Part shown: piece by piece, positions 1-64,000 of the stretch
How positions within the stretch are numbered: position 1 is the first letter of the stretch
Layout: the number at the start of each line of letters is the position of its first letter
DNA from: an uncultured Enterobacteriaceae bacterium
GTDB taxonomy: Bacteria > Pseudomonadota > Gammaproteobacteria > Burkholderiales > SG8-39
Reading direction: 5' to 3'
Length of the DNA: 64,000 nt
Assembly (NCBI GenBank): GCA_964631735.1
Contig: CAZVZV010000042.1
Location: 20,321-84,320, forward strand
The notes under the pieces: generated by a model
The model's input: only the letters and a program-made list of their open reading frames with translations
The model's database searches: none
What the model was told of the DNA's origin: nothing
Translations under genes and position numbers: made by a program

Positions 1-82
1 CTTGAGCGCGCTGCGCCTGGAAGACCGGGCCCTGTTTCAGGTACCCTGCCACGGCTATCAGCCGGTGGGAGGAGACCGATGA
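1..82 (+). CDS. 3' end of an unidentified upstream gene (partial)
   Basis: Frame 2 is open from the window edge to TGA at 80-82 (...LSALRLEDRALFQVPCHGYQPVGGDR*). The stop overlaps the next ATG (ATGA). Too short to name. Confidence 0.3.
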   Translation, partial: LSALRLEDRALFQVPCHGYQPVGGDR

Positions 83-492
83 TCGACTGCGTCTTCTGCA
101 AGATCGTGGCGAAACAGATTCCGGCGACGGTGGTGCTCGAGGACGAGGCCACGCTTGCATTCATGGACATCGGGCAGGTGAATCCCGGTCACGTGCTGGT
201 CGCCTGCAAGGCGCACGTCGAGAACGTGTACGGTCTCGAAGACGCGCAAGCCGCGGCGGCGTTCCGTTCGGCGGCCCGCGTGGCGCGCGCGATCCGCGCG
301 GCCTTCAATCCGCCCGGCCTGTCGATCTACCAGGCGAATGGCATGCCCGCCGGGCAGACGGTGTTGCATTTTCATCTGCATCTGCTGCCGCGACACGACG
401 CCGACGGCATGCAGCTCGTCTGGCCGGTGAAAAATCCGCCGCGCGAGAAACTCGAAGAATACGCCGCGCAGATCCGCGCGCAGCTAGCCTAG
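79..492 (+). CDS. HIT (histidine triad) family protein
   Basis: 137 aa. N-terminal CVFCKI and C-terminal histidine triad HFHLHLLPR are typical of the HIT/HinT family. Confidence 0.9.
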   Translation: MIDCVFCKIVAKQIPATVVLEDEATLAFMDIGQVNPGHVLVACKAHVENVYGLEDAQAAAAFRSAARVARAIRAAFNPPGLSIYQANGMPAGQTVLHFHLHLLPRHDADGMQLVWPVKNPPREKLEEYAAQIRAQLA

Positions 493-1427
493 CCCCACGG
501 CGAGTAGCCGAACGCCTGCTTGAAGTGCGCTTCCACCGTGGCGCGGTCGGCGCGATGGTTCTGCGCGCCTCGTTTGGCGATCTTGATCGCGCCGAGCACC
601 GCACCCAGGCGCCCGGTGTTCGCCCAGTCCCAGCCGTTGGCGATGCCGTACAGCAGGCCAGCGCGGTAGGCGTCGCCGCAGCCGGTCGGGTCGGCCACGT
701 TGTCGGCTGGCGCGCAGGGAATGTCTTGCGCCTTGCCCCCGGCGAAGATGCGCGAGCCCTGAGCGCCGAGCGTGACGATCAGCGCCTTCACTTCGCGCGC
801 CAGCTCCTCCAATTTGCGGCCCGTCTTCTGCTCCAGCAGCTTGCCCTCGTAGTCGTTCACCGCGACGTAGTCGGCAAGTCGCACGAACTCCGACAGCTCC
901 GCGCCCGAGAACATCGGCAGGCCCTGCCCCGGATCGAACACGAAGGGAATGCCGGCAGCGACGCACTCGCGCGCGTGCTGCAGCATGCCTTCCTTGCCGT
1001 CGGGAGCAATGATCGCCAGCCCCGCGCCGAGGGCGCGCTCGACGTGGTTTTCGTGCGCGTGGTTCATCGCACCGGGATGGAAGGCGGTGATCTGGTTGTC
1101 GTCCAGATCCGTGGTGATGAACGCCTGCGCCGTGAATTGCCCGGGGATCTTCTTCAGCTGCGCCGCATCGATGCCCAGGCGCTGCAGGCGGTAAAGGTAG
1201 GGATCGATGTCCTCGCCGACGGTGGCCATCACCAGCGGGTCGCCGCCCAGCTGTTTGAGGTTGTAGGAGATGTTGCCGGAGGTGCCGCCGAACTCCCGCC
1301 GCATCTCCGGGGTGAGGAAGCACACGTTGAGAATGTGCAGCTGGTCGGGCAGCAGGTGGTTCTTGAAACGGTCCGGGAACACCATGATGGTGTCGTAGGC
1401 GATCGAGCCGGTAATCAGCGTTTTCAT
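489..1427 (-). CDS. PfkB-family carbohydrate/nucleoside kinase
   Basis: 312 aa. N-terminal MKTLITGSIAYD and C-terminal DPTGCGDAYRAG (PfkB signature 2-like). ATG start, abuts the next gene. Confidence 0.85.
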   Translation of the reverse strand: MKTLITGSIAYDTIMVFPDRFKNHLLPDQLHILNVCFLTPEMRREFGGTSGNISYNLKQLGGDPLVMATVGEDIDPYLYRLQRLGIDAAQLKKIPGQFTAQAFITTDLDDNQITAFHPGAMNHAHENHVERALGAGLAIIAPDGKEGMLQHARECVAAGIPFVFDPGQGLPMFSGAELSEFVRLADYVAVNDYEGKLLEQKTGRKLEELAREVKALIVTLGAQGSRIFAGGKAQDIPCAPADNVADPTGCGDAYRAGLLYGIANGWDWANTGRLGAVLGAIKIAKRGAQNHRADRATVEAHFKQAFGYSPWG

Positions 1428-2159
1428 TCAGGAAGGATAGAACAGATAGAGCCGGTAGCCCGTGGCGCGCACACCGCCGGTGTCGAAATGCACGCGCAGC
1501 ACCGCCTCGGCGCCAGGACCGATGCCCTGCACCAGCTGCTGCTGCGCGGCCGCCTGCAGGTACTCAGTCGGGCGCAGCACGCGCCGCACCAGCGCCTTGT
1601 CTGTGGCATCGGTCAGCGTGAGCTCGAGCGCCGGGTGCTCCTGCGCGAACGGCGCGCGGTTGCGGATCACCGCATTCAGCACGATCAAGCCGTCGCGCCG
1701 GTTGTCGGCTTGCAGGTCGGAAGACTCGATGCTGAGCAGGTCCGGGCGGCGAGGCAGGCGCAGCTCGCAGTCGAGCACCCGGCAGCCCTGCGCGAGGAAC
1801 GGGCGGGTCTGCGGCAGCAGCGTGGCGATCTCGGTGCGGTAGTAGTGGACCAGTTGCCCCAGGAGCGCGGCCAGCGCGACGAGCGCGGCGAGAGCCCAGG
1901 CGACGCCAAAGCGGGCGCGCGGCGCCTCTTCTTCGAGGAATTCGGGCAACGGCTCGTCGTCCGGACGCGGTGCGGCGCTGCGCTCCGGCGAGGGCCGCGG
2001 CGGGCCGGTCGCTGCGGCCTGCGCGATCAGCTGCGCGACCCCGTCGAACACCGCGGCGCACTGGCCGCAGCGGACCATGCCGCCGCGCGCCGCGAGTTGC
2101 GACTGCAGCGCGCGGAATGTGGTGCCGCAGTGCGGGCAGCGGGTGACCAGCGTGCTCAC
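1428..2159 (-). CDS. Zinc-ribbon (MJ0042-type) / DUF3426-like membrane protein
   Basis: 243 aa. N-terminal CPHCGTTF...RCGQCAAVF zinc ribbon, a central hydrophobic helix (WALAALVALAALLGQLV), and a C-terminal beta-rich domain. Confidence 0.75.
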   Translation of the reverse strand: MSTLVTRCPHCGTTFRALQSQLAARGGMVRCGQCAAVFDGVAQLIAQAAATGPPRPSPERSAAPRPDDEPLPEFLEEEAPRARFGVAWALAALVALAALLGQLVHYYRTEIATLLPQTRPFLAQGCRVLDCELRLPRRPDLLSIESSDLQADNRRDGLIVLNAVIRNRAPFAQEHPALELTLTDATDKALVRRVLRPTEYLQAAAQQQLVQGIGPGAEAVLRVHFDTGGVRATGYRLYLFYPS

Positions 2160-2980
2160 CGCCGCCGCCCCTCGATCAGATCCCAGCCCTCCTCCGTCGC
2201 CACGATGCGCGCGTCAAAATCGCCTGCGTAGGCCGCCACCACCTGCACCGATTGTGTGTCGAGGATACCGGCGAGCGCGACGCGCCCGCCGCGGCGGGTG
2301 CGCGCGGCGAGCAACGGTTCGAGCAGGATCAGGGGCTGGGACAGGATATTGGCCACCACCACGTCGTAGTCGCCGGGCGGCAGTTGCTCCGGCGGGAGCG
2401 CGCGCAATGCGACGCCATTGGTACGCGCATTTGCCATCGTTGCCGCCAACGCCAGCGGATCCACGTCGACGGCGTCGACGCGCGTGGCGCCGAGCTTGGC
2501 GGCGGTGATTGCCAATATACCGGAACCGCAGCCGTAATCGAGCAGGCTCACGCCCGGCGCCAGGCTGCGCTCGAGCCAGCCCAGCACGAGACGCGTACTG
2601 GCGTGGCTGCCGGTGCCGAAGGCCATGCCCGGATCGAGGCGCAGCACGATGCCGTGCGCCGGCGGCTGGTGCCAGCTCGGCACGATCCACAGCCGGTCGG
2701 CGATACAGATCGGCGCGAACTGCGCCTGCGTTTCGCGCACCCAATCCTGGTCGGCGACGGCTTGCAGGGTGAAACTCGGCGGACTGGTCCCAGCCTGTGC
2801 GGCGGCGCGGCCGAGCAACGCCGCCGGATCGGCATCCTGCGCCAGCAGCGCGTGCAGCCGCTGGCGCGGCCGCTCCGGCTCCTCGATCCACACTGAATGC
2901 GCGCCCTGCTCCATCAGCGCTTCGCTCAGCGCCTCGGCCAGCGCCGCCTCGACCTCCAGGGTAAGCCCGGTCCAGGGCAC
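2156..2980 (-). CDS. prmA: Ribosomal protein L11 methyltransferase
   Basis: C-terminal 275 codons of the 773-aa track ORF. Contains DPGMAFGTGSH and LDYGCGSGILAI SAM motifs. The GTG start at 2980 overlaps the accC TAG by 1 nt. The upstream part of the track ORF is an out-of-frame shadow over accC. Confidence 0.9.
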   Translation of the reverse strand: MPWTGLTLEVEAALAEALSEALMEQGAHSVWIEEPERPRQRLHALLAQDADPAALLGRAAAQAGTSPPSFTLQAVADQDWVRETQAQFAPICIADRLWIVPSWHQPPAHGIVLRLDPGMAFGTGSHASTRLVLGWLERSLAPGVSLLDYGCGSGILAITAAKLGATRVDAVDVDPLALAATMANARTNGVALRALPPEQLPPGDYDVVVANILSQPLILLEPLLAARTRRGGRVALAGILDTQSVQVVAAYAGDFDARIVATEEGWDLIEGRRR

Positions 2981-4341
2981 TACTTGACCTTCTGCTTGCT
3001 CTCCTGCGCCAGCTTCTGCTCGAGGTAATGGATCGAGGTGCCGCCGCGCAGGAAGCGGCTGTCGTGCAGCAGCTCGCGGTGCAGCGGGATGTTGTTGGCA
3101 ATGCCCTCGAGCACCATTTCCGAGAGTGCGATGCGCATGCGCCGGATCGCCTGGTCGCGCGTCGCACCGTAGGCGATCAGCTTGCCGACCATCGAGTCGT
3201 AATTGGGCGGCACCGTGTAGCCGGCGTAGATGTGCGTGTCGACGCGGATGCCGGGTCCGCCCGGCGGGTGATACGAGGTGATGCGGCCCGGTGAGGGCGT
3301 GAACCGGTACGGGTCCTCCGCGTTGATGCGGCACTCGATGGCGTGGCCGCGCACCACGATGTCTTTCTGCCGGAAGCGCAGCTTTTCTCCCGCCGCGATG
3401 CGGATCTGCTCCTGCACCAGGTCCACCCCGGTGACCATCTCGGTCACCGGGTGCTCGACCTGGATACGCGTGTTCATCTCGATGAAGTAGAACTCGCCCT
3501 CCTCGTACAGGAATTCGAAGGTGCCGGCGCCGCGGTAGCCGATCTTGCGGCAGGCGTCGGCGCAGCGCTCGCCGATCTTCTCGCGCTGCTTCTCGGTCAG
3601 CTCCGTGGCCGGCGCCTCTTCGATAATCTTCTGGTGGCGCCGCTGCATCGAGCAGTCGCGCTCGCCCAGGTAGATGGCGTTCTTGTGGCTGTCGGCAAGC
3701 ACCTGGATCTCGATGTGGCGCGGGTTCTCCAGAAATTTTTCCATGTATACCGTGGCGTTGCCGAAGGCTGCGTGCGCCTCGCCGCGGGTCATGTTGACGG
3801 CATTGAGCAGCGCCGCCTCGGTATGCACCACCCGCATGCCGCGCCCGCCGCCGCCGCCGGCGGCCTTGATGATCACCGGGTAGGAGACCTTGCGCGCGAT
3901 GCGCACGATCTCCTTGGCATCCTCGGGCAGCGCTCCCTCCGAGCCGGGTACGCAGGGCACCCCGGCCTTGAGCATGGCCTGCTTGGCGCTCACCTTGTCG
4001 CCCATCATGCGGATGTTCTCGGGGCGCGGGCCGATGAACACGAAACCCGAGCGCTCGACGCGTTCGGCGAAATCGGCGTTCTCTGACAGGAAGCCGTAGC
4101 CGGGGTGGATCGCCTCGGCGTCGGTGACTTCCGCGGCGCTGATGATGGCTGCCATGTTCAGGTAGCTGTCGCGCGCCGGCGCCGGGCCGATGCAAACCGA
4201 TTCGTCGGCCAGCTTCACGTACTTGGCCTCGGCGTCGACCGTCGAGTGCACGACCACGGTGCGGATGCCCATCTCGCGGCAGGCGCGCTGGATGCGCAGC
4301 GCGATCTCTCCGCGGTTGGCAATGAGGATCTTCTCGAACAC
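2980..4341 (-). CDS. accC: Acetyl-CoA carboxylase biotin carboxylase subunit
   Basis: 453 aa. [18 protein letters not shown]-terminus and the ATP-grasp motifs [10 protein letters not shown] and [14 protein letters not shown]. Confidence 0.97.
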
Positions 4342-4350
4342 CGGCGGGTG

Positions 4351-4803
4351 CTACTCGATGATGAACAGCGGCTGGCCGTACTCCACCGGCTGGCCGCTCT
4401 CCACCAGGATCGCCTTGATCATGCCGGTGGCGTCGGCTTCGATCTCGTTCATCAGCTTCATCGCTTCGATGATGCACACTGTCTCGCCGGCCTTGACGTT
4501 CTGGCCGACCTCGACGAAGGGCTTGGCTTCCGGCGAAGCCGAGCGGTAAAACGTGCCGACCATCGGCGCCTTGAGCGCGTGGCCGGGCTGGGCTGGTTCC
4601 TCGGCCGCTGCGGCCAGCGCCACTGGCGCCGGGGCAGTGGCCGTCGCGGCGGAGCTTGGCGCCGGGGCGGGGGCGGGGGTGACCGGCGTCACCGTCGCCT
4701 CCCCGCCTTTCACGATCTTCACCTTCTCCTCGCCCTCGGTGATCTCGAGTTCAGCGATGCCGGACACCTGCACGAGGTCGATCAGCTTCTTCAGCTTGCG
4801 CAA
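4351..4803 (-). CDS. accB: Acetyl-CoA carboxylase biotin carboxyl carrier protein (full length, TTG start)
   Basis: 150 aa. Ala/Pro linker and the biotinyl domain MVGTFYRS...[14 protein letters not shown]. The only in-frame start is TTG at 4803, because the expected ATG is AGG here. Confidence 0.92.
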
Positions 4804-4829
4804 ATCCCTGGTTTTCCTCTCCCGGCGGG
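4721..4829. repeat. Direct repeat copy A (accB 5' end plus RBS region)
   Basis: 109 bp. Identical at 104 of 109 positions to 4927-5035 by hand alignment. Period 206 bp. Confidence 0.9.
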
Positions 4830-5015
4830 TAGGGGGGAGGGGGCAGCAGGCCCCACCGCCGGCGGGGCAAAGACTTGCGTCACCGCCGCCGCCTGCGCCC
4901 CGGCGGTCACGCCGCGGCTGATGCGCACCTTTTCTTCGCCCTCGGTGATCTCGAGTTCAGCGATGCCGGACACCTGCACGAGGTCGATCAACTTCTTCAG
5001 CTTGCGCAGATCCAT
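4791..5015 (-). pseudogene. Truncated accB paralogue/remnant (BCCP N-terminal region only)
   Basis: 74-aa ORF: [36 protein letters not shown] plus an Ala/Pro linker. It then runs out of frame into repeat copy A and stops, so it has no biotinyl domain. Confidence 0.6.
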
Positions 5016-5035
5016 GGTTTTCCTCTCCCGGCGGG
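4927..5035. repeat. Direct repeat copy B (accB 5' end plus RBS region)
   Basis: 109 bp, 5 mismatches to copy A. Retains the ATG (plus-strand cat at 5013-5015) preceded by GGAGAGG. Confidence 0.9.
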
Positions 5036-5064
5036 CAAGGCTGCCCGCCACGCGGCGGTCGGCG

Positions 5065-5547
5065 CTAGGCCCCGCCGCTCCCCTTGGCCTTGAGGCGCCC
5101 CAGCGCATAGTCGAGCGCGAGGTCATAGCCCCGGCTGCCCAGCCCGAGGATCGAGCCGACCGCCACGGCGGTGAAATGCGAATGCGCGCGCCACGGCTCG
5201 CGCGCATGGATATTCGACAGGTGCACCTCGACGAAGGGGATCTGCACCGCCGTCAGCGCGTCGCGCAGCGCAATGCTCGAATAGGTGAAGGCGGCTGGGT
5301 TGAGGATGATGAATCCGACGCCGTCGCGCTTGGCCTGTTGTACCCGGTCAACCGCCACTCCTTCATGATTGGTCTGCAGGCAATCGAGCCGGGCACCGGC
5401 GGCCTTGGCCTTGGCGGCGAGCCGCCGCTCGATCATCGGCAGCGTGTCGCGGCCATACAGGTGCGGTTCCCGGGTACCGAGCAGGTTCAGGTTCGGCCCA
5501 TTCAGCAGCAGGATCCACGGAGTTGCTGACTTTTTGGATTTAGCCAT
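5065..5547 (-). CDS. aroQ: Type II 3-dehydroquinate dehydratase
   Basis: 160 aa. ILLLNGPNLNLLGTREPHLYG and HLSNIHAREPWR motifs. Confidence 0.95.
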   Translation of the reverse strand: MAKSKKSATPWILLLNGPNLNLLGTREPHLYGRDTLPMIERRLAAKAKAAGARLDCLQTNHEGVAVDRVQQAKRDGVGFIILNPAAFTYSSIALRDALTAVQIPFVEVHLSNIHAREPWRAHSHFTAVAVGSILGLGSRGYDLALDYALGRLKAKGSGGA

Positions 5548-5707
5548 TTTTCACCGAAGAAGGCTGCAATATAGCCGAAATTGCCCGACGATGACCCGTC
5601 ACACCCTTGGCTTCGGGCAACCCTGATCCAATTGTCCGATCCAGTCCCTGGACTGGCGAAGAACTGAATCCTTCCATCCTGCGAATTTTAAGAGAACTTA
5701 GCGACAT

Positions 5708-6340
5708 TTAACCACTCTTTCCCAGCATTTGACCGACTTCAACGATGCCCGCTCGGTCCATGACCCGCCCCGCAAGGGAGGTTTTCAGCGCCACGCGCTC
5801 GTCGCGAGGGTCGAACACAGAAAGGCGCAAGGGGGTATCGAGCCACTCGAGCTTGTACACGCTCACGGCGCGGGCCCGGTCGCCCGAGTAGCGTCGCCCC
5901 TCGGCTGTATCGAAGGCGATGTTGCGCTCCAGCAGGAACAGCTCGACGTCCTTGGGACTGTCCGGATAGAGCTGCAGGTCGACCTCCGCGTAGGGTCCGG
6001 CGATCCCTTTCAGCACCGGCCCGGTGAGGTAAGGGCTGAATCGCTCGAGCGCCCGCATGGCGTCGAGCGCCACCCGGCGCAGTTCGGCGATGCGTTCGGG
6101 ATGCTCGTCGGCCTGGTACAAAGCGCGATAGGCGCGCAGTTCGGCTTCGATTTCGTCGTTGGTGGGGAGCGACTCGGTATCGGCAGCGCCCAGCTGGCGC
6201 GCCGCCTTGCGTTTGGCAAGGGCGAAGTTGTCGATGCCATCCTCGGCCATCAGGCGCGCCGCCGCCGCGGCGATCCGCGAGCGCATGCCGTCATGCCGCG
6301 AAGAAGCCCGGCGGCTCATAGCGGGCGCATGATAGCGCAC
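5708..6340 (-). CDS. Conserved hypothetical protein
   Basis: 210-aa ORF divergent from mpl. The codon pattern looks coding. Start is ambiguous (GTG 6340 or ATG 6319). I recognise no family. Confidence 0.55.
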   Translation of the reverse strand: MRYHAPAMSRRASSRHDGMRSRIAAAAARLMAEDGIDNFALAKRKAARQLGAADTESLPTNDEIEAELRAYRALYQADEHPERIAELRRVALDAMRALERFSPYLTGPVLKGIAGPYAEVDLQLYPDSPKDVELFLLERNIAFDTAEGRRYSGDRARAVSVYKLEWLDTPLRLSVFDPRDERVALKTSLAGRVMDRAGIVEVGQMLGKSG

Positions 6341-6381
6341 CAGGCCGCGGGGCCATCGCGTAGAATCGCCGCCCTTTCGAC

Positions 6382-7728
6382 ATGGCCGCCCACCTGCATG
6401 TCCTTGGAATCTGCGGCACCTTCATGGGTGGCCTTGCGGCGATCGCACGCCAGGCGGGCTTCCGTGTGACCGGCTGTGACGCCAGCGCCTATCCACCGAT
6501 GAGCGATCAACTGGAGGCGCTCGGCATCGATTTGGTCGAAGGCTACGGCGCGGAACAGCTCTCCCTGCGGCCGGATGTGTGGGTGGTCGGCAACGTGGTA
6601 GCGCGCGGCAATCCGCTGATGGAGGCGATTCTGGACGCCGGCGACCGGTACATCTCGGGGCCGCAATGGCTCGCCGAGCATGTGCTCCATGGCCGACACG
6701 TACTTGCGGTGGCGGGGACCCACGGCAAGACCAGCACTGCCGCAATGCTCGCCTGGATCCTGGATCACGCCGGCCGCAAACCCGGGTTCCTGATCGGCGG
6801 GCTGCCTGGCAACTTTGGCATCTCTGCGCGCTTGGGGGATGGGTCCTTGTTCGTAATCGAGGCGGACGAGTACGACACCGCCTTCTTCGATAAGCGCTCC
6901 AAGTTTGTGCATTACCCCGCCAAGACCGCGATTTTGAATAATCTGGAGTTCGATCATGCTGACATCTTCTGCGATCTTGCAGACATTGAGCGGCAATTTC
7001 ATCATTTTGTCAGGGTCATACCTAGCAATGGGTGCCTTGTGGTCAATGGAAGAGATGAAGCCCTGAAGCGAGTGCTTACAAAGGGTTGCTGGACTTCGGT
7101 TGAGCACTTTGGTGTGGAGATGGGTTGGCAGGCTGACTCGGCCGATGGCGGATTCGAAGTACTACTGGAAGGTCGGGCGCTCGGCCGGGTGCGCTGGACT
7201 CTCACGGGGGAATACAACCAGCTGAATGCGCTGGCTGCGATCGCGGCTGCGCGTCATGCCGGGGTAGAGCCGGCGGCAGCGATTGCGGCACTTGCGCAGT
7301 TCAAGGGGGTACGCCGCCGCATGGAGCAAAGTGGGGAGGCCGCTGGCGTCACGGTGTTCGACGATTTCGCCCACCACCCCACTGCCATCCGCGTCACGCT
7401 CGAGGGGCTGCGGGCGCAGGCTGGAACCGCGCGCATCCTTGTGGTCCTCGAGCCGCGCTCCAATACGATGAAGCAGGGTGTGATGAAGGACCGGTTGCCT
7501 GCGAGTCTGGCCGCCGCTGACCGGGTGTTTGTCTACAGCGCCGGGTTGGCCTGGGACGCGGCCGCGGTGTTGCGGCCGCTGGGGGAGCGGGCGATTTGCT
7601 TCGAGCAGTTCGATCCGATGGTGGCGGCGATCGCCGCTGAAGCACGCCCGGGTGACCAGATTCTGGTGATGTCCAACGGGGGCTTCGGCGGCATCCACGC
7701 CAAATTACTTCGGGCGCTCGGCCGATGA
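6382..7728 (+). CDS. mpl: UDP-N-acetylmuramate:L-alanyl-gamma-D-glutamyl-meso-diaminopimelate ligase
   Basis: 448 aa. HLHVLGICGTFMGGLA N-terminus, the Mur ligase P-loop GTHGKTST, and NNLEFDHADIF. Confidence 0.93.
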   Translation: MAAHLHVLGICGTFMGGLAAIARQAGFRVTGCDASAYPPMSDQLEALGIDLVEGYGAEQLSLRPDVWVVGNVVARGNPLMEAILDAGDRYISGPQWLAEHVLHGRHVLAVAGTHGKTSTAAMLAWILDHAGRKPGFLIGGLPGNFGISARLGDGSLFVIEADEYDTAFFDKRSKFVHYPAKTAILNNLEFDHADIFCDLADIERQFHHFVRVIPSNGCLVVNGRDEALKRVLTKGCWTSVEHFGVEMGWQADSADGGFEVLLEGRALGRVRWTLTGEYNQLNALAAIAAARHAGVEPAAAIAALAQFKGVRRRMEQSGEAAGVTVFDDFAHHPTAIRVTLEGLRAQAGTARILVVLEPRSNTMKQGVMKDRLPASLAAADRVFVYSAGLAWDAAAVLRPLGERAICFEQFDPMVAAIAAEARPGDQILVMSNGGFGGIHAKLLRALGR

Positions 7729-8288
7729 TCGCCTACCTGCACGGTTTCAACTCCTCGCCGGCGTCCCACAAGGCGCAGCTGCTTGGCCGGTACATGCAGG
7801 AGCAGGGACTTGGCGTGCACTACGCCTGCCCGGTGCTTCCGCCGCTGCCGGGCGACGCGATCGCGGCGGTCGAAGCGCTGATGGCGCGCCTCCCGGGCAC
7901 GCCGTTTTGCTTCGTCGGTTCCTCGCTCGGCGGCTTTTACGCCACGCACCTTGCGGAAAAGCACGGCAGCAAGGCCGTGCTGATCAACCCGGCCATCGAC
8001 CCGCATGTCGGCCTGCGCACCTACCTCGGCGAGCAGAAAAATCTGCACACCGGCGAGCCCTACCATCTGACCGAGGCCCATCTGCGCGAGTGGCAAGACC
8101 TCTGGACCTCGCGCGTTACTCCGTCCCGCTATCTGCTGATCGTCGAGACTGGCGACGAAGTGCTGGACTACCGCAGGGCGGTCGAACGCTATGCCGGTGC
8201 GGCCAAGCTGGTGATCGAGGGCGGCGACCACTCGCTGCAGTCCTTCCCGCAGCACCTGGCGCGCATCCTCGAGTTCGCGGTGGCCTGA
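7725..8288 (+). CDS. YqiA/YcfP-family esterase (UPF0227)
   Basis: 187 aa. MIAYLHGFNSSP and the GSSLGG nucleophile elbow. Confidence 0.8.
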   Translation: MIAYLHGFNSSPASHKAQLLGRYMQEQGLGVHYACPVLPPLPGDAIAAVEALMARLPGTPFCFVGSSLGGFYATHLAEKHGSKAVLINPAIDPHVGLRTYLGEQKNLHTGEPYHLTEAHLREWQDLWTSRVTPSRYLLIVETGDEVLDYRRAVERYAGAAKLVIEGGDHSLQSFPQHLARILEFAVA

Positions 8289-8289
8289 G

Positions 8290-10158
8290 ATGCACCTGCT
8301 GTTCGAGGAGGACGGCGAGTTCAAGGTCGGGACGGTGCTTGCACAAGCGCCGGCCTCGTTCCAGGTGGAGGCGCCGCACGGCCGGCGATCGAAGATCAAG
8401 GCGGGCAACGTGCTGTTGAGCTTCGAGCGGCCCGCTGCGGCGCAGCTGCTCGCTGCCGCCCAGGCCTACGCCGCCGGGCTCGACACCGATTTCCTGTGGC
8501 AGTGCTGTCCGGCGGGCGAGTTCGGCTTCCAGGAGCTGGCGCGGGAATATGTCGGCCGCGAGGCGGGACCGGCCGAAGCCGCCGGCGTGCTGCTCAAACT
8601 GCAGTCGGCGCCGATGTACTTCCATCGCCGCGGCCGCGGCCGCTACCAGGCGGCTCCCGCGGAAACGCTCAAGCTTGCGCTCGCTTCCGCCGAGAAGAAG
8701 CAGCGCGTGCTCGCGCAGATCGCCGAGTGGGCCGCGCAGCTCGTGCGCTTCGAGTGTCCACCCGAAATCGAGCGGCTGAAGGACGAGCTGCTGTATGCGC
8801 CTGATCGCAACAAGCCGGAAACCAAAGCCTTCGAGCAGGCCTGCGCGAAGGCGGGGCTGTCGGGCGCGCGCCTCCTCGAGCGTTGCGGCAAGCTCACCGA
8901 CTCCCACGCCTACCACCTTAACCGCTTCCTGTTCGAATTCTTCCCGGGCGGCACTGCCTTCCCGCCGCATGAAGTGGCGTCGCCTCCCGGCGAATTGCCG
9001 CTGGCCGCCGCAGAGGCCTTCAGCCTGGACGACGCCGACACCACCGAGATCGATGACGCGTTTTCTCTGCAGCGCCTGTCCGACGATGAGTGGCGCGTGG
9101 GGATCCATATTGCCGCCCCCGCGCTCGCCTTTGCGCCTGGCTCGGCACTCGACGCCATCGCACGCGAGCGGCTTTCCACCGCCTACATGCCGGGGCAGAA
9201 ATTCACCATGCTGCCCGACGACGCGATCGCCGCCTGCTCGCTCGACGCGGGCACGGAGCGGGCGGTGGTGTCGTTGTATGTGAACGTGTCGGCCGGGGAT
9301 TTCACGCTGCGTGGGCGCCACTCGCGGCTGGAGCGCGTGCGCATCGCGGCCAACCTGCGCCATGGCGAGGTCGAGCCGTTGAACGCGGCCTTCGAGGAAG
9401 GCAGGAACACCGGGCTGCCCCGCGAGGATCAACTGCGCACGCTGTGGCGCCTGGCCGAGGCGCTCGAGGCGCGCCGCGGCAAGCCGAGCGTCAATCAGGC
9501 CGCCGTGGACTATGTTTTCCGCGTGCAGCAGGGCAGGGTGCGCATCGAGCCGCGCCGGCGCGGAGCGCCGCTCGACAAGCTGGTCGCCGAGCTGATGATC
9601 CTCGCCAATACCACCTGGGGCGAACAACTCGCCGAGCGTGACGTCGCAGCGCTGTACCGCGTGCAGTCCGCCGGCAAGGTGAGGATGAGCGTGCACCCGG
9701 AAGCGCACGATGGGCTCGGCGTCGCCTGCTACGCCTGGAGCAGTTCGCCGCTGCGCCGCTACGTCGACCTGGTCAACCAGTGGCAGCTCGCTGCGGCGCT
9801 CGGCGGCCGCAAGCCGCCGTTCACGCGCACCTCCGAGTCCCTGCTCACCGCCTTGCGCGCCTTCGAGGTCACTTACGCGCGCTACGACGAGCACCAGCGC
9901 GCGATGGAGAATTACTGGTGCCTGCGCTGGCTCCTGCAGGAGGGCATCACCGAAGTCGAAGCGGTGGTGCTGCGCGAGAACCTGGTGCGCTTCGAAGGGT
10001 TGCCGCTTGCCGCCCGCGTGCCCTCACTGCCCGCGCTCGACGCGGGTACGCGCGTGCGCCTGGCGGTGGGCGAGGTGGATCTGATCGAGCGCAGCGTGGT
10101 CTGCACCTACCGCGAGACGCTGGCTGCGGCCCCCGCGGCTGCCGACGAGCAGGGGTAA
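8290..10158 (+). CDS. RNB-domain exoribonuclease (RNase II family)
   Basis: 622 aa. DDADTTEIDDAFS (RNB motif I-like), an N-terminal OB-like region, and a C-terminal S1-like region. Confidence 0.85.
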   Translation: MHLLFEEDGEFKVGTVLAQAPASFQVEAPHGRRSKIKAGNVLLSFERPAAAQLLAAAQAYAAGLDTDFLWQCCPAGEFGFQELAREYVGREAGPAEAAGVLLKLQSAPMYFHRRGRGRYQAAPAETLKLALASAEKKQRVLAQIAEWAAQLVRFECPPEIERLKDELLYAPDRNKPETKAFEQACAKAGLSGARLLERCGKLTDSHAYHLNRFLFEFFPGGTAFPPHEVASPPGELPLAAAEAFSLDDADTTEIDDAFSLQRLSDDEWRVGIHIAAPALAFAPGSALDAIARERLSTAYMPGQKFTMLPDDAIAACSLDAGTERAVVSLYVNVSAGDFTLRGRHSRLERVRIAANLRHGEVEPLNAAFEEGRNTGLPREDQLRTLWRLAEALEARRGKPSVNQAAVDYVFRVQQGRVRIEPRRRGAPLDKLVAELMILANTTWGEQLAERDVAALYRVQSAGKVRMSVHPEAHDGLGVACYAWSSSPLRRYVDLVNQWQLAAALGGRKPPFTRTSESLLTALRAFEVTYARYDEHQRAMENYWCLRWLLQEGITEVEAVVLRENLVRFEGLPLAARVPSLPALDAGTRVRLAVGEVDLIERSVVCTYRETLAAAPAAADEQG

Positions 10159-10173
10159 CGCCAAAGTCCTAGA

Positions 10174-11115
10174 ATGACGGCGATTTATCGCCTCGAGGTG
10201 CCATTGCAGGGAGCGCTTGCGACACGCATGCCGGGCGCGGCGGAATTCTGGGCCGGGCTCGACCGCCGGACCCGCGTGCTCTACACGTCGGTGGCGGCAT
10301 CGCTCCTGTTGCACGCCATCGTGCTGTCGGTGCACTTCAGGTTTCCCAGCGAGCTGCGCTGGGCGAGCGCCAACCAGCCGCTCGACGTGATCCTGGTCAA
10401 CGCCAAGTCGCGCCAGCGGCCCGGCAAGACCGACGCGCTGGCGCAAAACCATCTCGAGGGCGGCGGCGAGACCGAGCAGAACCGGCGCGCGCGCTCGCCG
10501 CTGCCGGTCATCGACCCGCGCGACCCGGGACGCGACCTGGCGCAGTCGCAGCGCCGCGTGCAGGAACTCGAGGCGCAGCAGCGCAAGCTCCTCGTGCAGT
10601 CGCGCCGCTCGCCAGCCAGCGCGGCGGCGCAGGCCGAGCACCGCGCGCCTGCCGAGGAACCGACGCCACAGGCTGCCGGCCGAGACCTCGCCGACCTTTC
10701 GCTCGCGGCGATGCGCCTGCAGGCCGAGATCGACCGGAATCTCGATGCCTACCAGAAGCGCCCGCGCAAGAAGTTCATCGGCGCCAGCGCCACCGAGTAC
10801 CGCTTCGCACAGTACGAGGAGGACTGGCGCCAGAAGGTGGAACGCGTGGGCACGGTGAACTACCCCGCGGCGGCGCGCGGCAAGTTCTACGGCAACCTGC
10901 GCATGACCGTGACCCTGCGCCCCGACGGCAACGTCGAGTCGATCGAGCTGGACCGCTCCTCCGGCCTCAAGCTGCTCGACGAGGCCGCGTTCAGGATCGT
11001 GCGCATGGCGTCGCCCTATGCGGTGTTTCCGTCGGACATCCGCCGCGACACTGACCTGCTGGTGATCACGCGCACCTGGTTCTTCGACCGCGGCGACGAG
11101 TTCCGGATCAAGTGA
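10174..11115 (+). CDS. TonB C-terminal domain protein
   Basis: 313 aa. One N-terminal TM helix, a charged linker, and a C-terminal YPAAARGKFYGNLRMTVTLRPDGNVESIELDRSSG...LDEAAFRIV TonB_C-like fold. Start uncertain (10174 or 10228). Confidence 0.7.
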   Translation: MTAIYRLEVPLQGALATRMPGAAEFWAGLDRRTRVLYTSVAASLLLHAIVLSVHFRFPSELRWASANQPLDVILVNAKSRQRPGKTDALAQNHLEGGGETEQNRRARSPLPVIDPRDPGRDLAQSQRRVQELEAQQRKLLVQSRRSPASAAAQAEHRAPAEEPTPQAAGRDLADLSLAAMRLQAEIDRNLDAYQKRPRKKFIGASATEYRFAQYEEDWRQKVERVGTVNYPAAARGKFYGNLRMTVTLRPDGNVESIELDRSSGLKLLDEAAFRIVRMASPYAVFPSDIRRDTDLLVITRTWFFDRGDEFRIK

Positions 11116-11116
11116 A

Positions 11117-11917
11117 GTGCCGGACCGTTACGCGGTAATCGGCAATCCGGTTTCCCACTCCAAGTCCCCCTGGATCCACGCGCAGTTTGCGCGCGCCACC
11201 GGCGAGGACATCGAGTATTCGCGCCTCGAGGCGCCAGTCGAGGGCTTTGTGCGCGCAGTGGAAGCTTTCCGCGCGCAGGGAGGCAAGGGCCTCAACGTCA
11301 CGCTGCCGTTCAAGCAGCAGGCCTTTCGCTTCTGCGCCGGCACGAGCGAACGCGCCGCCGCCGCGCAGTCGGTGAACACGCTGCTCCTGGACCGCGGCAA
11401 GCCCTGGGGCGACAACACCGATGGCGTCGGCCTGATGCGCGACCTCGGCGCCAACCTCGGCCGCAGTCTTGCCGGCGCGCGCATCCTGCTGATGGGGGCG
11501 GGCGGGGCGGCGCAGGGGGTACTCGCGCCACTCGCGCAATCGGGCGCGGCAGCAGTGGTGGTCGCCAACCGCACGCTGCTGCGCGCGCAGTCGCTCGCTA
11601 CGCGCGTGCCCGGCGCGAGTGCCTGTGGCTACGAGGCGCTCGCCGGTGAATCCTTCGACCTGGTCGTCAACGCGACTTCCGCCGGACTGAGCGGCGACCT
11701 GCCGCCACTGCCGCACGGGCTGTTCCGGCCTGGCGGCCTCGCCTACGAAATGGTCTACGGGCGTGACACGCCTTTCCTCGCCATGGCGCGCGCCGCAGGC
11801 GTGGCTACGAGCGACGGCCTGGGCATGCTGGTCGAACAAGCCGCGGAGTCGTTTCTCCTCTGGCGTGGCATCCGGCCGGAAACGGGAGCGGTGCTGGCCG
11901 CGCTGCGCGCGCAGTGA
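11117..11917 (+). CDS. aroE: Shikimate dehydrogenase
   Basis: 266 aa. YAVIGNPVSHSKSPWIH and LMGAGGAAQG motifs. Confidence 0.93.
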   Translation: MPDRYAVIGNPVSHSKSPWIHAQFARATGEDIEYSRLEAPVEGFVRAVEAFRAQGGKGLNVTLPFKQQAFRFCAGTSERAAAAQSVNTLLLDRGKPWGDNTDGVGLMRDLGANLGRSLAGARILLMGAGGAAQGVLAPLAQSGAAAVVVANRTLLRAQSLATRVPGASACGYEALAGESFDLVVNATSAGLSGDLPPLPHGLFRPGGLAYEMVYGRDTPFLAMARAAGVATSDGLGMLVEQAAESFLLWRGIRPETGAVLAALRAQ

Positions 11918-12606
11918 AGGCGGCAAGGATGGTCGGCTGGGCGCTGGCGGCAGTCATTGCTTGCGTGCTCCTGGTGCAAGCGTGGTTCTACTCCCACATC
12001 CTGTGGTGGGCGCGCGAGGCGCCGGCTGCTACCGCCTTCATGGAGCGGCGGCTGGAGCAGATGCGCGCAAAAAACCCGAAGGCGGCACTGCGCCAGCAGT
12101 GGGTGCCCTATGCGCGCATCTCGGCGGAGCTCAAACGTGCAGTGATCGCCGCCGAGGACGCGAAGTTCGTCGACCACGACGGCTTCGACTGGGAAGCGAT
12201 CCAGAAAGCGATGGAGAAGAACGAACAGAAGGGCAAGGTGGTCGCCGGCGCTTCGACCATCAGCCAGCAGCTGGCCAAAAACCTGTTCCTGTCGAGTGAG
12301 CGCAGCTGGCTGCGCAAGGGGGAGGAAGCGCTGATCACTGCGATGCTCGAACATGCCATGGACAAGCGGCGCATCTTGGAGCTGTACCTGAACTTCGCGG
12401 AATGGGGCGAGGGGGTGTTCGGCGCGGAAGCCGCCGCACGCCACCATTTCGGCATCCCGGCGCAGGCGCTCGACGCCGACCAGGCAGCCTGGCTTGCGGC
12501 AATCCTGCCAAGTCCGCGGCGCTATGAGCGGGGGCGCCGCACCCCGTATGTGGAGGCCCGCATGGCCACGATCCGCACCCGCATGGGATCGGCGCAGATC
12601 CCCTGA
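11914..12606 (+). CDS. mtgA: Monofunctional biosynthetic peptidoglycan transglycosylase
   Basis: 230 aa. AAEDAKFVDHDGFDW and GASTISQQLAKNLFL glycosyltransferase-51 motifs. Confidence 0.93.
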   Translation: MKAARMVGWALAAVIACVLLVQAWFYSHILWWAREAPAATAFMERRLEQMRAKNPKAALRQQWVPYARISAELKRAVIAAEDAKFVDHDGFDWEAIQKAMEKNEQKGKVVAGASTISQQLAKNLFLSSERSWLRKGEEALITAMLEHAMDKRRILELYLNFAEWGEGVFGAEAAARHHFGIPAQALDADQAAWLAAILPSPRRYERGRRTPYVEARMATIRTRMGSAQIP

Positions 12607-12626
12607 TCGGCTGAGGCGGACCGCCG

Positions 12627-13913
12627 TCAGGCTTGGCGGAAGGCCTCCCGCGCCGCGGCGAGCGTTTCCTCGATCTCTCTCGCGCCGTGCGCCGCGGAGA
12701 CGAATCCCGTTTCGTACGCCGAGGGCGCGAGGTACACGCCGCGCTCGAGCATCGCGTGGAAGAAACGGTTGAAGCGTTCCCGGTCGCACTGCATCACTTC
12801 AGCGAATGAGCGCGGCGGCGCGGCGCGGAAGTACAAACCGAACATGCTGCCGATGGATTGCGACGAGAACGTGACGCCGGCGCGTTTTCCTTCTGCGGCG
12901 AGGCCCTCGACGAGTTCGCGCGTGCTCGCCTCGATGCGCTGGTGGAATCCCGGCGTGTCCACCAGCTTGAGCGTCGCCAGGCCGGCGGCCACCGCCACGG
13001 GATTGCCGGACAGCGTGCCTGCCTGGTAAACCGGACCGAGCGGCGCGATCTTCTGCATGATCTCGCGTCTGCCGCCGACCGCCGCCAGTGGCATTCCTCC
13101 GCCAATCACCTTGCCAAGCGTGGTCAGGTCCGGCTCAATGCCATAACGCGCCTGAGCACCGCCCAGGGCGACGCGAAAGCCGGTCATCACTTCGTCGACG
13201 ATCAACACTGCGCCGTGCCGCGTGCATTGTGCGCGCAGCGTTTCAAGAAATCCGGGCACCGGCAACACCAGATTCATGTTGCCAGCCACCGGCTCGACGA
13301 TCACGCCGGCGATCTGCGGGCCTTGCCTATCGAAGAGCGCCGATACCTGCGCCGAGTCGTTGTAGTCGAGCACCAGCGTGTCCGCCGCGGTCTGCGCGGG
13401 CACGCCCGCCGAGCTCGGGTTGCCGAAGGTGAGCGCGCCCGAGCCGGCCTTCACCAGCAGCGCATCGGCGTGGCCGTGGTAGCAGCCCTCGAACTTCACG
13501 ATCAGGTTCCTGCCGGTGTAACCGCGCGCCAGGCGTAGAGCGGTCATCGTCGCCTCGGTGCCGGAGGACACGAGGCGTAGCATCTCGAGCGAGGGCACGA
13601 GACGGCCCAGCAGCTCCGCCATCTCCACTTCCGCTTCGGTCGGCGCGCCGAACGAAAGCGCGCGCGAGGCGGCTGACTGCACCGCTTCGACCACCGCGGG
13701 ATGCGTATGTCCGACGACCATCGGTCCCCAGGAGCCGAGGTAGTCGATGTAGCGCTTGCCGTCGGCGTCCCACAGGTGCGCGCCGGAGGCGCGCTCGAAG
13801 AAGGGCGGCGTGCCGCCGACGGCGCGGAAGGCGCGCACCGGCGAGTTCACGCCCGCGGGAATGCGCCGCTGCGCGCGCGCGAACAGTTCGTCGTTACGCG
13901 ATGTCACGGTCAA
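12627..13913 (-). CDS. hemL: Glutamate-1-semialdehyde 2,1-aminomutase
   Basis: 428 aa. GVNSPVRAF and DEVMTGFR motifs. Start is TTG 13913 or GTG 13907. Confidence 0.96.
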
Positions 13914-14493
13914 ATACCTTAGCGTATTGCCGAGCGCGTGCGGCGACGTCGGGGGCTTCGAACAGGTCCGAGATCACTGCCACCGCGTCGGCACCGGCGG
14001 CCGCGAGCTGCGCGGCATTCTCCACGGTGATGCCGCCAATGGCGATTTTCGGCACGCCGAGGCGGTGGCCGAACAGGGCCAGCGGCGCGCGCACCGCGCC
14101 GGGTTTGGTCGGGGAGGCGAACACAGAGCCGAAGGCAACGTAGTCGGCGCCCGCGGCGACGGCGCTGCGTGCGAGGTCAAGCTGGTCATAGCAAGAGACG
14201 CCGAGGATGCGCCCCGGGAGCCGTGCGCGCGCCGCGGCGAGATCGCCGTCCCTGCGCCCGAGGTGCACGCCTGCGGCGCCAATTTCGAGCGCCAACTCGA
14301 GATCGTCGTTGATGATGAGCGGCACGCCGTGCCGGCGGCACAGCTGCGCCAGCGTGCGCGCCTCATCGCGGCGCCGCGCCCGATCTGCGGACTTGCTGCG
14401 GTACTGCAGCGCACACAGCGCGCCCGAGGCCACGGCGTCGGCGACGCAACCGATGTGTTCCGGCGTGATGGCATAAAGCCCGCGCAGTTTCAT
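13894..14493 (-). CDS. thiE: Thiamine-phosphate synthase
   Basis: 199 aa. [16 protein letters not shown] and GGIT motifs. Overlaps thiD and hemL. Confidence 0.9.
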
Positions 14494-15236
14494 CGCCAGG
14501 GCAGGGTCTGCCCGCTAGCCGGTCTGAAGCCGCGCTCGAGCGCGCGCCAGGTGAAATCCTGCGCTGCGCGCACCGCTTCGGGCACTGCATCGCCGTGTGC
14601 GAGCCGCGCGGCGATCGCCGAGGCAAGGGTGCAGCCCGAGCCGTGGTAGCTGCCCGGCAGCCGCGGCCAGCGGTCCTCGCGCACGATTCCACTCGCGTCG
14701 TGGAGCGTGTTCACCACCTCGGGCGTGTCGGCATGTGTGCCGGTGAGGAGCACGTACTTGCAGCCCTGCGCGATGCATGCGACGACACCGCCGAGTGCAT
14801 GGGCTTCCAGCGTATTCGGCGTCAGCACTGTGGTGCGAGGCAGCAGGTGCCAGCGCAGGGCAGCGAGAACCGCCGCATCGGCGAGCGGATCGCCGCGCCC
14901 GGAGGCGAGCACCGGGTCGAGCACCACGGGCACGCGCGGGTATGCGGCGAGGATCGCAGCGATCGCCGCCGCACTTGCTGCGCTGCCGAGGACGCCGATC
15001 TTGAATGCCGCGACCGGCAGCTCGTCGAGCAGGCGCTGCGCCTGCTCGGCGACCAGTTGCGCGTCGAGCAGGTGCATGCGGTGCACCCCATGCGTATCCT
15101 GCACGGTCACCGCGGTGAGCACCGACAGCGGATGGCAACCGAGCGCCGCGAGCGTGAGTACGTCGGCTTGCAAGCCCGCGCCCCCGGTCGGATCGGCGGC
15201 GGCGAAGCTGAGCACCAGCGGAGGGGCGCAAGGCAT
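14490..15236 (-). CDS. thiD: Hydroxymethylpyrimidine/phosphomethylpyrimidine kinase
   Basis: 248 aa. DPTGGAGLQADV and GSGCTLASAIAA motifs. Confidence 0.9.
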   Translation of the reverse strand: MPCAPPLVLSFAAADPTGGAGLQADVLTLAALGCHPLSVLTAVTVQDTHGVHRMHLLDAQLVAEQAQRLLDELPVAAFKIGVLGSAASAAAIAAILAAYPRVPVVLDPVLASGRGDPLADAAVLAALRWHLLPRTTVLTPNTLEAHALGGVVACIAQGCKYVLLTGTHADTPEVVNTLHDASGIVREDRWPRLPGSYHGSGCTLASAIAARLAHGDAVPEAVRAAQDFTWRALERGFRPASGQTLPWR

Positions 15237-15312
15237 GGGTGGCGCGGCGCGGCCACGCCGCGGAATGAGCTAAGATGCCGCACGATTTTAACTCAGCCCT
15301 CGCTGCCGACGG

Positions 15313-15489
15313 ATGACCGGGACCCACAAGACCTGGATGTGCTTGATCTGCGGCTTCGTGTACGACGAAGCCGCAGGAGTGCCGGACGAGGGAATTTCGC
15401 CGGGCACGCGCTGGGACGACATACCCATCAATTGGACCTGCCCGGAATGCGGCGCGCGCAAGGAAGATTTCGAGATGGTCGAGATCTGA
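15313..15489 (+). CDS. Rubredoxin
   Basis: 58 aa, so below the ORF-track cutoff. Hand translation: [58 protein letters not shown]. Has the CxxCG and CPxCG pairs. Confidence 0.9.
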
Positions 15490-15505
15490 GCGCGCGCCGG
15501 CGCGC

Positions 15506-17299
15506 TTGGACCTGAAGGCGCTCGGCGCGGCATGGCGCGGCGTGGCGCTGATACCGCTGCGCCGGCAATTGGCGCTGCTCGCCGCCGCAGTTGCCGCGCT
15601 GCTCGCCGTGGCGCTTTGGCTGGCCTGGTCGGAATATCGAGAAGCGCATTTCGGCGAAGGCCATCTCGCTGCGGCGGGCGAGATGCGCACGCTGTCGCAG
15701 CGCCTGGCGAAGAGCGCGCTGCGCAGCCTGCGCGGCGATCCAGAGGCTTTTCCCCAGGTGCAGGCAAGCCGCGATGGCTTTGCCTCGGCGCTCGCCCGCC
15801 TGTCGAAGGACGGGCGCTCGCCGGCCGCCGTGCGTTTGCTTGCCGCCGAGTGGCAGCGAACGGAAAACAACGCCACCACGCTGCTGCGCGACCAGAAGAT
15901 GCTCACCGCGCTTGCCGCTGCGGCCAACGGCATGGAGCGTGCCAATCCGCTGCTGCTCGAACGCGCCGAGCGCGTACAAAACCTCACGCTGCAGCGCGGC
16001 GGGAGCGCCGGGGAGGCCGCCGCCGCGAGCCGGCTGGCGATGCTCACGCAGCGCATGGCACGCAGTGCGCAACAGCTGCTTGCCGCCGACGCGGTGGATC
16101 CGGAAGTGGAGTTTCTGCTCGGCAAGGATGTGAACGAATTCCGCCGCACGCTGGCGCGGCTGCGCGGGGGCGCGAAGGACGGCGACGCCACGACGGCGCT
16201 CGGCGCGCTGGCGGAGAGCTTTGCCCTGTACGAGGACGCGGTGGTGGCGGTGCTCGGCACGCGCGCGCGACTCGCCGGCGCGAAGGACGCGGCCTTTGCC
16301 ATCCACGCGGATTCGGAGCGGCTGCTGGCGGCGGTGGATCGCGTGGTTGCGGCTTACCGCGCCGCGCCCACGCCGCGCGCCTACGAGTTCGGACTGGCGG
16401 CGATCGCACTGGCGCTGCTCGGAGCGCTGTTGCTGCTGGTTCTGTTCTACGTGCACGACGAGCGCCGCCAGCGTGAGGGCATCGTTCGCCGCCAGGCGGT
16501 GATGCGTCGCACCTACGAGCGCGATCTGGCGGCGGTGGAGCAGTTGCGCCACGAACTGGAAGGGCTCGCCGGGGGCGACCTCACCGCGCGGGTGACGGTG
16601 AACAGCGAGATCACCGCATCGGTGGCGGCGACGCTCAACGATGCGCTGGAGGCTCTGCGACAACTGGTGGCGCGCGTGGCCACCGCCGCGGGGCGCGTCG
16701 GCGGGGCCGCCGGCGGCGCGCAATCGGCGGCCGACGTGCTGTTCCAGTCCGCCCAGCGCCAGTCCGGGCGCATCAAGGGCGCCAGCGCGACGGCGCTCGG
16801 CATGGCGCGCATGGTGAACGAACTCTCCGCCCGCGCCAACCAGTCCGCCGAGCTGTCGCGCGCGGCGCGCGCCGCGGCGTTGCGCGGGCACCAGGCGGTG
16901 CAGGCGGCGCTCTCGGTGATGCGCGACCTGGGCGCGCGCATCCACGTGAGTGCGGCCCAGATCGACCGCCTGCGCGGCGCTTCGCCCGAGATGGGCAGGA
17001 CCGCAAGCGTGTTGAACCAGGTCGCCGCGCAGGCCGAGGCCTTGAGCGGCAGCGCCTCCGGCCAGACGCTGACCGAACTGGGCGAGCTGCTGCGTCAGCT
17101 GGCCGAGAAGATCGAGGAAGTTTGCAAGGCCTCGCAATCGCAGGCCGGCGTCGCCAGCAGCGTTGCCGGGGGCGTGCGTGAGGTGCTCTCCGGCGCGCAA
17201 CAGGCCGCGGCGGCGGCGACACGCGCCGCCGGGTCGGTGGAGGAGGTGGCGCAGCTGCTGCGCGAGTTGCAGGAAGCGCTGGCGAAGCTGCGCTACTGA
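15506..17299 (+). CDS. PilJ-like chemoreceptor homologue with two PilJ/NarX-type periplasmic motifs, HAMP, and a shortened/degenerate MCP signalling domain
   Basis: 597 aa. Two TM helices flank the motifs GEMRTLSQRLAKS and SRLAMLTQRMARS. A HAMP-like segment follows TM2. The C-terminal coiled coil lacks the canonical hairpin-tip motif. TTG start is uncertain. Confidence 0.7.
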   Translation: MDLKALGAAWRGVALIPLRRQLALLAAAVAALLAVALWLAWSEYREAHFGEGHLAAAGEMRTLSQRLAKSALRSLRGDPEAFPQVQASRDGFASALARLSKDGRSPAAVRLLAAEWQRTENNATTLLRDQKMLTALAAAANGMERANPLLLERAERVQNLTLQRGGSAGEAAAASRLAMLTQRMARSAQQLLAADAVDPEVEFLLGKDVNEFRRTLARLRGGAKDGDATTALGALAESFALYEDAVVAVLGTRARLAGAKDAAFAIHADSERLLAAVDRVVAAYRAAPTPRAYEFGLAAIALALLGALLLLVLFYVHDERRQREGIVRRQAVMRRTYERDLAAVEQLRHELEGLAGGDLTARVTVNSEITASVAATLNDALEALRQLVARVATAAGRVGGAAGGAQSAADVLFQSAQRQSGRIKGASATALGMARMVNELSARANQSAELSRAARAAALRGHQAVQAALSVMRDLGARIHVSAAQIDRLRGASPEMGRTASVLNQVAAQAEALSGSASGQTLTELGELLRQLAEKIEEVCKASQSQAGVASSVAGGVREVLSGAQQAAAAATRAAGSVEEVAQLLRELQEALAKLRY

Positions 17300-17349
17300 C
17301 GCTTTGCGGCGGCGCAGTCCGGGGTCATGGGCTAAAATAGCCCCTGCGC

Positions 17350-17910
17350 GTGTCCTCGATCAACCTGACGCACCACTTCCTGATCGCCATGCCAAACATG
17401 GCCGATCCGTACTTTTCCAAGTCCCTCACCTACGTCTGCGAGCACAACGACCGGGGCGCGCTGGGCGTGGTGGTCAACCGCCCGATCGACATGACTCTGC
17501 AGGCGCTGTTCGAGCGCCTGTCGCTCACGCTGAAACAGCAGGACCTGTCCGATGCGCCGATCTACTTCGGCGGCCCGGTGCAGACCGATCGCGGTTTCGT
17601 GCTGCACGAGCCGGCGGGCAACTGGCAGTCTACGCTGCGCGTGAGCGACGCCGTCGGCCTCACTACGTCGAAAGACATCCTGGAAGCGGTGGGCCGCGGC
17701 GAGGGGCCGCAGAAGCTGCTGGTCACCCTGGGTTACGCCGGCTGGTCTGCGGGGCAGCTCGAGCACGAGCTCGGGCAAAACGCCTGGCTCACGGTCGAGG
17801 CGAAGGACGCCATTGTTTTCGACCTGCCCTCGGAAGAGCGCTTGCCGGCGGCGATGGGGCTGCTCGGGGTGGACTACGCGCGCCTGGCGGATTCGGCGGG
17901 ACATGCCTGA
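17350..17910 (+). CDS. YqgE/AlgH family protein (UPF0301)
   Basis: 186 aa. [26 protein letters not shown] signature. GTG start. Confidence 0.9.
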
Positions 17911-18298
17911 GGCCAGCCGCACCGTCCTCGCCTTCGATTTCGGTTTAAAGCGCATTGGCGTTGCGGTCGGCGAAACGGAGCTGCGCAGCGCGCACCCGCT
18001 GCCCGGCATCGCCGCCCCGGGCTTCGCCGCCATCGAGAAGTTGGTGAAGGAATGGCGCCCCGGCATGCTGGTGGTCGGCCTGCCGGTGGCCGAGCGCCGC
18101 GAGCACCCGATGGCCAAGCGCGTGCAGCGATTTGCCCGTCAGCTGGAGGGGCGTTTCCACCTGCCGGTGGCACGCGTGGACGAGCGCTATACCTCGGTCG
18201 AAGCCGAGAGCCTGCTGCGAGGCGTGAAGCACAAGGCAGTGGATTCGGTTGCGGCGCAATTGATCCTCGAACAGTTTTTCCATGAAAAAGCTGCCTGA
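17903..18298 (+). CDS. ruvX: Holliday junction resolvase-like protein RuvX/YqgF
   Basis: 131 aa. [16 protein letters not shown] and [10 protein letters not shown] motifs. The ATG at 17903 overlaps the algH stop. Confidence 0.9.
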
Positions 18299-18782
18299 CG
18301 CGGAACTGCTGTGCCAGCAGCTCGCGCGCGAGCTCAAGCCGCAGGTGAAGCCGTCCACCGCGATGATCGGCATCCATACCGGCGGCGCTTGGCTGGCCGA
18401 GCGGCTGCACGCCGCGCTCGGCATGCAGGCGCCGCTCGGCCTGCTCGACATCGCGTTCTACCGCGACGACTACGCCAAGCAGGGTCTGGCCAAGGATCCC
18501 AAGCGCTCGAAGATTCCGTTCGACGTGGAAGGGCGGGACCTGCTGCTGGTGGACGACGTGCTCCACACCGGGCGCACGGTACGCGCGGCGATCAACGAGT
18601 TGTTCGACTACGGCCGCCCGGCCTCGATCGCGCTGGTGGTGCTGGCCGAGCGCGACGGCCGCCAGCTGCCCGTGTGCGCGCAGTTCGCGGGCGCCAGGCT
18701 GGAGGTGCCCGCGGGCATGCGCCTGCGCCTGAAGCGCGACGAGCAGGGCAAATTCTCGCTGGAGCTCGAGCGTGGCGCGTAA
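18282..18782 (+). CDS. pyrR: PyrR bifunctional regulator / uracil phosphoribosyltransferase
   Basis: 166 aa. [21 protein letters not shown]-binding motif. Located directly upstream of pyrB. Confidence 0.9.
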
Positions 18783-19725
18783 TCCGCAGCTGAACGCCAA
18801 CGGCGAGTTGCAGCACCTGTTGTCCATCGAGGGGCTGCCGCGAGAGATCCTGCTGCAGATCCTCGACACGGCGGAGTCCTTCGTCGGCGTCACCGAGCGC
18901 GACATCAAGAAGGTGCCGCTGTTGCGGGGAAAAAGCGTGTTCAACCTGTTCTTCGAGGGCTCGACGCGCACGCGCACCACCTTCGAGATCGCGGCCAAGC
19001 GCCTGTCGGCGGACGTCATCAATCTCAACGTCGCGGCGAGCTCGACTACCAAGGGCGAGTCGCTGCTCGATACGGTGGCCAACCTGTCGGCGATGCATGC
19101 CGACATCTTCGTCGTGCGCCACGGTTCCTCCGGCGCGGCGCACCTGGTGGCGCGCCACGTCAGGCCGCACGAGCACGTGATCAACGCGGGCGATGGGCGC
19201 CATGCGCACCCGACGCAAGGACTGCTCGACCTGTACACCATCCGCCATTACAAGAAGGATTTCGGCGGCCTCGCGGTGGCGATCGTGGGCGACATCCTGC
19301 ATTCGCGCGTCGCGCGTTCGCTGATCCACGGCCTCACCACGCTGGGCGTGCCGGAAGTGCGCGTCATCGGCCCGCAGACGCTGATCCCCGCCGGCGCCGC
19401 GGCGCTCGGCGTGCGCGTGTTCCACTCGATGCGCGAGGGCCTGAAGGGCGCCGACGTGGTGGTGATGCTGCGCTTGCAGAACGAGCGCATGAGCGGCGCA
19501 CTGCTGCCTTCGGCGCAGGAATTCAACAAGCACTACGGCTTGAGCGCCGACAAGCTCGCCCTCGCCAAGGCCGACGCCATCGTCATGCACCCCGGGCCGA
19601 TGAACCGCGGGGTGGAGATCGATTCTTCGGTGGCGGACGGCCCGCATTCGGTGATCCTGCCGCAGGTCACCTTCGGCATCTCGGTGCGCATGGCCGTGAT
19701 GAGCATGATCGTGGGCGGCGCATGA
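18772..19725 (+). CDS. pyrB: Aspartate carbamoyltransferase catalytic subunit
   Basis: 317 aa. [21 protein letters not shown] and HPGPMNRG motifs. Confidence 0.96.
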
Positions 19726-20981
19726 AGATTCTGATCAGCAATGGCCGGGTGGTGGATCCCAGGAGCGGGCGCGACGCGGTGGGCGAGGTGTTCGTCGCCG
19801 ATGGCAGGATCGCCGCCGCGACGGGGACGCCGGACCGCACCATCGACGCGAAGGGTCTGGTGGTCGCGCCGGGCTTCATCGACCTGTCGGCGCGCCTGCG
19901 CGAGCCCGGCCACGAATACAAGGCGACGCTGGAATCCGAGATGGACGCGGCGGTGGCGGGCGGGGTGACCAGCCTTGCCTGCCCGCCGGATACCGATCCA
20001 CCGCTCGATGAGCCGGGGCTGGTGGATATGCTCAGGCGGCGCGCCAAGGCCTTGTCACGCGCGCGTGTCTACCCGGTGGGCGCGCTCACCGTAAAGCTCG
20101 CGGGCAAGCAGTTGACCGAGATGGCGGAGCTGGCCGAATCCGGCTGCGTCGCTTTCTCGCAGGCCAACGCGCCGCTAGCCGATACGCAGGTGCTGTGGCG
20201 CGCGCTGCAGTACGCGGCGACCTTCGGCTTTCCGGTGTGGCTGCGAGCCGAGGACGCCTGTCTCGCCGCGGGCGGGGTGGCGCACGACGGCGAAGTGGCG
20301 ACGCGCCTCGGCCTGGCCGGGATCCCGGCGTTCGCCGAGACCATCGCGCTTGCGCAGCTGTTTGAACTGGTGCGCGCCACGGGTGCGCGCGTGCACATCT
20401 GCCGCATCTCCAGCGCGGCCGGCGTTGCCATGCTGCGGCGCGCGCGTCACGACGGGCTGCCGCTGACCTGCGATGTCGGCATCCACCATGTGCACCTGTC
20501 CGACATGGACCTCGGCTTTTTCGACTCGAGCTGCCGTCTGGAGCCGCCGTTGCGCAGCCAGCGCGACCGCGAGGCGCTCGCCGCGGGCCTGGCAGACGGC
20601 ACCATCGACTGCGCGGTGTCCGATCACACGCCGGTGGACGAGGACCAGAAGCTGCTGCCGTTTGCCGAAGCCGAACCCGGCGCCACGGGACTGGAACTTT
20701 TGCTGCCGCTCGCGCTCAAGTGGGGCATGGAGAGAAAGCTCACGCTCGCGCAGACGCTGGCGCGCATCACCAGCGAGCCGGCGCGCATTCTCGGCGTGGC
20801 TTCGGGCCGCATCGAGCCCGGCGCGCCTGCCGACCTGGCGATCTTCGACCCGCAGTTGGCCTGGCGCGTGACGCCGCAGGCCCTGAAGAGCCAGGGCAAG
20901 AATTCCCCGTTCCTCGGCATGGAGCTCTGCGGGCGCGTGCGCGCCACCATCGTTGCCGGCAACGTGGTGTACGAGGCATGA
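19722..20981 (+). CDS. Dihydroorotase-like protein (PyrC'/PyrX type, associated with ATCase)
   Basis: 419 aa with an amidohydrolase fold. Coupled to pyrB by an ATGA overlap. Whether it is catalytic cannot be judged here. Confidence 0.85.
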
Positions 20982-21520
20982 AGCGCCTCGCGTTGCTGCT
21001 GGCGATCGTCGCCGTTGCGGGCTGCAGCTCCACGCCCGAGAAGCGCCCCGGCGGTTACTACAAGGACGATGGGCCGGGCGACAGCGCGAAGCTCGCCGCG
21101 GTTCCCGACGCAGTTCCCAGGGCCGAAGCGCTGCACCGCTACGCCAACCGGCCCTACGAGGCGCTGAGCAGGAAGTACGTGCCGCTCACGCGCGTCAGCA
21201 CCTACACGCAGCGCGGCGCCGCGAGCTGGTATGGCAAAGGCTTTCACGGCAAGCCCACCTCGAGCGGCGAGCCCTTCGACATGTACAAGATGAGCGCCGC
21301 GCATCCGATCCTGCCGATCCCGAGCTACGCGCGCGTCACCAACCTTGCCAACGGCAGGAGCGTGGTGGTGCGCGTGAACGACCGCGGCCCGTTCCACGCC
21401 GGACGCGCCATCGACCTGTCCTATGCCGCCGCCTACAAGCTCGGCTACGTCGCGCAGGGCAGCGCGCAGGTCCAGATCGAGCAGATCGTGCCGGGCGGCG
21501 CGCCGGTCGCACTGCAGTAG
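20978..21520 (+). CDS. rlpA: Septal ring lytic transglycosylase RlpA-family lipoprotein (DPBB domain only)
   Basis: 180 aa. Lipobox LLAIVAVAGCSS and ASWYGKGFHGKPTSSGEPFD...ARVTNLANGRSVVVRVNDRGPF. Confidence 0.85.
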   Translation: MKRLALLLAIVAVAGCSSTPEKRPGGYYKDDGPGDSAKLAAVPDAVPRAEALHRYANRPYEALSRKYVPLTRVSTYTQRGAASWYGKGFHGKPTSSGEPFDMYKMSAAHPILPIPSYARVTNLANGRSVVVRVNDRGPFHAGRAIDLSYAAAYKLGYVAQGSAQVQIEQIVPGGAPVALQ

Positions 21521-21531
21521 CTTTTTCCCCG

Positions 21532-22650
21532 ATGCGCAGTCTGATCCCGCTTGTGCTTTCATTCGCCTGCGTTGCTGCGCAGGCGCAGCCCGGCCCGCAG
21601 ATCGCCGCCAGGGCCTGGCTGCTCGCCGACCTCACCAGCGGCCAGGTGCTGGTCGCGGAGAAGGCCGACGAGCGTTTCGCGCCGGCTTCGCTCACCAAGT
21701 TGATGAGCGCCTACGTGGTGTTCGGCGCGCTGCGCGACAGGCAGCTCGCCAGCACCAGCCGCGTCGAGGTGTCGGAGCGCGCCTGGCGTGCGCCCGGCTC
21801 GCGCATGTTCGTGCAGCCCGGCATGGTAGTGGTGGTGGACGAACTGATCCACGGCATGGTGGTGCAATCGGGCAACGACGCGAGCATCGCGCTGGCCGAA
21901 GCGGTGGCCGGCTCGGAGGAGAAGTTCGCGCAGCTGATGAACCGCGAGGCCGCGCGCCTCGGCATGAAGAACACGCATTATGCCAATGCCTCCGGCTACT
22001 CGGCCGTGCAGCACTACAGCACGGCGCGCGATTTGTCTGTCCTTGCCGGCGCGCTGATCCGCGACTTTCCCGAACCCTACGCGCGCTACTACGCGGGCAA
22101 GGAATACCGCTACAACAACATCACGCAGATCAATCGCAATCGCCTGCTGTGGCTCGACCCGAGCGTGGACGGGGTGAAGACCGGCTACACCGAGGCGGCG
22201 GGCTACTGCCTGGTCGCCTCTTCGCGCCGCGGCGGACGGCGGCTGCTCTCGGTGCTGCTCGGCGCGCAGTCGGACTCCGCGCGCGCGCAGGAGTCGCAGA
22301 AGCTGCTCAACTGGGGTTACCAGTTCTTCGACGGCGTGCGCCTGTTCGCCGGTAGCGAAGCGGTCAAGGCGGTGGCGGTGTGGAAGGGCTCCGCCTCCGA
22401 GGTGCAGGCCGGCTTCGCCGAGGGGCTGGTGGTGACGGTACCCAAGGGACAGGCGGGCAAACTCAAGGCGGAACTTCTCACCCATCCACCGGTGGTGGCG
22501 CCGGTGTCGCGGGGCCAGCGCGTGGGCGTGCTGCGAGTGCAGCTGGATGGCAAACCGCTCGGCGAGTACCCGGTGGAAGCGCTGGAGAGCGTTGCCTTGG
22601 CGGGATTCTTCGGCCGCGCGTGGGATACACTGCGATTGTTGTCCAGGTAG
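21532..22650 (+). CDS. D-alanyl-D-alanine carboxypeptidase (PBP5/6 family)
   Basis: 372 aa. Signal peptide, then the SLTK (SxxK), SGN and KTG motifs. The track ORF 20953-22650 extends upstream as a shadow. Confidence 0.9.
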   Translation: MRSLIPLVLSFACVAAQAQPGPQIAARAWLLADLTSGQVLVAEKADERFAPASLTKLMSAYVVFGALRDRQLASTSRVEVSERAWRAPGSRMFVQPGMVVVVDELIHGMVVQSGNDASIALAEAVAGSEEKFAQLMNREAARLGMKNTHYANASGYSAVQHYSTARDLSVLAGALIRDFPEPYARYYAGKEYRYNNITQINRNRLLWLDPSVDGVKTGYTEAAGYCLVASSRRGGRRLLSVLLGAQSDSARAQESQKLLNWGYQFFDGVRLFAGSEAVKAVAVWKGSASEVQAGFAEGLVVTVPKGQAGKLKAELLTHPPVVAPVSRGQRVGVLRVQLDGKPLGEYPVEALESVALAGFFGRAWDTLRLLSR

Positions 22651-22660
22651 CGAGGTCCGC

Positions 22661-23521
22661 ATGGTTTTCCTGAACGGCAAATTCCTCCCGCTCGAGCAGG
22701 CCATGGTGCCGGTACTGGATCGCGGCTTCATCTTCGGCGACGGCGTGTACGAGCTGATCCCGGTGTATTCGCGCGCGCCGTTCCGCATGGACGAGCACCT
22801 GGCGCGGCTGGAGCGCAGCCTGGCGTCGGTGCAGATCAAGAACCCGTACGCGCGCGAGAAGTGGCGCGAGATCATCCTGCAGCTGGTGGCCAGGCAGCCC
22901 TGGGAGGACCAGGGGATCTACTTCCAGGTAACGCGCGGCGTGGCGAAGCGCGACCACGCGTTTCCGCCGGGGGTGCAGCCCACGGTCTTCATCATGGCGA
23001 ATCCGCTGGTGAATCCGCCGCAGGAACTGGTGCAGCAGGGCGGCAGCGCGGTCACCGCGGTGGACAACCGCTGGCTGCGCTGCGACATCAAGTCCATTTC
23101 CCTCCTCGGCAATGTGCTGGCACGGCAGTTGTCGGCGGACGCGGGCGCGCAGGAGACCATCCTGTTCCGCGACGGCAAGCTCACCGAGGCTTCGGCCTCC
23201 AACGTGTTCATCGTCAAGCGCGGCGTGCTGCTCTCGCCGCCGAAGTCGAACCTGATCCTGCCCGGCATCACTTACGACGTAGTGACCGAGATTGCGCAGG
23301 CGGCCAGGATCCCGCTCGAGTTCCGCGACGTGAGCGAAGCCGAAGTGCGCGGCGCTGACGAGGTGTGGGTGACTTCCTCTTCCAAGGAGATCCTCGCCAT
23401 CGTCACGCTGGACGGCAAGCCCGTCGGCGACGGCAAGCCGGGGCCGCTGTTCAGGCGCGCCTACCAGCTGTACCAGGAATTCAAGGCGAAGGTCATGCGC
23501 AAGGTGGCGGTCTCCGCCTGA
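22661..23521 (+). CDS. D-amino-acid (class IV) aminotransferase
   Basis: 286 aa. DRGFIFGDGVYE and CDIKSISLLGNV motifs. Sits in the typical position between dac and ybeD-lipB. Confidence 0.85.
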   Translation: MVFLNGKFLPLEQAMVPVLDRGFIFGDGVYELIPVYSRAPFRMDEHLARLERSLASVQIKNPYAREKWREIILQLVARQPWEDQGIYFQVTRGVAKRDHAFPPGVQPTVFIMANPLVNPPQELVQQGGSAVTAVDNRWLRCDIKSISLLGNVLARQLSADAGAQETILFRDGKLTEASASNVFIVKRGVLLSPPKSNLILPGITYDVVTEIAQAARIPLEFRDVSEAEVRGADEVWVTSSSKEILAIVTLDGKPVGDGKPGPLFRRAYQLYQEFKAKVMRKVAVSA

Positions 23522-23793
23522 TGCCGCTTGCCAACGAAGAATCGCTGATCTCGTATCCGACCGACTTTCCCATCAAGGTGATGGGACGGAAGGAGGCGAG
23601 GTTCGCACACAGCGTTCTCACCATCGTGCGCAGGCACGCGCCGGATTTCGATGCGGCCACCATGGAGCTGCGTCCGAGCAAGCAGGGGACTTACCTCAGT
23701 GTCACCTGCACCATCCGCGCGACGTCGCGCGAGCAGCTCGACGCCCTGTACATGGAGCTCTGCGACCACCCTTCGGTGGTGATGGTGCTGTGA
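23521..23793 (+). CDS. ybeD: YbeD-family protein (DUF493)
   Basis: 90 aa. YPTDFPIKVMG motif, upstream of lipB. Confidence 0.85.
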   Translation: MPLANEESLISYPTDFPIKVMGRKEARFAHSVLTIVRRHAPDFDAATMELRPSKQGTYLSVTCTIRATSREQLDALYMELCDHPSVVMVL

Positions 23794-24419
23794 CGGAAAC
23801 CGCGCTCGCGATGCGCGTGCGCAGTTTCGGGCTGGTCGACTATGTGCCTCTGGCCGCGAAGATGCGCGAGTTCACCGTGAACCGCACTCCTGAGACGCCC
23901 GATGAGCTGTGGGTGCTGGAGCATTTGCCGGTGTACACGCTGGGGCAGGGCGCGGATGCGAAGTTCGGGCCCAGGGTCGCCAACGGCATTCCAGTGGTGC
24001 AGGCCGAGCGAGGCGGCGAGATCACTTATCACGGGCCGGGGCAGGCGGTGGTGTATACGCTGGTGGATCTTTCGCGGCGCGGCATCAAGGTGAAGCCTTT
24101 CGTGGCCCTGCTCGAGCAATGCGTGATCAATTTTCTTGCCGGGCACGAAGTGCAGGCGGAGAGGAAGCCGGGGGCGCCCGGGGTCTACGTCGGCGGCGCG
24201 AAGATCGCGGCGCTGGGGATCCGCGTGACGCGCGGGCGTGCCTGGCACGGGCTTTCGCTCAATGTGGACATGGACTTGTCTCCCTTCAACGCCATCGATC
24301 CCTGCGGCTATCCCGGGCTGAACGTCGCCCAGGCGAAACAATTCGGCATCAAGGGCACGGCGAAGGAGGTCGGCATCCGCTTGGCGCGGAACCTAGTGCA
24401 CAGGCTGGAATATGCGTGA
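23790..24419 (+). CDS. lipB: Octanoyltransferase
   Basis: 209 aa. [13 protein letters not shown] and CGYPG motifs. Confidence 0.93.
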
Positions 24420-25353
24420 AGCGGGCGTAAAGGAGAAAGGCCGGGAGAAGACGGCGCGGATTCCCATCAAGATCGTGCCGCGGACGCCGTTGGCCAAACC
24501 GGCGTGGATCCGCGTCAAGGCGGCGAGCGCCACGGGGCGCTTTACCGAGATCAAACAGATCCTGCGCGAGCAGAACCTGCATACGGTGTGCGAAGAGGCG
24601 TCCTGCCCGAACATCGGCGAGTGCTTCGGCAAAGGCACGGCCACCTTCATGATCCTGGGCGACATCTGCACGCGGCGCTGCCCGTTCTGCGATGTGGCGC
24701 ATGGCAGGCCTTTGGCGCCGGATGTAGAAGAGCCTGCGCATCTGGCGGACACCATTGCGAAGTTGAAGCTCAAATACGTGGTCATCACCAGTGTGGATCG
24801 GGACGATTTGAAGGACGGCGGGGCGCAGCACTTCGTGGATTGCATTCGCGCGGTGCGGGAGAGTTCGCCGTCCACGACGATCGAAGTTCTCGTTCCCGAT
24901 TTCCGCGGGCGGATGGAGCGGGCGCTGGAAATCCTTCTCTCGGCGCCGCCCGACGTGATGAACCACAACCTCGAGACCGTGCCGCGGCTGTATCGGCAGG
25001 CGCGGCCGGGCGGGGACTACATCCATTCCCTGAAGCTGCTGCAGGAATTTGGCAAGCAGCTACCCAACATTCCCACCAAGTCAGGCTTGATGGTGGGGCT
25101 GGGGGAGACGGACGGGGAAATCCTCCAGGTGATGCGCGACCTGCGCGCGCACGACGTGGACATGCTCACCATCGGGCAGTATCTCCAGCCCTCGCCGCAC
25201 CATTTGGCGGTGGAGCGGTATGTGCACCCGGATACCTTTGCGATATATGAGCGCGAGGCGAGGGACATGGGTTTCAGGCATGCGGCGGTTGGGGCGATGG
25301 TGCGGAGTTCGTATCACGCCGACCGGCAGGCGCATGAGGCGGGGGTGGGGTAG
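24412..25353 (+). CDS. lipA: Lipoyl synthase
   Basis: 313 aa. [12 protein letters not shown] and radical-SAM CTRRCPFC clusters. Confidence 0.96.
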
Positions 25354-25384
25354 GTTCGTTGCTCTCTGACGTACCTCCGCGCTG

Positions 25385-25828
25385 TTACGGCAACCTGCTC
25401 CGGCCGGACTGATCGGTCGCGTAGTACTCGCCGCTGGCCGGCAGCCGGCTCACGGCGTCGCGGGCCCAGCCCGCCTGCTCAGCCGCCCCGACGCATGCAG
25501 GCGCACCCGTGGCAAACGTGCGAATCTGGACCCCCTCTGCATACACGGAATGAAATCGTTCGACCGCGGCCAGGAGTTGCTTTGTGGACGCATTGCCGCA
25601 GTTGTCGAGCCAGAGCGTACGGATAAGGATCGGCTTCGCCCACGCTTGCAGCGCCGCGAGGTCGGAGAACGGCTTCCCGGCGGCAACGTAGCGGTCGGGA
25701 AAGACTTTCACGTTCAAGGCTTCCGGCGGCACGGAATCCAGGCCGAGTGCAGAAAGCGGAAGAATGAGGGCGAGACTTCCTGCAGCAAGGATCCAGCGAC
25801 TGCGTGCAACAACAGGGTGCGCGTTCAT
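25385..25828 (-). CDS. Hypothetical secreted protein
   Basis: 147 aa with a signal-peptide-like N-terminus (RSRWILAAGSLALILPLSALG). I recognise no family. Confidence 0.55.
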   Translation of the reverse strand: MNAHPVVARSRWILAAGSLALILPLSALGLDSVPPEALNVKVFPDRYVAAGKPFSDLAALQAWAKPILIRTLWLDNCGNASTKQLLAAVERFHSVYAEGVQIRTFATGAPACVGAAEQAGWARDAVSRLPASGEYYATDQSGRSRLP

Positions 25829-25853
25829 GACAGCCTCCTAGAATCTCCCGGTC

Positions 25854-25872
25854 AGAGCAGGGAATCTGCTCT
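25854..25872. promoter_or_regulatory. Interrupted dyad AGAGCAG-N5-CTGCTCT, a candidate LysR-type operator
   Basis: Perfect 7-bp arms in the 121-bp divergent intergenic region between the secreted-protein gene and the LysR gene. Confidence 0.3.
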
Positions 25873-25949
25873 AATACCGGCGCCCATTGTTCGCCCGCGA
25901 GACACACCTCTCAAACGACCCTTTCTCACTGCTGCCATGAGATCAGGTA

Positions 25950-26954
25950 ATGGATAAGCGTCGGCATCCCTTGTCGCTCGACCTGCTGCGGGGGTTCCGG
26001 GTTGCCGCACGCCACTTGAGCTTTACTCGCGCGGCGCAAGAGCTGTTTGTCACCCAATCCGCGATCAGTCGCGAGGTCAAGACGCTGGAAGAGCAGATCG
26101 GCAAGCCGCTCTTTCGCCGCGTCCACCGCGCGCTGCAACTTACCCGCGCCGGCGAAGAGCTATACCGCGCGACAGATGAGGCGCTCGCGTTGCTCGACGC
26201 GGCTACCGATCGGCTTGCCGAGTCTGGCAAGACCCTGGCAGTCACGACCACCACTGCGCTCGCGTCGCTCTGGCTCGCGCCGAGGCTGCCGCGATTCAAC
26301 CGCCTGCATCCCGGTGTCGACGTGAGGGTCGCCGCGAGCAACGACAAACCCGATCTCGAGCGCGAGCAGATGGACATCGCGATCCGGTTTGTGCCTCGCG
26401 GGGCCGACGTTCCAAACGGCGAGCGGCTGCTCGACTGTGACATCTTCCCGGTTTGCTCGCCGGCGCTCGCGCGCGACGCAGCGCGTCCGCTCCGGAGTGC
26501 GCCCGATCTCGCAAATCACGTGCGGCTCGATTTCGAGACCATCCGCGATGGGCGACCGTGGTCCGAATGGGACGTGTGGTACGAGGCGATGAAGCTCCCC
26601 GCAGTCAAGCCGGCGAGCACGCTGCGCTTTTCGCACTACGACCAGGTAATCCCGGCGGCGATCGAGGGCAGTGGCGTTGCGATGGGCGCGCGGCCCCACC
26701 TTAACCACCACCTTCGCAACGGGGTCCTGTGCGCTCCTTTCGGCCCCGACGCGGTGGCGACCTTGGGCAGCTTTTTCGTCGTCCTCAGGCGCGCCGCCGC
26801 CGGGAGCGATGCCGTGGAGGCGTTCGTCGCGTGGCTGCGGAGCGAGGTACGCCGGGATAGCGAGCTGACGCTCGCACTGCCTCGCGTGGCTACTCGCTTG
26901 CCAGGCCGGCGAGCCCAAGCGTCGGGCGCTCGCACGCGAGTACGCCGACCTTGA
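25950..26954 (+). CDS. LysR-family transcriptional regulator
   Basis: 334 aa. N-terminal HTH LRGFRVAARHLSFTRAAQELFVTQSAISREVKTLE. Confidence 0.9.
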   Translation: MDKRRHPLSLDLLRGFRVAARHLSFTRAAQELFVTQSAISREVKTLEEQIGKPLFRRVHRALQLTRAGEELYRATDEALALLDAATDRLAESGKTLAVTTTTALASLWLAPRLPRFNRLHPGVDVRVAASNDKPDLEREQMDIAIRFVPRGADVPNGERLLDCDIFPVCSPALARDAARPLRSAPDLANHVRLDFETIRDGRPWSEWDVWYEAMKLPAVKPASTLRFSHYDQVIPAAIEGSGVAMGARPHLNHHLRNGVLCAPFGPDAVATLGSFFVVLRRAAAGSDAVEAFVAWLRSEVRRDSELTLALPRVATRLPGRRAQASGARTRVRRP

Positions 26955-26968
26955 GCAAGGTGCCATGA

Positions 26969-27373
26969 ATGCCTGGGTACTCTGGAACACCTCTCGCATC
27001 GAAGCTCGGCATCAAGCCCGGGTACTCGCTCCTGGTCGTGGGCGCGCCAGGCGAGTACGAAGGTCTGCTTCAGCCACTGCCGGAAGGCGTGGCCTTCACA
27101 CAAGAGGCCTCCGCGCGAACTGATCTCGTTCATTTCTTCTCGGCAAACAAGTCTGACCTCTCGAAGGCCCTGAAGAAATACCGCGCAACGCTCAAACCAT
27201 CTTCCACGGTCTGGGTATCATGGCCGAAGAAATCGTCGAAGGTCGCCACGGACATCACTGAAGACACCGTGCGCGAAGTTGCGCTTCCGCTGGGCTTCGT
27301 GGATGTCAAGGTATGCGCGGTCACCGCGGTGTGGTCGGGATTGAAGCTCGTGGTCCGCAAGGAGCTTCGGTGA
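26969..27373 (+). CDS. DUF3052-like protein
   Basis: 134 aa. The MPGYSGTPLASKLGIKPGYSLLVVGAP N-terminus resembles DUF3052 family members as I recall them. Confidence 0.65.
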   Translation: MPGYSGTPLASKLGIKPGYSLLVVGAPGEYEGLLQPLPEGVAFTQEASARTDLVHFFSANKSDLSKALKKYRATLKPSSTVWVSWPKKSSKVATDITEDTVREVALPLGFVDVKVCAVTAVWSGLKLVVRKELR

Positions 27374-27454
27374 GTCTGCGGCCCAACCCTTGCATCGAGC
27401 GGACCCACGCCGGCGATCCGTCGCGGTCCGCTCATGTCGAATTATGGCTGGCCT

Positions 27455-27898
27455 CTACCTGATGGGCGAGAAGTTGATCGGGTTGACGAAAATCGATTCG
27501 ACTTTGAGATTGATGGGACCGTCCTTCTCGGTTTCAGCCCAGACCTTCGCGCGCTCGGGACCTTCCCGGAATGCCGCCCAGTTAGTCTTCGCCGCTTCAC
27601 GGCTGGGGTGGGCGAGCACGTATATCAGAGTGTTATCGGTCTGTGGCGCGTCGGCCGCGGTCCAGAAGCCGACCAGCGTCATGCCGTACTTGGGAAACAT
27701 CGACGGCACAATGTGCTCCCTGAAGCGTGACTTCATGGCGTCGAACTTCCCGGGCTGTGCCGTGTAGGTCCGGATCTCGAATACCCGATCCGTCGCCTGC
27801 GCGCGCGCCTCCGGAATCCCGACCAAGCCGTCAAGCGCGATGCCTGCCGCGAGCATTCCAAGCCCCACCAATGCATATGTCGATTTGCCGATGTTCAT
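27455..27898 (-). CDS. NIPSNAP-family protein with signal peptide
   Basis: 147 aa. ATG at 27898. VFEIRTYTAQPGKFDAMKSRFREH is typical of NIPSNAP. The upstream part of the track ORF is discarded. Confidence 0.75.
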   Translation of the reverse strand: MNIGKSTYALVGLGMLAAGIALDGLVGIPEARAQATDRVFEIRTYTAQPGKFDAMKSRFREHIVPSMFPKYGMTLVGFWTAADAPQTDNTLIYVLAHPSREAAKTNWAAFREGPERAKVWAETEKDGPINLKVESIFVNPINFSPIR

Positions 27899-28123
27899 TT
27901 TGCGCCTCTCCTTAAGTTGGTCCACAGGGAACGCGAGACGCCTGAGTCGAACCGGCAGGCGTGCTCTGCGGTTTAAAGTTACGAGGGCGTGGCGTATGCT
28001 GCTTGAAGATTCTCTATAGGTTTTCTGGAGAAGTGCTGGGGTTTCAATCTCAGGGAGCCCCGCAAAACGGCATTCCAGCCGGCGGGCGATCGATGCGATA
28101 GCAGCTGAGGGAGCGGGCCAGAG

Positions 28124-31100
28124 ATGATCTACCGCGTTGGTGCATGCACCATCGACACCCAGGTGTACGAGGTGCGAAAGGACGGGCACCGTATTGTCGT
28201 AGAGCCCCAGGTGTTCGACCTGCTCGTGATGCTGCTCACGAACAGCCATCGGGTGGTCACGAAGGACGAGATTCTTGCGGCGATCTGGAATGGACGGATC
28301 GTTTCCGAGGCCGCTCTATCCAGCCGGATTGCGGCAGCGCGCAAGGCCATCGGGGATGACGGCAAGTCGCAGTCGCTGATCCGGACGGTTCAACGGCGGG
28401 GGTTCCGGTTCGTCGGTACGTTCTCCAACGAGCCGATCGAAAACAGCGGCCAGACGGCGGCCGGCGATGGTCCAGCCGTAGCGGAGGCGCTGCCAGCCGA
28501 CCTGGCTCCCGGGGCCGAACGGATCGACGGCGAGATCGTTGCGGGCGAGCGCAAACTTGCAACCGTGCTGTGTGCAGACTGCAAGGATTCGCTGGAACGC
28601 ATTGCCGAGCAGGATCCCGAGGAAGGCCTGAAAATCCTCGACGCAGTCCTCCAGCTGATGGCGCAAGCCGTTCGGCGCTACGAGGGAAGCGTTAATCTGG
28701 TGACGGGCGACGGGATCGTCGCGCTGTTCGGGGTGCCGATCGCGCAGGAGGACCATGCCGTTCGGGCCTGCTTCGCGGCGCTTGAGATCCGGGAGGCGGT
28801 AAAGCAATTTGCCCAAACCCTGAATCGCGCGCCGGCCATCCCGATACTCGTGCGCGCAGGATTGAACTCCGGGGAGGTCGTGACCCGCCCGGTCGCGAGC
28901 GACCCGGACGCGGCCTACCGGGCGATGGGCCACGCGAGCCACCTTGCCGCGCGGCTTGCGCAGATCGCAGCACCCGGGACATTGCTGATCAGCGCGGAAA
29001 CCCTGCGACTTGCGGAGGGCCATGTCCACGCGAAGGCGCTGCAGCCCGCCGGCGTGACCGTTGCCCCCTACGAGCTGCTGGGGACCGGGCCAGCGCAGAC
29101 GCGCTTCCAGGCGCTGGCAGCTCGGGGGCTCACGGATTTCGTCGGTCGCGGTGCCGAGCTGGAGCAACTCGAGCGCATGCAAGGCAGAGCCCGGCAGGGG
29201 CATGGCCAGGTGGTCACTGTCATCGGCGAGGCGGGTCTGGGCAAATCGCGCCTTCTTCACGAATTTCTCCATCCGCAAACCGCATCGGACTGGTTGGTGC
29301 TCGAGACGGCGTCGCTTTCCTATCGCAAATCCACCAACTACCAGCCGATGATCAGGCTGCTGAAGAGCTACTTCAGAATCGAAATCAGCGACGACGTCCG
29401 CGCGCTGCGCAACAAGGTCGCCGATCGGCTGCTGGAGCTCGATCCGGTGCATATACCCGACCTCCCCGCGTTTCTCGCGCTGCTCGATGTCCCCGTCGAG
29501 GACCCATCTTGGCAAAGCCTCGACGCTTCGCAGCGTCGTCAGCGCACGCTCGAGGCACTCAAGCGCTTGATCCTGCGCGAGTCCCAGCGCCAGCCCGTGA
29601 TCCTGGTCGTCGAGGACCTCCACTGGATCGACGGCGAAACACAGGCGTTTCTGGAGACGCTGGTCGACAGTCTGGCTTCGGCGCCGCTCTTGCTGCTTCT
29701 GACTTATCGTCCGGAATACGAGCACCGCTGGGGCGGCAAGAGCTACTACACACAGCTGCGCCTCGACGTCCTGTCGCCGGAGATGACCAAAGAGTTCGTG
29801 CGCAACCTGGTGGGCGACGACGCGAGCCTTACCGGCCTGAAGGACCTGTTGCCGAAGGACGGGAATCCATTCTTTCTCGAGGAGAGCATCCGCACGCTCG
29901 TCGAGACGAACCTGCTGGAAGGCAGTCGGGGGGCCTACCGCCTGGTCCGGCCGCTGCAGTCGCTGCAGATCCCGCCCACCGTCCAGGCCGCCTTGTCGGC
30001 GCGCATCGATCGCCTGGCTGCGGCCGACAAGCGGCTTCTGCAGGCGGCGTCGGTCGTCGGCTCGAACGTACCACATGCGATCCTGCGCAGCATCGCCGGG
30101 CTGGAGGATGACCACCTTCGTCGCGGTCTCGCGAAGCTGCAGGAATCCGAATTCCTGTATCAGGCCCGCCTCTTTCCCGACCAGTCGTACACCTTCAACC
30201 ACGCTCTCACGCACGACGTCGCCTACGGAAGTCTTCTCGGCGAGCAGCGCAGAGTACTGCACCGGCAAATCGTCGACGCGATCGAACGGCTCTATCCTGA
30301 TCGGTTGGCCGAGCACGTCGAGCGGCTGGCCCACCATGCGTCGCGGGGCGAAGTCTGGGATAAGTCGGTAACCTATTTGCGGCAGGCGGGGGCGAAGGCC
30401 TTCACCCGCTCGGCCAACCGCGAGGCAGCCACGTACTTCGAGCAGGCGCTGACGGCGCTGGCCCAGCTTCCCGCAACCGCGGAGACGCTGGAGCCTGGCG
30501 TCGACGTTCGTCTCGCGCTGCGCAATGCGCTCTGGCCCCTCGGACGCTTCGAGACCGGCTTCGGACATCTACAGGATGCCGAACGCCTGGCCGCGGAGCT
30601 CGGCGATCAACGCCGGCTGGGATGGATTGCGGCGTACATGAGCGAGCACACGCGCCAGACTGGACTGGCGACGGACGCCCCGGCATTCGCAGAGCGCGCC
30701 CTGGGGATCGCCGAGGGACTCGGGGATCTGCCGCTGCGCGTGGCGGCGAACTACTACCTCGGCACGGCCAACTTCGTGGCGGGCAACTACCGGCAGACCG
30801 ACGAGTTCTTCTCGACAATCCTCGAACTGCTCGCGGGCGAGAAGTTTCGCGACCGCTGCGGGCTGGCGGGGTTTCCAGCCGTGATGTCCCGCATGTTCTG
30901 GCCGCTGGCGCTTGCCGAGCGCGGCGAGTTTCAGCGCGCGCTGGCCGAGGCGCAGGAGGGCGTACGGCTTGCCGAGGCGCTCGATCACCCATACAGCCTG
31001 ATCTGCGCGATGCGCGCCGTGGGCCGCGCCCACGGCGCCCGGGGAGATTTTGGTCTCGCGATCCCCATCGCGGAGCGGAGCCTCGCGCTGTCGCGTGACA

Positions 31101-31642
31101 GGAACCTTCCGCAGCTCTTTCCGGAAGTGGCGGATCTGCTGGGCTATCTTTACGCGCAATCGGGACGCATCGCGGAGGGTCAGAAGCTGCTCGAAGAGTC
31201 TCTGGCAGCGCTGGAATCCATGGCGATGTTCCAGTGGCGCTCGTCCGTGCTCGTCCATCTCGGTGAGACTTGCCTGCTGGCGAGCCGGTCGGAGCAGGCC
31301 TTCGCGCTAGCGGAACGGGCTCTGACGCTGTCGCGGGAACGCGGTCACCGTGGCTACGAGGCCTGGACCCTTCGCCTACTGGGCGAGATTGATTCGCATC
31401 ATGACCGCTCCGACGTGGCGACGGCCGAAGCGCACTACCTCGCTGCAGCGGCCCTTGCATCTGAGCTCGGCATGCACCCGCTCGCGGCACACTGCCACGT
31501 CGGGCTTGGCAAGCTGTATCGTCAAGCGGGCGACCCCGAGAAAGCGAAAGAGCACCTGGCCATCGCAACGGGAAGCTATCGCCAATTGGGCATGCACTTC
31601 TGGCTGCAAAAGACGAGTGCGGAGATGGGGTCGCTCGAGTAA
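28124..31642 (+). CDS. Multidomain regulator: OmpR/CadC-type winged helix, class III cyclase-like domain, P-loop NTPase (STAND/AAA-like), and TPR array
   Basis: 1172 aa. Residues 1-100 form the wHTH (LIRTVQRRGFRF). Residues about 143-320 are cyclase-like (ATVLCAD, VTGDGIVALFG, RAGLNSGEVV). Walker A is GEAGLGKS (aa 368-375) and Walker B is ILVVEDLHW (aa 492-500). The C-terminal ~500 aa are TPR-like repeats. Confidence 0.85.
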   Translation: MIYRVGACTIDTQVYEVRKDGHRIVVEPQVFDLLVMLLTNSHRVVTKDEILAAIWNGRIVSEAALSSRIAAARKAIGDDGKSQSLIRTVQRRGFRFVGTFSNEPIENSGQTAAGDGPAVAEALPADLAPGAERIDGEIVAGERKLATVLCADCKDSLERIAEQDPEEGLKILDAVLQLMAQAVRRYEGSVNLVTGDGIVALFGVPIAQEDHAVRACFAALEIREAVKQFAQTLNRAPAIPILVRAGLNSGEVVTRPVASDPDAAYRAMGHASHLAARLAQIAAPGTLLISAETLRLAEGHVHAKALQPAGVTVAPYELLGTGPAQTRFQALAARGLTDFVGRGAELEQLERMQGRARQGHGQVVTVIGEAGLGKSRLLHEFLHPQTASDWLVLETASLSYRKSTNYQPMIRLLKSYFRIEISDDVRALRNKVADRLLELDPVHIPDLPAFLALLDVPVEDPSWQSLDASQRRQRTLEALKRLILRESQRQPVILVVEDLHWIDGETQAFLETLVDSLASAPLLLLLTYRPEYEHRWGGKSYYTQLRLDVLSPEMTKEFVRNLVGDDASLTGLKDLLPKDGNPFFLEESIRTLVETNLLEGSRGAYRLVRPLQSLQIPPTVQAALSARIDRLAAADKRLLQAASVVGSNVPHAILRSIAGLEDDHLRRGLAKLQESEFLYQARLFPDQSYTFNHALTHDVAYGSLLGEQRRVLHRQIVDAIERLYPDRLAEHVERLAHHASRGEVWDKSVTYLRQAGAKAFTRSANREAATYFEQALTALAQLPATAETLEPGVDVRLALRNALWPLGRFETGFGHLQDAERLAAELGDQRRLGWIAAYMSEHTRQTGLATDAPAFAERALGIAEGLGDLPLRVAANYYLGTANFVAGNYRQTDEFFSTILELLAGEKFRDRCGLAGFPAVMSRMFWPLALAERGEFQRALAEAQEGVRLAEALDHPYSLICAMRAVGRAHGARGDFGLAIPIAERSLALSRDRNLPQLFPEVADLLGYLYAQSGRIAEGQKLLEESLAALESMAMFQWRSSVLVHLGETCLLASRSEQAFALAERALTLSRERGHRGYEAWTLRLLGEIDSHHDRSDVATAEAHYLAAAALASELGMHPLAAHCHVGLGKLYRQAGDPEKAKEHLAIATGSYRQLGMHFWLQKTSAEMGSLE

Positions 31643-31713
31643 TACAGGCACCGTATCGTTGGTTATTTCAACCCCGCTGGGCAACCCGAAAATTAGCTGC
31701 CGAATTCAGCGTC

Positions 31714-32298
31714 ATGGAATTAGCTCGACAGATTGCCTCAATCGGTCTTGCCATTCCGGGCGCATTGATCGCTCTGTTCAACGCATGGGTAATTGTCAAC
31801 CAGCTGAACGGCAGGCACTCTCCTTCCGTATTTCCGTTTGTTGGCGGATTGATGTTATTTGGCGCCGGGTTGATGTATCCCGATTCCAACAGTTGGAAAT
31901 TGGCATTGCTGGGGCTTGTCGTTGACTATGGATGCCTGCCGTATGCCGTCCTCGCATCCATTTCTGTCTATCTGGATAGCAGGAAGTATTCAGCGAAAAA
32001 CAGATTGCTTGCTCTGGCCATTGATACGCCAAACCTGACTGGTGTCGTCCTCTTGTTCCTTGGGAATAATGCGATCCTGGAATACGCCATGAAGGATGGC
32101 AGGCAATCCGGTTCAATCGTCATGACGTCTAGACATGACGCCGGAATGCGGGAGATAGAAATCGCGAACAATGATGTATTGGTTCGATTCGCGAGACTGG
32201 AGGGGGGATGGGCGGTACAAGAGGAGCGTGGATGGAAGGACGGCAGGATGACGTTGCTCAACGCATCGGTGCAAGAAAGGCTGCAACAGGGGCAATGA
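31714..32298 (+). CDS. Hypothetical membrane protein (low-GC ORFan)
   Basis: 194 aa. About three predicted TM helices in the N-terminal 90 aa plus a ~100-aa soluble tail. Hand-counted lines give 45-52% GC against about 70% in the flanks. The stop overlaps the next ATG. Confidence 0.6.
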   Translation: MELARQIASIGLAIPGALIALFNAWVIVNQLNGRHSPSVFPFVGGLMLFGAGLMYPDSNSWKLALLGLVVDYGCLPYAVLASISVYLDSRKYSAKNRLLALAIDTPNLTGVVLLFLGNNAILEYAMKDGRQSGSIVMTSRHDAGMREIEIANNDVLVRFARLEGGWAVQEERGWKDGRMTLLNASVQERLQQGQ

Positions 32299-32783
32299 AC
32301 ATGGAAAAACCATTTCCCATCGAAGGCGGCTGTACCTGCCGCTCGGTGCGCTACCGAATGACGAGCAAACCCATGTTCGTCCATTGCTGCCACTGCACCT
32401 GGTGCCAGCGCGAGACCGGGACTGCGTTCGCGCTCAACGCCATGATCGAAGCCGGCCGCGTCGAGCTGCTGCAGGGCGAAGTGGAAGTGGTCAATACGCC
32501 CTCCAACAGCGGCAAGGGGCAGAAGATCACCCGCTGCCCCAGGTGCCGCATCGCACTCTGGAGCAACTACGCAGGGGCGGGGGACGCAGTGCGTTTCGTG
32601 CGCATCGGGACTCTCGACGAGCCTGGGCGGTTTCCGCCAGACATGCATATCTTCACGTCAACGAAGCAACCCTGGGTGGTGCTGCCGGCGGGTACGCCTG
32701 CGGTGCCGGAGTACTACAAGGCCTCCGAGCATTGGCCGAAGGAAAGCCTCGAACGCCGCGCGGCGTTGAAGGCTGGCAGATAA
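32295..32783 (+). CDS. GFA-family protein (glutathione-dependent formaldehyde-activating enzyme fold)
   Basis: 162 aa. GGCTCRSVRY, CHCTWCQRETG and CPRCR cysteine motifs. Confidence 0.85.
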   Translation: MNMEKPFPIEGGCTCRSVRYRMTSKPMFVHCCHCTWCQRETGTAFALNAMIEAGRVELLQGEVEVVNTPSNSGKGQKITRCPRCRIALWSNYAGAGDAVRFVRIGTLDEPGRFPPDMHIFTSTKQPWVVLPAGTPAVPEYYKASEHWPKESLERRAALKAGR

Positions 32784-32791
32784 TCAGGCCG

Positions 32792-33481
32792 GTGAGAGTC
32801 GCTATTGTCGCCGCGTCCGCGGCTGTTGTGATGGCCTGGGCCAACCCTGCGTCGGCCCAGCTCGAGAACATCACCAATAGAGAGGCGGTCTCGGCTCTGA
32901 GGACCGCCTTGGAAAAGGGTTCTCGCGCGGCGGTGGACCAGTTGGGGAAGGAGAATGGATTTTTCGGCGACACCCGGGTGAAGATTCCCTTGCCGCAGTC
33001 GCTGCAGCGTGCGGAGCGCACCATGCGGCGCTTGGGGCTGGGCAAGTACTCCGATGAGCTGGTTCTCACCATGAACCGTGCGGCGGAGGCCGCGGTGCCG
33101 GAGGCGAAGCAGCTGTTCGTGGACTCGGTGAAGAAGATGTCGGTGCAGGACGCGAAGGGGATCTTGACGGGCGGGGAGACCTCGGGGACGGAGTACTTCA
33201 AGCGCACCACGACGGATCAACTGCGCAAGAGGTTTCTGCCCATGGTGAAGAAATCTACGGAGAAGGTGGGCCTTGCGCAGAAGTACAACCAATACGCAGA
33301 GCAGGGAGTGGCGCTCGGGCTGGTGAAGCAGGAGCAGGCCAACCTCGACGACTATGTGACGCAGAAGGCCCTGGACGGCCTTTACTTCATGGTGGCGGAG
33401 GAAGAGAAGAAGATCCGCAAAGACCCGGTGGGCACCGCGTCCAGCATCCTCAAAAAGGTCTTTGGTGAATTGAGAAAATAG
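32792..33481 (+). CDS. DUF4197-like secreted protein
   Basis: 229 aa. GTG start, signal peptide ending ASAQ, and GFFGDTRVKIPLP typical of DUF4197. Confidence 0.7.
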   Translation: MRVAIVAASAAVVMAWANPASAQLENITNREAVSALRTALEKGSRAAVDQLGKENGFFGDTRVKIPLPQSLQRAERTMRRLGLGKYSDELVLTMNRAAEAAVPEAKQLFVDSVKKMSVQDAKGILTGGETSGTEYFKRTTTDQLRKRFLPMVKKSTEKVGLAQKYNQYAEQGVALGLVKQEQANLDDYVTQKALDGLYFMVAEEEKKIRKDPVGTASSILKKVFGELRK

Positions 33482-33496
33482 GGTCAGACCCCTTTT

Positions 33497-36202
33497 TCAA
33501 TGCGCCTGATCCCAATTCTCTCCCACCCCGACGTCGACGATCAGCGGCACTTCGAGCTGCGCCACGTTCTGCATCAGCTCGCGCACCTGCTTCTTCGCTT
33601 CCTCCAGCTCGCCCTCCGGCACTTCCAGCACCAGCTCGTCGTGCACCTGCATGATGAGCAGGGTCTTCAGCTTCTCCCTGTCCAGCCAGCCCTGCACCGC
33701 GATCATCGCCAGCTTGATCAGGTCAGCGGCCGTGCCCTGCATCGGCGCGTTAATCGCCGCGCGCTCGGCGCCCTGGCGCCGCGCCGGGTTGGATGACTTG
33801 ATCTCCGGCAGCCACAGCCGCCGGCCGAACACGGTTTCGACGTAGCCCGCGGCGCGCGCTTTTTCCCGCGTCTCGTCCATGTAGCGCTTCACCCCCGGGT
33901 AGCGGGAGAAATACGAATCGATGTAGACCTGCGCCGTGGCGCGCTCGATGCCCAGGTTCTGCGCCAGTCCGAACGCGCTCATGCCGTAGATCAGGCCGAA
34001 GTTGATCACCTTGGCGGTGCGCCGCTCGTCCGGCGACACCTTGTCCAGCGGCACACCGAAGACTTCCGCCGCGGTGGCGCGGTGCACGTCGTGGCCATGG
34101 GCGAAGGCGTGACGCAGCCCTTCATCCCCCGAGAGGTGCGCCATGATGCGCAGCTCGATCTGCGAGTAGTCCGCGCTGATGATCTTGCTGCCCTTCGGGG
34201 CGACGAAGGCCTCGCGGATGCGCCGGCCCTGCGGCGTGCGGATCGGGATGTTCTGCAGGTTGGGGTCGTTGGAGGCGAGCCGCCCGGTCACCGCCACCGC
34301 CTGCGAGTAGGTGGTGTGCACGCGCCGGGTTCCCGGGTGGACCATGCGTGGCAGCTTGTCCGTGTACGTGGATTTCAGCTTAGCGAGGCCGCGGTACTCG
34401 AGCAGCAGCTTGGGCAGCGGGTAGTCGAGCGCGAGCTCGGTGAGGACGTCCTCGTCGGTGGAAGGCTGGCCGGAGGGCGTTTTCTTCTTCACCGGCAGCT
34501 TCTGTTTGTCGAACAGAATCTCCTGGATCTGCTTGGGCGAGTTGAGGTTGAACGGCTGGCCCGCGGCCTGATAGGACTTTTGCTCGAGCTCGAGCATCTC
34601 CTTGCCCAACTCGTGGCTCTGCGCTTCCAGCTTCGCCCCATCGAGCAGCACGCCGTTCCTCTCCATGCGCAGCAGTACCGGCATCACCGGCATCTCGATC
34701 GTCTCGTAGACCTCTCGCAGCCGCTGTTGCGCCGAGATCTTCGGGTAGAGCGCCTCGTGCACCGCGAGCGCACAGTCCGCGTCTTCCGCCGCGTACTCGG
34801 TGGCGCGGCCGATCTCCACCGCCGAGAACGAGATGCGCGACGCGCCTTTGCCGGTGACTTCGTCGTAGGAAATGGTCTTCCAGCCCAGGTGCCGCTGCGA
34901 AAGCGAATCGAGGTCGTGCCGCTCATGCACTTCGTAGACGTAGGATTCGAGCAGCGTGTCGTGCGCGATGCCGCCCAGGCGCACGCCGTGGTTGGCCAGC
35001 ATGTGTGCATCGAATTTCAGGTTCTGCCCGACCTTCCTGTGTTGCGCGCCTTCCAGCCAGGGCTGGAGGAGCTCGAGCGCCCTGGTCACGCCGATCTGCT
35101 CCGGCGCGCCCGGGTATTGGTGCGCGAGCGGCAGGTACGCCGCGTTCTCGCCGAAGGCGAAGGACATCCCGACCAGCGTCGCCACCATCGGCTCCAGGCC
35201 GGTGGTCTCGGTGTCGAAGCCGACTAACTCTGCTCTGTCCATCCGCGCCAGCCACGCGGCGAGCGCAGGCTCGTCGGCGAGGGTCACGTACTTGCGGCGT
35301 TTCGCCTCGGTGACCGCCTCCGCGGGCACGCTCGGCACCGCCGCGCCGCCCAGCTCGCCGAGCCAACTGCGAAAGCCGAAGCGCGCAAAGAGTTCTCGCA
35401 GCTTGGCCGCATCCTCTGTGCCGCCGAGGTCTTCCAGTTTCAACGGCAGCTTCACGTCGCGCTTCACGGTGAGCAGGCTCTTGCCCTTGGGCAGCCAGTC
35501 CAGCGTCCGCCTCAGGTTCTCGCCCACCACGCCCGGAATCTCGCTTGCGTGCTCGATCACCGCGTCGAGCGAGCCGTACTGCTGGATCCACTTCGCTGCG
35601 GTCTTGGGTCCCACCTTGTCCACGCCGGGCACGTTGTCCACGGCATCGCCGGTCAGCGCGAGGTAGTCCACGATCTGGTCGGGCGACACGCCGAACTTCC
35701 TGCGCACACCCTCGGCATCGAGCGTCTCGTTCGACATGGTGTTGACCAGCGTCACGTGCTCGTCCACCAGCTGCGCGAGGTCCTTGTCACCGGTGGAGAT
35801 CAGCGAGCGCCAGCCCTTGCTCTTCGCTTCCTGCGCGAGCGTGGCGATGACGTCGTCGGCTTCGACGCCTTCGACCGCCAGCACCGGCCAGCCGAGCGCC
35901 AACACCGCTTCCTTCAGCGGCTCGATCTGCGCGGCGAGCGCCTCGTCCATCGGCGGGCGATTCGCCTTGTACTCGGGATACTCCGCGTCGCGGAACGTCG
36001 GGCCCCTGGCGTCGAACACGCAGGCGCGCGCCTCAGCCTTGTGATCGGCCGAGAGCCGCCGTAGCATGTTGAGCACGCCATAGATCGCGCCGGTGGGCTC
36101 GCCGCGCGGGCTCTGCAGTTCCGGCAGCGCATGGAAAGCCCGGTACAGGTAGGACGAGCCGTCCACCAGCAGGAGAGTTTTTTGCGGATCGTTCGCCGAC
36201 AC
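33497..36202 (-). CDS. polA: DNA polymerase I
   Basis: 901 aa from GTG 36202 (VSANDPQKTLLLVDGSSYLYRAFHA). Has a 5'-3' exonuclease domain, a 3'-5' exonuclease domain (FDTETTGL) and polymerase motifs (DYSQIELRI, QVHDEL). Confidence 0.95.
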   Translation of the reverse strand: MSANDPQKTLLLVDGSSYLYRAFHALPELQSPRGEPTGAIYGVLNMLRRLSADHKAEARACVFDARGPTFRDAEYPEYKANRPPMDEALAAQIEPLKEAVLALGWPVLAVEGVEADDVIATLAQEAKSKGWRSLISTGDKDLAQLVDEHVTLVNTMSNETLDAEGVRRKFGVSPDQIVDYLALTGDAVDNVPGVDKVGPKTAAKWIQQYGSLDAVIEHASEIPGVVGENLRRTLDWLPKGKSLLTVKRDVKLPLKLEDLGGTEDAAKLRELFARFGFRSWLGELGGAAVPSVPAEAVTEAKRRKYVTLADEPALAAWLARMDRAELVGFDTETTGLEPMVATLVGMSFAFGENAAYLPLAHQYPGAPEQIGVTRALELLQPWLEGAQHRKVGQNLKFDAHMLANHGVRLGGIAHDTLLESYVYEVHERHDLDSLSQRHLGWKTISYDEVTGKGASRISFSAVEIGRATEYAAEDADCALAVHEALYPKISAQQRLREVYETIEMPVMPVLLRMERNGVLLDGAKLEAQSHELGKEMLELEQKSYQAAGQPFNLNSPKQIQEILFDKQKLPVKKKTPSGQPSTDEDVLTELALDYPLPKLLLEYRGLAKLKSTYTDKLPRMVHPGTRRVHTTYSQAVAVTGRLASNDPNLQNIPIRTPQGRRIREAFVAPKGSKIISADYSQIELRIMAHLSGDEGLRHAFAHGHDVHRATAAEVFGVPLDKVSPDERRTAKVINFGLIYGMSAFGLAQNLGIERATAQVYIDSYFSRYPGVKRYMDETREKARAAGYVETVFGRRLWLPEIKSSNPARRQGAERAAINAPMQGTAADLIKLAMIAVQGWLDREKLKTLLIMQVHDELVLEVPEGELEEAKKQVRELMQNVAQLEVPLIVDVGVGENWDQAH

Positions 36203-36203
36203 G

Positions 36204-36920
36204 ATGACTGACGAAAAGCTGCTCAAACCGGTGAGTCCCGACCGGCGCGTCGATGCGCGCGAAGCGTGGCGGGTGTTCGGCATTATGTCAGAGTTCGTCG
36301 AAGCGACCGAGCGCCTCGCCAACATCCGCCCCGCGGTCTCGGTGTTCGGCAGCGCGCGCGTCGCGCCCGGCTCGCACACCTACCGCCTGGCGGAGGAGGT
36401 GTCGCGCTTATTGTCGGACGCGGGCTTCGCGGTGATTTCCGGCGGCGGTCCGGGAGTGATGGAGGCTTCCAACAAGGGCGCGTTTGCCGGCACGGCGCCC
36501 TCCATCGGCCTCAATATCGACTTGCCACGCGAGCAGCACGCCAACCAGTACCAGGACATCAGCCTGCGCTTCAAGCACTTTTTCACGCGCAAGGTGATGT
36601 TCGCCAAGTTCGCCACCGCCTATGTCGTGCTGCCGGGCGGCTACGGCACCCTGGACGAGCTGTTCGAGGCGCTCACCCTGGTGCAGACGGGCAAGACACG
36701 CAGGATGCCGATCATCCTGATGCACGAGCCATTCTGGCGCGACCTGCTGGGTTGGCTGCGTTCGCGGCTGGCGGCCGAGGGCATGATCGACGCGCGCGAC
36801 CTCGATCTTCTGCAGGTGATCGAGGAGCCGCAGGGGGTGGTGGACGCCATCTTTGCTTATTACGAGAAGCGCGGCTTCGAGCCTTCGCCCGCCGAGAGGG
36901 AGATTCTGCTCAACCTCTAG
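36204..36920 (+). CDS. LOG-family protein (TIGR00730, nucleotide 5'-monophosphate nucleosidase type)
   Basis: 238 aa. PGGYGTLDELFE (PGGxGTxxE) and GGGPGVMEA motifs. The ATG lies 1 bp from the polA start on the opposite strand. Confidence 0.85.
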   Translation: MTDEKLLKPVSPDRRVDAREAWRVFGIMSEFVEATERLANIRPAVSVFGSARVAPGSHTYRLAEEVSRLLSDAGFAVISGGGPGVMEASNKGAFAGTAPSIGLNIDLPREQHANQYQDISLRFKHFFTRKVMFAKFATAYVVLPGGYGTLDELFEALTLVQTGKTRRMPIILMHEPFWRDLLGWLRSRLAAEGMIDARDLDLLQVIEEPQGVVDAIFAYYEKRGFEPSPAEREILLNL

Positions 36921-36933
36921 TAAACTGCGATGC

Positions 36934-37263
36934 ATGCGCCGGCACCTCGCGACCGTGTTGTTGCCGATGGCGGTGGCCGCGCAAGCGCAAGTGCCGCCGC
37001 CGCCGAAACTCGAACCCTTGCCAGAGGCGCCCGAGCTTGCGGCCGACGCCGAGGGCCGCGCCGGAGATCCCGCCGTGCGCATTCCAGCCGGCAAAGACGA
37101 CAAGGTAGAGCATGTCAACTACGGCGGCCGCACGATGGTGAAAGTGACCCCGCCCGCCGGCAGGCCCTACTACCTCGTCGAGAGTGCTGACGGCTGGCTG
37201 CGCCGCGATTCGCTTGACGACGGCACGCGCGCGCCGATGTGGTTGATCCACGCTTTCGACTGA
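36934..37263 (+). CDS. DUF2782-like secreted protein
   Basis: 109 aa from ATG 36934. Signal peptide, PPPPKLEPLPE, and VKVTPPAGRPYYLVE. Confidence 0.65.
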   Translation: MRRHLATVLLPMAVAAQAQVPPPPKLEPLPEAPELAADAEGRAGDPAVRIPAGKDDKVEHVNYGGRTMVKVTPPAGRPYYLVESADGWLRRDSLDDGTRAPMWLIHAFD

Positions 37264-37278
37264 ACGGGTGCAGCTGGC

Positions 37279-38235
37279 TTGTCGGTCTATACGCCCGTGT
37301 CAGAGGCCCAGCTCTCGGCCTGGCTGCAGAAATATTCGGTGGGCACGCTCGAGCGCGTGGAACCGATCAAGTCCGGCATCGAGAACACCAACTACTTCGT
37401 CACCACCGCGCAGGGGCGTTATGTGCTCACCCTGTTTGAGCGGCTGCCGGCGGCAGAGCTGCCCTTCTACCTGGACCTGATGGCGCACCTTGCGCGACAC
37501 GGCATTCCCTGCCCGGCGCCGATCGCCGACCTGTCGGACGCCTACCTGGGCACGCTGAACGGCAAGCCCGCGGCGCTGGTGACGCGCTTGCCCGGCAAGT
37601 CGCTCGAGCGGCCGGGCGCGGCCGAATGCCGCGAGCTCGGGGCGCTGCTCGCACGCCTGCACCTCGCGGGGCGTTCCTTTCCGGCCTACCAGGAAAATCC
37701 GCGCGGGCCGCAGTGGTGGCGCGCCGCGGCGCAGGACGTGCGGCCTTTCCTCGACGCCGCGCAGAACGGGCTCCTTGACGCCGAGCTCGAGCTCCAGGCG
37801 CAGCATCGCTTCCCCGACCTGCCGCGCGGCCCGGTGCACGCGGACCTGTTCCGCGACAACGCGCTGTTCGACGGAACACGGCTCGCCGGCGTGATCGACT
37901 TCTACTTCGCGGGCGTGGACTGCTGGCTTTACGACGTTGCGGTGTGCGCCAACGACTGGTGCCTCGCCGACCCGGCGCAGGACTGCTCGCTCGACCCGGC
38001 GCTCACGCGCTCGTTGCTTGGCGCCTACCACGCGTTGCGGCCTTTCACGGCGCTCGAGCGCGAGGCCTGGCCGGTCGTGCTGCGTGCCGCGGCACTGCGC
38101 TTCTGGCTCTCGCGCCTGCACGACCTGCACCTGCCGCGCGCGGGGGAACTGGTGCACGCGCACGACCCGGACCATATGCGCAAGGTGCTGGAGCTGCGTC
38201 TGCACGCGGCGCCGCCCTGGCTGCAAGCAGCATGA
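37279..38235 (+). CDS. thrB: Homoserine kinase (ThrB, aminoglycoside-phosphotransferase-like type)
   Basis: 318 aa. GIENTNYFV and HADLFRDNALF motifs. TTG start. Confidence 0.9.
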   Translation: MSVYTPVSEAQLSAWLQKYSVGTLERVEPIKSGIENTNYFVTTAQGRYVLTLFERLPAAELPFYLDLMAHLARHGIPCPAPIADLSDAYLGTLNGKPAALVTRLPGKSLERPGAAECRELGALLARLHLAGRSFPAYQENPRGPQWWRAAAQDVRPFLDAAQNGLLDAELELQAQHRFPDLPRGPVHADLFRDNALFDGTRLAGVIDFYFAGVDCWLYDVAVCANDWCLADPAQDCSLDPALTRSLLGAYHALRPFTALEREAWPVVLRAAALRFWLSRLHDLHLPRAGELVHAHDPDHMRKVLELRLHAAPPWLQAA

Positions 38236-39017
38236 AGGCGCGCGTGGTCGCTGCCGCACGCGGCTTGCGCTGGCTCGGCGAGGGTTGGCGCATGTTCCGC
38301 GTGGCGCCACTCGGTTGGCTGGCGCTCGTGTTTGGCTACTGGCTGGCGATGACCTCCTTGAGCCTGGTGCCGGTGATCGGGCTCATCGCGGCCTCGATCC
38401 TGGTGCCGGTGTTCTCGGTAGGGTTCATGGTGGCGAGCCGCGCCGCCTCGCGCGGCCAGCCGGTGGAGCTGGTGATGCTGTTCGCGGGTTTCCGCGAGCG
38501 CCTGCCCGCGCAGTTGGCGCTGGGCGCGGCATACCTCGTGGCCCTGGGGGTGGTGATCGGCGGCTCGGCTCTGGCCGACGATGGTGCGCTGGCGCAGTGG
38601 CTGCTCACTGGGCGGCGGCCGGAGGATGAAGCGCTGCAGCGCGACAGCTTCCTCGGCGCGCTCGTTGCGGCGGCTGCACTGTACGTGCCGGTGATGATGA
38701 TGTATTGGTTCGCGCCGCTGCTGACGGCCTGGCAGGGCATGGCACCGCTGCAGGCGTTGTTCTACAGCTTCTTTGCCAGCCTGATGAACTGGCGCGCCTT
38801 CCTCGTCTACGGCGCGGCCGTGACGTTCACCTTGCTGGTGCTGCCCACGACGATGCTGATGCTGCTGCTGTTCGCATCGGGCGGCACCCTGCGCGTGCAA
38901 CCGATGGCGTTGGTGCTGCCGCTGCTGCTCGTCATGCTGCCCACGCTGTTCGCCAGCTTCTACGCCAGTTACCGCGACGTGTTCGCCGTGCAGGAAGCCG
39001 CGGCACCACCCGCATGA
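38232..39017 (+). CDS. BPSS1780-like integral membrane protein
   Basis: 261 aa from ATG 38232 (ATGA overlap with thrB). Multiple TM helices. Confidence 0.7.
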
Positions 39018-42000
39018 GCGCCCGCCTGCGCGAGATTCCGTACAACTACACCTCGTTCTCCGACCGCGAGATCGTGCTGCGTCTGTTGGGCGCCTCCGCC
39101 TGGCCGTTGATCTCGGAGCTGCGCGCCGAACGCCGCACTGGCCGCTCGGCGCGCATGCTGTACGAGGTGCTGGGCGAGATGTGGGCGATCCAGCGCAATC
39201 CTTACCTCGAGGACGGCCTGATCGAGGACCGCCGCACGCGCAAATTGGTGCTGGAGGGCATGCAGCGGCGGCTGGCCGAAATCGAGGCGCGGCGCGGCGA
39301 CGACGGGAAAGTGGCGCAACTGCTCGAGGTAGCGCGCTATGCGGTGGAGGCGTTCGGCGCTTCGTTCGACCAGACGCGCGCCCTGCGCAGGAAGGCCCTG
39401 AAGCGCCTCAAGCGCGCCACGCGCCGCGACAACATCGCCTGCGACGGCTACGCGCGCGTTTCGCACGTCACCGATGCCACCGACTGGCGCGTCGAATACC
39501 CGTTCGTGGTGGTGACGCCCGACAGCGAGGACGAGGTGCTGCCGCTGGTGCGCGAGCTGATCGCGCTCGGTCTTACCATCATCCCGCGCGGCGGCGGCAC
39601 CGGTTACAGCGGCGGCGCGCTGCCGCTCACCCGCCGCTCGGCGGTGATCAACACCGAGAAGCTCGATGCCCTGGGCGCAGTCGAACACCGCGAGCTGATC
39701 GGCGTGACCCAGCGCGTGCCGACGATCCGCGCCGGCGCCGGCGTGGTCACCAAGCGGGTGATGGAGGCTGCGGCAGGTGCGGGCCTGGTGTTCGCAGTGG
39801 ACCCCACTTCGGCGGACGCTTGCTGCATTGGCGGCAACGTGGCCATGAACGCCGGCGGCAAGCAGGCGGTGCTGTGGGGCACCGCGATCGACAACCTCGC
39901 CTGGTGGAAGATGGTCACGCCGCAGGCCGAGTGGATCGAGGTGGAGCGCTACCACCACAACCTGGGCCGGGTGCACGACGCGGAGAAGGCCGTGTTCCAC
40001 ATGCGGCGTTTCGCCAAGGACGGCAAGAAACTGCTGGAGGAGCGCGCGATCGAGATCCCGGGTTCCGCATTCAGGAAGACGGGCCTGGGCAAGGACGTCA
40101 CCGACAAATTCCTCGCCGGCCTGCCCGGGGTGCAGAAGGAAGGCTGCGACGGCATCATCGTCGCTGCGCGCTTCATCCTGCACCGAATGCCCGCGCACAC
40201 GCGCACCGTGTGCCTGGAATTCTTCGGCCCGGTGAGCGAATCCGTGCCCGCCATCGTCGAGGTGAAGGCTTACGTCGACGCCCTGCCTCGCGTGCGCCTG
40301 GCGGGCCTGGAGCACCTGGACCAGCGCTACCTCAAGGCGGTGGGCTACGCCACCAAGGCGCGCCGCGGCGAACGCCCGAAGATGCTGTTGATCGGCGACC
40401 TGACGGGCGACAACGTGGACGAGGTGGCGAGCGCGGCCTCGGCGGTGGTGCGCCTTGCCAACGCGCGCGGCGGCGAAGGCTTCGTCGCCGTCTCGTCGGA
40501 GGCGCGCCAGCGTTTCTGGATGGACCGCGCGCGCACCGCGGCCATCGCGCGCCACACCAACGCATTCAAGATCAACGAGGACGTGGTGATTCCGCTCGAG
40601 CAGCTGGCCGCGTACTCCGACAGCATCGAGCGCATCAACATCGAGTGCTCGATCGACAACAAACTGGAGCTGCTCGATGCGCTGGAGGAGTATTTCCAGG
40701 GTGCGCTGCCGCTGGTGCAGCACGACGAGCGGCTGCCGCGGCACGAATTGCTGGGCGAGCGGCCGCAGCAGGCCCTCGAGCTGATCGCCACCGTGCGCAC
40801 GCGCTGGCAGCGCCTGCGCAACGGCCTGGACGTGGATTTCGAGGCGTTGCAGTCGCATAAGGAGCGGCTGTCGTGGAAGACCGAGGTGCGCGACGAGCTG
40901 CGCCGCCTGTTCTCGGGCAGCACCTACGCGCGCGTGCTGGAGGGCGCGGAGGCCGTGCACAAGAAGGTGCTGCGCGGGCGCGTGTTCGTCGCGCTGCACA
41001 TGCACGCCGGCGACGGCAACGTGCACACCAACATCCCGGTGAACTCCGACGACTACGCCATGCTGCAGCGCGCGAGGCAGGCCGTGGCGCGCATCATGCG
41101 GCTCGCCAAATCACTCGGCGGGGTGATCTCCGGCGAGCACGGCATCGGCATCACCAAGCTGGAGTACCTGGAGCCGGCCGAAATGGAGGCATTCCGCGCC
41201 TATAAGGCAAGCGTGGACCCGGAGGGGCGCTTCAACGCAGGCAAACTGCTTGCCGGCGGCGGCTTGGAGAACGCCTACACGCCGAGCTTCTCGCTCATCG
41301 GCGCCGAGTCGTTGATCCTCGAACAGACCGACCTTGGCGGCGTGGCGACCGCCATCAAGGATTGCCTGCGCTGCGGCAAGTGCAAGCCGGTGTGCGCGAC
41401 GCACGCGCCGCGCGCCAACCTGCTGTACTCGCCGCGCGACAAGATCCTCGCCACGTCGCTGCTCATCGAAGCGATCCTGTACGAGGAGCAGACGCGCCGC
41501 GGCGTGGCGCGAGTGCACTACGACGAGTTGGCCGACGTGGCCGATCACTGCACGGTGTGCCACAAGTGCGCCAGCCCCTGCCCAGTGGACATCGACTTCG
41601 GTGACGTGTCGATTGCCATGAGAAACCTGCTGCGCCGCGCGGGCAAGCGCCGCTTCAATCCCGGCACGCGGCTCTCGATGCTGTTCCTCGGCATTACCGA
41701 TCCGCGCGCCATCAAGGTGGCAAGAAAGATCCTCATCGACTGGGGCTACGCCGCGCAACGCTTCGCGCACCGCATGCTCGGCTTCCTCGGCCGCCGGCAG
41801 ACGACGAAACCCCCGCCCACCACCGGCGGGCGGCCTTCCCTCGCCGCGCAGGTGGTGCACTTCGTCAACAAGCCGATGCCCGGCAAGCTGCCGAAGAGAA
41901 CCGCGCGCGCGCTGCTCGACATCGAGGACGCGAAGATCGTGCCGATCGTGCGCGACCCGGCCAAGGTGACGGAGGATTCGGACGCGGTGTTCTACTTCCC

Positions 42001-42757
42001 GGGCTGCGGCTCGGAGCGACTGTTCTCGCAGGTGGGGCTTGCCACGCAGGCGATGCTCTACGAAGTGGGCGCGCAATGCGTGCTGCCGCCAGGGTATCTG
42101 TGCTGCGGCTATCCGCAGACCGCGGCGGGCGAGGAGGAAAAGGGCGAGAAGATCATCACTTCGAATCGCGTGCTGTTCCACCGCCTCGCCACGACGCTCA
42201 ACTACCTCGACATCAAAACGGTGATCGTGTCCTGCGGCACTTGCCTCGACCAGTTGGAGAAGTACCAGTTCGGCAAGATCTTTCCCGGCTCGCGGCTGCT
42301 GGACATCCACGAATACCTGCTGGAAAAGGGCGTGAAGCTGGACGGCGTGAAGGGGGTGAGGTACCTGTACCACGATCCCTGCCACACGCCGATCAAGCAG
42401 CACCAGCCGCTGGAAGTAGTGAAGCAGCTGATGGGCAGCGAGGTGACGCTGTCCGAGCGCTGCTGCGGCGAATCGGGCACGCTCGCGCTCACGCGCCCGG
42501 ACATTTCCACGCAGGTGCGCATGCGCAAGGAAGAGGAACTGAGGAAGGGGATTGCCGCGCTGCCGGGCGATGCGCCGGTCAAGGTGCTGACCTCTTGCCC
42601 GTCCTGCCTGCAGGGCCTGGCGAGATTCGACAACGACACCGGCGCGCAAGCCGACTACGTCGTGGTGGAGATGGCGCGGCGCCTGCTGGGTGAGGACTGG
42701 ATGGCCAATTTCGTCGGCAAAGCCAACGCGGGTGGCATCGAACGCGTGTTGTTATAG
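39014..42757 (+). CDS. Large FAD-linked oxidase / Fe-S oxidoreductase fusion (DUF3683 N-terminus, GlcD-like, 2x[4Fe-4S] and two CCG domains)
   Basis: 1247 aa from ATG 39014. [13 protein letters not shown] (FAD_binding_4), [42 protein letters not shown] and YHDPCH. Confidence 0.85.
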
Positions 42758-42768
42758 AGTTCGCGGCG

Positions 42769-44385
42769 ATGACCGGCCTTTCCGCGTTCAAGCTGCCCGA
42801 GATCGATCCTGCCGCGACGCCCGAGTTTTCCGACGGCGCGAGCTGCAAGGCCTGGCTGGAGAACGTCCCGCTGGCCAACGTTGCTTCCGCGCAGCACCAG
42901 TTGCTGTTGCAGGTCGAGGAGTTCAACCGCTGCGGCGCCGCGGCGAAGGACCGCTTCGAAGCGCTCGAAGCGGTGCGCGAGGCGGTGAGCTTCGTGCAGC
43001 TCGAGCAGGCCAAGCGTTTCACCAACCGCGCGCTGCCGATGCTCGAAACCGAAGCGGCGATGTTCGACGACACCATCGAGCTGTGGGAACAGATGCGGCT
43101 CGGTTACCTGCGCTGCCTCGAAGCCGGCCAGGCGTCGCTGCGCGCGCAGCGCGCGCTCATCTGCCAGCGCGCGCTGGCCTACTCGGGGCTGCGCATGTTC
43201 CACCACTACCGAGCCTACCGGCAGGTGCCGGGCAGCGACTGGCGTGGCCTGCACCAGGTGTTGGCGCGAGCCGAGGCGCTCGGCATTGCCGATGAGCCGG
43301 TGAAGGACTACCTCAACCGCGACGTGAACGACACCTCGCCGCGCACCGCCTACCTGCGCGCCGTGCTGATGGGCATGTGCAACCCGAACGAGCTGGGCCC
43401 GCGCCAGCTTACTTTCGTCGCCTACCTGCTCGAGCGCTGGGCCGACAAGGTCGGCATGTCGAACAAACCGATCGAGCCAGAGGGCGAGCCGCCGCCGCTG
43501 ACAGTGGACCTGGCCGGCGATCGCTGCGCCGAGCGCGGCGCGGCGCAGGGCGCAGACATGCGCATCCTGGACGAGCGGCGCCTCGCCAAGAGCTTGCGCA
43601 ACCGCGTCGCGCTGCTGCGCAAGGGCGAATCGCCCGCCAGGCTCGCGCTGGGCAAGGATTGCGTACAGCCCTCCTGCGAGCAGTTGCTGGTGTTCCTCTA
43701 CCGCCGGTGGTGCCAGGCGCTGGCGCCGCGAAGCACCGCGCGCGCGCGCGTGATGGACATGGCGCAGGCCTGCACCGACGTCGCGGCGATCCACTACTAC
43801 ATCTCCGGAGGCGTGTTTCGCGGCGTGAGCGAATCCAGGGAACTCTCGTCCAAGCAGCGCGACGAGATCGCCACCTTCGGCCGCGTCATCACGCGCGACG
43901 AGGGAGATTTCAGCGCGGCGCACGGTTTCCTGCTCGAGCATTGGCAGCTCGAGGAAGAAAGCGCGCAGGGCCTGAAGATGGTGCGCCGCGCCGGCAACCC
44001 GGGCAAGCGCATGGCGCACGGCCAGCTGGTCGGCGTGCGCCCTGGTGATGGCAAGAATTTCCAGCTCGGCCAGGTGCGCTGGCTGATGTTGACCAGCGCC
44101 GGCGACCTGCACTGCGGGCTGAAGCTGTTACCGGGCGTGCCAGTCCCAGCCGCGGTGCGCGCCAGCGGCGTCAATGTCGCTGGGGAGAAAACCATGCAGG
44201 CCTTCGCGCTCGCGGCGGTGCCGGCGCTGGACTCGCCGCCCACTCTGGTGACGGCGGCGGGCTGGTTCAAGCCCAAGCGGGTGATTGAGGCGATGATCCG
44301 CAAGCCGCAGCGGATGCGCTTGCTCGAGGTAGTCGAGCGCGGCATCGATTTTGAGCGCGTGACCTACGAAGTCCTGCCGGATTAG
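42769..44385 (+). CDS. Conserved hypothetical protein
   Basis: 538-aa ORF starting 12 bp after the flavoprotein. Clean coding frame. I recognise no family. Confidence 0.65.
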
Positions 44386-44408
44386 TTAGAGAAAGCTTGC
44401 GCTCACCC

Positions 44409-45143
44409 ATGTCAGACACCGATTTCGGCTACCAGCGCGTCCCCGAGGCTGAGAAGGACGGCCGCGTGCGCGAGGTTTTCGATCGCGTCGCGCCACGCTA
44501 CGACCTGATGAACGACCTCATGTCCTTCGGCCTGCATCGCCTGTGGAAGGCTTTCGCCGTGGGAATCGCACGCCTGCGGCCCGGAGAGCGGGTGCTGGAT
44601 GTCGCCTCCGGCACCGGCGACCTGGCGCGGGCCTTTGCGCGCCGTGTCGGCCCCTCGGGCGAAGTATGGGCGACCGACATCAACCGCAGCATGCTGGAGT
44701 ACGGCCGCGACCGCTTGCTCGACGCGGGCTGCCTGGTCCCGGCCGTGCAGTGCGACGCCGAGCGGCTGCCATTCCAGGCGGCCTGCTTTGACTGCGTGAG
44801 CGTGGGTTTTGGCCTGCGCAACATGACACGCAAGGAGGCGGCGCTTGCCGAGATGACGCGTGTGCTGAAGCCCGGCGGGCGCCTGCTGGTGCTCGAGTTC
44901 TCCAAGGTATGGAAACCGCTCCAAAGACCCTACGACCTGTACTCCTTCAAGCTGCTCCCCTGGCTGGGGGAGAGGATTGCGGGCGATGCCGCCGCCTACC
45001 GCTACCTCGCGGAATCCATCCGTATGCACCCTGGCCAGGCGGAACTTGCGGCGATGATGGAACGCGCGGGGCTGGCGCAGGTCGAATATTTCAACCTCAG
45101 CGCGGGTATCGCGGCCGTTCATCGCGGCGTCAAACTGGGGTAG
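44409..45143 (+). CDS. ubiE: Ubiquinone/menaquinone biosynthesis C-methyltransferase
   Basis: 244 aa from ATG 44409. [17 protein letters not shown] and [11 protein letters not shown] motifs. Confidence 0.93.
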
Positions 45144-45180
45144 CATGATCGGACAAACTGAACAACGGGGGATAGGTCTC

Positions 45181-46017
45181 ATGGGCAGGCTGTGGCTGGC
45201 AGTGGCGGCAGTGATCCTGGGAATCGCGATCGCGATGCCCGAGGCTGAGGCGGCGCGCCTGGGCGGCGGCCGTACGATCGGCGCGCAACGCAACGTGACG
45301 GCTGCGCCGCAGGCCACGCCCGCGAAACCTGCGCAGCAGACCGCGCCCGCCGCGGCGCCCGCGACTGCGGGCAGCAAGTGGCTGCCGATGCTCGGCGGCC
45401 TCGCATTGGGTGGCCTGCTCGGCGCGATGTTCGCCGGCAGCCCGATTCTTTCCACCCTCGTTTCCGCGATGCTGATCGGACTTCTCGTATTCGCCGCGTT
45501 TGCACTGTTCCGCATGCTGCGCGCGCCTCGCACCCAGACCAGACCGCTGCAGTACGCGGGCTTGGGCAGCGAGACGGTCGCCGCGCCGCCGCCCTCGCAG
45601 GCGACGGGTTTCGACGCACGCGTCGCACTGGGCACGCCGCGCGCAGGCATTCCCGCGGGCTTCGACGTGACTGGTTTCCTGCGCGCCGCGAAGTCCAACT
45701 TCATCAAGCTGCAGATCGCCAACGACAGCGGCAAGCTGGACGAGCTGCGCGAGGTCACCACACCGGAGATGTACGCGGTGCTGAGCGAGGACCTGCGCAG
45801 CGGCGGCAAGCGGCAGACCGATGTGGTGACGCTGAACGCGGACCTGCTGGAAGTGGCCACCGAGGGCGACCGGCACTGGGCCAGCGTGCGCTTCTCCGGA
45901 CTGGTGAGCGAAGCCCCCGGGGCGGCGCCTGCCAGCTTCGAGGAGGTATGGAACCTCTCCAAGCCGGTGGACGGCTCCGCCGGCTGGCAGCTTGCCGGCA
46001 TCCAGCAGATGCACTGA
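45181..46017 (+). CDS. Tim44-like domain protein (ubiquinone-cluster associated)
   Basis: 278 aa from ATG 45181. N-terminal signal/TM, a Gly/Ala-rich TM region, and a C-terminal Tim44-like domain (FLRAAKSNFIKLQIA...WNLSKP). Confidence 0.8.
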   Translation: MGRLWLAVAAVILGIAIAMPEAEAARLGGGRTIGAQRNVTAAPQATPAKPAQQTAPAAAPATAGSKWLPMLGGLALGGLLGAMFAGSPILSTLVSAMLIGLLVFAAFALFRMLRAPRTQTRPLQYAGLGSETVAAPPPSQATGFDARVALGTPRAGIPAGFDVTGFLRAAKSNFIKLQIANDSGKLDELREVTTPEMYAVLSEDLRSGGKRQTDVVTLNADLLEVATEGDRHWASVRFSGLVSEAPGAAPASFEEVWNLSKPVDGSAGWQLAGIQQMH

Positions 46018-46034
46018 CCGGTCTAACCTCACCT

Positions 46035-46064
46035 AGGGCCACCACAGGGTGGCCCTTTTTGTTT
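46035..46064 (+). terminator. Rho-independent terminator-like hairpin
   Basis: AGGGCCAC-cacagg-GTGGCCCT followed by TTTTTGTTT, 18 bp after the Tim44-like stop and directly before the ubiJ ATG. Confidence 0.55.
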
Positions 46065-46066
46065 GC

Positions 46067-46633
46067 ATGACCGCTTTCGAATCGCCCCTGGTTTTTGCGT
46101 TGAACCGCCTGCTCGAGGCCGAGCCCTGGGCGCGCGAGCGGCTTGCGCCGTTTGCGGGTGAAACCGTGGAGCTGCGCGCCGCGCCGCTGCCGGCACTGCG
46201 CTTTGCCATCGACGAGGCCGGGCGACTGGCGCCCGGCGGCGAACCCAGCCTCAGCATCAGCGTGCGCCCGGACTCGCTGAGCGCGCTGCTGCGCGGCGAG
46301 GAGCACTTCATGCGCACCGTGGAGATCGCGGGCAACGCGCGGCTCGCGCAGGAAGTGCTGCACCTCGTGCGCCACCTGCGCTGGGACTTCGAAGAGGAGC
46401 TGTCGAGGCTGTTTGGCGATGCCGCGGCTCATGCCATGGCCGGAGCTGCGCGCAGTTTCGCCGGATGGCACGCGGACGCGGCAAAGCGCCTCGCCGAGGG
46501 CTTCATGGAGTACGCGGTGCATGAGAGCCGGCTGCTTGCGCCGCGCGCGCAGTTCGCCGCTTTCGGCGCCGAAGTGGCGCAGCTGCGCGACACGCTCGAG
46601 CGGCTGGAAAAACGCATCGAGCGCCTGCCATGA
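46067..46633 (+). CDS. ubiJ: Ubiquinone biosynthesis accessory factor UbiJ (SCP2 domain)
   Basis: 188 aa from ATG 46067. Located between the Tim44-like gene and ubiB, with a C-terminal amphipathic helix. The 46049 start in the track lies inside the hairpin. Confidence 0.75.
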
Positions 46634-48114
46634 GCCGGTTGCTGCGCATCTTCGCCGTCGCGCTGCGTTTCCGGCTGTACCGGTTCCTGCCGCGCTTTGC
46701 CGGTTTAGCTGACGCCGATCGCGCCGTGCGCCTGCGCCAGGCGCTGGAGGCGCTGGGGCCGATCTTCGTCAAGTTTGGCCAAGTGCTGTCCACGCGCCGC
46801 GACCTGTTGCCACTCGACATCGCCGATGAGCTGGCGAAGCTGCAGGACCAGGTACCACCGTTTCCCGCCGCGCTGGCGGCGGCCGAGATTGAAAAGGGCA
46901 TCGGCAGGAAGATCGAGGAAGTGTTTGCCGAGTTCGGAGCCGAGCCGGTGGCGAGCGCCTCGGTGGCACAGGTGCACATTGCGCGCTTGAAGGACGGCCG
47001 CGAGGTGGCGGTGAAGGTGCTGCGGCCCGGCGTGGAGGCTGCGATCGCGAAGGACGTGGCGCTGCTCGAGACAGCTGCCGGGCTGATGGAGCGCCTGTGG
47101 GCCGACGGGCGGCGACTGAAGCCGCGCGAAGTGGTGGCCGAGTTCGCGCGCCACCTGGAGGACGAACTGGACCTCCTGCGCGAGGCGGCCAACGCCAGCC
47201 AATTGCGGCGCAATTTCGAGGCTTCGCCGCTGCTCGCGGTGCCGCAGGTGTACTGGGACTGGTGCTCGCAGCGCGTGATGGTGATGGAGCGCATGCACGG
47301 CACGCCGGTGTCGCAGGTGGATGTGCTGCGCGGGAAAGGCGTGGACATCCCCAGGCTCGCCCGCGCCGGCGTGGAGATCTTCTTCACCCAGGTGTTCCGC
47401 GACGGCTTCTTCCACGCCGACATGCATCCCGGCAACATCTTTGTCGCCACCGAGGCAGAAACGAGCGGCAAGTACGTCGCGCTGGACTTTGGCATCATGG
47501 GCACGCTGACCGAGGTGGACAAGAACTACCTCGCGCAGAACTTCCTCGCCTTCTTCAACCGCGACTACCGCCGCGTGGCGCAGGCGCACCTGGACGCCGG
47601 CTGGGTCCCCGCAGCGACGCGCGTGGACGAGTTCGAGGCGGCGATCCGCGCGGTGTGCGAGCCGATCTTCGCGCGGCCGCTGAAGGAGATCTACTTCGGC
47701 AAACTCCTGTTGCGCCTGTTCCAGACCTCGCGCCGCTTCGGCGTCGAGATCCAGCCGCAGCTGGTGATGCTGCAAAAGACGCTGCTCAACATCGAGGGGC
47801 TGGGTCGCGAGCTGGATCCGGACCTCGACCTGTGGCAGACGGCGAAGCCTTTCCTCGAGCGCTGGATGCGCGAGCAGGTGGGCTGGCGCGGGCTGGTGCG
47901 GACGCTCAGGCAGGAGGCGCCCTACTGGGCGGCGACGCTGCCGCAGCTGCCGCGGCTGCTGCACCGGCTGCTCGCCGAGGACCGCCTGGGCGCCTTGCAC
48001 AAGGCCATGGAGCGCCTGGCCGAAGAGAACGCGCGCAGGAACATGCTGCTCACGGTGCTGCTGGGCCTGCTTGCAGCGGGGCTGATCTTGTTTATTATTC
48101 TGGCGCGATGCTGA
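46630..48114 (+). CDS. ubiB: Ubiquinone biosynthesis regulatory protein kinase UbiB
   Basis: 494 aa. [21 protein letters not shown] and [12 protein letters not shown] motifs, plus C-terminal TM helices. Confidence 0.93.
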
Positions 48115-49532
48115 TCACCTCCGTCGTCGTCTACCTGCTGGTCACCATCGCCATCGGCCTGTGGGCGGCGAAGCGCGTCGCCAGTTCCAAGGACTTTCTG
48201 GTGGCGGGGCGGCGCCTGCCGCTCTACATGACCGTCACCACGGTGTTCGCCACCTGGTTCGGCGCCGAAACCGTGCTCTCGGTGTCGGCGACCTTTGCGC
48301 GAGACGGCCTGGGTGGCATCGTCGCCGATCCCTTCGGCTCCTCCTTCTGCCTGGTGTTCGTGGCGCTGTTCTTCGCGCGCGCGTTCTACCGCATGGACCT
48401 GCTCACCATCGGTGACTTCTACCGCAAGCGCTACAACAAGCCGGTCGAGGTGACCACCAGCCTGGCGATCACCGCGTCCTACCTGGGCTGGACTTCGGCG
48501 CAGCTCACCGCGCTCGGCCTGGTGTTCACTGTGCTCTCCGGCGGCACGCTCAGCCTGAACGAGGGCATTCTGCTCGGCGCGGCGATTGTGCTCGGCTACA
48601 CCATCTGGGGCGGCATGTGGTCGGTGGCATGGACCGACCTGTTCCAGAGCGTGATCATCATCGTCGGCCTGTGGATCGTCGCCATGCTGGTGTCGGACAT
48701 GGCGGGCGGCACCGGCAAGGTGATCACGGCCGCCGCCGAGGCCGGCAAGTTCAGCTTCTGGCCCGAGGGTGGCGGCAAGGAGTGGCTGGCCTTCGCCGCG
48801 TCGTGGGCGACGCTCGCCATCGGCTCGATCCCGCAGCAGGACGTGTTCCAGCGCGTCACCTCGGCGAAGAACGAGTCGACCGCGGTGAAGGGCACGCTGA
48901 TCGGCGGCGGCGCCTACTTCCTGTTCGCCTTCGTGCCCATCTTCATCGCCTATGCCGCGCTGGTGGTGGATCCGCAACTGGCGCAGCTGTTCAAGTCGGA
49001 CGACGCGCGCGAGATCCAGTTCATCCTGCCGCACTTCATCCGCGACAGCGTGCCGGTATGGGCGCAGGTGCTGTTCTTCGGCGCGCTGCTGTCGGCGATC
49101 CTGTCGACGGCTTCAGGCGCGCTGCTCGCGCCTACGGCGCTGTTCACCGAGAACGTGCTGCGACCCTTCACCCCCAACATGACCGACCGGCAGTTCCTCA
49201 TCACGCTACGCATCGTGCTGGTGTGCTTCACGCTGGCGGCGCTGCTGTTCGGCCTGAACTCGAAGAGCACCATGTACGAAATGGTGCAGAACGCCTACAA
49301 GGTGACGCTGGCCGGCGCCTTCGTGCCGTTGGTGGCGGGCCTGTTCTGGAAGCGCGCCACCGCCGCCGGGGCAATGGCCTCGATCCTGCTGGGCTTGTCG
49401 ACCTGGCTGCTGGCCGAAGCCTTCGCGCCCGATGGACTGTGGCCGACGCAGTTCGTCGGTCTCGCCTTCGCCATCCTCGGCATGGTGGTCGGGTCGCTCG
49501 CCTCGAAGCCGGCGCACCGGCACACCGCGTAG
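48108..49532 (+). CDS. Sodium:solute symporter family transporter
   Basis: 474 aa from ATG 48108. FLVAGRRLP and TWFGAET motifs. Polytopic. Confidence 0.85.
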
Positions 49533-49540
49533 GGCGCGCG

Positions 49541-50599
49541 GTGCGCGGCTCGCCGCTCGCGCGAATTCTCCTCCTTGTCTACTTGGCGCTCATCGCCTAT
49601 GCCTCGCTCTACCCGCTTGCCGGGTGGCGCGACCACGGCGGTTCGTTGTTCGAGTTCTTCGCCACGCCCTGGCCCCGGTCCACTCTGTGGTTCGACGTCG
49701 TCTCCAATGTCCTGGGTTACGCGGTGCTGGGGCTGCTCGTTGTGCTCGCCACGCGCCCGCGCGTGCGCGGGGTGGCCGCGGTCCTTGCTGCCACCGCGCT
49801 TGGTGCCAGCCTCTCGCTGCTGATGGAGGCCGCGCAGAGCTACCTGCCCACGCGCACCCCTTCGAGCCTCGACCTATTGTGCAATGCCGCCGGCGCACTC
49901 GCCGGAGCGCTCGCCGGCTTGCGCGCGGCACCGTGGGAGCAGCCGCTGCGCCACTGGCGCGCGCGCGCGCTGCTGCCGGGCGCCCAAGCCGACCTCGGGC
50001 TCGCGCTGCTCGGCCTTTGGCTGTTCACCCAGCTCAACCCCGCGATGCTGTTGTTCGGCGTCGGTGACCTGCGCGACCTGCTCGCGGGCCCGGCCGGCCC
50101 GGCGCGTGCACCGGAGCTGTTCGTCGCCATCGAGGCTGTGACCGCCGCCGCCAATCTCGCCGCGGTGGCCCTGCTTGCGTCGGCGATCGTCGCGCCCGGC
50201 GCGCCAGTACGCGCCATAGTGGTGGTGCTGGTGCTTGCTGCGCTCGCCGTGAAGACTTTCGCCTTCGCGGTCATCCTGCGCGCCCAGGACGGATTCGCCT
50301 GGCTGACGCCCGGCGCGCTGCAGGGAATGTTGGCGGGGCTGGCGGTAGCGCTGCTCGCGGTGGGATTGCCGCGCGTGGCGCGGCTCGCCCTGGCAGCCGT
50401 CCTGTTGATGGCCGCGGCGGTGCTGGTCAACCTCGCGCCGCAGAATCCCTACATGGCGGCGATGCTCAAACTCTGGCAGCAAGGGCATTTCCTCAACTTC
50501 AACGGCCTCACGCGGCTGGTGGCGACGCTGTGGCCGTTCGCCGCCCTCGGCTTCCTGATCCACCTCGCGGCGCGTCGTCGCGACGATCCGCTGCGGTAA
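49541..50599 (+). CDS. VanZ-like membrane protein
   Basis: 352 aa from GTG 49541. The VanZ-like N-terminal part has EAAQSYLPTRTPSSLDLLCNAAGALAG. The rest is an extended hydrophobic C-terminus. Confidence 0.65.
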   Translation: MRGSPLARILLLVYLALIAYASLYPLAGWRDHGGSLFEFFATPWPRSTLWFDVVSNVLGYAVLGLLVVLATRPRVRGVAAVLAATALGASLSLLMEAAQSYLPTRTPSSLDLLCNAAGALAGALAGLRAAPWEQPLRHWRARALLPGAQADLGLALLGLWLFTQLNPAMLLFGVGDLRDLLAGPAGPARAPELFVAIEAVTAAANLAAVALLASAIVAPGAPVRAIVVVLVLAALAVKTFAFAVILRAQDGFAWLTPGALQGMLAGLAVALLAVGLPRVARLALAAVLLMAAAVLVNLAPQNPYMAAMLKLWQQGHFLNFNGLTRLVATLWPFAALGFLIHLAARRRDDPLR

Positions 50600-50611
50600 A
50601 ATGCGCGCCCC

Positions 50612-50929
50612 ATGCCATCGTATTACGAACGCCACGTATTCTTCTGCTGCAACCAGCGCGATCCCGCCGAGGGGCGCACATGCTGCAACGTCAAGGGCGC
50701 GTCCGAGATGCGCGACTACGCGAAACAGCGCGTGAAGGAATTGGGCATGGCAGGACTAGGCAAGGTGCGCATCAACCAGGCCGGGTGCCTCGATCGCTGC
50801 GAGGAGGGTCCCTGCGTGGTCGTATACCCGGAGGCGGTCTGGTACACCTACGTGGACCGCGCCGACATCGACGAGATCATCGAGCAACACCTCAAGCACG
50901 GCCGCACCGTCGAGCGGCTGAGAATCTGA
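50612..50929 (+). CDS. Thioredoxin-like [2Fe-2S] ferredoxin domain protein
   Basis: 105 aa. HVFFCCNQR...CC...GCLDRCEEGPCVVVYP. Confidence 0.8.
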   Translation: MPSYYERHVFFCCNQRDPAEGRTCCNVKGASEMRDYAKQRVKELGMAGLGKVRINQAGCLDRCEEGPCVVVYPEAVWYTYVDRADIDEIIEQHLKHGRTVERLRI

Positions 50930-51522
50930 TGCGCGCCGGCACGCGGCGCCAGACGGTCGCCGGGCCGGCGGGCCGCATCGAGTGCGCGGTGGATGAGCCC
51001 GCGGGAACGTCGCGCGGCGTCGCGCTGATCGCGCATCCGCACCCACTGTTCGGCGGCACGCTGGACAACAAGGTAGTGCAGACGTTGGCGCGGGCGTTTG
51101 TCGAGCTCGGCTATACCGCCTGGCGGCCGAACTTCCGCGGCGCAGGGGAGAGCGAAGGGCGGCACGACGAGGGCCGGGGAGAAGTCGAGGATCTCGCCGC
51201 TGTGTTGGCGCATACAGGGGCCGCGAACCGCGTGCTGGCTGGTTTTTCCTTCGGCGCGGCGATGGTGGCGATGCTCGGGGCGAGGGTGGAATCGGAGCGC
51301 ATGGTGCTGGTTGGCGCGGCGGTGACCGGGTTCAAGCTGCCGCCGGTTCCGATGGGCACGCTGGTGATCCACGGCGAAATGGACGAGACTATCCCGCTCC
51401 AGGCGGTGCTCGACTGGGCGCGGTCGCAGGAGCTGCCGGTGCTGGTGCTGCCGGGCGCGGACCATTTCTTCCATCACAAGCTGCCGGCGCTGAAACTGGC
51501 GGTCACCGGGAACTGGCAGTGA
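50929..51522 (+). CDS. Alpha/beta hydrolase (COG2945-like)
   Basis: 197 aa. [19 protein letters not shown] and GFSFGA nucleophile elbow. Confidence 0.75.
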
Positions 51523-52424
51523 GCCTCGCGGTGAGGGGCCTGCGCAAGTCCTACGGCGCGCTCGAGGTGCTCGCCGGCGTGGATCTCGACGTGGCCGCGG
51601 GCGAATGCTTCGGCCTGCTGGGGCCGAACGGCGCCGGCAAGACCACCACGCTGAAGCTGTGCCTCGGGCTGCTCGAGCCGGGCGCAGGCGAGATCCGGCT
51701 GCTCGACTATGACGTACCCGCGCAGGCGCGGATTGCGCGCCAGCGCGTGGGCGTGGTGCCCCAATTCGACAACCTCGACCCGGACTTTACCGTCGCCGAG
51801 AACCTGGTGGTCTACGGGCGCTACTTCGGCCTGAAGGATCGCGACATCCAGGCGCGCATCCCGCAGTTGCTGGAGTTCGCCGGCCTCAGCGGGCGCGCGG
51901 ACGCGCGCATCCAGACGCTCTCGGGCGGCATGAAGCGGCGCCTGACGCTGGCGCGCGCGCTGGTGAATGATCCGCAGCTCCTGTTCATGGACGAGCCGAC
52001 CACCGGGCTCGACCCGCAGGCGCGGCACTTGATCTGGGAGAGGCTGCGGCGCCTGCGCCAGGAGGGCAAGACGCTGATCCTCACCACGCATTTCATGGAA
52101 GAAGCCGAGCGCCTGTGCTCGCGCATCGCCATCATGGACCACGGGCGCATCATCGCGCAGGGCACGCCGCGCAGCCTGATCGCGGACCACATCGAGCCGC
52201 AGGTGGTCGAAGTGCACGGCAACGGCGTCGAGCAATGGATGGAGCGCGCGAAGGGCCTCGCGCCGCGCGTCGAGCGCGCGGGCGAGACCGTGTTCTGCTA
52301 CGCCGCGGATGTCGAGCCGGTGATCGGGGCGCTGCGCGGCCAGCACGAGCTCGCCTACCTGCACCGGCCGGCGAACCTGGAAGACCTGTTCCTGAAACTC
52401 ACCGGACGCGACCTGCGCGACTAG
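51519..52424 (+). CDS. ABC transporter ATP-binding protein (ABC-2/NodI-like)
   Basis: 301 aa. Walker [10 protein letters not shown], signature LSGGMKRR, Walker B LLFMDEPT. Confidence 0.9.
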
Positions 52425-52428
52425 TGCC

Positions 52429-53184
52429 ATGAGCCTGCGCTTCATCGCTGTATGGCGCCGCAACTTCCTGGTGTGGCGCAAGCTCGCCATCCCGTCGATC
52501 CTCGGCAACCTCGCCGATCCGCTCATTTTCCTGTTTGGCCTGGGCTATGGGCTGGGTTCGCTGCTCGGCAATATGGGCGGCACCAGCTACTTCGCCTTCC
52601 TCGCCGGCGGCTTCCTCGCCTCCTCAAGCATGTTTGCCGCCACCTTCGAATCGCTGTACTCGGGGTTCTCGCGCATGCACGTGCAGAAAACCTGGGACGC
52701 GATCCTGAACACGCCGATGACGCTGGAGGACATCCTGGCGGGCGAGTGGGCCTGGGCGGCCACCAAGTCGCTGGCCTCGGGGGTCTGCATGCTGGCGGTG
52801 GTGTCCGCGTTCGGCTTCGCCGCCTCGCCCCTCGCGCTGGCTACCATTCCGGTGGTGGCGCTGGTCGGGCTCGCGTTCGCCGGCATCGGCCTGTCGATCA
52901 ACGCGCTCGCCACCGGCTACGATTTCTTCAGCTACTACATGACGCTGGTGCTGACGCCGATGATGATGCTCTCGGGTGTGTTCTTCCCGGTGGACCAGCT
53001 GCCCGCAGCCGTGCAGATGGCGGCGCAGATGCTGCCCCTGTCGCATGGCGTGGCGCTGACGCGGCCGCTGCTGCTGGGGGAGATGCCGCAGGCGATCCTG
53101 CTGCACGTGGGCGTGCTCCTCGCCTATGCTGTCGGCGGCTTCACCCTGGCCGTGTTTCTGACTCGCAGAAGGCTGTTGACCTGA
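52429..53184 (+). CDS. ABC-2 type transporter permease (NodJ-like)
   Basis: 251 aa, six predicted TM segments, immediately downstream of the ATPase. Confidence 0.85.
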   Translation: MSLRFIAVWRRNFLVWRKLAIPSILGNLADPLIFLFGLGYGLGSLLGNMGGTSYFAFLAGGFLASSSMFAATFESLYSGFSRMHVQKTWDAILNTPMTLEDILAGEWAWAATKSLASGVCMLAVVSAFGFAASPLALATIPVVALVGLAFAGIGLSINALATGYDFFSYYMTLVLTPMMMLSGVFFPVDQLPAAVQMAAQMLPLSHGVALTRPLLLGEMPQAILLHVGVLLAYAVGGFTLAVFLTRRRLLT

Positions 53185-53185
53185 C

Positions 53186-53599
53186 ATGCTCTGGCTGAAG
53201 GCCTTGCACATCGTGTTCATGGTGACCTGGTTCGCGGGCCTGTTCTACCTGCCGCGCCTGTTCGTGTACCACGCACTGGCCGAGGATTCGGTGTCGCAGG
53301 AGCGCTTCAAGGTCATGGAGCGGAAACTCTTCTGGGGAATCATGACGCCCGGCGCTGTGCTGACCATCGTTTTCGGCCTGTGGCTGTGGCTGGGCTTTGG
53401 ATTCGCCGGCGGCTGGCTGCACGCCAAGCTCGCGCTGTCGGTGTTGCTGGTCGCGTACCACTTCTGGTGCGGCAAGCTGATGCTGGACTTCCGCGCCGGC
53501 AGGAACACCCGGTCCCACGTCTGGTTCCGCTGGTTCAACGAGTTCCCGACCGTGGTGCTGTTCGCCGCCGTCTTCCTTGTCGTCTTCAAGCCGACCTGA
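53186..53599 (+). CDS. hemJ: Protoporphyrinogen IX oxidase HemJ (UPF0093)
   Basis: 137 aa. LKALHIVFMVTWFAGLFYLPRLFVYHA signature. Confidence 0.85.
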   Translation: MLWLKALHIVFMVTWFAGLFYLPRLFVYHALAEDSVSQERFKVMERKLFWGIMTPGAVLTIVFGLWLWLGFGFAGGWLHAKLALSVLLVAYHFWCGKLMLDFRAGRNTRSHVWFRWFNEFPTVVLFAAVFLVVFKPT

Positions 53600-54734
53600 G
53601 GCCTTCTTCGCCCCGTGCCCGCGGGGGCTGGAAGCGCTGCTCGCCGAAGAGCTGAAGTCCTTCGGCGTGGCGGTGCCGGAACCCACGCAGGGCGGCGTGG
53701 GCTTCGCCGGCAGCTGGGAGACCTGCTACCGCACCAATCTCTGGTCGAGGATCGCCTCGCGCGTGCTGTGGCGGGTAGGGGAGTTCGAGTACCAATCCGA
53801 AGAGGACATCTACGCGGCGGCGCGCGCGGTGGACTGGTTCTCGCTGTTCGACGTGAACCGCACGCTGCGCGTCTACGTCACGGCGCAAAAGAGCCCCGTG
53901 AAGAGCCTCGAGTTCGTCACGCTGCGCGTGAAGGACGCGGTCTGCGACCGCTTTCGCGACGACGTGGGACGCCGGCCGAACGTGGAGCGCGCCGATCCGG
54001 ACGTGCGCGTGCACGTGTTCCTGCAGGAAAAGCGCGGCGCGCTGTACCTCGATACCTCGGGCGAGGCGCTGTTCAAGCGCGGCTGGCGCATGGAGACGGT
54101 GGAAGCGCCCTTGCGCGAGAACCTGGCGGCGGGCCTCGTGATGCTCTCGGGGTGGAAGTTCGACCAGCCCTTGCTGGATCCCATGTGCGGCGGGGCGACG
54201 ATCCTGGTGGAGGCGGCGGCGATGGCGCGCGGGCGGGCGCCCGGAATGAAGCGCTCGTTCGGGTTCGAGAAGCTGGATTCCTTCAACGCGACTTTGTGGA
54301 AGCGGCTGCGCGAGGAGGCGTCAAGCCCGGTGCAGAAGGCGCCGAAGCTGCGGCTGTTCGGCAGCGATTCCGATGCGACGGCGCTTACCGCGGCGCGGAG
54401 GAATCTAGGCGCGGCTGGGGTAGAGCGCTGGGTGACGCTGGAGGCGAGCGACGTTTTCAAGCGCAAGGCGCCGGCGGAGTCGGGGGTGATGATCGCCAAT
54501 CCGCCTTACGGCGAGAGGATTGGCGAGAGCGAGGAGTTGGCGCGGTTTTATCCGAAGCTGGGAGATGCGCTGAAGAGGAACTTCGCGGGGTGGAACTGCT
54601 ACTTCTTCACTGCCGATCGCAGGATGGAGAAGATGATCCGGCTTTCGACTACTCGGCGCACGCCGCTGTTCAACGGGCCGATCGAGTGCCGGCTGTATGA
54701 GTTCAAGGTGGTGGCGGGGAGCAACCGGCCTTAG
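53577..54734 (+). CDS. THUMP-domain class I SAM-dependent RNA methyltransferase
   Basis: 385 aa. LLDPMCGGATILVEAA and ANPPYGERIG motifs. The TTG start is uncertain and overlaps the hemJ end. Confidence 0.85.
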   Translation: MSSSSRPEAFFAPCPRGLEALLAEELKSFGVAVPEPTQGGVGFAGSWETCYRTNLWSRIASRVLWRVGEFEYQSEEDIYAAARAVDWFSLFDVNRTLRVYVTAQKSPVKSLEFVTLRVKDAVCDRFRDDVGRRPNVERADPDVRVHVFLQEKRGALYLDTSGEALFKRGWRMETVEAPLRENLAAGLVMLSGWKFDQPLLDPMCGGATILVEAAAMARGRAPGMKRSFGFEKLDSFNATLWKRLREEASSPVQKAPKLRLFGSDSDATALTAARRNLGAAGVERWVTLEASDVFKRKAPAESGVMIANPPYGERIGESEELARFYPKLGDALKRNFAGWNCYFFTADRRMEKMIRLSTTRRTPLFNGPIECRLYEFKVVAGSNRP

Positions 54735-54768
54735 CGAGCCGCCCGCTTCGGCAGTTAGTTGACATCGA

Positions 54769-55569
54769 TCAGATCGCCAAAGCCTGCACGATGACGGCTT
54801 GCGCGTGGCCCTCGTACGGATCGCCGCCCGTCCTCGTCAGAGCGTCGGTGACCTCGTCGATGACCAGATCGAGCGAGACGCCTCGCTTTTCAATGAGCGC
54901 CGCCCTCGGCGTGCCGCGGATCTGACCGGTAGCGATGCTGCGCGGATCCGCCCCCGTGATTGGGATGCGCTTGGTTTCGATGCTTGTCTCACGGAAGCGC
55001 GCGCCTGCGAGAAGCCGGCGTAAAAGGCCTGCATCATGCATGTCATACGGCAGCCTGAACTTCATCTCGGGGTCGCCCAGAAACATGGCTTCGACGACCC
55101 CGGCGTTGGCCGACGCGTGTGGATTCTCCTCGATACTGTCCCAGACATTGAACAGGAGAATGCCGCCTTCGGTGAGCACGCGCCGCGCCTCCTTGAGCAT
55201 GGCCTGTCGGTCCGGCACAAACATGATTCCAAATCCGCAGACCACCGCGCCGAACGTGCGGTCTTCAAACGGCAGCTTGAGAGCATCGGCTTCCCGCCAT
55301 TCGATGCCTTTGCATTCCCCAAGCTTTCCGCGCGCGTAGTCGAGCATCGCGTTACTCAGGTCGGTGGCCACGAGTCGGAGCGAGGGGTCGATGCGGTCAC
55401 GTAGCCTCTTGGTCACGAGGCCGGTACCACAGGCGACCTCTAAGATGTCGCCCGGCGGGCGTTCCGGGAGGCGCTGTACAAGGTCGGCCGCGAAGCGATC
55501 GAACCAGATGGGTCCGAGGCAGTTGTCGTAATACTCCGGACCCGTAAAGCTTGCCGACGCACTGACCAT
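54769..55569 (-). CDS. Class I SAM-dependent methyltransferase
   Basis: 266 aa. ILEVACGTGLVT motif I and Methyltransf_11-like spacing. Confidence 0.85.
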   Translation of the reverse strand: MVSASASFTGPEYYDNCLGPIWFDRFAADLVQRLPERPPGDILEVACGTGLVTKRLRDRIDPSLRLVATDLSNAMLDYARGKLGECKGIEWREADALKLPFEDRTFGAVVCGFGIMFVPDRQAMLKEARRVLTEGGILLFNVWDSIEENPHASANAGVVEAMFLGDPEMKFRLPYDMHDAGLLRRLLAGARFRETSIETKRIPITGADPRSIATGQIRGTPRAALIEKRGVSLDLVIDEVTDALTRTGGDPYEGHAQAVIVQALAI

Positions 55570-55588
55570 GTGACGCTGCCGGGCGTAA

Positions 55589-56395
55589 TTACTTGGCCGC
55601 CGCCAGGCGGGCGAGATCGAGGGCCTTCATTCCGATTTCGCCGCCGAGCAACTCGGCTTCGCGGTTGAGCGCCGAGATGACGCCGTCCAACAGGGTCGAG
55701 CGGCCGTCGCCGATCCTTGCCGTCATGGACGAGACTGCGGCTGCGGCGATGCCCGCCCGACCCAGAATCGGGAGCGAGGCGACGCCGGCATTCTCGATGC
55801 CCATGGAGGCATCGTTGCAGAGACTCAATATCGGCTTGATCCGGGCGACATAGTCTGCCGAAGGCAAGGCGGCGTGCGAGCCGGCGGCCAGCACCTGGCC
55901 CTTGTCCTGCGCCGTCGCCAGAGAGACGGAATCGACGCAGACAATGCCGCGGCGCTCGCCGTCGGCCTCTTGATAAACGAAGCGCGTCTCTTCGCGCGGC
56001 TCGGGCGGCGTATGGGGCAGCGGGGCGTTCCGCAGCAGCTCGGCGGCGTCGCGGCAGGTCATGCCGACCGTCACACCGCAGGCCGCCGCAATCTTGTTGA
56101 CCCGGCTCAGGATGCCGCGGCGCATCATGTCGTCTCCGTCGCCGCTGCGGGCTGAATTCACCGCCACCGCCGCGACCGCCATGCCGAGCTTCTCCGCCCA
56201 GCCGAGGCCCGAGACGCCGGCTTGGTCGAGGCCGATGCCTGCGTCGTGCTGAATGGCGGCACGAGCGCCGGCGCGTGCGGAAAGATAGACGGTGAAGATC
56301 GCGGCATGGCTGCCGCCGACCACCACCGAGCCCGGCGTCTCGGGCGGCAGGCGGGTGACGGAGGGCGTCACGATGATCCGAACGGTCGATTCCAT
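55589..56395 (-). CDS. Hypothetical protein built from two homologous ~110-aa halves
   Basis: 268 aa. Residues 22-101 and 166-245 align ungapped with 29 of 80 identities (GSHAA...DAxxGI..AGV..L....G.A.AAV....AR.GDG). I recognise no family. Confidence 0.65.
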   Translation of the reverse strand: MESTVRIIVTPSVTRLPPETPGSVVVGGSHAAIFTVYLSARAGARAAIQHDAGIGLDQAGVSGLGWAEKLGMAVAAVAVNSARSGDGDDMMRRGILSRVNKIAAACGVTVGMTCRDAAELLRNAPLPHTPPEPREETRFVYQEADGERRGIVCVDSVSLATAQDKGQVLAAGSHAALPSADYVARIKPILSLCNDASMGIENAGVASLPILGRAGIAAAAVSSMTARIGDGRSTLLDGVISALNREAELLGGEIGMKALDLARLAAAK

Positions 56396-56424
56396 TTTCA
56401 GTCCTTTCGGTGATCTCGCGTTGA

Positions 56425-57429
56425 CTACGTGAATCGAGACAAGACAAAAGCCACCGCCGCGACGACCGCGCTCGCGACGACCACAACCATGTAATACGGC
56501 TCGATGATGTGATGCAGGGCATGCGTCGCCGCACGGAAGCCGCGTGCGTGGCGCCTGAGCCCCGAGGTGGTCACCAGCCTTGGCTTATCGGCGAGAAAGC
56601 GCGGCACCTCTTCAAAGAAGATATTGCGTGCGGGCTCATGCTCGAGAAACAGGTGACTGTCCCCTTCCATCGGAACGAACTTCGCTCCGGCAATCCTCGC
56701 CGCCAGTTCCTGGCCGAGTCCGTAGGGAACCGCCCGGTCTCCCCGGCAGTGCAGCACGATCGTCGGCACCCTGACTTGCGGAAGCAACGCGCTCACGTCG
56801 ACGTCTGCGATGGCGCGCCAGTATATCGCCGCCATCTCGGGCGTGGCGCTCACCTTTTCGAGTTCGTTGATAAATTGAATGTTCTCCCGGTTGCCGCTCG
56901 GCACGTACATCGAGGAAAAGAGCTCGCGATACGATTCGTTCCTGCCACCCCATCCGTCGAGTATCAGCGTGCACATCGCGGCGAGCGATTCAGGGCGGGA
57001 GCTACCTTCCGCGCCGCCGCGATGCAGGCGCCCGCGGGCGTAGCTGCCGTAGAGGATCAAGTGGCTGACGCGCTCGGGGTGGGCGACGGTGTACTGGATT
57101 GCCGTCGCGCCGCCCTGGGATATGCCCAGAAGCGCAAACCGCTCCAGTTGCAGACTTTCCACAACGGCCTCGAGGTCCTTCAGCCATTGTTCGGGACCGA
57201 CTTCCTCGACCATGCGCTCGGACAACCCGGTGCCACGAGGGTCATAGCGAACGAACTGGTGCTGCTCCGACAGGCCCTGGATCAAATGGCCCCAGACAGG
57301 GCTATTCAGGTCGTACTCGAGATGGGTTAGCCAGTGACCAGGCCGCACGATCGGCGTACCCACTCCCGAGGTCGCGTACGCGATGCGCACCCCGTCGGCG
57401 GTGGTGCAAAATCGTATTTCTTGTTTCAC
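56425..57429 (-). CDS. Alpha/beta hydrolase with C-terminal TM anchor
   Basis: 334 aa. GTG start preceded by GGAGG. GISQGG nucleophile elbow. C-terminal YYMVVVVASAVVAAVAFVL helix. Confidence 0.8.
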   Translation of the reverse strand: MKQEIRFCTTADGVRIAYATSGVGTPIVRPGHWLTHLEYDLNSPVWGHLIQGLSEQHQFVRYDPRGTGLSERMVEEVGPEQWLKDLEAVVESLQLERFALLGISQGGATAIQYTVAHPERVSHLILYGSYARGRLHRGGAEGSSRPESLAAMCTLILDGWGGRNESYRELFSSMYVPSGNRENIQFINELEKVSATPEMAAIYWRAIADVDVSALLPQVRVPTIVLHCRGDRAVPYGLGQELAARIAGAKFVPMEGDSHLFLEHEPARNIFFEEVPRFLADKPRLVTTSGLRRHARGFRAATHALHHIIEPYYMVVVVASAVVAAVAFVLSRFT

Positions 57430-57489
57430 CCCTTACCTCCAAAAGCGCAGTGACGGCCGGTAGGCGACACCCAACGTGTATTGGTTGAC

Positions 57490-57517
57490 AAATTAGTTGA
57501 CACACAGCGGTTTGCAA
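57490..57517 (-). promoter_or_regulatory. Putative sigma70-type promoter (TTGCAA-N16-TAATTT), with the -35 inside a 16-bp perfect palindrome
   Basis: On the minus strand, TTGCAA sits at 57512-57517 and TAATTT at 57490-57495. The palindrome GCGGTTTGCAAACCGC spans 57507-57522. This is 60-90 bp upstream of the hydrolase GTG. Confidence 0.3.
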
Positions 57518-57599
57518 ACCGCCGACATGTAACAGCGCTCGAAGTGTCTCTGACGCATCAACAAGCTACGCCGCGTCAGGCCATGAATCTACGCTGACA

Positions 57600-57743
57600 C
57601 TAGCTCTTCGGTTTCTCCGTCTGCTGCTGGCCCTTGGTTTCCTCAGGCTCCTTGTAGTCGCCGATCACGCCTTTCAGCGGGCAAACAGAGAAAGCCGGGC
57701 ACTTCTTGCAGCCGACAGCCAGGGCGATGGGGCAAAGGGTCAT
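57600..57743 (-). CDS. Small Cys-rich protein (47 aa), absent from the ORF track
   Basis: Hand translation: MTLCPIALAVGCKKCPAFSVCPLKGVIGDYKEPEETKGQQQTEKPKS. The ATG is preceded by AAGGAGGAATCAC. Four Cys residues, three of them in CP dipeptides. Confidence 0.6.
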   Translation of the reverse strand: MTLCPIALAVGCKKCPAFSVCPLKGVIGDYKEPEETKGQQQTEKPKS

Positions 57744-57769
57744 GTGATTCCTCCTTCAGGGGATTTCGA

Positions 57770-58036
57770 TTATCGGCTTCTGGGACCGCGCACGGCAGGA
57801 TTGAGGCGCTCGATGTCCGCCTTCACCTGCGCCTGGCTGCGCTCATAGACGATTTCCCGCCCCATCGCGCTGCCGGCGTAGGCGAACCCATTGCGCGTAG
57901 GGGTCAGCGAGCAGCGGATGTTGTTCACGCCCTCGCCGAGGACGACCGTGACCACCTCTGCGCGCTTGCTGTACACCACCACTTCCAGCGTCTGGCCGGT
58001 GGAGGTGACGCGGACCTTGATTCTCTCGTCCTGCAT
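57770..58036 (-). CDS. Hypothetical protein (88 aa)
   Basis: ORF starting 12 bp downstream of the hydrolase stop, in the same orientation. I recognise no family. Confidence 0.5.
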   Translation of the reverse strand: MQDERIKVRVTSTGQTLEVVVYSKRAEVVTVVLGEGVNNIRCSLTPTRNGFAYAGSAMGREIVYERSQAQVKADIERLNPAVRGPRSR

Positions 58037-58048
58037 GCCACCGCCACT

Positions 58049-58993
58049 CTACAGCCTTGCGCGGAACCGCAGGTAGTCCAGGGAGCTCTTCTCGGGCTGC
58101 TCCAGCATCGGAAGATGCCCGACGCCTTGCATCAGGACGACCTCCGAGTGCGTCAGCAGCATCTGCAGGATGCCCGCGCCGGCGGGATGCAGGACGCGAT
58201 CCTGCGCGCCCCAGACGATCAGCGCCGGGGTCGCGAGGCCGCGCACGCGCTGCTCGACGGAATCTCCCGCGAGCTGCTTGGAGATGCGCTGTTCCAGTGC
58301 ATGGTTGCGGATGCGCTCCTGCGCCAGCACGTCGAGAAAGCGGCGAGGGATCGGCATCGGCACCGCCGTGACGACCGCGACGAGCCGCGCGAACTCCTCC
58401 TCATTTCTCACGATCATCGGGTTCTCCCCGCCCTGATCGATGCGCTTGCGCATCTCGCTCGGCGGGGCGCTCCACACGCCTGCCGGGGCAAGCAGCCACA
58501 GGCTCGCGACTTCCTTCGGGTAGAGCGCGGCATAGGCGAGGGCGATGTGTCCGCCCATCGAATTGCCGCCGAGATGCAGCCTGGAGATGCCGAGTTCGCG
58601 TGCCAGCGTGCGCAGCCGCTCGGCCTGCGCGCGCGGCGTGTAGTCGGCATTCGCCGGCCTGGCGGACTCGCCAAAGCCAATGTGGTCCGGGATCACCACG
58701 CGGTAGTGCGGCGTGAGGTACTTGGCCGCGCGTACGAAGTTGTCCTTGTTGGCGCCAAAGCCGTGCAGCAGCATCAGCGGCTCGCCGCGCCCGCCCTCCA
58801 GGTAGACGTAGCGCAGCCCGCCGGGGAGCTCGGTGTCCTTGCGCGCGAGGCCGGCCAGCCCGCGCTCGTAGTCGAGCGCGCGGCGCACCAGCTGCTCCGG
58901 GGAGAAGTAGAAGTAAAGCGCGACGCCGATTGCGAGGAGCGCCAGCATGCCCAGCGCGGCGAGCGCGACGAGCCAGAGCCTGAAGGACCGCAT
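58049..58993 (-). CDS. Alpha/beta hydrolase with N-terminal TM anchor
   Basis: 314 aa from ATG 58993 (TGATG overlap with the upstream gene). LLHGFGANKD and GNSMGG motifs. Confidence 0.8.
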   Translation of the reverse strand: MRSFRLWLVALAALGMLALLAIGVALYFYFSPEQLVRRALDYERGLAGLARKDTELPGGLRYVYLEGGRGEPLMLLHGFGANKDNFVRAAKYLTPHYRVVIPDHIGFGESARPANADYTPRAQAERLRTLARELGISRLHLGGNSMGGHIALAYAALYPKEVASLWLLAPAGVWSAPPSEMRKRIDQGGENPMIVRNEEEFARLVAVVTAVPMPIPRRFLDVLAQERIRNHALEQRISKQLAGDSVEQRVRGLATPALIVWGAQDRVLHPAGAGILQMLLTHSEVVLMQGVGHLPMLEQPEKSSLDYLRFRARL

Positions 58994-59445
58994 CAGCCGA
59001 AGGTGCCGACTCCTCGCGCCGCCAGGGCGGCGCACAGGAGGATGAGCACGATGCCCACCAGTTCCAGGTGCATCACGGCGCGCAGCTTGCGCAGTTTGCC
59101 GGCGTCGAGGTTCGGCGCCTGCCCCTGCTGCAGGGACTTGCGCCAGGACAGGAACTCCATGGTGGGAACGATGGAGAGCAGCCCGACGGCGAGGAACAGC
59201 ACCAGCTTGGCGATGAAGGGCGCACTGTGCAAATAGTAGTCTGCGCCTTTCTCGAAATAGAACACGCGCAGCAGGCCGACGACCAGCACCACGCCCGACG
59301 ACAGGCCGAATACCATGTCGGTGAGCTGGAGCCGGCGCGCCGTGCGCGCGTCGATTTCGCCCTTGATGAGGACGAATTCCAACGCCAGGGCGGCGACGAG
59401 CGCAAAGGCCGCCAGATGGTGCAGGAAGGCGAAGAGGGCGGACAA
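58993..59445 (-). CDS. DUF2214-like membrane protein
   Basis: 150 aa with four predicted TM helices. Starts 4 bp after the pilU stop. Confidence 0.65.
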   Translation of the reverse strand: MSALFAFLHHLAAFALVAALALEFVLIKGEIDARTARRLQLTDMVFGLSSGVVLVVGLLRVFYFEKGADYYLHSAPFIAKLVLFLAVGLLSIVPTMEFLSWRKSLQQGQAPNLDAGKLRKLRAVMHLELVGIVLILLCAALAARGVGTFG

Positions 59446-59449
59446 ATCC

Positions 59450-60586
59450 TTAAACGATATCCAGGTGCTCGATGCCCTTGGTCAGGTCGCGGTCCTTGGC
59501 TTCCTTGCCGTGCAGTTTGATCTGCAGCCGCACTTCGTTGGTCGAGTCGGCGAAGCGCAGGGCGTCCTCGTAGCCGATGCGGCCCTGCTCGTACAAGTCG
59601 AACAGGGCCTGGTCGAAGGTCTGCATGCCCAGTTCGCGCGACTTCTTCATGATGTCCTTGATGCCGTGCACCTCGCCCTTGAAGATCAGGTCCGAGATCA
59701 GCGGGGAATTGAGCAGCACCTCCACCGCCGCGGCGCGGCCGCGGCCCTCCCGCATCGGGATCAGGCGCTGCGAGATCACCCCCTTCAGGTTGAGCGACAG
59801 GTCCATCAGCAACTGCTGGCGCCGCTCGTCCGGGAAGAAGTTGATGATGCGGTCCATCGCCTGGTTGGAGTTGTTGGCGTGCAGCGTGCCCAGGCACAGG
59901 TGGCCGGTCTCGGAGAAGGCGATGGCGTGCTCCATCACCTCGCGCTCGCGGATCTCGCCGATCAGGATCACATCCGGCGCCTGGCGCAGGGTGTTCTTCA
60001 GCGCCGCTTCCCAGGAGTCGGTGTCCACGCCCACTTCGCGCTGGGTAACGATGCAGTTCTTGTGCGGGTGCACGAACTCCACCGGGTCCTCGATGGTGAT
60101 GATGTGGCCGTGCGAGTTCTCGTTGCGGTAGCCGATCATCGCCGCGAGGGAGCTGGACTTGCCCGAGCCCGTGCCGCCGACGAAGATCACCAGGCCGCGC
60201 TTGGTCATCGCCACGTCCTTCAGCACCGGCGGCAGCATCAGGTCCTCGAAAGTGGGGATGGTGGTGGTGATCACGCGCAGCACCATGCCGACGTTGCCCT
60301 GTTGCACGAAGCAATTGACGCGGAAGCGCCCGATGGCCGCCGGGTTGATGGCGAAGTTGCACTCCTTTTTCTCCTCGAACTCGGCCGCCTGCTTGTCGTT
60401 CATGATCGAGCGCGTCAGCATCGAGGTGTGCTGGGGTGAGAGCCCTTGCTGCGATACCGGGGTCATCTTGCCGTCGATCTTCATTGCCGGCGGATAACCG
60501 GTGGTGATGAACAGGTCCGAGCCCTTCTTGCCCACCAGGGCTCGCAGCAGGTCGTACATGAATTTTGTCGCTTGCTCGCGTTCCAT
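59450..60586 (-). CDS. pilU: Type IV pilus ATPase PilU
   Basis: 378 aa. Walker A GGTGSGKSS and the PilT-family Asp/His boxes (IGEIRE, GTLHAN). Sits downstream of pilT. Confidence 0.9.
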   Translation of the reverse strand: MEREQATKFMYDLLRALVGKKGSDLFITTGYPPAMKIDGKMTPVSQQGLSPQHTSMLTRSIMNDKQAAEFEEKKECNFAINPAAIGRFRVNCFVQQGNVGMVLRVITTTIPTFEDLMLPPVLKDVAMTKRGLVIFVGGTGSGKSSSLAAMIGYRNENSHGHIITIEDPVEFVHPHKNCIVTQREVGVDTDSWEAALKNTLRQAPDVILIGEIREREVMEHAIAFSETGHLCLGTLHANNSNQAMDRIINFFPDERRQQLLMDLSLNLKGVISQRLIPMREGRGRAAAVEVLLNSPLISDLIFKGEVHGIKDIMKKSRELGMQTFDQALFDLYEQGRIGYEDALRFADSTNEVRLQIKLHGKEAKDRDLTKGIEHLDIV

Positions 60587-60589
60587 GGC

Positions 60590-61633
60590 TTACCCCGCGA
60601 AGTTGTCTTTGTTGGCGGCCCTGCTGCGCGCCTCGCCCATCGACACCACGTTGCGCCGCACGAGGTCCTGCAGGTTCTGATCCAGCGTCTGCATGCCGAT
60701 CTGCGCACCGGTCTGGATGGCGGAATACATCTGCGCGATCTTGCTCTCGCGGATCAGGTTGCGGATGGCGGGGGTGCCGATCATGACCTCGTGCGCCGCG
60801 ACGCGCCCCGCGCCGTCCTTGGTCTTGAGCAGGTTCTGCGAGATCACTGCGCGCAGCGACTCGGAAAGCATGGCGCGCACCATTTCCTTTTCCGCCGCCG
60901 GGAACACGTCGATGATGCGGTCGATCGTCTTCGCTGCCGAGCTCGTGTGCAGCGTGGCGAACACGAGGTGGCCGGTTTCGGCGCCGGTCAGCGCGAGCCG
61001 GATCGTTTCCAGGTCGCGCATCTCGCCGACGAGGATCACATCCGGGTCTTCGCGCGTCGAGGACCTGAGAGCGTTCGAAAACGACAGCGTGTGCGGTCCG
61101 ACCTCGCGCTGGTTGATCAGGCACTTTTTCGACTCGTGCATGAACTCGATCGGGTCCTCCATGGTGAGGATGTGGCCTTCCTCGTTCTCGTTGATGTGGT
61201 TGATCATCGCCGCCAGCGTGGTGGACTTGCCCGAGCCCGTGGGCCCGGTCACCAGCACCAGCCCGCGCGGGTACTCCGAGATCTCGGTGAAGATCTTCGG
61301 GCACTTGAGCTCTTCCAGCGACATGACCTTGGTCGGGATGGTGCGCATCACCGCGGCGGCGCCGCGCTGCTGCACGAAGGCATTGACGCGAAAGCGCGCC
61401 AGGTTCGGCACCGCGAAGGAGAAGTCGCACTCCAGATTCTCTTCGTAGAACTTGCGCTGGCCGTCGTTCATGATGTCGTACATCATCCCGTGCACGTCCT
61501 TGTGCTCCAGCGCCGGCACATTGATGCGCTTGACGTCGCCGTGCACGCGCACCATCGGCGGCAGGCCCGCGGACAGGTGCAGGTCGGATGCCTTGTTCTT
61601 CACCACAAACGCAAGCAATTCAGTGAGATCCAT
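60590..61633 (-). CDS. pilT: Type IV pilus twitching motility ATPase PilT
   Basis: 347 aa. GPTGSGKSTT, ILVGEMRD, ATLHTSSA, and the AIRNLIRE motif typical of PilT. Confidence 0.95.
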   Translation of the reverse strand: MDLTELLAFVVKNKASDLHLSAGLPPMVRVHGDVKRINVPALEHKDVHGMMYDIMNDGQRKFYEENLECDFSFAVPNLARFRVNAFVQQRGAAAVMRTIPTKVMSLEELKCPKIFTEISEYPRGLVLVTGPTGSGKSTTLAAMINHINENEEGHILTMEDPIEFMHESKKCLINQREVGPHTLSFSNALRSSTREDPDVILVGEMRDLETIRLALTGAETGHLVFATLHTSSAAKTIDRIIDVFPAAEKEMVRAMLSESLRAVISQNLLKTKDGAGRVAAHEVMIGTPAIRNLIRESKIAQMYSAIQTGAQIGMQTLDQNLQDLVRRNVVSMGEARSRAANKDNFAG

Positions 61634-61664
61634 TACAATCCTCAGCCAGACGAGTGGCCAAAGT

Positions 61665-62366
61665 ATGAGGTCAATCCCCGAAAACTTGCAAGCCGTGATG
61701 CAGCGCGTCGCGGGGGCTGCGCGCGCGGCGGGGCGCGACCCGGGCGCGGTGGCCCTGCTCGCGGTGTCGAAGACGCATGCGCCGGTGCTGATCCAGCAGG
61801 CGTTTGGCGCCGGTCAGCGCGCCTTCGGCGAGAACTACGTGCAGGAGGCGGTGGAGAAGATGGACGCCCTCGCCCGCCTGCCGATCGAGTGGCACCTGGT
61901 GGGGCCCCTGCAGAGCAACAAGACGCGCCTGGCGGCAGAGCGCTTCCAGTGGGTGCACACCCTCGAGCGGGAGAAGATCGCCCGGCGTCTGTCCGAGCAA
62001 CGCCCGCCCGCCATGCCGCCGCTGGAGGTGCTGGTGCAAGTCAATGTGTCGGGCGAAACCTCGAAGAGCGGCGTCGCGCCGCGCGAGGCCGCGGCGCTGG
62101 CGCAAGCCGTGGCAGTGCTGCCGCGCCTGCGGCTGCGGGGCTTGATGACCGTAGCGGAGCCCACAGACGACGAACGCCTGCAGCGGGCGCGCTTTCGCGA
62201 GCTGCGGGAGCTCTACGAGTCGCTCAAGCGTTCGGGCCTGACGATCGACACGCTGTCGATGGGCATGTCGGCGGACATGGAGGCTGCCATCGCCGAGGGC
62301 TCGACGATGGTGCGCATCGGCACGGCGATCTTCGGCCAGCGCCAGCGGGTAAGGGACGCGGCATGA
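61665..62366 (+). CDS. yggS: YggS-family pyridoxal phosphate homeostasis protein
   Basis: 233 aa from ATG 61665. LLAVSKTH (PLP lysine), WHLVGPLQSNK, SMGMSADM. Confidence 0.9.
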   Translation: MRSIPENLQAVMQRVAGAARAAGRDPGAVALLAVSKTHAPVLIQQAFGAGQRAFGENYVQEAVEKMDALARLPIEWHLVGPLQSNKTRLAAERFQWVHTLEREKIARRLSEQRPPAMPPLEVLVQVNVSGETSKSGVAPREAAALAQAVAVLPRLRLRGLMTVAEPTDDERLQRARFRELRELYESLKRSGLTIDTLSMGMSADMEAAIAEGSTMVRIGTAIFGQRQRVRDAA

Positions 62367-63175
62367 AGCTCGCATTCATCGGCGGCGGCAACATGGCCAA
62401 TGCGCTGATCGGCGGCCTGCTGGCACAGGGTGTGAAGGCGGGCGCGCTGTCGGTCGTCGAGCCGGTGCCGGCGGCGCGCCGCCGGTTGGTTGCCAGGTAC
62501 AAGCTGCACGCCAGCGCCGCGCCGGACGCGCGCACGGCCGCGGCGGATACCTTGCTGCTCGCAGTCAAGCCACAGGACATGCGCGCGGCCGCCGCGCCGC
62601 TCGCGGGCAGCCTGGGCGGCAAGCTCGTCATCAGCATCGCAGCCGGCATCCGCCTCAGGGATCTGTCGCGCTGGCTCGGCGGCCACGCGAGACTGGTGCG
62701 CTGCATGCCCAACACCCCCGCGCTGATCGGCGCCGGCATCGCCGGGCTCTACGCTCCGCCTGGGGTCAGCGCGGCGCACAAGCGCCGCGTCGAGCGCATC
62801 CTCGGTGCAGTGGGCGCCGTCGTCTGGGTGCAGGACGAGTCGCTGCTCGATCCGGTCACAGCGGTTTCCGCCAGCGGGCCGGCGTACGTGTTCTGGTTCA
62901 TCGAGCAGCTGGCGAAGTCCGGAGAAGCGCTCGGTTTGTCGCCGCAGGTGTCGATGAAATTGGCGCTGCAGACCGTGCTTGGCGCGGCCATGCTCGCCGC
63001 ACGGAGCAAGGACGCGCCTGGCGTGCTGCGCGAACGCGTCACCTCCAAGGGAGGCACGACGGAGGCCGCCTTGCGGGTGTTCGAGCAGGAGCGGCTCGCC
63101 GAGCGTTTCCGTCTCGCCGTCGAGGCCGCCAGCCGCCGCGGCGCCGAGCTGGGCGAACTGCTGGGCAAGGACTGA
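62363..63175 (+). CDS. proC: Pyrroline-5-carboxylate reductase
   Basis: 270 aa from ATG 62363. IGGGNMANALIGG and VTSKGGTTEAAL motifs. The rest of the 909-aa track ORF is a shadow over pilT/yggS. Confidence 0.93.
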   Translation: MKLAFIGGGNMANALIGGLLAQGVKAGALSVVEPVPAARRRLVARYKLHASAAPDARTAAADTLLLAVKPQDMRAAAAPLAGSLGGKLVISIAAGIRLRDLSRWLGGHARLVRCMPNTPALIGAGIAGLYAPPGVSAAHKRRVERILGAVGAVVWVQDESLLDPVTAVSASGPAYVFWFIEQLAKSGEALGLSPQVSMKLALQTVLGAAMLAARSKDAPGVLRERVTSKGGTTEAALRVFEQERLAERFRLAVEAASRRGAELGELLGKD

Positions 63176-63750
63176 TGTTCGTCCAGATCGGCCAGCTGCT
63201 GGTGGACGCGGCGGCGAGCTTGTTTGTCTACCTGCTGCTCGTGCGCTTCCATTTCCAGTGGCTGCGGGTGCCGTTCCGCAACCCGATCGGCGAATTCGTG
63301 ATCGCCGGCACCAACTGGGTCGTGCGCCCCGCACGCAAACTCATCCCGCCGCTCGCCGGCCTCGATCTCGCCACCCTGATCGCCGCCTGGCTGCTGCAGG
63401 CGCTGGCGCTCTATCTGCTCGGCGCGATCGCCGGCGGCGGGCTGGGCGCCGAGCCGGGCCGCATGATCGCGGTGCTGATGGTCGGCGCGGCTTTCGACCT
63501 GCTGCGTTTCAGCCTCTATATCCTGATTTTCGCGGTGATCGTGCAGGCGGTGCTCTCCTGGGTAAACCCGCACTCGCCCGTGCAGTCCCTGTTCGACGCC
63601 ATGACCCGGCCGTTCCTGCGGCCGCTGCGCCGCCTGATCCCGCTGCTCGGCAACGTGGACCTCTCCCCGCTAGCGCTGCTGCTGCTGCTGCAGGTCGCGC
63701 TGATTGCGCTCGCGCACCTGCGCGGCGCGGCTGGGGGGCTGTTCCAGTAG
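63175..63750 (+). CDS. yggT: YggT-family membrane protein
   Basis: 191 aa with two YGGT-like repeats (hydrophobic segments with LSWV/IPLLG). Conserved position after proC. Confidence 0.85.
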   Translation: MFVQIGQLLVDAAASLFVYLLLVRFHFQWLRVPFRNPIGEFVIAGTNWVVRPARKLIPPLAGLDLATLIAAWLLQALALYLLGAIAGGGLGAEPGRMIAVLMVGAAFDLLRFSLYILIFAVIVQAVLSWVNPHSPVQSLFDAMTRPFLRPLRRLIPLLGNVDLSPLALLLLLQVALIALAHLRGAAGGLFQ

Positions 63751-63795
63751 GGTGGGCCAGCGGCCCACCGGGTGGTGGGCCGTTGGCCCACCCTA
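63748..63795. terminator. Composite palindrome with twin GC hairpins between convergent yggT and aceK
   Basis: GGTGGGCC-agc-GGCCCACC at 63751-63769 and GGTGGGCC-gtt-GGCCCACC at 63774-63792. The outer arms TAGGGTGGGCC/GGCCCACCCTA include both stop codons. No U-tract. Confidence 0.55.
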
Positions 63796-64000
63796 CCGCC
63801 TGAAGCGGATTTCCTCGGGGTAGGGGTACACGTCGTCCTGCACGCCGGCACGGATGCGTGCCTGCTTGCCGGCCCAGAAGGCCGGGTCCATGAGATCTGC
63901 GTGCTGCTCGAGGAAGATTTCGCGCGCCTGCGGGTCGCTCACCAGGAAATGGACGAACTGCTCCGGAAACACGTCGTGCGGGCCCACCGAGTAGTAGGGC
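63793..64000 (-). CDS. aceK: Isocitrate dehydrogenase kinase/phosphatase, C-terminal end (partial, continues beyond the window)
   Basis: The frame is open to the window edge: ...PYYSVGPHDVFPEQFVHFLVSDPQAREIFLEQHADLMDPAFWAGKQARIRAGVQDDVYPYPEEIRFRR. This matches my recollection of the AceK C-terminus (DVFPEEF...HADL...W...Q.RI..G...DVY.Y...RF). Confidence 0.7.
   Translation of the reverse strand, partial: PYYSVGPHDVFPEQFVHFLVSDPQAREIFLEQHADLMDPAFWAGKQARIRAGVQDDVYPYPEEIRFRR

Follow-up and report, generated by a model that had tools for sequence, protein, structure and literature searches.

Duplication of the accB 5′ End in a Burkholderiales Metagenome Contig, Probably an Assembly Chimera of Two Co-occurring Populations

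The 5′ end of accB, the gene for the biotin carboxyl carrier protein BCCP, is present twice in the window (the whole 64,000-nt stretch of DNA that was analysed), and the arrangement is probably an inter-population chimera formed during metagenome assembly. Between aroQ and accB-accC, the minus strand carries two near-identical copies, R1 and R2, and the linker sequence that joins them is identical to accB of a different Burkholderiales organism, here called organism Y. An earlier sequence-only reading of this DNA had added the caveat that the duplication might be nothing more than a scar or an artefact of assembly. That caveat is now the best-supported reading, based on the identity to Y, the breaks in independently assembled contigs, and the absence of the duplication in relatives. 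An artefactual origin is judged probable from contig comparison.

Organization of the Repeat Pair

R1 and R2 are each 115 nt long, match at 108 of 115 positions (94% identity), and lie 206 nt apart. They share a 110-nt core (4720-4829 and 4926-5035) with exactly five mismatches, and their longest common run is 55 nt. Both contain CCCGCCGGGAGAGGAAAACC and BCCP codons 1-30, and past codon 30 the linkers of the two copies are unrelated. The sequence-only reading had described two near-identical copies of the accB 5′ end with five differences, each with a ribosome-binding region and the first BCCP codons, and this description is accurate. BLAST within the window recovers the second repeat copy at E = 9e-48 and finds neither a third copy nor a second accB. 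Feature coordinates are collected in Table 1.

Simple tandem duplication, whether by slippage or unequal crossing-over, fails as an explanation since the whole 206-nt unit is not doubled: only 110-115 nt are repeated, and the intervening 96-106 nt occur in single copy in the window. The foreign linker was also considered as a rearranged or inverted native linker, for which the window comparison gave no significant match. Between 4000 and 6000, no promoter-like sites, terminator-like sites, or Rfam families were found.

Table 1. Features of the aroQ-accB-accC region and end points of near-identical contigs (window coordinates).
Feature	Position	Strand	Content	Basis
aroQ	5065..5547	-	3-dehydroquinate dehydratase II, 160 aa; native upstream neighbour	ORF
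Native aroQ-accB intergenic region	5016..5064	-	includes the GGAGAGG ribosome-binding site of R1	
R1	4926..5040	-	ribosome-binding site, ATG 5015, BCCP codons 1-30	repeat comparison
Chimeric 74-aa ORF	4791..5015	-	ATG 5015 to TGA 4793-4791	
Tract identical to organism Y accB	4821..4955	-	135 nt, L094 allele	longest common substring
Left junction	4936..4955	-	20-nt stretch CTCGAGATCACCGAGGGCGA	identical in native accB and Y accB
Right junction	4821..4829	-	9-nt microhomology CCCGCCGGG	alignment with Y
R2	4720..4834	-	ribosome-binding site, AGG 4809-4807 where ATG is expected, TTG 4803, BCCP codons 3-30	
Native accB (BCCP) from TTG	4351..4803	-	150 aa	linker orthologous to closest relatives
accC	2980..4341	-	biotin carboxylase, 453 aa; downstream in the operon	95.6% identical to L001
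R1/R2 core mismatches	5014/4808 T>G; 5009/4803 C>T; 4991/4785 T>C; 4935/4729 A>G; 4932/4726 A>G	-		
Contig L085 (Logan SRR9952632)	stops at 4974		99.97% identical to window	
Contig L086 (JGI)	stops at 4960		99.7% identical to window	
Contig L087 (Logan SRR9952630)	stops at 4989		99.9% identical to window	

The Two Reading Frames

The upstream reading frame starts at an ATG with 6-nt spacing from the native ribosome-binding site and encodes native BCCP codons 1-20, the organism-Y linker, and an out-of-frame tail (RGKPGICAS). It enters R2 out of frame because 206 leaves a remainder of 2 when divided by 3, and its TGA lies inside R2, 10 nt downstream of TTG 4803. An ATG-started 74-aa frame that ends out of frame in the downstream copy, as first proposed from the sequence, is thus what the ORF reading gives. 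The frame has been called as protein P0121, which matches no Pfam family and is known from a single record, the 87,358-bp NCBI MAG contig to which the window belongs. By exact-sequence look-up, P0121 clusters at ≥90% identity with the full-length 153-154-aa AccB proteins P0122-P0124, all of which belong to organism Y.

The downstream accB lacks the canonical ATG-GAT (MD[LI]RK) start. With AGG in place of ATG, the first in-frame start of the gene is TTG 4803, in agreement with the sequence-only reading. The GGAGAGG of R2 is intact at a 12-nt spacing from this TTG, which is already codon 3 in relatives L083 and L084. The 150-aa BCCP keeps an intact Biotin_lipoyl domain (PF00364, E 5.8e-25, residues 76-149) with the biotin-attachment motif EAMKLM. 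It is 97% identical to P0137, a protein that opens with a normal MDLRK. An AGG start occurs in none of the 96 fetched loci, which start with ATG and once with GTG, and the 150-aa product is known only from the same single contig as the 74-aa product.

The Native Locus and Its Relatives

The window genes are closest to those of the Burkholderiales MAGs L001 and L002, at 95.6% for accC, 87.5-88.5% for aroQ, and 78-81% for AccB; for L001, the values are 81% for AccB and 87.5% for aroQ. The window locus shares the gene order aroQ-accB-accC-prmA. Judged by its linker, synteny, and closest relatives, the downstream accB is the native orthologue, because its linker matches those of L001 and L002. The spacer in front of R1 is homologous to the L001 aroQ-accB spacer, and its 5016-5064 portion is identical to that of L085-L087 and one base different from that of L083 and L084. 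By this alignment, it is the native aroQ-accB spacer.

A scan of species-representative genomes provided 80 accB loci, and each of the 80 has a single BCCP N-terminus with an MD(L/I)RK start, encoded from ATG in 79 and GTG in one. Two closer loci, L083 and L084, were found by a DNA-pattern scan of metagenomes and are ~93% identical to the window. They carry the same spacer, followed directly by ATG-GAT-TTG and the native accB. Both align with the window as two blocks, the first up to R1 and the second from R2 onward, so the window has a 206-nt insertion relative to them. The duplication is absent from all 80 species representatives (0/80) and from L083, L084, L092, and L093. The comparison with close relatives proposed in the sequence-only reading has thus been run, and it finds no upstream copy and an accB that starts with ATG not only in those 79 representatives but also in L083, L084, and L092.

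A Linker Tract from Organism Y

The 135-nt tract is an exact match to the L094 allele of Y accB, and the Y alleles L088-L091 differ from it solely by a 3-nt indel. Its Y-only part spans 106 nt (4830-4935), and the remainder of Y accBC is only 76.7% identical to the window. Organism Y has the gene order dsbD-tlpA-aroQ-accB-accC-prmA with a 151-aa aroQ product. The sequence-only reading had proposed replacement or recombination of the accB body rather than slippage. Recombination over slippage is supported by the 100% DNA match of the upstream linker to another organism's accB. Replacement of the accB body is not, because the downstream gene is native and the upstream frame joins a linker of foreign origin to native codons 1-20.

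The tract is bounded by a homology anchor on one side and a short microhomology on the other, a feature that fits real recombination but does not discriminate against an artefact. At the left junction, the 20 nt are exact and widely shared, with CTCGAGATCACCGAGGGCGA present in 15 of the 96 fetched loci, and those 15 belong to several lineages. At the right junction, only 9 nt are shared: CCCGCCGGG encodes ..PAG.. of the linker in Y and lies just upstream of the ribosome-binding site in the native genome. The passage from native to Y sequence spans 4956/4935 and that from Y to native 4830/4820, and the 31-mers CCCCCCTACCCGCCGGGAGAGGAAAACCAGG and GCTGAACTCGAGATCACCGAGGGCGAAGAAA mark the R1-linker-R2 junctions.

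Neither the junction string CTACCCGCCGGGAGAGG nor the Val14 haplotype (GTG/GCT) CAGGTGTCCGGCATCGCTGAA occurs in the 96 fetched loci. A junction-spanning protein query found the Y-to-native junction nowhere else, a weak negative given that the search also missed the window's own AccB (P0125). A word-indexed protein search with the 74-aa query likewise missed the expected P0122, which makes its negatives weak.

The two parts of the structure differ in divergence. R1 and R2 show three differences in 80 native-derived nucleotides, whereas the Y tract shows none in 106-135 nt. If the R1/R2 rate applied, zero differences would have a Poisson probability of 0.019 over 106 nt and 0.006 over 135 nt.

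Contigs of the Same Population

L085, L086, and L087 were assembled independently, and all three end inside R1. Together they contain at least two further accB 5′ haplotypes that equal neither R1 nor R2. The identity between the window and L085 extends over 3.6 kb with no gaps, and the window AroQ protein has an exact match in all three contigs. JGI sample 3300037264 holds both organism Y (L089) and the native population (L086, L092).

L092 carries a native accB-accC with a normal ATG-GAT start (P0137, MDLRK...QESG). It differs from the window at 18 positions in the first 80 nt and then at 11 in the next 1750 nt, and its ancestry changes exactly at R2's copy of CTCGAGATCACCGAGGGCGA (window 4749). 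L092 switches at the 20-mer common to 15 of 96 loci, which demonstrates that assemblies of this community can cross between lineages at the accB 5′ end. The first 90 nt of L092 are most like other Burkholderiales lineages (~90% identity to L001).

Exact protein look-ups on the two sides of the junction match the same Logan runs, with PrmA and a DUF3426 protein on one side and AroQ, Mpl, YqiA, and AroE on the other. These look-ups show no strain switch across the junction.

Origin of the Duplicated 5′ End

In the preferred reading, the true locus would be aroQ, spacer, ATG-started accB, and accC, as in every relative. The accB 5′ end probably contains k-mers common to several co-occurring Burkholderiales populations. 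An assembler path would follow the native aroQ-accB spacer and accB codons 1-20 into the common 20-mer CTCGAGATCACCGAGGGCGA, exit on Y, track the Y linker for ~106 nt, and rejoin native sequence at CCCGCCGGG, just upstream of the native ribosome-binding site. Since it rejoins upstream of this site, the path would write the native accB 5′ end twice. The small R1/R2 differences would be strain variants of the native population, chosen differently on the two passes, and the AGG "start" would reflect either an error or an uncommon variant. Neither the 74-aa ORF nor the TTG start would then have any biology behind it, and both would be by-products.

Several lines of evidence favour the chimera. The tract is identical to Y over its full 135 nt though the two accBC sequences otherwise diverge, Y and the native population share a sample, and the left junction is an exact stretch found across lineages. 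L085-L087 all stop inside R1, and L092, which has a normal ATG, changes ancestry at the same 20-mer. The duplication is absent from the 80 representatives and from L083 and L084, and the 74-aa and 150-aa products are known from one contig only. The mismatch between the two clocks, three differences in R1/R2 and none in the Y tract, favours the chimera and disfavours an old real event. A length of 20 nt corresponds to k-1 at k=21, which MEGAHIT and SPAdes usually take as their smallest value.

Other observations count against the chimera. The right junction shares just 9 nt, which a plain de Bruijn graph with k ≥21 would not join, so the join would require a scaffolder or gap-closer able to fuse ends with short overlaps. 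SPAdes has a step of this kind. R1 and R2 share no run longer than 55 nt, so an assembler with large k should handle a genuine repeat without trouble. Only the window has the AGG and the Val14 haplotype, which an artefact explains poorly, and the exact Logan protein matches give no sign of a change of strain.

Metagenome assemblers can concatenate population-specific variable regions that are flanked by a conserved locus, as depicted in Fig. 4A of a preprint (bioRxiv 10.1101/2025.04.22.649783). The present structure resembles the chimeras depicted there in that the conserved accB codons 1-30 are doubled and the Y linker is placed ahead of the native linker. It also resembles them in that the donor population is in the same sample and one conserved k-mer is where independent assemblies either end or change ancestry. 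Unlike the cases in the preprint, which involve long-read assemblers and mostly larger regions, the patch here is 206 nt and includes one 9-nt overlap.

If the chimera reading is true, it serves as a warning that an assembly can cross from one co-occurring population to another where the 5′ ends of housekeeping genes are conserved. The contig of a MAG would thereby gain a false duplication, a spurious 74-aa ORF, and an odd TTG start on an essential gene. The products of such a chimera would already be in public protein collections as P0121 and P0125.

Alternative Explanations

The principal alternative, which is possible but considered unlikely, is a real but non-functional recombination scar in this one strain, in which ~106-135 nt of accB from the cohabiting organism Y were copied in by template switching or homology-facilitated illegitimate recombination. 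Entry would have been in register at the 20-nt stretch and exit at CCCGCCGGG, 115 nt upstream, which would duplicate the ribosome-binding site and codons 1-30. The native promoter and ribosome-binding site would be spent on a useless chimeric peptide of 74 aa, and AccB would be translated from the R2 GGAGAGG and TTG 4803, or by termination-reinitiation at TGA 4793-4791.

The junctions themselves speak for such an event, as a 20-nt stretch paired with a 9-nt GC-rich microhomology is what illegitimate recombination typically leaves and is hard for a de Bruijn assembler to produce. The genes on both flanks match the same Logan samples exactly. The Shine-Dalgarno sequence of R2 is intact, and its TTG is already codon 3 in L083 and L084. 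Loss of the ATG would be more tolerable if ribosomes are delivered by the upstream ORF, whose stop falls in the region where accB starts. However, the arrangement is found in one contig only, its junction is absent from 96 of 96 fetched loci, and same-population contigs from the same samples break here or show a normal ATG start. A scar requires extra assumptions to reconcile zero divergence in the Y tract with three R1/R2 differences. Its topology is crossed, with the exit site upstream of the entry site, and would need two template molecules. Selection would also be expected to act against a 206-nt insertion and the loss of a start codon before an essential gene.

Homology-facilitated and short-patch double illegitimate recombination have reportedly been described in naturally transformable bacteria, by de Vries and Wackernagel in 2002 and Harms et al. 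in 2016. The window resembles such events in its short foreign tract, its 20-nt anchor with a 9-nt GC-rich microhomology, and its donor, a cohabiting relative. That process normally replaces or inserts DNA in register, whereas here the exit would lie upstream of the entry and yield a 110-nt duplication. If real, the structure would represent natural short-patch capture of inter-genus DNA at microhomologies before an essential gene, though still a strain-specific scar.

Far less probable is a real structure that encodes a functional BCCP N-terminal mini-protein. The 74-aa peptide would modulate accBC autoregulation or titrate AccC, and AccB would be made from TTG by translational coupling. The frame does have the native ribosome-binding site and an ATG at 6-nt spacing. 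E. coli accBC transcription is autoregulated via the AccB N-terminal domain (James and Cronan 2004, as cited in PMC3896788), and the 74-aa ORF has the homologous N-terminal ~30 residues and part of the Ala/Pro linker. The E. coli regulator is full-length AccB from a single gene, whereas the fragment here is unconserved in any relative, including the ~93%-identical and same-population contigs. The peptide matches no Pfam family and is a mosaic whose tail is read out of frame, and its linker copies the DNA of another organism exactly, which leaves no time for selection. No separately encoded AccB N-terminal fragment is known in E. coli. The suggestion made from the sequence that a separately expressed N-terminal fragment could matter for regulation is not borne out, given its absence from all 80 representatives, L083, L084, and L092.

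Short BCCP N-terminal ORFs were also considered as a family and rejected. Normal accB genes, either frameshifted or truncated at a contig end, account for the other short "BCCP N-terminal" database proteins examined: P0001 (L081) is a frameshifted accB on a long-read contig, and P0008 (L082) is a gene cut by a contig end. In L081:2164-2872, on a 625-kb ENA contig from a Y-like organism, aroQ is shortened to 79 aa, and accB falls into two pieces, of 58 and 70 aa. These breaks look like indel errors, and they yield unreal "short BCCP N-terminal proteins" in databases.

Least probable of all is an in-frame N-terminal duplication masked by a one-base indel error in a C5-T-C6 run: one extra C, added at 4838-4843, would give a continuous ORF from MDLRK onward to the biotinyl domain, a 219-aa BCCP whose N-terminal segment occurs twice, with AGG as an internal Arg codon and the loss of ATG harmless, but the run lies within the Y-identical tract and has the donor's length with no sign of homopolymer error, the gap-free alignment with L085 shows no general indel noise, and protein searches found no doubled BCCP.

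Other Features of the Window

The only other direct repeat in the window is a pair of adjacent T2SSE/PilT-like ATPase genes (59453-61633, minus strand; 378 and 347 aa). With 71-74% identity and a spacing of 1068, they are ordinary tandem paralogues. Between mpl and aroQ, a 210-aa ORF (5708-6340, minus strand) has no Pfam family, and the near-identical contigs L085-L087 have a called gene of 192-203 aa at this site.

A 31-nt indel separates the window from L092 at 2974-3004, at the accC 3′ end and accC-prmA junction. In L092, this indel fuses accC into a 698-aa ORF (P0133). The Logan contigs L095 and L096 both start 60 nt upstream of prmA, adjoining the indel, which makes this the second site where the local structure varies or the assembly breaks.

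Follow-up and report, generated by a model that had tools for sequence, protein, structure and literature searches.

The S-2TMbeta family, to which Cap15 and OptE belong, comprises proteins of about 200 aa in which N-terminal membrane helices precede a compact C-terminal beta domain (PMC12657218, PMC10419184). The locus described here, part of a 64-kb stretch of DNA analyzed as a whole (hereafter the window), encodes a protein of the same size and plan. The gene, ORF194 (31714..32298, + strand; ATG start, 194 aa, TGA stop), was delimited from the open reading frame list, homologues, dN/dS, a structural model, and composition, and its product shares with Cap15 of CBASS and OptE of Panoptes even an all-beta C-terminal domain that is presumably cytoplasmic. 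In the window, the gene just upstream of ORF194 contains a cyclase-like domain, a likeness to the S-2TMbeta systems, and in the Pycsar system (PycTM/PycC) the gene for a membrane protein likewise comes right behind one with a class III cyclase-type domain. A preliminary description of this DNA had likened the two genes to a sensor and its membrane effector. Our analysis favors a different reading, to which we assign a probability of roughly 0.5: ORF194 would be an accessory gene, complete in itself, whose product is a small protein of the inner membrane. An autonomous module in the membrane would contain a buried polar site, and a beta domain would have been added to it on the cytoplasmic side.

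ORF194 is distinct in composition from everything around it. Its GC content is 51.6%, whereas the window as a whole averages 67.0% (sd 3.4% over 585-nt intervals); just 0.3% of such intervals are as GC-poor, every one of them overlaps ORF194, and the gene constitutes both the GC minimum and the sole stretch below 56% GC within the 64 kb. GC3 is similarly low, at 59% vs 71-89% across seven neighboring genes. When read by 60-nt lines, GC is 73.3% at 30001, 51.7% at 31741, 48.3% at 31801, 45.0% at 31981, and 51.7% at 32101; the drop begins near position 31560, inside the 3' end of the upstream gene, and ORF194 itself starts at 31714. The preliminary description was accurate in reporting a GC dip that matches a single ORF exactly, as well as in placing that ORF 71 bp past the stop codon of the upstream regulator and in noting that its TGA overlaps the ATG of the downstream GFA gene. 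The spacer between the regulator stop (31642) and ORF194 (31643..31713, + strand; 71 nt) is identical in the syntenic relative L001, and no Shine-Dalgarno, promoter-like, or terminator-like site was found within it. Approximately 18 nt at its 3' end are homologous to the leaders of the ORF194 copies in two other hosts, L002 and L009. At the opposite junction, an ATGA overlap (32295..32298, + strand) superimposes the ORF194 TGA (32296-32298) upon the in-frame GFA ATG at 32295. This overlap is retained in L001, where the overlapping ATG is the sole available GFA start. The GFA-family gene (32295..32783, + strand; Pfam PF04828, E 1e-30) has a native composition with a GC3 of 80% and is apparently translationally coupled to ORF194, but it is absent from all other ORF194-family neighborhoods examined and is consequently not a conserved partner.

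A skeptical view would be that ORF194 is no gene at all, simply an AT-rich spacer or decayed remnant in which a frame stayed open by chance. The ATG at 31714 indeed lacks a preceding Shine-Dalgarno, and an NCBI-derived record instead calls a 148-aa gene from an internal ATG, Met47 (31852..31854, + strand; P0069, residues 47-194). However, this explanation is refuted by conservation, and we give it practically no credence. Family conservation spans the full length of the protein down to 20% identity and across more than 40 sequence clusters; dN/dS is 0.20-0.39 (six homologues; 0.26 vs L001) and is well under 1 in each segment, in both protein halves, codons 1-46 included; the structure predictions are very confident (pLDDT 87 for the whole protein and 93.7 for its C-terminal domain); and in other hosts, too, the homologues begin at this conserved start with no Shine-Dalgarno ahead of it. 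Since dN/dS values of 0.2-0.4 signify that ORF194 codes for protein, the substitution pattern shows it to be a genuine gene under purifying selection. Correspondingly, the 148-aa call is most likely a truncated annotation, because position 47 is variable in the family (L/M/F/A/S/I), whereas conservation and purifying selection extend over residues 1-46. The gene start is therefore corrected to 31714; the shorter call loses the first helix together with an invariant Asn.

Relatives of ORF194 comprise 19 close homologous clusters of equal length (54-98% identity) and 41 related clusters at 50% identity (E<=1e-3, among 1.84 billion representatives). Nearly all are derived from metagenomes or MAGs, all are unnamed, and any name given is "hypothetical protein". 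The earlier label of "ORFan" is consequently correct in the sense that there is no described family and incorrect in the sense that relatives exist. JGI metagenome contigs contributed four further loci, all of one known type. No relatives of the close subfamily turned up in IMG/VR, in plasmid or phage sequences, or in the GTDB species genomes. Searches of Pfam, NCBIfam, PADLOC, and PHROGs produced nothing credible for ORF194 or its relatives (44 members in all), PDB sequence-profile searches gave no match, whether with the full-length protein or with its beta domain, and BFVD gave none to ORF194. The initial inability to assign the protein to a family was thus upheld by homology and Foldseek searches, and Pfam likewise finds no cNMP-binding domain in ORF194, in agreement with the reported lack of a cyclic-nucleotide-binding motif. 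Two candidates were discarded: P0047, a repeat protein of 1013 aa, matched spuriously through low-complexity sequence in the representative search, and a reading that fuses the L009 homologue to the upstream gene was rejected, as the two reading frames differ. ORF194 belongs to a rare, undescribed family, and its newness is that of a protein family alone rather than a mechanism.

Several observations show that ORF194 is compositionally foreign and was horizontally acquired: 1) its close homologues have a GC content below that of their hosts (46 vs 56, 51 vs 66, and 55 vs 66%), 2) dS between ORF194 and the L002 copy is only 0.48, yet their flanks share no synteny, and 3) homology between hosts is limited to the CDS plus a leader of about 18 nt, with nothing beyond, and ends at the ORF194 stop codon. 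GC in distant homologues is host-like. The gene travels alone, without fixed neighbors, and approximately 10 distinct neighborhoods were encountered: STAND/GFA; ADP-ribosylglycohydrolase/DUF4926/Macro; MFS/cpYpsA; GNAT/RidA; BCCT; NmrA; hemerythrin/PEMT; hemerythrin with a 144-aa gene and TfoX_N; tricorn protease; and acyltransferase. As for timing, dS between the window and L001 is 0.33 for ORF194, 0.26 for polA, 0.32 for DUF4197, and 0.04 for the STAND gene. Because the ORF194 value matches those of polA and DUF4197, acquisition preceded the split from the L001 lineage, so the "recent acquisition" originally suggested was horizontal but not that recent. No genome was found in which the STAND gene is directly followed by GFA, as would be expected of an empty site, and the nearest STAND relatives in GTDB are <=58% identical and non-syntenic. 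Convincing repeats, direct or inverted, were not found at the flanks of the locus, nor was there any tRNA or Rfam family. An 11-nt repeat, GGCTGCAAAAG/GGCTGCAACAG (31602 and 32279), was considered as an insertion scar and is most likely due to chance.

The upstream gene (28124..31642, + strand) encodes a STAND-type regulator of 1172 aa containing an OmpR-type winged helix, a class III cyclase-like domain, AAA_16, and TPR (Pfam: Trans_reg_C 23-96, Guanylate_cyc 146-298, AAA_16 339-524 with E 1e-24, and TPR_12/TPR_MalT 1001-1164). Its P-loop AAA_16/NACHT-like NTPase followed by TPR repeats, plus a DNA-binding/effector domain, are the features of STAND membership, and its NCBIfam match to TIGR03903 is partial and under the cut-off of that model. 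If the two genes formed a defense pair, the cyclase-like domain would sense an invader and produce a nucleotide signal, upon which ORF194 would act as a membrane effector of Cap15/OptE design, with a small nucleotide-binding beta barrel attached to its membrane helices, and kill or arrest the cell. Besides the S-2TMbeta-like plan of ORF194, this is consistent with the retention of both metal-binding Asp residues in the cyclase domain (aligned to Cya2, 2W01), with its weak matches to PycC models (E 7e-11 at best, to 0.01), with the spacing of the two genes by 71 nt with no terminator-like site between them, and with the nucleotide-related genes in two other neighborhoods (ADP-ribosylglycohydrolase/Macro and cpYpsA). 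The tight packing of ORF194 behind a cyclase-like regulator also resembles the Cap15-type arrangement and may reflect a lineage-specific functional capture.

Despite these parallels, a sensor-effector relationship seems decidedly improbable. Among the approximately 10 neighborhoods, a STAND gene is located upstream only in the window and L001; in the neighborhoods examined outside of this lineage, homologues never adjoin a STAND or cyclase gene, and 0/80 STAND-family loci in GTDB genomes carry a relative of ORF194. The histories of the two genes differ as well, as is evident from dS values of 0.04 for STAND vs 0.33 for ORF194, and their locus sits among the housekeeping genes lipA, lipB, and polA rather than in a defense island. 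Instead of the transition-state Asn, the cyclase domain carries His, and Leu occupies the position of the base-specifying Lys/Glu; its PycC-model matches reflect general class III cyclase homology. For ORF194 itself, none of the 44 family members matches PF18153 (Cap15_CD_rec) or PADLOC, whereas OptE, the positive control, matches PF18153 at 2e-19. Comparison of the family with OptE by hhalign yields a probability of 0.2%, Cap15 (7N35) is not within the 50 best Foldseek matches, there are three helices instead of two, and a cNMP-binding domain is lacking. A relationship to Cap15/OptE is accordingly rejected at the sequence level, a functional tie to the STAND regulator is not supported, and the tempting reading of this locus as a defense system is removed as unsupported.

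The AlphaFold model of ORF194 (pLDDT 87) consists of three N-terminal membrane helices and a domain of about 100 residues with eight beta strands. Family hydropathy agrees with the models in this respect, which corroborates the membrane N-terminus and soluble tail recognized at the outset. The membrane module (residues 1-91; 31714..31986, + strand) was defined by AlphaFold secondary structure, invariant columns, hydropathy, and K+R counts. Its helices are predicted at residues 2-31, 43-54, and 61-70/75-91, with the last one broken at D71-Y-G-C74. The residues N23, S38, P41, G44-G45, D71, and G73, invariant across the family, all lie within this part of the protein, and the invariants of the module further include P56 and Y77. 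The same module is found alone in proteins of about 90 aa, for which no credible family match was obtained either. Mean K+R counts in the family are 0 in the N-tail, 1.8 in loop 1, 1.05 in loop 2, and 4.07 after helix 3, suggesting by the positive-inside rule that the N-terminus faces out and the C-terminus in. The all-beta C-terminal domain (residues 92-194; 31987..32295, + strand), which consists of eight consecutive antiparallel strands, is likely to be cytoplasmic. When modeled by itself, it reaches a pLDDT of 93.7 and a pTM of 0.84, and Foldseek identified no significant neighbor of it in the PDB (best E 0.097, TMq <=0.40).

Class I holins have three helices, an N-out/C-in topology, and a charged C-terminal tail. 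The three helices of ORF194, its probable topology, and the basic stretch past its last helix could therefore be those of a phage-derived small membrane protein, either holin-like or for superinfection exclusion, that remained from a prophage. With their basic tails, the relatives of about 90 aa that stand alone also fit the class I holin description, and both the low GC and the horizontal mobility of ORF194 are compatible with such an origin. However, no relative occurs in IMG/VR contigs, tblastn against 50,697 phage records and 72,556 plasmids is likewise negative, no PHROG family matches at E <0.007, and endolysin, integrase, and other phage genes are absent from every neighborhood examined, just as repeats and tRNA are from the flanks of the locus. 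A phage derivation, which had been raised previously, is thus not supported on any of these counts and has very little likelihood.

A further scenario is suggested by one of the neighborhoods. Many orphan immunity genes of polymorphic-toxin and bacteriocin systems persist without a toxin, and ORF194 might similarly be an immunity-type membrane protein that neutralizes a competitor toxin, membrane-acting or other, and has been kept without it. In a lineage with 72% identity, the homologue is located 10 nt after an ADP-ribosylglycohydrolase gene; DUF4926 and a gene with a Macro domain come next, and DUF433, Unstab_antitox, DUF2204/DUF6036, and Phd-type antitoxin genes are in the surroundings. 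This setting fits a role in conflict better than it fits the accessory gene reading that we prefer. ADP-ribosylglycohydrolase and Macro domains undo toxin-made ADP-ribosylation. DUF4926 was recently proposed to be an immunity partner of BECR-Tox3 RNases (bioRxiv 10.64898/2026.08.28.747851). The mobility, patchy distribution, and changing neighbors of the family are in line with this scenario, as is a dN/dS for ORF194 (0.26-0.43) somewhat above that of most neighboring genes. Nonetheless, we consider it rather unlikely. A toxin gene adjoins ORF194 relatives in none of the approximately 10 neighborhoods, and the immunity-type context is confined to the one lineage. In addition, a distant clade (P0061-P0063) combines host-like GC with stable synteny near pyrF and HpcH genes, as for a physiological gene, and invariant intramembrane Asn/Asp/Pro/Gly residues at 20-25% identity would be unusual for fast-evolving immunity proteins.

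Based upon these features, the accessory gene reading can be outlined. A bare cassette consisting of the CDS and its leader of about 18 nt was acquired by the ancestor that the window organism shares with the L001 lineage and landed between the STAND regulator and GFA, such that the GFA start codon now overlaps the ORF194 stop. ORF194 is probably expressed by read-through from the STAND gene, which, like its coupling to GFA, would be merely a consequence of the landing place. In the protein, the short and broken helices may bring the invariant polar elements together, specifically an Asn in helix 1, Ser-x-x-Pro-x-x-Gly-Gly at the entry of helix 2, and the Asp-x-Gly-(Cys)-x-Pro kink of helix 3. 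Where helices break, a buried acidic or polar site usually marks the binding or conduction of ions or small polar solutes. A three-helix protein would need to oligomerize in order to use such a putative site. Presumably, the membrane module is the functional core, since there are also proteins of about 90 aa that consist of nothing else, and the 100-residue cytoplasmic domain may be an added ligand-binding or regulatory module. This mechanism is suggested by the predicted structure and the conservation pattern; Pfam, NCBIfam, and PDB profiles revealed no match to a transporter, channel, or enzyme family, and helix packing or the binding of a partner could just as well account for the conserved Gly/Pro/Asp motifs.

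One could extend these ideas to a new type of ligand-gated membrane effector that is independent of Cap15/OptE. Such proteins would use the beta domain to bind a nucleotide-derived signal and thereby control the oligomerization of a three-helix pore; the signal would be host-dependent, either the product of the STAND cyclase or an ADP-ribose derivative where ADP-ribosylglycohydrolase/Macro or cpYpsA genes are neighbors; and the stand-alone relatives of 90 aa would represent the ungated ancestral pore. Taken jointly, these propositions are a long shot. The value of the locus is more modest, being a well-delimited case of a common event in which a bare gene of foreign composition is dropped between two native genes. 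At the same time, a compact, nameless family with a confident model, an intramembrane Asn/Asp/Pro/Gly signature, and a modular history is tractable for function assignment.

When compared with known systems, ORF194 departs from each of them in particular ways. The S-2TMbeta proteins bind a cyclic dinucleotide in a Cap15-type receptor barrel (PF18153), with membrane disruption controlled by their oligomeric state. They have a two-pass N-terminal membrane element, whereas ORF194 has three helical segments (2-31, 43-54, and 61-91), and the conservation of its family is concentrated in the membrane part and not in the beta domain, unlike S-2TMbeta. Those proteins are also linked in operons to CD-NTase or mCpol, while the ORF194 family has no recurrent nucleotide-synthase neighbor. 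Relative to PycTM of Pycsar, ORF194 lacks a cyclic-nucleotide-binding domain and a PADLOC effector match (window protein plus 43 relatives), and the gene upstream is a wHTH-cyclase-AAA_16-TPR regulator of 1172 aa without the canonical Asn and Lys/Glu instead of a stand-alone PycC. The eight consecutive antiparallel strands of the ORF194 domain model, connected by short hairpins over about 95 residues, recall the up-and-down barrels of lipocalins and calycins, and lipocalins are its commonest, although non-significant, Foldseek matches in the PDB. However, these matches (E 0.02-0.4, TM mostly 0.2-0.3 and <=0.40 for the domain model, rmsd 8-13 A) amount to no real superposition, and the domain is much smaller, devoid of the lipocalin sequence signature, presumably cytoplasmic, and membrane-tethered. 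Like orphan immunity genes, ORF194 is small, horizontally mobile, patchily distributed, and, in one lineage, placed amid immunity- or antitoxin-type genes; it differs from them by having no adjoining cognate toxin anywhere and no Pfam immunity-family match, and its family by the deep conservation of polar residues within the membrane and, in one clade, by a stable synteny. Lastly, the stand-alone relatives of about 90 aa resemble class I holins in their three hydrophobic helices, likely N-out/C-in topology, and basic C-terminal tail, a generic likeness. Aside from lacking phage context and viral, PHROG, or phage-record matches, the ORF194 family is set apart from these holins by a strongly conserved motif that would be unusual among them, and ORF194 adds a folded beta domain of 100 residues.

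We consider it quite probable (roughly 80%) that ORF194 (31714-32298, forward strand; ATG start, TGA stop, 194 codons) is an autonomous, horizontally mobile gene, encoding a three-helix membrane protein with a putative cytoplasmic beta domain, and that its insertion took the form of a bare cassette. Today it is tightly enclosed by a STAND gene (28124-31642, forward strand, 1172 aa) on one side and a GFA gene (32295-32783, forward strand, PF04828) on the other. The GC content of ORF194 is 51.6% vs. a window average of 67.0% (sd 3.4% among windows of the same length), which makes it the sole stretch below 56% GC in the 64 kb, and its GC3 is 59% vs. 71-89% in seven neighboring genes. Among individual 60-nt lines, GC is 73.3% at 30001, and 51.7, 48.3, 45.0, and 51.7% at 31741, 31801, 31981, and 32101, respectively. 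The STAND stop at 31642 leaves a 71-nt spacer, in which no terminator-like site was found, and the ORF194 TGA overlaps the in-frame GFA ATG at 32295. The preliminary description had the low-GC dip over a 194-aa ORF, the line values, the gap, and the overlap right; the one correction concerns the start of its span, 31560, which still belongs to the 3' end of the STAND gene. The overlapping GFA ATG takes its A from the end of the final ORF194 sense codon and its TG from the stop codon (CAA TGA; 32295-32303 compared with L001:10582-10590 of L001, a syntenic relative contig), so the native GFA gene now begins on bases supplied by the cassette. L001 offers GFA no start other than this ATG; the second ATG of the window (32301) is missing there.

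ORF194 is not without relatives. Searching 5.8 billion proteins by word index yielded 19 clusters at 54-98% identity, all 194-202 aa and all derived from metagenomes or read assemblies, while HMMER, run exhaustively over 1.84 billion sequences that each represent one 50%-identity cluster, yielded 41 at E<=1e-3, a few of them MAG proteins from Cloacimonetes, Burkholderiales, and Halofilum. Every named relative is labelled "hypothetical protein". Thus, the earlier designation as an ORFan holds in that no family has been described, but not in the strict sense. In comparisons with six homologous loci, dN/dS (Nei-Gojobori) ranges from 0.20 to 0.39 and is alike over codons 1-46, 1-91, and 92-194; that ORF194 is not a gene can practically be dismissed. 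The gene call in the NCBI-derived record from which the window seems to come encodes only 148 aa from Met47 (window 31852), so that helix 1 with its invariant Asn23 is lost. Because Met is not conserved at position 47, whereas residues 1-46 are both conserved and constrained, the 194-aa form is, judging from these alignments, the correct gene start. A weak GGCGGA precedes the Met47 ATG, and the true start has no Shine-Dalgarno sequence; homologues at 12 other loci likewise have none at the conserved start.

Several features attest to horizontal origin. Close homologues fall below the GC of their hosts (51 vs. 66, 46 vs. 56, and 55 vs. 66%), whereas remoter homologues are host-like. Between the window copy and its 72%-identical counterpart at L002, a locus in another host, dS is only 0.48 even though their flanks have no gene in common, and DNA similarity among the window, L002, and L009 (a further such locus) comprises the coding sequence plus a leader of ~18 nt, ending at the stop codon. 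On neither side of ORF194 are there repeats, tRNA, or mobility genes. Its dS vs. the syntenic L001 copy is 0.33, comparable to polA (0.26) and DUF4197 (0.32), so the gene was already present in the common ancestor of both contigs. Accordingly, the proposed recent acquisition is correct as to horizontal origin but predates the L001 split; "recent" applies only relative to the time required for composition to drift host-wards. In a distant subfamily (L013-L017, 20-25% identical; MAG and metagenome contigs, one of them belonging to a Burkholderiales MAG), the homologue matches its host in GC, usually directly follows a hemerythrin-domain gene, and lies in a conserved region with HAD hydrolase, 4HBT thioesterase, HpcH/HpaI, DUF2069, FMN reductase, and pyrF genes. 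In this clade, it behaves like a stable chromosomal gene.

The AlphaFold2 model of ORF194 (44-sequence alignment, pLDDT 87) predicts helices at residues 2-31, 43-54, 61-70, and 75-91 and, beyond these, a series of eight beta strands within 97-188; modelled by itself, the C-terminal domain reaches a pLDDT of 93.7 and a pTM of 0.84. Family hydropathy identifies three hydrophobic segments, and together these results agree with the N-terminal TM helices and ~100-aa soluble tail originally described. By the positive-inside rule, mean K+R counts of 0 in the N-tail, 1.8 in loop 1, 1.05 in loop 2, and 4.07 after helix 3 suggest an outward-facing N-terminus and a cytoplasmic beta domain. Residues N23, S38, P41, G44, G45, P56, D71, G73, C74, and Y77, all in the membrane part, are invariant or near-invariant down to ~20% identity; in the beta domain, S134 alone is near-invariant. 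Representative searches also recovered complete proteins of ~90-100 aa consisting of the membrane module alone, in which these motifs recur and a short basic tail follows, and never a beta domain without the module. P0045, P0046, P0048, P0049, P0050, P0052, and P0053 (77-104 aa) carry the N, PSxxPxxGG, and DxG(C)xP motifs; among the stand-alone proteins, P41, G45, and D71 are still invariant and C74 is variable. They constitute a separate family of small membrane proteins that has no name.

Neither ORF194 nor its 44 relatives matched Pfam, NCBIfam, PADLOC, or PHROGs, searches of this type being likewise empty for the stand-alone proteins. PDB sequence profiles gave no match, and Foldseek against PDB and BFVD gave none at E<=0.001. 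The commonest PDB Foldseek matches were lipocalins (E 0.02-0.4, TM mostly 0.2-0.3 and up to 0.40 with the domain model as query, rmsd ~10 A), which share with the beta domain an up-and-down topology at most. The earlier statement that no family could be assigned is therefore borne out: ORF194 belongs to an undescribed family, new at the protein-family level and without a detectable relative in the searched libraries. The phage derivation suggested earlier, read here as a holin-like protein, is very improbable, with no viral, plasmid, or PHROG signal in the collections searched. As a tentative mechanism, the membrane module would be the functional core. The Ser-x-x-Pro-x-x-Gly-Gly segment, the invariant Asn, and the invariant Asp where a helix is interrupted are features that usually mark a buried site for an ion or polar solute, and they may form one here that works within an oligomer. 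The beta domain would be an added part with a regulatory or ligand-binding role. This mechanism is possible rather than probable, and the mobile-gene reading combined with it stands at about even odds. There is no sign of an unusual mechanism, and accessory genes of foreign origin without an assigned role are common.

Neighborhoods of the homologues are diverse. Besides STAND/GFA in the window and L001, they comprise ADP-ribosylglycohydrolase, homologue, DUF4926, and Macro; a variable enzyme followed by the homologue, convergent with MFS and cpYpsA; a 158-aa unknown, homologue, GNAT, and RidA; DUF6500/BCCT; NmrA; hemerythrin, homologue, and PEMT/ICMT; hemerythrin, homologue, a 144-aa unknown, and TfoX_N; tricorn protease; and acyltransferase/His_Phos_1. 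No partner recurs across lineages in the neighborhoods examined. The DUF4926 arrangement forms a tight same-strand cluster at L002:2687-5050, repeated in L003-L007 and L099-L102, with DUF433, Unstab_antitox, and DUF2204/DUF6036 genes nearby; it looks like a small island of ADP-ribosylation-reversing and immunity/antitoxin-type genes. That ORF194 is an orphan immunity protein draws upon the context of this one lineage and upon the proposal of DUF4926 as immunity partner of BECR-Tox3 RNases (bioRxiv 10.64898/2026.08.28.747851), and we regard it as unlikely.

The STAND protein combines an OmpR-type winged helix, a class III cyclase-like domain, AAA_16, and TPR repeats. Its cyclase-like domain (28511-29083) aligns to Cya2 (PDB 2W01, E 6e-22) and retains both metal-binding Asp residues, but the alignment shows His for the transition-state Asn and Leu for the base-specifying Lys/Glu, which makes cyclase activity doubtful or atypical. 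A protein from its 90%-identity cluster (P0072; 393 aa, on a 54-kb contig, found through NCBI, JGI, Logan, and ENA) ends just past the Walker A region, implying a truncated or frameshifted allele in a relative. Segments 29667-31800 (the STAND gene's 3' half together with the spacer and ~90 nt at the beginning of ORF194) and 32667-32866 are 99.5-100% identical to L001 within 20 kb of 82-95% identity, which indicates either recent recombination between the two lineages or a chimeric metagenome assembly. The former segment explains the STAND gene dS of 0.04 (flanks 0.26-0.33). Also relative to L001, two segments are indel-rich or unalignable: 25314-25469, in the region from lipA to a LysR-family gene, and 21714-22000, at the left-hand limit of the aligned region.

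The preliminary description had also proposed, with justified caution, that ORF194 forms a sensor-effector pair with the STAND gene. Co-occurrence examined in both directions does not support this: the pairing was found only in the window and L001, and 0 of 80 loci of STAND/cyclase relatives (GTDB genomes, ~0.9 Mb) contained an ORF194 relative. The dS values of the two genes differ as well (0.04 vs. 0.33). A STAND-linked effector is thus improbable; it would at most be a lineage-specific capture. OptE, taken from the supplement of the S-2TMbeta paper, matches PF18153 at 2e-19, compared with 0 of 44 ORF194 family members, and hhalign assigns the two a probability of 0.2%. The closest described architecture to ORF194 is nevertheless that of the S-2TMbeta family (Cap15 and OptE), in which two membrane helices are joined to a nucleotide-binding beta barrel (PMC12657218, PMC10419184).

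Follow-up and report, generated by a model that had tools for sequence, protein, structure and literature searches.

The alpha/beta-hydrolase, internally duplicated protein and SAM-dependent methyltransferase encoded side by side in the window (the whole stretch of DNA that was analysed, 64,000 nt long) very probably form a single integron gene cassette of ~2.7 kb. The best overall explanation, and a fairly probable one, is a mobile three-gene cassette whose products act on a small carboxylic molecule. Open reading frames, spacing and motifs were read from the minus strand of the window, and the gene calls and spacing of an earlier note were reproduced: three co-oriented ORFs with gaps of 29 nt (hydrolase/middle protein) and 19 nt (middle protein/methyltransferase). 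The unit and its genes are as follows.

54763-57477, minus strand: very probable three-gene integron gene cassette, 2,715 bp shared with four contigs
57429-56425, minus strand: alpha/beta-hydrolase, 334 aa, GTG start, GGAGG ribosome-binding site
56395-55589, minus strand: middle protein, internally duplicated alpha/beta, 268 aa
55569-54769, minus strand: class I SAM-dependent methyltransferase, 266 aa, motif I EVACGTG

Five copies of one unit

A blastn search recovered the 2,715 bp at 93-94% identity, with identical limits (57477-54763), on four metagenome or MAG contigs (L004, L005, L087 and L088) with unrelated flanks. The sequence at the start of all five copies is (A/C)G|TTGGG(C/T)GTCGCC; what lies upstream of it is unrelated, and this 5' boundary is a G|TTGGGY core site of the integron GTTRRRY type. 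At the other end the trio has its own attC, which is intact in three of the four contigs (L004, L005 and L087) and truncated in L088. The intact site is 63 nt long and comprises the inverse core GCCCAAC, a bulged GC-rich hairpin and GTTAGGC / core AAACG|TT(A/G); its bottom strand folds at -42.8 kcal/mol, and the three contigs diverge directly after G|TT. A covariance model built from seven attC sites, which recovers all integron-contig sites at 40-69 bits, scores these three at 57-69 bits.

In L087 the trio occupies the fifth cassette position of an array. An integrase gene, transcribed divergently, lies at the head of this array, and its product scores 477 bits against a cut-off of 265 for TIGR02249 ('integron integrase'); L087 also shows five consecutive RYYYAAC...GTTRRRY sites between same-strand ORFs. 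The trio has a cupin cassette on its upstream side in L004 and on its downstream side in L088. The GC content of the cassette is 0.644, compared with 0.67 for the window. The trio thus far described by the earlier note as a three-gene unit appears, from its occurrence in five contexts, to have been mobilised as one, packaged in a single integron cassette.

The insertion site and the cohesion of the trio

Two stretches flank the cassette in the window.

57475-57536, minus strand: att-type recombination site, 62 nt, conserved, common to L103, L125 and L126
54735-54768, minus strand: spacer between the methyltransferase stop and the convergent RlmL-like stop, 34 nt, weak attC similarity

The 62-nt block ends at a G|TT crossover between 57475 and 57474. 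Within it lie the palindrome GCGGTTTGCAAACCGC (57507-57522) and a pair of direct repeats of TGTCAAC(T/C)AA (57493-57502 and 57481-57490). It is shared by the window, L103, L125 and L126, and these sequences split right after ACACG|TT into different cassettes. The crossover, the conserved direct repeats and the four different cassettes make the block a candidate attI; the insertion site adjoins no integrase gene, and the block could instead be an atypical attC of the c47 cassette. It heads a variable interval between an RlmL-like gene and a c47/s88/pilU backbone. In relatives this interval is empty (L130 and L149), holds other attC-bounded cassette arrays (by the covariance model, e.g. 9 sites in L156 and 7 in L132) or includes a C-terminal intI remnant, which in L134 lies between the array and pilU. 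The closest chromosomal relative, L100, has the methyltransferase at the same site, without the hydrolase and the middle protein.

At the downstream end of the window copy, the 34-nt spacer is a possible attC remnant, with an R''-like CAACTAAC box and part of the stem. The covariance model found no attC in the window (best score anywhere 15 bits), and tblastn with the L087 IntI gave no match better than E 4.5 in the 64 kb. The window copy has lost most of its attC and is effectively fixed, an orphan cassette left in what is probably a decayed chromosomal integron; the case for its integron origin rests on comparison with the other contigs. The sequence TGTCAACYAA occurs on both flanks of the cassette (3 copies against 0.02 expected). 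A target-site duplication was considered and rejected, since L099 and L100, the closest relatives, do not conserve the copy on the right (TGGCAACTAT); that copy aligns better with the R'' box of the truncated attC.

The earlier note had also placed a possible promoter and palindrome upstream of the trio. The palindrome is real, and a consensus scan of 54400-58200 found no sigma-70-like promoter. Nor does the palindrome belong to the trio as an upstream element of its own, since it lies outside the cassette, in the att-type site shared by four genomes; a role as operator or terminator was rejected for an att-type site shared with loci carrying other cassettes. The leader before the hydrolase is 48 nt, and the cassette may be promoterless, with transcription reading through from the upstream c47/s88 genes.

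How far the three genes stay together was examined in 83 loci of the middle-protein family, most of them from one order and with heterogeneous gene neighbourhoods. Neighbour genes were taken from precomputed or RefSeq annotations, as our own ORF clustering was confounded by GC-rich shadow ORFs. Among the 83 loci, all three genes are adjacent only in the near-identical copies L004 and L005, which does not bear out the trio as a conserved pathway. A pairing of the middle protein with the methyltransferase, interrupted by an additional ORF of 164 aa, is confined to a clade of ~80% identity, and more than 70 of the loci have neither partner gene. The three genes may not be obligately coupled, because L100 has the methyltransferase alone and related methyltransferases (39-44% identity) occur singly in the arrays of L134, L136, L138, L139 and L156.

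The same observations feed the reading that the trio is an accidental fusion of separate cassettes whose inner attC sites were lost, in which case co-packaging would be uninformative on a pathway. A direct case of such fusion is L088, where the attC of the trio is truncated after the R'' box and the cupin gene comes next. Further, the window and L087 differ more in the methyltransferase (83% aa identity) than in the hydrolase (96%) and the middle protein (95%), and RefSeq cassettes carry ~1.4 genes each on average. However, the gaps of the trio are just 29 and 19 nt, and the covariance model found no attC remnant in either. The middle protein is also linked to an orthologous methyltransferase (72-74% aa) outside integrons, in a non-integron operon of L001 and L006-L009 with no attC nearby by the covariance model; in L006 a 42%-identical hydrolase is encoded 2.4 kb upstream. 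Finally, in Devosia, Aminobacter and Natronosalvus, alpha/beta or dienelactone hydrolases are again found close to family members. We consider an accidental fusion unlikely.

The duplicated protein and its family

The two-halves architecture claimed for the middle protein holds. Residues 22-101 and 166-245 share exactly 29 of 80 identities, and Smith-Waterman alignment of the N-half with the C-half scores 162 compared with 34 +/- 6 for 1,000 shuffles (z = 20). Aligning nine N-halves with nine C-halves in hhalign gave a probability of 99.6% and E 5.7e-24, so that the protein is clearly a tandem duplication. Because this alignment spans 117 gap-free columns (39 of them identical between the halves of the window protein), the repeat unit is ~120 residues, longer than the 80 originally described. 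Both repeats were delimited from the hhalign range and the invariant columns.

56036-56386, minus strand: repeat 1 of the middle protein, aa 4-120, with G28-S29-H30, D51, G55, A59-G60, A82-R83-x-G85-D86-G87, G94, S97 and N100
55604-55954, minus strand: repeat 2 of the middle protein, aa 148-264, with G172-S173-H174, N194-D195, G204, A226-R227-I228-G229-D230-G231, G238, S241 and N244

Across the family, both halves keep GSH, D, G, AG, ARIGDG and G..S..N with little or no variation, and there are no conserved cysteines. The AlphaFold2 model (pLDDT 95.4) contains the same repeated beta-alpha secondary-structure pattern twice, as expected for the predicted pseudo-dimeric fold. Around 15 positions of each repeat are strictly invariant, Ser-His, Asp, Arg and Asn among them, and the predicted fold places them on loops that follow beta-strands.

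The statement that the protein belongs to no known family also stands: it matches no NCBIfam family, and its sole profile match, to DUF1805/YunC (PF08827; 27.4 bits, E 4e-6), is below threshold. Searches of PDB sequences with the protein, a family profile and a single-repeat profile gave no genuine match. Matches to RecA were artefacts, repeated 6-bit matches summed over concatenated chains. Foldseek found no significant solved structural neighbour in the PDB (best E 0.015 for the full model and 0.1 for a single repeat, TM <= 0.37). DNA polymerase eta (31-residue local matches) and a weak Pfam IMS match were discarded as one helix-strand motif rather than homology.

Clustered at 50% identity, the family falls into about 1,500 groups, and its members, which carry two repeats throughout, come from Proteobacteria, Actinobacteria and haloarchaea. 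For distant members the recurring setting is an operon of oxo/hydroxy-acid catabolism. On five haloarchaeal plasmids a VOC gene adjoins the run middle protein, OiaX-like RLP and OiaK-like kinase, and the same loci carry SDR, HpcH aldolase and TRAP genes; no ApnO-type oxidoisomerase was found among the scanned haloarchaeal neighbours. A Rhodococcus member lies in a DUF35/CoA-ligase/thiolase operon and is translationally coupled to the next gene, and members from Rhizobium, Methylovirgula and Aminobacter lie near SDR, cupin, RidA and dienelactone-hydrolase clusters. One member is next to LtnD/OtnI-like genes (L086) and another next to a class II aldolase (L003). A biotin carrier protein and YeiH come after the middle protein in 57-68 loci of the Reyranella type. 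An Asp/Glu-racemase-family gene was seen near the Natronosalvus member.

The duplicated protein is most likely an enzyme in which each half would supply the same Ser-His / Asp / Arg-x-Gly-Asp-Gly / Asn constellation. That the family is an enzyme of organic-acid metabolism is a tentative proposal, somewhat on the doubtful side. For the reaction, isomerase/epimerase-like or carboxyl-handling chemistry on oxo/hydroxy-acids is favoured; a specifically isomerase/epimerase activity is distinctly doubtful. We also entertain, as an improbable but fuller version, that the duplicated protein founds a new enzyme family, pseudo-symmetric and probably cofactor-independent, with a fold without a solved representative and an unassigned oxo/hydroxy-acid catabolic step, e.g. 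isomerising or epimerising a beta-keto acid sugar or handling its carboxyl group. Its partners would then be, in haloarchaea, the OiaK-like kinase together with the OiaX-like RuBisCO-like decarboxylase and, in Reyranellales, the free biotin carrier protein and YeiH, and integrons would spread it with an esterase and a methyltransferase as a three-enzyme module.

The duplicated protein might alternatively be a non-enzyme of the YunC/DUF1805 type that binds ligands, acts as a carrier or has a regulatory role. Its only database link is the weak DUF1805 match, which 10 of 18 isolated family halves share weakly at E<1; the sequence reveals no catalytic mechanism, and neighbourhoods as diverse as these would suit a generic accessory factor. 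However, loops after the beta-strands of a predicted Rossmann-like alpha/beta fold, where the invariant positions lie, are typical of catalytic or phosphate/carboxylate-binding sites. Further, the gene holds enzyme-like operon positions, with translational coupling in Rhodococcus. A non-enzymatic role is considered a minority possibility, and the enzyme reading is retained below.

Proposed function and relation to known systems

Both flanking proteins belong to the classes first assigned to them. The hydrolase is above the Pfam cut-offs for Abhydrolase_1/6 and Hydrolase_4 (Abhydrolase_1 58.5 bits, cut-off 25.8), and its nearest solved relatives are carboxylesterases and 3-oxoadipate enol-lactonase (E 1e-13 to 1e-16). 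With a GISQG nucleophile elbow of the GxSxG type at residues 102-106, it is a predicted serine hydrolase of the alpha/beta-hydrolase fold, the Asp and His of the triad being suggested by alignment. The C-terminal transmembrane helix noted earlier corresponds to YMVVVVASAVVAAVAFVLS (residues 313-331), and a tail anchor is plausible because the mean Kyte-Doolittle hydropathy is 2.5 over these 19 residues. The methyltransferase is above the cut-offs for Methyltransf_11/25/12/31 and Ubie_methyltran (Methyltransf_11 78.6 bits, cut-off 21.2), and among solved structures it comes closest to small-molecule O/N-methyltransferases. Neither flanking protein attains an NCBIfam equivalog cut-off; the weak similarities seen, all below cut-off, are to BioC (E 9e-17), to trans-aconitate methyltransferase (1e-9) and to BioH (9e-11).

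A role of the trio in small-molecule modification or detoxification, as first suggested, would be a reasonable proposal. In the scheme put forward here, the target of the cassette products would be a small carboxylic molecule: an ester or lactone would be opened by the membrane-tethered serine hydrolase, the duplicated protein would convert the released hydroxy- or oxo-acid, and the SAM methyltransferase would methylate the substrate or product.

That the cassette is instead a compact anti-phage defence system, with the methyltransferase as a modification or sensor component, is very unlikely. The idea draws on a 2024 preprint in which streamlined defence systems are common in sedentary-integron cassettes, including a two-gene defence cassette with a methyltransferase, and on a 65-bit PADLOC match of the window methyltransferase to 'mad2'. 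However, this match spans the generic SAM-binding domain only, the middle protein has no PADLOC match and the hydrolase reaches 26 bits to a TAP-like alpha/beta-hydrolase model, so that none of the three proteins has a system-specific PADLOC-DB match. The methyltransferase, moreover, resembles small-molecule enzymes rather than DNA methyltransferases, and the middle-protein family resides in catabolic operons with transporters and dehydrogenases in both bacteria and archaea. Least likely of all is an ordinary, vertically inherited operon for small-molecule modification or detoxification with its own promoter/operator palindrome: co-oriented, tightly spaced genes with plausible ribosome-binding sites and enzyme classes suited to small-molecule chemistry would fit it, but the comparison of junctions already goes most of the way to refuting it (the unit ends very sharply at integron core sites in five unrelated contexts, and in close relatives the position is either empty or taken by other cassettes), and against it also stand the palindrome outside the unit and shared with loci bearing different cassettes, the lack of a sigma-70-like promoter in the scan and the absence of the trio from >70 of the 83 family loci.

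With the mobile cassette as the preferred reading, an anonymous 'operon' is recast as a defined mobile unit. It offers a concrete case of an integron moving a multi-enzyme module rather than single genes, captured at a conserved chromosomal att-type site, with the 62-nt block as a candidate attachment site. The middle protein, in turn, represents a sizeable family without an assigned function, with a confidently predicted duplicated fold, and whose genome context points to organic-acid and acid-sugar catabolism with steps still to assign. The haloarchaeal operon of the duplicated protein with OiaX-like and OiaK-like partners is a tractable system for this assignment.

Among known protein families, some sources label homologues of the middle protein 'YunC (DUF1805 family)', and the 64-position Pfam model is covered from position 10 to 63 by residues 67-120. 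However, at 27.4 bits the match falls short of the gathering threshold (29.5), single halves reach at most 21 bits, and the ~120-aa repeat is roughly twice the length of the model and always present twice. No function for DUF1805 was found in the literature searched, in which YunC occurred only as author names and in an incidental mention. The Asp/Glu racemase superfamily offers an analogy, with two homologous alpha/beta halves that carry the same conserved residues each, but the middle-protein family lacks conserved cysteines. Kinship was rejected on an hhalign comparison of the family profile with the Natronosalvus racemase-family protein (probability 0.3%).

Methyl-ester 'protect and deprotect' pairs are exemplified by BioC/BioH, and carboxyl methylation by Tam. 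By analogy, the trio pairs a class I SAM methyltransferase with an alpha/beta-fold esterase; it differs in scoring far below the cut-offs and in having no ACP or fatty-acid context. A further comparison is with acid-sugar catabolic clusters, which encode the 3-oxo-isoapionate kinase OiaK and the RuBisCO-like decarboxylase OiaX. Distant, haloarchaeal family members lie directly upstream of the OiaX-like and OiaK-like genes on the five plasmids, comparable with the published bacterial cluster ApnO-OiaK-OiaX (PMC12994016), and the L086 member recalls the tetronate pathway (LtnD/OtnI/OtnC). However, neither the RLP nor the kinase of the haloarchaea reaches the equivalog cut-off of 700 bits (512 and 448 bits, respectively), and the window cassette has none of the OiaK, OiaX, LtnD or OtnI partners. 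In the published versions of acid-sugar pathways that were covered, the duplicated protein has no part.

Relative to known integron structures, the window copy falls outside the CALIN definition (PMC4889954), which asks for two or more attC sites and no intI close by, because it has neither attC nor intI, whereas its relatives L156, L132 and L126 would qualify. Loss of intI and insertion at secondary sites are documented routes to such integrase-less or stranded cassette states. Compared with integron cassettes in general, the trio has the 5' G|TTRRRY boundary, the 3' attC with RYYYAAC/GTTRRRY boxes and a bulged hairpin, and the identical unit follows different attC or att sites; what sets it apart is its unusually large size, with three genes in ~2.7 kb compared with ~1.4 genes in the average cassette.

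A three-gene integron cassette

Three closely spaced genes, separated by gaps of 29 and 19 nt, lie on the minus strand of the window, in exact agreement with the earlier note:

57429-56425, minus strand: alpha/beta-hydrolase, 334 aa
56395-55589, minus strand: internally duplicated middle protein, 268 aa
55569-54769, minus strand: SAM methyltransferase, 266 aa

In Pfam, the hydrolase matches Abhydrolase_1/6 and the methyltransferase Methyltransf_11/25/Ubie_methyltran, all above gathering scores, and neither protein reaches an NCBIfam equivalog cut-off. GISQG forms the nucleophile elbow of the hydrolase, whose C-terminal residues 313-331 are strongly hydrophobic (mean hydropathy 2.5). Among solved structures, the hydrolase is closest to carboxylesterases, arylesterases and 3-oxoadipate enol-lactonase, and the methyltransferase to small-molecule O- and N-methyltransferases.

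Nucleotide comparison revealed that 2,715 bp (57477-54763) are common to the window and four other contigs (L004, L005, L087 and L088) at 93-94% identity, with unrelated flanks. The left border of this unit, (A/C)G|TTGGG(C/T)GTCGCC (the bar marks the crossover), agrees with G|TTRRRY, the core site of integrons. The array of L087 is headed by a divergently transcribed recombinase of 329 aa, which TIGR02249 'integron integrase' recognises with 477 bits against a cut-off of 265. Four ORFs come next, each closing with a RYYYAAC...hairpin...GTTRRRY site, and the trio makes up cassette five. The trio's own attC of 63 nt (GCCCAAC-...-AAACG|TTAGGC) is predicted to form a bulged hairpin on the bottom strand (-42.8 kcal/mol), and the L004, L005 and L087 sequences part directly past its G|TT. 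Further, a covariance model trained on seven attC sites finds every site in the integron contigs at 40-69 bits. Judged by these borders and sites, the trio reads as one integron cassette. Based on a 2024 preprint, which counted 121,711 genes in 85,204 RefSeq cassettes and described cassette size as constrained, a cassette of three genes and 2.7 kb stands at the large end. The position of a cupin cassette varies: it precedes the trio in L004 (552-1046) and follows it in L088, where the trio attC is cut right after its R'' box and fused to the cupin gene (3419-3530); this arrangement directly shows cassette reshuffling as well as cassette fusion by attC loss.

The L087 cassette directly upstream of the trio (3463-3851, plus strand) encodes a cysteine-rich protein of ~129 aa with an N-terminal signal-like segment, and another cassette of that array has a weak match to the VPA1262-family N-terminal domain. 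The L005 contig is labelled as an 'uncultured Streptomycetaceae' MAG though its cassette is of proteobacterial type (96% identity), which is probably a binning error.

The window copy and its hotspot

In the window, no intI was detected by tblastn (best E value 4.5) and no attC by the covariance model (best 15 bits), with nothing near the cassette. Homology to the integron copies stops 6 nt past the methyltransferase stop codon, and the 34-nt spacer between this stop and that of a convergent RlmL-like gene bears weak similarity to the 5' half of the trio's attC. Comparison with 80 metagenomic relatives of the RlmL-like gene identified a hotspot, which separates this gene from the c47/s88/hyd2/pilU backbone. 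The site is empty in L130 and L149, some relatives carry unrelated inserts, and many inserts are attC arrays in cassette orientation (nine sites in L156, seven in L132, others in L126, L103, L165 and L170). In L134 (RlmL identity 70%), a C-terminal fragment of an integron integrase (3504-3848, plus strand; aa 207-321, 69% identity) lacking an intact ORF lies between a cassette array and pilU, and is a probable intI pseudogene marking an ancestral integron platform at this locus. The closest chromosomal relative, L100 (96% RlmL identity), matches the window unbroken through the methyltransferase and then jumps to c47. Just the hydrolase, middle protein and att block are missing; a 37-nt junction (2031-2067) takes the place of window 55569-57599, and the methyltransferase starts with GTG. 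This solo methyltransferase reflects either a precise deletion or an independent acquisition. The window cassette is stranded in a decayed chromosomal integron; integrase-less arrays and IntI-catalysed insertion outside att sites have both been documented in the literature.

Upstream of the trio lie the following features:

57475-57536: conserved 62-nt block, common to the window, L103, L125 and L126
57770-58036, minus strand: backbone gene, 88-aa protein without family match
58049-59035, minus strand: backbone gene, second alpha/beta-hydrolase with an N-terminal TM helix
58993-59445, minus strand: backbone gene, 150-aa membrane protein, overlapping the second hydrolase gene

Within the block, the direct repeat TGTCAAC(T/C)AA occurs twice, and a palindrome, GCGGTTTGCAAACCGC, spans 57507-57522. 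Because the four loci split into four different cassettes immediately past ACACG|TT, the palindrome, which the earlier note had taken together with a possible promoter as an upstream element of the trio, is better assigned to an att-type recombination site outside the cassette. A scan of the trio region gave no sigma-70-like promoter; transcription of the cassette is predicted to read through from c47/s88. The block may be a genuine attI or, alternatively, an atypical attC that belongs to c47 upstream. The genes at 57770-59445 are conserved between the hotspot and pilU, and 57478-58040 has the lowest GC content of the neighbourhood (0.60).

Just upstream of the att-type site, a 47-aa cysteine-rich ORF (57600-57743, minus strand; MTLCPIALAVGCKKCPAFSVCPLKG..., four Cys) is preceded by a strong ribosome-binding site. 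It recurs in many relatives at 70-87% identity with variable presence, and has no Pfam, NCBIfam or PADLOC match. As it adjoins rlmL in L169 and L170, with attC sites farther upstream, it may itself be a cassette gene.

The duplicated protein family

The 29 of 80 identities reported between the two halves of the middle protein proved exact. The halves align with a Smith-Waterman score of 162, against 34 +/- 6 for shuffles (z = 20), and comparison of N-halves with C-halves in hhalign gave 99.6% probability (E 5.7e-24, 117 gap-free columns), so the internal repeat passes the statistical check that the earlier note had set. Stacking the N- and C-halves of nine homologues produced a clean alignment of ~125 columns. 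Common to the two sets of halves without exception are G-S-H, D, G, G, L, G, A, the G-x-G of ARIGDG, G, S, N and A; R83, I84 and D86 reach at least 90% conservation. Numbered in the window protein, the main conserved positions are S29/H30/D51/R83/D86/N100 in the first repeat and S173/H174/D195/R227/D230/N244 in the second. AlphaFold2 modelled the whole protein with a pLDDT of 95.4 and a single repeat with 92.2; in the model, a beta-alpha-beta-alpha-beta-alpha-beta-alpha pattern is present twice, and the invariant residues sit on loops after strands.

A word-indexed search returned >1,100 homologues, nearly all without a name, and an exhaustive HMMER search with a single-repeat profile (E<=1e-3) returned 1,507 representatives at 50% identity; two repeats, in about 245-310 aa, are present in all 150 matches listed. 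The sole profile link is to DUF1805/YunC, which is sub-threshold (27.4 bits, cut-off 29.5), spans half of one repeat and is matched weakly by 10 of 18 isolated halves. No solved structure was found by sequence search, or by Foldseek with either the whole-protein or the single-repeat model. The earlier view that the protein has no place in a known family is thus borne out, and the family is a worthwhile uncharacterised target.

Conservation of the trio is narrow. Among 83 family loci, the three genes are adjacent only in L004 and L005 (~96% identity), and neither partner is present at >70 others. A clade at ~80% identity (L001/2, L006-L009) has the order middle protein, 164-aa ORF and orthologous methyltransferase, the last sharing 72-74% amino acid identity with that of the window. 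In L001 (4620-8695), the operon of the duplicated protein has six genes on one strand and a divergent LysR gene; in order, the six encode a 125-aa weak cupin, a 290-aa methyltransferase, the duplicated protein, a 164-aa unknown, the 268-aa orthologue of the window's methyltransferase and a 166-aa unknown. The three small proteins of this operon are without family match.

Other members occur in different settings. In L084 (5001-7084) and about 57-68 Reyranella-type loci (L010-L083), a gap of 25 nt separates the duplicated protein from a free-standing biotin carboxyl-carrier protein of 73 aa, which has an SMKM motif and reaches 77.8 bits on NF004547 (cut-off 75). The gene for a YeiH-family membrane protein comes next and overlaps that of the carrier by 8 nt. 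At these loci a DTW-domain gene is divergent upstream, and the examined 5-kb flanks contain no biotin carboxylase or known carboxyltransferase. Searching plasmids with tblastn identified distant members (32-51% identity) in Rhizobium, Aminobacter, Methylovirgula, Ponticoccus, Rhodococcus and five haloarchaea, all annotated 'hypothetical protein'. All five haloarchaeal plasmids (L091, L095, L096, L097 and L098, locus positions about 5400-9600) share the order VOC gene, middle protein, RuBisCO-like protein and four-carbon acid-sugar kinase (DUF1537, OiaK-like). SDR genes lie nearby in each of them, and most also carry genes for HpcH aldolase, TRAP transporter and IclR. In NCBIfam, the RuBisCO-like protein and the kinase come closest to OiaX and OiaK, which belong to 3-oxo-isoapionate catabolism, without reaching the equivalog cut-offs; the published bacterial cluster is ApnO-OiaK-OiaX (PMC12994016). 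The haloarchaeal operon looks like an uncharacterised archaeal acid-sugar pathway with the duplicated protein in first position. The Rhodococcus member belongs to a DUF35/CoA-ligase/thiolase/hydratase operon, in which its gene overlaps the one that follows, and other members lie near SDRs, cupin, RidA, dienelactone hydrolase, and LtnD/OtnI-like or class II aldolase genes. The common thread of these contexts is oxo/hydroxy-carboxylic acids and carboxyl chemistry.

Function and origin of the trio

Given this shared theme, and given that each half repeats an invariant set of Ser-His, Asp, Arg-x-Gly-Asp-Gly and Asn on loops at strand ends, the middle protein most likely acts as an enzyme in organic-acid metabolism. 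The favoured mechanism, no more than a guess, is of isomerase/epimerase type, with the two halves supplying equivalent residues. Asp/Glu racemases were considered as kin, and no similarity to them was detectable. All three cassette products may act on one small carboxylic molecule: the hydrolase would be a membrane-tethered esterase or lactonase, the duplicated protein an acid-converting enzyme, and the third product the SAM methyltransferase.

The main rival is that the trio arose by accidental fusion of cassettes through attC loss. Such loss is directly observed in L088, and this origin would fit the solo methyltransferase of L100 as well as its relatives that stand alone in other arrays. 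Real coupling of the three genes is supported by their co-packaging in one cassette and, further, by the ~80% clade, in which middle protein and methyltransferase are linked outside an integron and no attC was found. A defence system has no support beyond a generic domain hit of the methyltransferase and a weak generic hit of the hydrolase.

Collectively, the earlier interpretation stands in part, as regards a functional, mobile unit with an unplaced duplicated protein; it had missed the integron cassette, and the trio lacks wide conservation as a pathway. The trio is a variant of the integron cassette, an already known kind of element.
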